This document shows, piece after piece, positions 1-19,800 of a stretch of DNA of 19,800 nucleotides (the first letter of the stretch is position 1; the number at the start of each line of letters is the position of its first letter). The stretch is from the IMG/VR virus record IMGVR_UViG_2711768043_000001; one strand, 5' to 3'. Below the pieces are notes generated by a model, which saw nothing but the letters and a program-made list of their open reading frames with translations, ran no database searches and was not told the DNA's origin. A program made the translations under genes and the position numbers. The DNA is from a virus (Duplodnaviria > Heunggongvirae > Uroviricota > Caudoviricetes).

Positions 1-243
1 ACGATTTTCACGTTCCAGCTCTTTCAGACGCTGACGTTCCGCGCTGGTGAGCCCACCATCACCGCCCCCGGTATCCCGCTCATGCTGGCGAACCCAGACA
101 CGCAGAGTCTCCGGCGTACAGCCAATCTTTGGGGCAATGGAACAAATTGCCGCCCACTGTGAGTCATATTCATCCTGACTTTCCAGAACCATACGAATCG
201 CCCGCTGACGGACTTCGGGGGAAAAACGAGTATTTTTAGTCAT
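1..243 (-). CDS. IS3-family transposase OrfA, N-terminal 81 codons (partial; runs off the window start)
   Basis: The reverse-strand translation from the ATG at 241..243 gives [81 protein letters not shown], the helix-turn-helix/leucine-zipper N-terminus typical of IS3-family OrfA. It is absent from the ORF track because it is truncated by the window edge. Confidence 0.8.
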
Positions 244-297
244 CCTGTTTACCTCTTTCTCAGGGAGTTTAGTCTCCAGGATTTCCGGGGCGGTTCA
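1..297 (-). mobile_element. Terminal part (left inverted-repeat end) of an IS3-family insertion sequence, IS629/IS1203-like; the element continues beyond the window start
   Basis: The reverse complement of 243..297 reads TGAACCGCCCCGGAAATCCTGGAGACTAAACTCCCTGAGAAAGAGGTAAACAGG followed by ATG, i.e. a TG-initiated terminal repeat then RBS and orfA start, as in IS3-family elements. The sequence changes character abruptly at 297/298. The IS629 assignment is from memory of the terminal repeat and OrfA N-terminus, not from a search. Confidence 0.75.
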
Positions 298-305
298 CTT
301 TACAC

Positions 306-626
306 ATGAAAGATGGTATCTATTTTGTTGTTTTCAGAAGCAATCAACGTGATTTTGGTAATGGTACCGTAGTTGTCAAAAACAATGCAGTAAACGGCGG
401 AGATTTTGGTTTTACGTATCAGGGAAAAATTGACGGTAGCCAACTTATTCTGCGCGTATCGCAGCATGATTTAAATGTCACCTCGGTTTTCCCTGGGGTA
501 AAGAACTTTGAATTGAGTCTTTCTTTGCAGGAACGAGGACGTGATTACCTGTTAAATGGATCTGTGGTCGGAATGCCTCAGATGCAAATTTCAATTAGTG
601 CAAAATACATTGGTGATCTGATTTAG
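306..626 (+). CDS. Hypothetical protein (106 aa), possibly the 3' remnant of a gene interrupted by the IS
   Basis: Open frame followed by an intrinsic terminator. There is no purine-rich Shine-Dalgarno before the ATG at 306, and the in-frame upstream sequence runs into the IS end, with a stop at 270..272 inside the IS. I do not recognise the protein family. Confidence 0.45.
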   Translation: MKDGIYFVVFRSNQRDFGNGTVVVKNNAVNGGDFGFTYQGKIDGSQLILRVSQHDLNVTSVFPGVKNFELSLSLQERGRDYLLNGSVVGMPQMQISISAKYIGDLI

Positions 627-645
627 TTTATCGAGATGATAATTG

Positions 646-669
646 AACCGCCTCCGGGCGGTTTTTTAT
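646..669 (+). terminator. Rho-independent terminator
   Basis: Stem AACCGCC (646..652), loop TCCG, stem GGCGGTT (657..663), followed by a T-run, immediately after the stop of ORF 306..626. Confidence 0.7.
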
Positions 670-718
670 TGCCATTTCTATGGTCTGTTCCATCGTAATA
701 ACTTAAAGGGAAGCATTA

Positions 719-1069
719 ATGCCGCCACGAACCCCGAAAGCCTGCCGTGTTCGCGGCTGCCGCCATACCACTACTGACCCTTCAGGCTACTGCGAAAGCC
801 ACAAAAGCGAAGGCTGGAAGCAATACAAACCTGGACAATCCCGTCATCAGCGCGGCTACGGTTCGAAGTGGGACAGTATCCGCGCGCGTGTTCTGAAGCG
901 TGACAAAGGCCTGTGTCAATTATGTCTGCGTGCTGGTGTGGTGCGTGAGGCGAAAACTGTTGACCACATCATCCCTAAAGCGCATGGCGGCACTGATGCT
1001 GACAGTAATCTGCAGAGTCTGTGCTGGCCGTGTCATAAGGCGAAGACGGCCCGTGAACGGTTAAAGTGA
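719..1069 (+). CDS. HNH endonuclease (terminase-associated)
   Basis: 116-aa protein with paired Cys/His motifs (CRVRGCRH...C, and DHIIPKAHGG...N...LCWPCH) typical of HNH nucleases. An AGGGAAG Shine-Dalgarno precedes the ATG. It sits immediately upstream of the small terminase, the usual HK97-type arrangement. Confidence 0.8.
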   Translation: MPPRTPKACRVRGCRHTTTDPSGYCESHKSEGWKQYKPGQSRHQRGYGSKWDSIRARVLKRDKGLCQLCLRAGVVREAKTVDHIIPKAHGGTDADSNLQSLCWPCHKAKTARERLK

Positions 1070-1095
1070 TAATAATTCTCAACTGTCTGAGGGGA

Positions 1096-1157
1096 GGGGC
1101 GGGTCAAATCCCTGCAGCCTGACGTCTTCCGGACTGCCCGCCCCATCGTTTTTTTAT
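1096..1157 (+). other. GC-rich inverted repeat plus T-run between the HNH and terminase genes; candidate cos/packaging-site region or atypical terminator
   Basis: GGGGCGGG (1096..1103) and CCCGCCCC (1137..1144) form an 8-bp inverted repeat around a roughly 33-nt spacer that contains CTGCAG and GACGTC palindromes, followed by ATCGTTTTTTT. In HK97-type phages cos lies between the HNH gene and the small terminase gene. Confidence 0.3.
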
Positions 1158-1194
1158 ACCCGCGAAAAATGAAATTTAACCAGGAGTGCCGCAT

Positions 1195-1689
1195 ATGGCT
1201 GGAACGGCGGGGCGTTCCGGGCGTCGCCCCAAGCCAACGGCGCGCAAGGCGCTGGCCGGAAACCCCGGCAAGCGAGCCCTGAATAAAGATGAACCTGTTT
1301 TTACGCCCATCAAAGGTGTTGAGCCACCGGAGTGGTTCGCTGAAGAAGATCTCCCTCTCGCCACGATCATGTGGCAACTGACAACCAAAGAACTCTGCGG
1401 TCAGGGCCTGCTGTGCGTGACTGACCTCGTGGTGCTTGAGCGGTGGTGCGTGGCCTACGAGTTCTGGCGACGTGCCGTGAAAAATATTGCCAGACAGGGC
1501 AACACCATCACCGGTGCAATGGGCGGTATGGTCAAAAATCCGGAGCTGACCGCCAAAAAAGAACAGGAGTCCGAGATGAGCAGTACGGGGGCAATGCTCG
1601 GACTCGACCCCAGCAGCCGCCAGCGTCTGATTGGCCTGGCGGGGAAGAAGAAAGCCACTAACCCGTTTCTGAAAATTATCGAATCATGA
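1195..1689 (+). CDS. Terminase small subunit (P27-family-like)
   Basis: The ORF track frame is 1186..1689. I prefer the ATG at 1195, which has an AGGAG Shine-Dalgarno at 1182..1186, over the GTG at 1186. The product is basic and N-terminally Gly/Arg/Lys-rich, and the gene sits directly upstream of the large terminase with an ATGA overlap. Confidence 0.75.
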
Positions 1690-3419
1690 GCCGGAAATCT
1701 TACCCCAACGTAAATGCTGCAAATCAGTATGCCCGGGATGTCGTGCGCGGAAAGATTATTGCCTGCCAGTTTGTGATTCAGGCCTGCCAGCGCCATCTTG
1801 ATGACCTGATGGCGGAAAAAAGTAAGTCGTTTCGTTACCGCTTCGACAAGGACCTGGCTGAACGGGCCGCCAAATTTATTCAGCTGTTGCCGCACACCAA
1901 GGGTGAGTGGGCATTTAAACGGATGCCCATCACGCTGGAGCCGTGGCAGCTATTTGTGATCTGCTGTGCGTTTGGCTGGGTCAATAAAGGCACCCGGTTG
2001 CGCCGCTTCCGGGAGGTGTATACCGAAATTCCCCGTAAGAACGGCAAATCGGCAATCTCTGCCGGTGTTGCCCTGTATTGTTTTGCCTGTGATAACGAGT
2101 TCGGCGCGGAAGTGTATTCCGGTGCCACGACGGAGAAACAGGCGTGGGAAGTCTTTCGTCCGGCACGACTGATGTGTAAACGCACACCCATGCTGACGGA
2201 AGCGTTCGGGATTGAGGTTAACGCCTCAAACATGAACCGTCCGGAGGATGGTGCGCGGTTTGAACCGCTGATCGGTAACCCCGGTGATGGTTCATCACCC
2301 CACTGTGCCGTGGTGGATGAATATCACGAGCACGCCACAGATGCGCTTTACACCACGATGCTTACCGGGATGGGGGCGCGACGCCAGCCACTGATGTGGG
2401 CCATTACCACCGCCGGGTACAACATTGAGGGGCCGTGCTACGACAAACGGCGGGAAGTCATCGAGATGCTCAACGGCTCGGTGCCAAACGATGAACTGTT
2501 CGGGATCATCTATACCGTTGATGAAGGTGACGACTGGACCGACCCGCAGGTGCTGGAAAAAGCCAATCCAAATATTGGCGTGTCGGTTTATCGCGAATTT
2601 TTGTTAAGTCAGCAGCAGCGTGCGAAAAATAACGCCCGTCTGGCAAACGTCTTTAAAACAAAACACCTCAATATCTGGGTGTCGGCGCGTTCGGCGTATT
2701 TCAACCTGGTGAGCTGGCAGAGCTGCGAGGATAAATCACTGACCCTTGAGCAGTTCGAGGGGCAGCCGTGCATTCTGGCCTTTGACCTGGCGCGTAAGCT
2801 GGATATGAACAGCATGGCGCGACTTTATACCCGCGAGATTGACGGTAAAACGCATTACTACAGTGTGGCCCCGCGTTTCTGGGTACCGTATGACACGGTG
2901 TACAGCGTCGAGAAAAATGAAGATCGCCGGACAGCCGAACGCTTTCAGAAATGGGTGGAAATGGGCGTTCTGACCGTTACCGATGGTGCGGAGGTGGATT
3001 ATCGCTACATCCTCGAAGAGGCCAAAGCGGCGAACAAAATCAGCCCGGTCAGTGAGTCACCCATCGACCCCTTCGGGGCGACCGGGCTGTCACATGACCT
3101 TGCTGATGAAGACCTGAACCCCGTCACCATCATTCAGAACTACACCAACATGTCCGATCCGATGAAAGAGCTGGAAGCGGCGATTGAATCGGGGCGCTTT
3201 CATCATGACGGCAATCCCATCATGACCTGGTGTATCGGCAACGTGGTCGGCAAAACCATTCCGGGTAACGATGATGTGGTGAAGCCCGTCAAGGAGCAGG
3301 TGGAAAACAAAATCGATGGTGCAGTTGCGCTGATTATGGCGGTTGGCAGAGCCATGCTGTACGAGAAAGAAGACACGCTGTCTGATCACATTGAGTCCTA
3401 CGGGATCCGCTCGCTTTAA
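1686..3419 (+). CDS. Terminase large subunit
   Basis: 577-aa ORF translationally coupled to the small subunit. Its size, position and sequence character (ATPase N-terminal half, acidic nuclease-like C-terminal half) fit phage large terminases. Confidence 0.88.
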
Positions 3420-3430
3420 CTGAGGTAATT

Positions 3431-3613
3431 ATGATCATGCTGATTCTCGCGCCTCTGGTGGGCGTGCTGGGTGCGCTTTTGCTGGCGTATGGTGCCTGGC
3501 TGATTTATCCCCCGGCGGGTTTTGTTGTTGCCGGGGCGCTGTGCCTGTTCTGGTCGTGGCTGGTGGCGCGATATCTCGACCGTACACAGTCGTCTGTCGG
3601 CGGAGGTAAATAG
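3431..3613 (+). CDS. Small hydrophobic protein with two predicted transmembrane helices (60 aa)
   Basis: The product [49 protein letters not shown] has two hydrophobic stretches. A GAGG Shine-Dalgarno precedes the ATG, and the gene is wedged between the terminase and portal genes. Confidence 0.5.
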
Positions 3614-4854
3614 TGTTCTTTTCGGGATTATTTCAACGAAAAAGTGACGCACCGGTGACCACGCCAGCAGAGCTGGCGGATGCCATCGGGCTGTCGTATG
3701 ACACCTATACCGGAAAGCAGATCAGCAGTCAGCGGGCTATGCGACTGACGGCGGTTTTTTCCTGCGTCAGAGTGCTGGCAGAGTCGGTCGGGATGTTGCC
3801 CTGCAATCTGTATCACCTGAACGGCAGCCTGAAGCAGAGAGCCACCGGCGAACGTCTGCATAAACTGATCTCCACGCATCCCAATGGCTATATGACGCCG
3901 CAGGAGTTCTGGGAGCTGGTGGTCACCTGTCTGTGCCTGAGGGGAAACTTTTACGCCTACAAAGTGAAAGCATTTGGCGAAGTGGCTGAACTGCTGCCCG
4001 TCGATCCCGGCTGTGTGGTACCGAAGCTTAACAGTAGCTGGGAACCGGTCTATCAGGTCACATTCCCGGATGGCTCCACGGATGTACTGAGCCAGGAGGA
4101 TATCTGGCATGTGCGTACGCTGACGCTGGACGGACTGGTGGGGCTGAATCCCATCGCCTATGCCCGCGAGGCAATATCGCTGGCGGCAGCGACCGAAGAG
4201 CACGGGGCCAGACTGTTCAGCAATGGCGCGGTGACGTCGGGTGTTTTGCGTACAGAGCAGACGCTGTCGGATCAGGCTTATGAGCGCCTGAAGAAAGATT
4301 TTGAGGAGCGTCACACCGGGCTTGGCAATGCTCACCGCCCGATGATCCTTGAGATGGGGCTGGACTGGAAGTCGATGGCGTTGAACGCAGAGGACAGCCA
4401 GTTCCTGGAAACCCGCAAGTTTCAGCTTGAAGAAATTTGTCGTCTGTTCCGTGTGCCATTGCACATGGTGCAGAACACCGATCGCGCCACCTTCAACAAT
4501 ATCGAAGAGCTGGGGCTCGGATTTATCAACTATTCACTGGTGCCGTATCTGACCCGCATTGAGCAGCGGATCAACACCGGACTGGTACGAAAAAGTAAGC
4601 AGGGTGTTTATTACGCCAAATTTAACGCCGGGGCGTTACTGCGCGGGGATATGAAGTCCCGTTTTGAAGCCTACGCCACCGGGATTAACTGGGGAATTTA
4701 CTCTCCCAATGACTGCCGCGACCTGGAAGATATGAATCCGCGTCCCGGTGGTGATGTCTATCTCACACCGATGAACATGACCACGAAACCCTCCGATGGC
4801 AGTAAAGCCGGTAAGCAGAAGGATAACGCCAATGCAGACGAAACAACGTCTTGA
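3613..4854 (+). CDS. Portal protein (HK97-family-like)
   Basis: 413-aa ORF with a GTG start preceded by a GGAGG Shine-Dalgarno (3602..3606). It follows the terminase and precedes the protease and capsid genes in canonical HK97 order. Confidence 0.85.
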   Translation: MFFSGLFQRKSDAPVTTPAELADAIGLSYDTYTGKQISSQRAMRLTAVFSCVRVLAESVGMLPCNLYHLNGSLKQRATGERLHKLISTHPNGYMTPQEFWELVVTCLCLRGNFYAYKVKAFGEVAELLPVDPGCVVPKLNSSWEPVYQVTFPDGSTDVLSQEDIWHVRTLTLDGLVGLNPIAYAREAISLAAATEEHGARLFSNGAVTSGVLRTEQTLSDQAYERLKKDFEERHTGLGNAHRPMILEMGLDWKSMALNAEDSQFLETRKFQLEEICRLFRVPLHMVQNTDRATFNNIEELGLGFINYSLVPYLTRIEQRINTGLVRKSKQGVYYAKFNAGALLRGDMKSRFEAYATGINWGIYSPNDCRDLEDMNPRPGGDVYLTPMNMTTKPSDGSKAGKQKDNANADETTS

Positions 4855-5482
4855 TGTACCGCTGAGTCTGAAATCTGTCAGTGACTCCGGTGAGTTTGAA
4901 GGATATGGCTCCGTCTTTGGTGTAAAGGACAGTCACGATGATGTGGTGATGTCCGGGGCATTTGCTGCGTCCCTGCGGGCGTGGAGTGACAGAAAAGCGT
5001 TACCTGCGCTGCTCTGGCAGCACCGCATGGATGAGCCCATCGGTGTTTACACCGAAATGAAGGAAGACGATGTCGGGCTTTACGTCAGGGGGCGGTTGCT
5101 CATTGATGATGATCCCCTGGCAAAACGCGCACATGCACACATGAAGGCCGGTTCGTTAACCGGCCTTTCTATTGGGTACGTCCTGAAGGACTGGGAATAC
5201 GACCGGACGAAAGAAGCCTTTCTGCTGAAAGAAATCGACCTCTGGGAAGTCAGTCTGGTGACGTTTCCGTCTAACGACGAGGCGCGGATCAGCGACGTCA
5301 AGAACGCGCTGGCCCGCGGGGAAATCCCCGAACAGAAAAAAATCGAAAGAGTCCTGCGTGATGTCGGACTCTCCCGTACCCAGGCCAAAGCATTCATGGC
5401 CGGGGGCTATAGCGCACTGTCCCTGCGCGACGCTGAGGATGTGGGCTCTGCACTGAATGCACTGAAAAATCTGAACTTCTAA
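4832..5482 (+). CDS. Prohead maturation protease (HK97-family-like)
   Basis: The ORF track frame is 4796..5482. An ATG at 4832 with an AAGGA upstream is the likelier start; the ATG at 4796 would overlap the portal gene by 59 nt. The product has the protease-like segment DSGEFEGYGSVFGVKDSHDDVV, and the gene precedes the capsid gene. Confidence 0.8.
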   Translation: MQTKQRLDVPLSLKSVSDSGEFEGYGSVFGVKDSHDDVVMSGAFAASLRAWSDRKALPALLWQHRMDEPIGVYTEMKEDDVGLYVRGRLLIDDDPLAKRAHAHMKAGSLTGLSIGYVLKDWEYDRTKEAFLLKEIDLWEVSLVTFPSNDEARISDVKNALARGEIPEQKKIERVLRDVGLSRTQAKAFMAGGYSALSLRDAEDVGSALNALKNLNF

Positions 5483-5496
5483 TCAGGAGAAATACG

Positions 5497-6702
5497 ATGG
5501 CGGTAGATATTAAAGATGTCGAACAGGTCGCGCAGGAGCTGCAGCAGAAGTTTGACGACTTCAAAGCAAAGAACGACAAGCGCGTGGATGCGATTGAGCA
5601 GGAAAAAGGCAAGCTTGCCGGGCAGGTGGAAACCCTGAACGGGAAACTCAGCGAGCTGGAAAATCTCAAAAGCGATCTTGAAAAAGAGCTGCTTGAGCTG
5701 AAACGTCCAGCAGGTGGCGCGCAAAATAAACTGGCCACCGAGCATAAAGAAGCGTTTGTGGGCTTTTTGCGTAAAGGCCGTGAAGATGGTCTGCGCGATC
5801 TGGAGCGTAAGGCATTGCAGGTGGGCACCGATGAAGACGGTGGCTATGCCGTGCCGGAAGCGCTGGATCGCAACATTCTCACCCTGCTGAAAGATGAAGT
5901 GGTGATGCGCCAGGAAGCCACGGTGATCACCGTTGGCGGTTCCGACTACAAAAAACTGGTGAATCTGGGCGGCACGGCTTCCGGATGGGTGGGGGAAACG
6001 GATACGCGATCCCAGACTGCCACCTCCAGACTGGAGCTGATTGAACCTCTCATGGGGGAAATCTACGGCAACCCGCAGGCCACCCAGAAAATGCTGGACG
6101 ATGCCTTCTTCAACGTGGAGGCCTGGATCAACAGCGAGCTGGCAACCGAATTTGCCGAACAGGAAGAAATTGCCTTTACCTCAGGCGATGGCACCAAGAA
6201 GCCGAAAGGGTTCCTGGCGTATGAATCCACTGATGAAACCGATAAGGTCCGGGCGTTCGGCAAACTTCAGCATATTGTATCCGGCGAAGCGACCGCGGTG
6301 ACCGCAGACGCCATTATCAAACTGATTTACACGCTGCGAAAGGCACACCGCACTGGCGCGAAGTTCATGATGAACAACAACAGCCTGTTTGCCATCCGTC
6401 TGCTGAAAGACACCGAGGGTAACTATCTGTGGCGTCCGGGGCTGGAACTGGGGCAGCCGTCCTCTCTGGCGGGTTACGGTATCGCTGAAAACGAACAGAT
6501 GCCGGATATCGCCGCTGATGCGAAAGCCATTGCATTTGGTAACTTCAAACGGGGTTACACTATCGTTGACCGTATCGGCACCCGCATTCTGCGTGATCCG
6601 TACACCAATAAACCGTTTGTCGGTTTTTATACCACCAAGCGCACCGGCGGGATGCTGGTCGATTCGCAGGCCATCAAACTGCTGAAGATTGCAGCGGCGT
6701 AA
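5497..6702 (+). CDS. Major capsid protein (HK97-fold) with an N-terminal coiled-coil scaffolding (delta) domain
   Basis: 401 aa. The N-terminal ~100 residues are charged and heptad-rich (QELQQKFDDFKAKNDKRVDAIEQEKGKLAGQVETLNGKLSELENLKSDLEKELLELK), as in HK97 gp5. A strong AGGAGA Shine-Dalgarno precedes the ATG. Confidence 0.9.
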   Translation: MAVDIKDVEQVAQELQQKFDDFKAKNDKRVDAIEQEKGKLAGQVETLNGKLSELENLKSDLEKELLELKRPAGGAQNKLATEHKEAFVGFLRKGREDGLRDLERKALQVGTDEDGGYAVPEALDRNILTLLKDEVVMRQEATVITVGGSDYKKLVNLGGTASGWVGETDTRSQTATSRLELIEPLMGEIYGNPQATQKMLDDAFFNVEAWINSELATEFAEQEEIAFTSGDGTKKPKGFLAYESTDETDKVRAFGKLQHIVSGEATAVTADAIIKLIYTLRKAHRTGAKFMMNNNSLFAIRLLKDTEGNYLWRPGLELGQPSSLAGYGIAENEQMPDIAADAKAIAFGNFKRGYTIVDRIGTRILRDPYTNKPFVGFYTTKRTGGMLVDSQAIKLLKIAAA

Positions 6703-6709
6703 TCATTCA

Positions 6710-6729
6710 GGGGCGCGGAACCGCGCCCC
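6710..6729 (+). terminator. Strong GC hairpin downstream of the capsid gene (attenuator or mRNA-stabilising stem-loop; no T-run)
   Basis: GGGGCGCGG-AA-CCGCGCCCC is a perfect 9-bp inverted repeat, 8 nt after the capsid stop. It is not followed by a U-tract, so probably not a full terminator. Confidence 0.45.
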
Positions 6730-6751
6730 CTGTTCTGACGGGTGAAGAATC

Positions 6752-6952
6752 ATGATCCTGAAACAAGATCTGAAATGGTCACCGGACGGTATGCGTGTTG
6801 AGGTCATTCGGGCCGGTGAGTATGACGACGGGGCGCTTCCTGCCCGGGTGCAGGAGATTGCACTTCAGGCCGGGTTAGCAGAGCGCGGAATCAGTGCAAA
6901 AAGCAGTAAAGCGGCAAAAGAGAAAAAAGCCACGACCAGTAAAGAGGGCTGA
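6752..6952 (+). CDS. Small hypothetical head-region protein (66 aa)
   Basis: ORF between the capsid and connector genes on the same strand with a lysine-rich C-terminus. No recognisable family. Confidence 0.45.
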   Translation: MILKQDLKWSPDGMRVEVIRAGEYDDGALPARVQEIALQAGLAERGISAKSSKAAKEKKATTSKEG

Positions 6953-6954
6953 GT

Positions 6955-7278
6955 ATGCTTCTGACAATGGAAGAGATTAAAGCCCAACTCCGGCTGGATG
7001 AGGATTTCGATGTTGATGACCGCCATCTGCAACTGCTGGCCTGTGCGGCGCAAAAGCGGACGGAAACGTATCTGAACCGGAAGCTCTATGCACCGGATGA
7101 AACCATTCCGGACAGCGACCCGGACGGGCTACACCTGCCGGATGATATTCGTCTGGGGATGCTGATGCTTATCAGCCATTTTTACGAAAACCGCTCGTCG
7201 GTTACGGAAGTGGAGAAACTCGACATGCCGCAGAGTTTTGGCTGGCTTGTTGGCCCGTACAGGTACTTTCCGCAATGA
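6955..7278 (+). CDS. Head-tail connector / DNA-packaging protein (gp6-like)
   Basis: 107-aa acidic protein immediately after the capsid region, with a GAGGG Shine-Dalgarno. Size and position match gp6-like head-tail connectors. Confidence 0.65.
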   Translation: MLLTMEEIKAQLRLDEDFDVDDRHLQLLACAAQKRTETYLNRKLYAPDETIPDSDPDGLHLPDDIRLGMLMLISHFYENRSSVTEVEKLDMPQSFGWLVGPYRYFPQ

Positions 7279-7685
7279 AAATTCGTCAGGCGCAGACCAG
7301 CGCAACCTACATTCTGCCGGACCCCGGCGAACTGAATAAACGCGTCCTGATCCGCCAGCGGGTGGATATGCCCGCGGATAACTTTGGCGTGGAGCCTCAA
7401 TATCCGGTTACGTTCCGGACATGGGCGAAGGTTATCCAGACCAGTGCCACCACCTGGCAGGAAACCGCGCAGACCGGGAACGCCATCACCCATTACATCA
7501 CCATTCGTTACCGCAGGGGGATCACCGCTGATTATGAGGTGGTCTGTGATGACAGTGTGTACCGGGTGAAACGTCAGCGTGATCTGAACGGGGCGCGGCG
7601 CTTTCTGCTGCTGGAGTGTACGGAACTGGGCGAATGTAGGCAGAGTCACGGAGGCAGCAATGGCGACTCCCTTTTTTCACGTTGA
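7275..7685 (+). CDS. Head-tail joining (head closure) protein
   Basis: 136-aa ORF coupled by an ATGA overlap to the previous gene, in the expected position. Confidence 0.6.
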   Translation: MKIRQAQTSATYILPDPGELNKRVLIRQRVDMPADNFGVEPQYPVTFRTWAKVIQTSATTWQETAQTGNAITHYITIRYRRGITADYEVVCDDSVYRVKRQRDLNGARRFLLLECTELGECRQSHGGSNGDSLFSR

Positions 7686-8166
7686 TGTTCAGCAGCCCGC
7701 CGAGATGCGCTTTAACCGCGCCCGTGTCCGGCGGGCGTTTGTCACGATTGGGCAGCGTCATATGCGTGATGCCCGTCGGCTGGTGATGCGCCGTGCGCGG
7801 TCGGCACCGGGTGAAAACCCCGGTTATCAGACCGGACGCCTGGCTCGTTCGATTGGTTATATGGTGCCGAGAGCCAGTAAAAAGCGAGCCGGTTTTATGA
7901 CACGCATTGCCCCTAACCAGCGCAACGGGAAGGGGAACCGGATGATCTCTGGTGACTTCTATCCGGCGTTTCTGTTTTTTGGTGTCCGGGGAGGAGCAAA
8001 ACGTCGTCGTAGTCATCATCGTGGTGCATCCGGTGGCAGCGGCTGGCGACTGGCTCCACGTAATAACTTCATGGTGGAAACTCTTGAAAAGAACCGCAGC
8101 TGGACACGCTATTTTCTGGCGCGGGAATTGCGTAAATCACTGAAGCCGGAGCGACGACACAGATGA
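7660..8166 (+). CDS. HK97 gp10-like tail-component / neck protein
   Basis: 168-aa basic protein with a GGAGG Shine-Dalgarno at 7649..7653. It overlaps the previous gene by 26 nt in another frame. Confidence 0.6.
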   Translation: MATPFFHVDVQQPAEMRFNRARVRRAFVTIGQRHMRDARRLVMRRARSAPGENPGYQTGRLARSIGYMVPRASKKRAGFMTRIAPNQRNGKGNRMISGDFYPAFLFFGVRGGAKRRRSHHRGASGGSGWRLAPRNNFMVETLEKNRSWTRYFLARELRKSLKPERRHR

Positions 8167-8723
8167 AACTGACGCCTGTTATTGCTGCGCTGCGTGCCCG
8201 CTGCCCGTATTTTGAAAACCGGGTGGCAGGCGCGGCACAGTTCAAAAATCTGCCGGAGGTCGGAAAGCTGAGACTCCCGGCGGCGTATGTGGTACCGGGT
8301 GATGACTCTCCGGGAGAAAACAAAAGCCAGACCGACTACTGGCAGGAGCTGAAAGAGGGCTTCTCCGTGGTTGTCATACTGAGTAACGGGCGTGATGAGC
8401 GCGGTCAGTTTGCCTCATATGATGTGGTGGACGATGTCCGGCAGATGCTCTTTAAGGCCCTGCTGGGCTGGAGCCCGGAAGCGTGCGGTAACCCGATTAC
8501 CTATGACGGCGGCACGCTGCTGGATCTGAATCGTCATGAGCTGATTTATCAGTTCGATTTTTCGGTCATCAGCGAGCTGACTGAAGACGATACCCGCCAG
8601 CAGGATGATCTGAACAGTCTGGATGAACTGCAAACGCTGGCGATTGATGTTGATTATCTCGAGCCCGGTAACGGGCCTGACGGCGATATCGAACATCACA
8701 CCGAAATAACCCTTCCTTCCTGA
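8163..8723 (+). CDS. Tail-associated hypothetical protein (Mu-like tail module; possible tail completion/terminator protein)
   Basis: 186-aa acidic protein coupled by an ATGA overlap, in the position of Mu-type pre-sheath genes. Confidence 0.5.
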   Translation: MKLTPVIAALRARCPYFENRVAGAAQFKNLPEVGKLRLPAAYVVPGDDSPGENKSQTDYWQELKEGFSVVVILSNGRDERGQFASYDVVDDVRQMLFKALLGWSPEACGNPITYDGGTLLDLNRHELIYQFDFSVISELTEDDTRQQDDLNSLDELQTLAIDVDYLEPGNGPDGDIEHHTEITLPS

Positions 8724-8731
8724 GGATCCTC

Positions 8732-17042: not shown

Positions 17043-18087
17043 ATTTCAGCGCCCGACGCTGGCAGAAAATATCAGTATGCTCCGTAACGATTTATTCGCC
17101 TGGCTGGACGTCAGCGACACGCTCCGGCGCATGGATGAAGACGTGCGGGCAAAGGTGTATGCGGCGGCGCTGCATACGGTTTACGGGTACATCGATTATC
17201 TGGCAATGAACATGCTGCCTGACTTGTGCGATGAGTCCTGGCTGGCGCGACATGCTGCGATGAAACGATGTCCGCGCAAGGGGGCCACGGCTGCCAGCGG
17301 GTATATGCGCTGGGAAGGTGTCAGCGATGGCCTGAAGGTGACCGCCGGGAGTGTTATTCAGCGCGATGACCTGGTGCAGTACACGGCAACTGCCGATGCA
17401 ACCAGCTCCGGTGGTGTCCTGCGCGTGCCGATCGCCTGCTCAAGTGCAGGCGCGGTCGGTAACGCTGACGACGGTACGTCATTAATCCTGGTCACGCCGG
17501 TGAATGGTCTGCCGTCTTCCGGCGTGGCAGATACACTGACAGGTGGATTTGATACTGAAGAGCTGGAAACGTGGCGCGCCCGCGTCATTGAGCGGTATTA
17601 CTGGACGCCTCAGGGCGGGGCTGACGGGGACTATGTCGTCTGGGCTAAAGAAGTTCCCGGCATTACCCGCGCATGGACATACCGACACTGGATGGGAACG
17701 GGGACTGTCGGTGTGATGATTGCCAGCAGCGACCTGATTAATCCCATTCCGGAAGAATCAACGGAAACGGCGGCAAGGCTGCATATTGAGCCACTGGCCC
17801 CGGTGGCAGGCTCTGATTTGTATGTGTTCAGGCCGGTGGCGCATACGGTGGATTTTCATATCCGTGTGACGCCGGATACACCAGAAATACGGGCTGCCAT
17901 CACCGCCGAGTTGCGTTCGTTCCTGCTGCGTGATGGTTATCCGCAGGGAGAACTGAAGGTGTCGCGTATCAGTGAAGCGATTTCCGGTGCGAACGGGGAA
18001 TACAGCCATCAGTTGCTTGCACCGGCAGACAATATCTCCATTGCAAAAAATGAACTGGCGGTACTGGGGACGATTTCATGGACGTGA
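17029..18087 (+). CDS. Baseplate wedge protein, J-like (Mu gp47-like)
   Basis: 352-aa ORF in canonical position. It overlaps both neighbours. Confidence 0.8.
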
Positions 18088-18662
18088 CAAACGATGATTA
18101 CATCCGTCTGTTGTCGGCACTGTTGCCCCCCGGTCCGGCGTGGTCAGCCAGCGATCCGGCGATTGCCGGTGCGGCACCGTCATTAACCCGCGTTCATCAG
18201 CGTGCGGATGCCCTGATGCGGGAGCTGGATCCGCGCACCACCACTGAACTGATAAACCGCTGGGAGCGTCTGTGCGGCCTGCCGGATGAATGTATTCCGG
18301 CGGGAACGCAGACCCTTCGCCAGCGTCAGCAACGGCTGGATGCGAAGGTTAATCTGGCGGGCGGCATCAATGAGGATTTTTACCTTGCACAGCTTGCTGC
18401 CCTGGGCAGACCGGATGCCACCATCACGCGATACGATAAAAGCACGTTCACCTGCTCATCTGCCTGTACTGACGCGGTGAATGCGCCGGAATGGCGGTAT
18501 TACTGGCAGGTCAACATGCCAGCCGCCACCAACACCACCTGGATGACATGTGGCGATCCCTGTGATTCCGCGCTGCGTGTCTGGGGCGACACCGTCGTCG
18601 AATGTGTGCTTAACAAACTCTGCCCGTCGCATACCTACGTAATTTTTAAATATCCGGAGTAA
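18078..18662 (+). CDS. Baseplate/tail protein (Mu gp48 / e14 YmfQ-like)
   Basis: 194-aa ORF immediately before the tail fibre gene, as in Mu (gp48) and e14 (ymfQ, which I recall as a similar length). Confidence 0.7.
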
Positions 18663-18665
18663 TCC

Positions 18666-19304
18666 ATGCATCGTATAGACACGAAAACCGCGCAGAAGGA
18701 TAAGTTCGGCGCGGGTAAGAACGGTTTTACCCGTGGTAACCCCCAGACAGGCACGCCTGCCACCGATCTGGATGATGACTACTTTGACATGTTGCAGGAG
18801 GAGCTTTGCAGCGTGGTGGAGGCATCCGGTGCCAGCCTGGAGAAGGGGCGGCACGACCAGTTGCTTACCGCGCTTCGTGCGCTGCTGTTAAGCCGCAAGA
18901 ATCCGTTTGGCGATATCAAATCGGATGGCACGGTGAAAACGGCTCTCGAAAACCTTGGTTTGGGGGAATTGGCTCTGGCTGGCGCAACAACCGGCGCTAT
19001 GTTGGTGAATGGGTATGTAGCAATTCCATTAATTATTTCTGGCGTTCGGAGACCACTTATTATCCAGTGGGGAGTGGGGCAGTTTGGGGGAAGTCTGGGG
19101 GATGATGCGGGATATTTAAACAATTTCCCTTTCGCTTTTCCGTCGGCGTGCTACGTGATGGTTGCCAGCCACGTGGGGCATACACCTTCGGGTGCCGGAA
19201 TACTATCTGCCTCCGCAATCACAAAAAGCGGCTTTCGTGGTTTTTCCAGCGTAGCGACTGCCGCAAATCCTGTATCGGGCTGTTATGTTGCTATAGGAGG
19301 GTGA
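18666..19304 (+). CDS. Tail fibre protein, with a constant N-terminal part and a variable C-terminal part inside a putative invertible segment
   Basis: 212-aa ORF after the baseplate genes, Gly/Ala/Ser-rich in its C-terminal part. A gix/hix-like crossover sequence lies inside the gene at 18943..18968, and a tfa gene follows. Confidence 0.7.
18943..18968 (+). other. Candidate 26-bp recombination (crossover) site for a Gin/Pin/Cin/Hin-family DNA invertase
   Basis: CTCTCGAAAACC|TTGGTTTGGGGGAA has a central AAACC-TT-GGTTT imperfect dyad flanked by TTCC-like ends, resembling Mu gix and Salmonella hix sites as I recall them. It lies in the tail fibre gene where the constant and variable parts would meet. 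Confidence 0.45.
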
Positions 19305-19305
19305 T

Positions 19306-19740
19306 GTGTTTTTTAGTCCATCTTTAAATATTTTTGTGAATCCTGCGCTTAAGGATGACTACATCAATGTAAATTCATGGCCAGATGATGCTGTTGAAGT
19401 TGATGAGCAGGTGTATATTGAGTTTTCCGGATTACCGCCGAAAGGAAAAATCCGTATCGCTGGGGAAAATGGTTTTCCTGCATGGTCTGAAATTCCACCA
19501 CCAACACATGAGGAACAGATTGCCGCAGCCGAATTGAAAAAGCAGCAATTGATTAATCAGTCCAACGAATATATGAATACCAAGCAATGGCCTGGTAAAG
19601 CGGCTATTGGTCGTCTGAAAGGTGAGGAACTGGCGCAATATAATTTGTGGCTGGATTATCTGGACGCACTGGAACTGGTTGATACCTCCAGTGCTCCAGA
19701 TATTGAATGGCCTACGCCTCCGGCAGTTCAGGCCAGATGA
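19306..19740 (+). CDS. Tail fibre assembly protein (Tfa/U-like chaperone)
   Basis: 144-aa ORF with a GTG start overlapping the tail fibre stop. The C-terminal motif NLWLDYLDALELVDTSSAPDIEWPTPP is characteristic of Tfa proteins. Confidence 0.75.
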   Translation: MFFSPSLNIFVNPALKDDYINVNSWPDDAVEVDEQVYIEFSGLPPKGKIRIAGENGFPAWSEIPPPTHEEQIAAAELKKQQLINQSNEYMNTKQWPGKAAIGRLKGEELAQYNLWLDYLDALELVDTSSAPDIEWPTPPAVQAR

Positions 19741-19800
19741 CATCCGGAGCGGTGCTCGTATCTGTTGCCGTCACCGCGTCAATGTAATCAAGCACGGCGT
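19712..19800 (-). CDS. Second tail fibre assembly protein (Tfa'), C-terminal end only; the gene starts beyond the window
   Basis: The reverse-strand frame translates as ...AVLDYIDAVTATDTSTAPDVIWPELPEA then stop, carrying the same Tfa C-terminal motif (DY.DA...DTS.APD..WP). It converges on and overlaps the + strand tfa by 29 nt, as the U/U' genes do in the Mu G segment. Confidence 0.6.
   Translation of the reverse strand, partial: AVLDYIDAVTATDTSTAPDVIWPELPEA

Follow-up and report, generated by a model that had tools for sequence, protein, structure and literature searches.

The 19,800-nt stretch of phage DNA analysed here (hereafter, the window) ends, with a probability that we put at about 0.9, inside an e14-type P segment, in other words an invertible tail-fibre segment of the Gin/Pin/Cin/Hin family, which belongs to a structurally complete SfV-like prophage. 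DNA invertases bind as dimers to two 26-bp sites, which synapse at a Fis-bound enhancer; the core is then cut with a 2-bp stagger, the subunits rotate by 180 degrees and the DNA is religated (PMC3798978). Applied to the present locus, a serine invertase, once on both sites, would cleave the central TT that they share and, assisted by an enhancer to which Fis binds within the 5' end of the invertase gene, would rotate the 1.8-kb segment. After rotation, the reading frame of the constant N-terminal part of the fibre (Sc) would continue into an alternative variable part (Sv') in place of the one currently expressed (Sv), with the alternative assembly gene tfa' downstream, so that a different fibre tip would be made. 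The two fibre forms presumably recognise different receptors, since their C-terminal domains differ (Gp53-like_C versus Collar).

Judging from Pfam labels and from the loci of relatives, the window comes from an SfV-like temperate myovirus with a Mu-type tail and holds its morphogenetic module; the gene order given in Table 1 was taken from Pfam labels on loci that are 97–99% identical to window positions 3073–18968. The head, tail and baseplate module is complete (1686–18662), and, because a gene of the Mu gp48/YmfQ type lies directly upstream of it, the fibre gene occupies the position of Mu gene S; Mu and SfV alike have gp44-gp48 in this order ahead of the fibre. The integration site of the prophage in relatives is thrW, beside proA. 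For comparison, we fetched ten contigs that each encode an identical 212-aa fibre (L003 to L012), to which we added E. coli EC43 (L002). The three loci nearest to the window (99.4–99.96% identity) are L008, with 4 base differences over the 11,135 positions of window 8666–19800, L007, with 8, and L005, with 69. The SNPs specific to the window all fall at third codon positions, the one at 19542 being AAG/AAA, which is Lys either way. For the last 1.8 kb of the window, the best complete E. coli genome is 97.9% identical.

Table 1. Features of the window that bear on the invertible segment (positions refer to the window).
Feature	Position	Strand	Description
Gene order			terminase, portal, protease, capsid, connectors, sheath, tube, tape measure, DNA-circulation protein, Mu gp44-48 baseplate, fibre
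Mu gp48/YmfQ-type baseplate gene	18078..18662	+	Phage_Mu_Gp48, PF10076, E=1e-26; directly upstream of the fibre gene
Fibre ORF	18666-19304	+	212 aa
Constant N-terminal part of the fibre, Sc	18666..18968	+	residues 1 to ~100, ends ...ALENLGLGE
Left 26-bp crossover site (pix/gix type)	18943..18968	+	outer arm CTCTCGAAAACC, core TT at 18955-18956, inner arm GGTTTGGGGGAA
Variable C-terminal part of the fibre, Sv, currently expressed	18969..19304	+	Gp53-like_C, PF21882, E=4e-12
tfa, assembly gene paired with Sv	19306..19740	+	Caudo_TAP, E=3e-35
tfa' 3' end, assembly gene of the alternative cassette	19712..19800	-	runs past the window end

An additional ORF of 176 aa, without Pfam hit, lies on the + strand between the tape-measure and DNA-circulation genes (13073–13603). 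Among relatives it is present only in L001, L005, L007, L008 and L014 to L023, yet 14,059 blocks of the public collection list exactly this protein, and the gene is possibly a moron or otherwise accessory.

A sequence-only reading of the window had proposed a crossover site of the Gin/Pin type, with an AAACC-NN-GGTTT core, at 18943..18968, about 93 codons into the fibre gene and at the junction of its constant and variable parts, and each of these proposals held. The site, CTCTCGAAAACCTTGGTTTGGGGGAA, was found at this place on the + strand and is the sole match in the window with at most 3 mismatches (none in 200 shuffles); its core, AAACCNNGGTTT, occurs once for 0.03 occurrences expected. It starts in codon 93 of the fibre ORF and its central TT falls in codon 97. 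The dyad is of the AAACC-NN-GGTTT type with imperfect symmetry, like known pix/gix sites, and the whole site matches the left site of K-12 e14 (CTCTCGAAAACC-TT-GGTTTGGGAGAA) at 25 of 26 positions and Mu gixL (TTATCCAAAACC-TC-GGTTTACAGGAA) at 19 of 26. The Shigella phages SfV, SfI and SfII are 97% identical to the window at the DNA level until 18968 and have nothing related beyond this position, which is also the exact end of homology for most related prophage loci (at least 10). Across the site, the GC content goes from about 0.56 to about 0.44, and it is this drop, together with the end of homology at 18968, that identifies the left site as the point where the constant part of the fibre gives way to the variable one. 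On the constant side, 99% identity to K-12 e14 StfP extends over the first 100 aa.

Downstream of the fibre gene, the convergence of a + strand tfa with a - strand tfa' over 29 nt, also announced from the letters of the window, was confirmed: tfa runs to 19740 and the stop of tfa' lies at 19712. The tfa' end translates as ...AVLDYIDAVTATDTSTAPDVIWPELPEA*, the same as the C-terminus of a 197-aa Caudo_TAP ORF in L008. Because the two convergent assembly genes both encode a C-terminal LDYLDA/LDYIDA motif on opposite strands, the window also contains an 18-nt inverted repeat (19651–19668 and 19777–19794), which corresponds to the repeat I3 of L002 (83% complementary) and constitutes a second short inverted homology within the segment.

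The window stops at 19800, before the position where the second crossover site was expected, and the rest of the segment has to be read from relatives. In 9 of the 10 identical-fibre contigs, L008 among them, and in EC43, a right site in inverted orientation, TTCTCCCAAACC-AA-CGTTTATGAAAA, lies about 1815 bp downstream. This right site is identical to that of e14, its central AA becomes TT once inverted and thus agrees with the TT of the left site, and the repeat shared by the two sites is 19 bp long with 2 mismatches. Between the sites, the order in relatives is Sv, tfa, tfa' (-) and Sv' (-), with a Sv' of the Collar type in L008. Both the inverted second site and the - strand variable fibre part that had been predicted beyond the window end are, thus, present in the identical-fibre loci, the latter directly upstream of tfa'. 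The window's own downstream sequence very likely resembles that of its nearest relatives, that is, continues as L008 does; the rest of the segment, at window-equivalent positions ~19801–20783, would then comprise the remainder of tfa' (-), a Collar-domain Sv' (-) and the right site TTCTCCCAAACCAACGTTTATGAAAA.

Just outside the right site, we also observed a short - strand leader ORF (MMPFARYFCIFINVGLGEG...), located at 12104–12146 in L008 and the same in e14 (L024, ~5617–5656). From a start located between pin and the right site, it reads over the site into whichever variable part is facing, and, because of this, the silent-looking cassette has a start codon of its own. In e14, such an arrangement yields StfE/StfE2, and StfE2 is reported to block phage T2 adsorption (PMC12529663).

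That the segment has turned is best seen when public genomes are compared with each other, L008 and FG92-1 representing the unflipped orientation and E. coli BE2-5 the flipped one. Inverting the segment in silico at the core, in L008 and in L002, produces complete in-frame Sc-Sv' fibres of 247–251 aa, whose reading frames stop where tfa' starts. With its segment flipped, the L008 sequence (2401 nt, invertase stump included) is found in one piece and at 100.0% identity in the complete genome of BE2-5, whose annotation contains the fused fibre gene and in which the Sv DNA lies inverted beside the invertase stump. In the same genome, window 16184–18968 aligns in the + orientation at 99.96%, and window 18950–19800 aligns inverted. 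L008 and FG92-1 each align to BE2-5 in three blocks (+, inverted, +) with flanks that are 99.9% identical and breakpoints at the sites, each of which has 19 nt shared by the adjoining blocks. A G/A marker in the inner arms tells which half-sites have been exchanged: L008 has a left site ending in ...GGGGGAA and a right site beginning with TTCTCCC..., and those of BE2-5 read ...GGGAGAA and TTCCCCC..., respectively. The marker, thus, changes sides, which places a reciprocal exchange within TTGGTTTGGG, i.e., at the core. Comparison between public genomes therefore reveals both orientations, which had been expected from the window, and the breakpoints coincide exactly with the two sites. In e14, whole-genome sequencing and PCR have demonstrated phase variation (PMC4272514). 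It is conceivable that the one flip separating BE2-5 from L008/FG92-1 happened long ago, or that it was a rare occurrence to which no invertase contributed.

One has to keep in mind that the prophages of BE2-5 (L013, 13258–18053) and FG92-1 (L026, 9824–11002) are remnants without head genes and most tail genes, in which the invertible segment and the neighbouring gene of the GmrSD/DUF262 type (described below) have been kept. A promoter and terminator scan of the segment returned fewer consensus matches than shuffled controls. We also considered whether the scatter of orientations among genomes with an identical stump could reveal repeated flipping, and rejected this idea, as the cassettes themselves differ, which is cassette replacement and not simple inversion. 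For example, L029, L030 and L031 (E. coli 127, D3 and LAU-OXA; locus 2403–4528) have a 100%-identical stump and wholly different cassette pairs, made of a glycine-rich Sv with a disrupted stfP and of a different gp53-like Sv'. Clearly, wholesale replacement of fibre cassettes takes place at the locus besides inversion.

The invertase gene itself had been predicted to lie downstream, and this prediction holds among the relatives, with one caveat. An intact invertase of 184 aa (Resolvase and HTH_7 domains) is encoded just outside the right site in L002, L003, L004, L006 and L010 to L012, and the L002 protein shares 78% identity with Mu Gin and 96% with K-12 PinE; in the three loci nearest to the window (L005, L007 and L008), as in BE2-5 and FG92-1, pin is a stump of 42 codons followed by a converging GmrSD/DUF262 gene. 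Homology to intact pin stops at ...AAGTCCGAAA, 191 bp from the centre of the right site. This truncation junction recurs, with minor variants, in numerous complete genomes (IHE3034 and APEC O1 are two of them); the more divergent loci L015 and L017 have it as well. Because this junction is so widely distributed, the truncation is old relative to the split between L008/FG92-1 and BE2-5, and was probably followed by one inversion or more. Among the 30 genomes listed, BE2-5 and FG92-1 included, none has a second 5' region of the pinE type. On the evidence of the loci nearest to it, the window's own copy probably cannot make its invertase.

The GmrSD/DUF262 gene encodes a protein of 629–649 aa resembling a type IV restriction defence; it is located at 12397–14346 (-) in L008, which is equivalent to window ~21062–23011, and converges on the pin stump in numerous complete E. 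coli genomes as well as in the nearest loci. At the end of the thrW prophage, a defence gene appears to have taken the place of most of the invertase gene. The right end of the prophage (attR) lies about 4.5 kb past the invertase stump and is marked by a repeat, 52 bp long, of the tRNA-Thr (thrW) 3' end (L008 16608–16659, compared with L013 10243–10294). Because attR lies beyond them, GmrSD, ydfV, flxA and the gene for a 4-fold beta-flower protein are cargo inside the prophage.

In the Hin and Gin systems, the enhancer forms part of the invertase gene and lies some 100 bp away from a site (PMC3798978 and references therein). Here, the invertase start codon is at +69 from the right site, a spacing found in Mu and e14 as well. 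In Mu, two Fis-like 15-mers are present at +120 and +168, 48 bp apart, and the one at +168 is conserved in e14, L002 and L008. As pin is truncated at +191, the putative enhancer region is retained in the stump, and the remaining 191 bp may still act as an enhancer.

Could such a segment, then, be turned by an invertase encoded elsewhere? PinQ and PinE have both been shown experimentally to invert the e14 P segment, PinQ acting in trans and more strongly than PinE (PMC12529663). In BE2-5, the Qin site is empty and the Rac site carries an intact pinR, whose product is identical to K-12 PinQ over 195 of 196 aa and 38% identical to PinE. Adding pinQ to the query brought the matching places from 2 to 3 in BE2-5 and left them at 5 in FG92-1, a comparison that is indirect and concerns these two genomes only. 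The query containing pinQ had a best match at least 99% identical in 2639 records, mostly to its pinQ part, and PinQ/PinR-type invertases are accordingly common in E. coli. Inversion of the truncated-pin segment in trans is plausible, because both orientations persist in the truncated lineage and BE2-5 has an intact PinR. We lean slightly towards the view that the pin gene adjacent to the window's segment is the 42-codon stump and that any current switching would need an invertase supplied in trans, for example a PinR/PinQ of the Rac/Qin type. We put forward more tentatively, as a proposal with odds well below even, that the segment is an orphaned switch, which lost its own invertase to GmrSD, kept its sites and its enhancer region, and is now flipped by the PinR/PinQ of unrelated cryptic prophages. 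If this were true, one resident prophage would control the fibre choice of another or, alternatively, would control a surface-blocking chimera of the StfE2 type made for the defence of the host.

The same truncation can be read the other way, namely that the segment was invertible in the past and that its gp53-like tip is now fixed, the adjacent invertase being truncated. We regard this as possible and, all things considered, rather unlikely, our estimate being a statement on present activity. Such a reading fits the 42-codon pin followed by GmrSD in the three loci that are 99.4–99.96% identical to the window, the lack of a second pinE-like 5' region in BE2-5, FG92-1 and the other 28 genomes listed, the loss of the switch in the characterised SfV-family relatives SfV and SfIV, and the place counts of the unflipped FG92-1, which show no pinQ-like match. 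It is harder to reconcile with the existence of both orientations with an identical truncation junction in DNA that is 99.9–100% identical, with two crossover sites that are both intact beside 191 bp covering the Mu/Hin enhancer region, or with invertases of the PinQ/PinR type that act on e14 sites in trans and are common in E. coli. The window copy may switch rarely or never.

Other explanations would do without an invertase altogether. The stretch encoding LENLGLGE might be a hotspot of homologous or illegitimate recombination that swaps cassettes, and the many Sv types (gp53-like, Collar, glycine-rich and others) joined to the same Sc exactly at this point would agree with such a mosaic boundary. 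We give it little credence, however, as it does not account for the clean, reciprocal way in which otherwise identical DNA has been inverted and its half-sites exchanged, nor for a conserved inverted partner site, an identical central dinucleotide and an adjacent invertase gene; a shared repeat of 19 bp with 2 mismatches is, moreover, a poor substrate for RecA. As for a gix-like sequence arising by coincidence within a coding region, the site is indeed short, partly palindromic and placed in a conserved coding motif, but only ~0 to 0.03 occurrences are expected per window, 25 of its 26 positions are those of the experimentally defined e14 site, and it coincides with the homology breakpoints and with the observed inversion. 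The flipped sequence of BE2-5, with its breakpoints at the sites and its exchange of half-sites, refutes this last reading, to which we attach a negligible probability. An invertible segment of the e14 type, thus, remains our preferred reading of the window end.

For annotation, it follows that the fibre gene at the end of the window should be described with two alternative C-termini, and that assemblies of this locus may legitimately differ by a 1.8-kb inversion. The persistence of both orientations in a widespread thrW prophage lineage, despite a truncated invertase, fits inversion of e14-type segments driven by PinQ/PinR, and cross-talk between prophages is thus open to study in natural isolates.

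Among known systems, the closest is the P segment of e14, a cryptic prophage of E. coli K-12 (stfP/ycfK, tfaP, tfaE, stfE, pinE, with pix sites), which is 1797 bp long, whose reported inverted repeats are the same sequences as here (PMC12529663), and which has the same order of ymfQ, Sc-Sv, tfa, tfa' (-), Sv' (-), right site and pin. The likeness extends to the left site (25/26), the right site (identical), Sc (99% over 100 aa), the PinE of relatives (96%), the spacing between the right site and the start codon, and the short - strand leader ORF, MMPFARYFCIFINVGLGEG, which is present in both. The differences are that e14 is a 15-kb remnant integrated at icd, whereas the prophage studied here is structurally complete and its relatives are integrated at thrW; that both variable cassettes differ from those of K-12 e14; and that the invertase is truncated in the nearest relatives. 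The work of Kirigo et al. (NAR 2025, PMC12529663), in which PinQ/PinR-driven e14 inversion serves as an anti-phage defence, provides a precedent both for an invertase acting on these sites in trans and for a leader ORF that gives a chimeric protein of the StfE2 type after inversion; as the variable parts here differ from those of K-12, the effect on phage T2 cannot be assumed.

The Shigella serotype-converting phages SfV, SfI, SfII and SfIV share the thrW integration, the same overall morphogenetic module, and the baseplate genes and Sc at 97% DNA identity until 18968. SfV, however, has one fixed Sv with its tfa, followed by gtr genes, without a second cassette or an invertase, and SfIV has only a tfa' remnant, interrupted by an IS. 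The G segment of phage Mu (S/U, S'/U', gixL/gixR and Gin) is preceded by a homologous tail module, with gp44–gp48 and then the fibre, and follows the same logic of constant and variable fibre parts, convergent cassettes and an invertase gene just outside the right site. It differs in its dimensions (a 3-kb segment, a Sc of 170 aa and long fibres in Mu; 1.8 kb, a Sc of about 100 aa and fibres of 212–251 aa here) and in its central dinucleotide, which is TC in Mu and TT here. We see in this locus the system of the e14 P segment, closely related to the G segment of Mu, and its genes already bear the names stfP, tfaE and pinE in public annotation.
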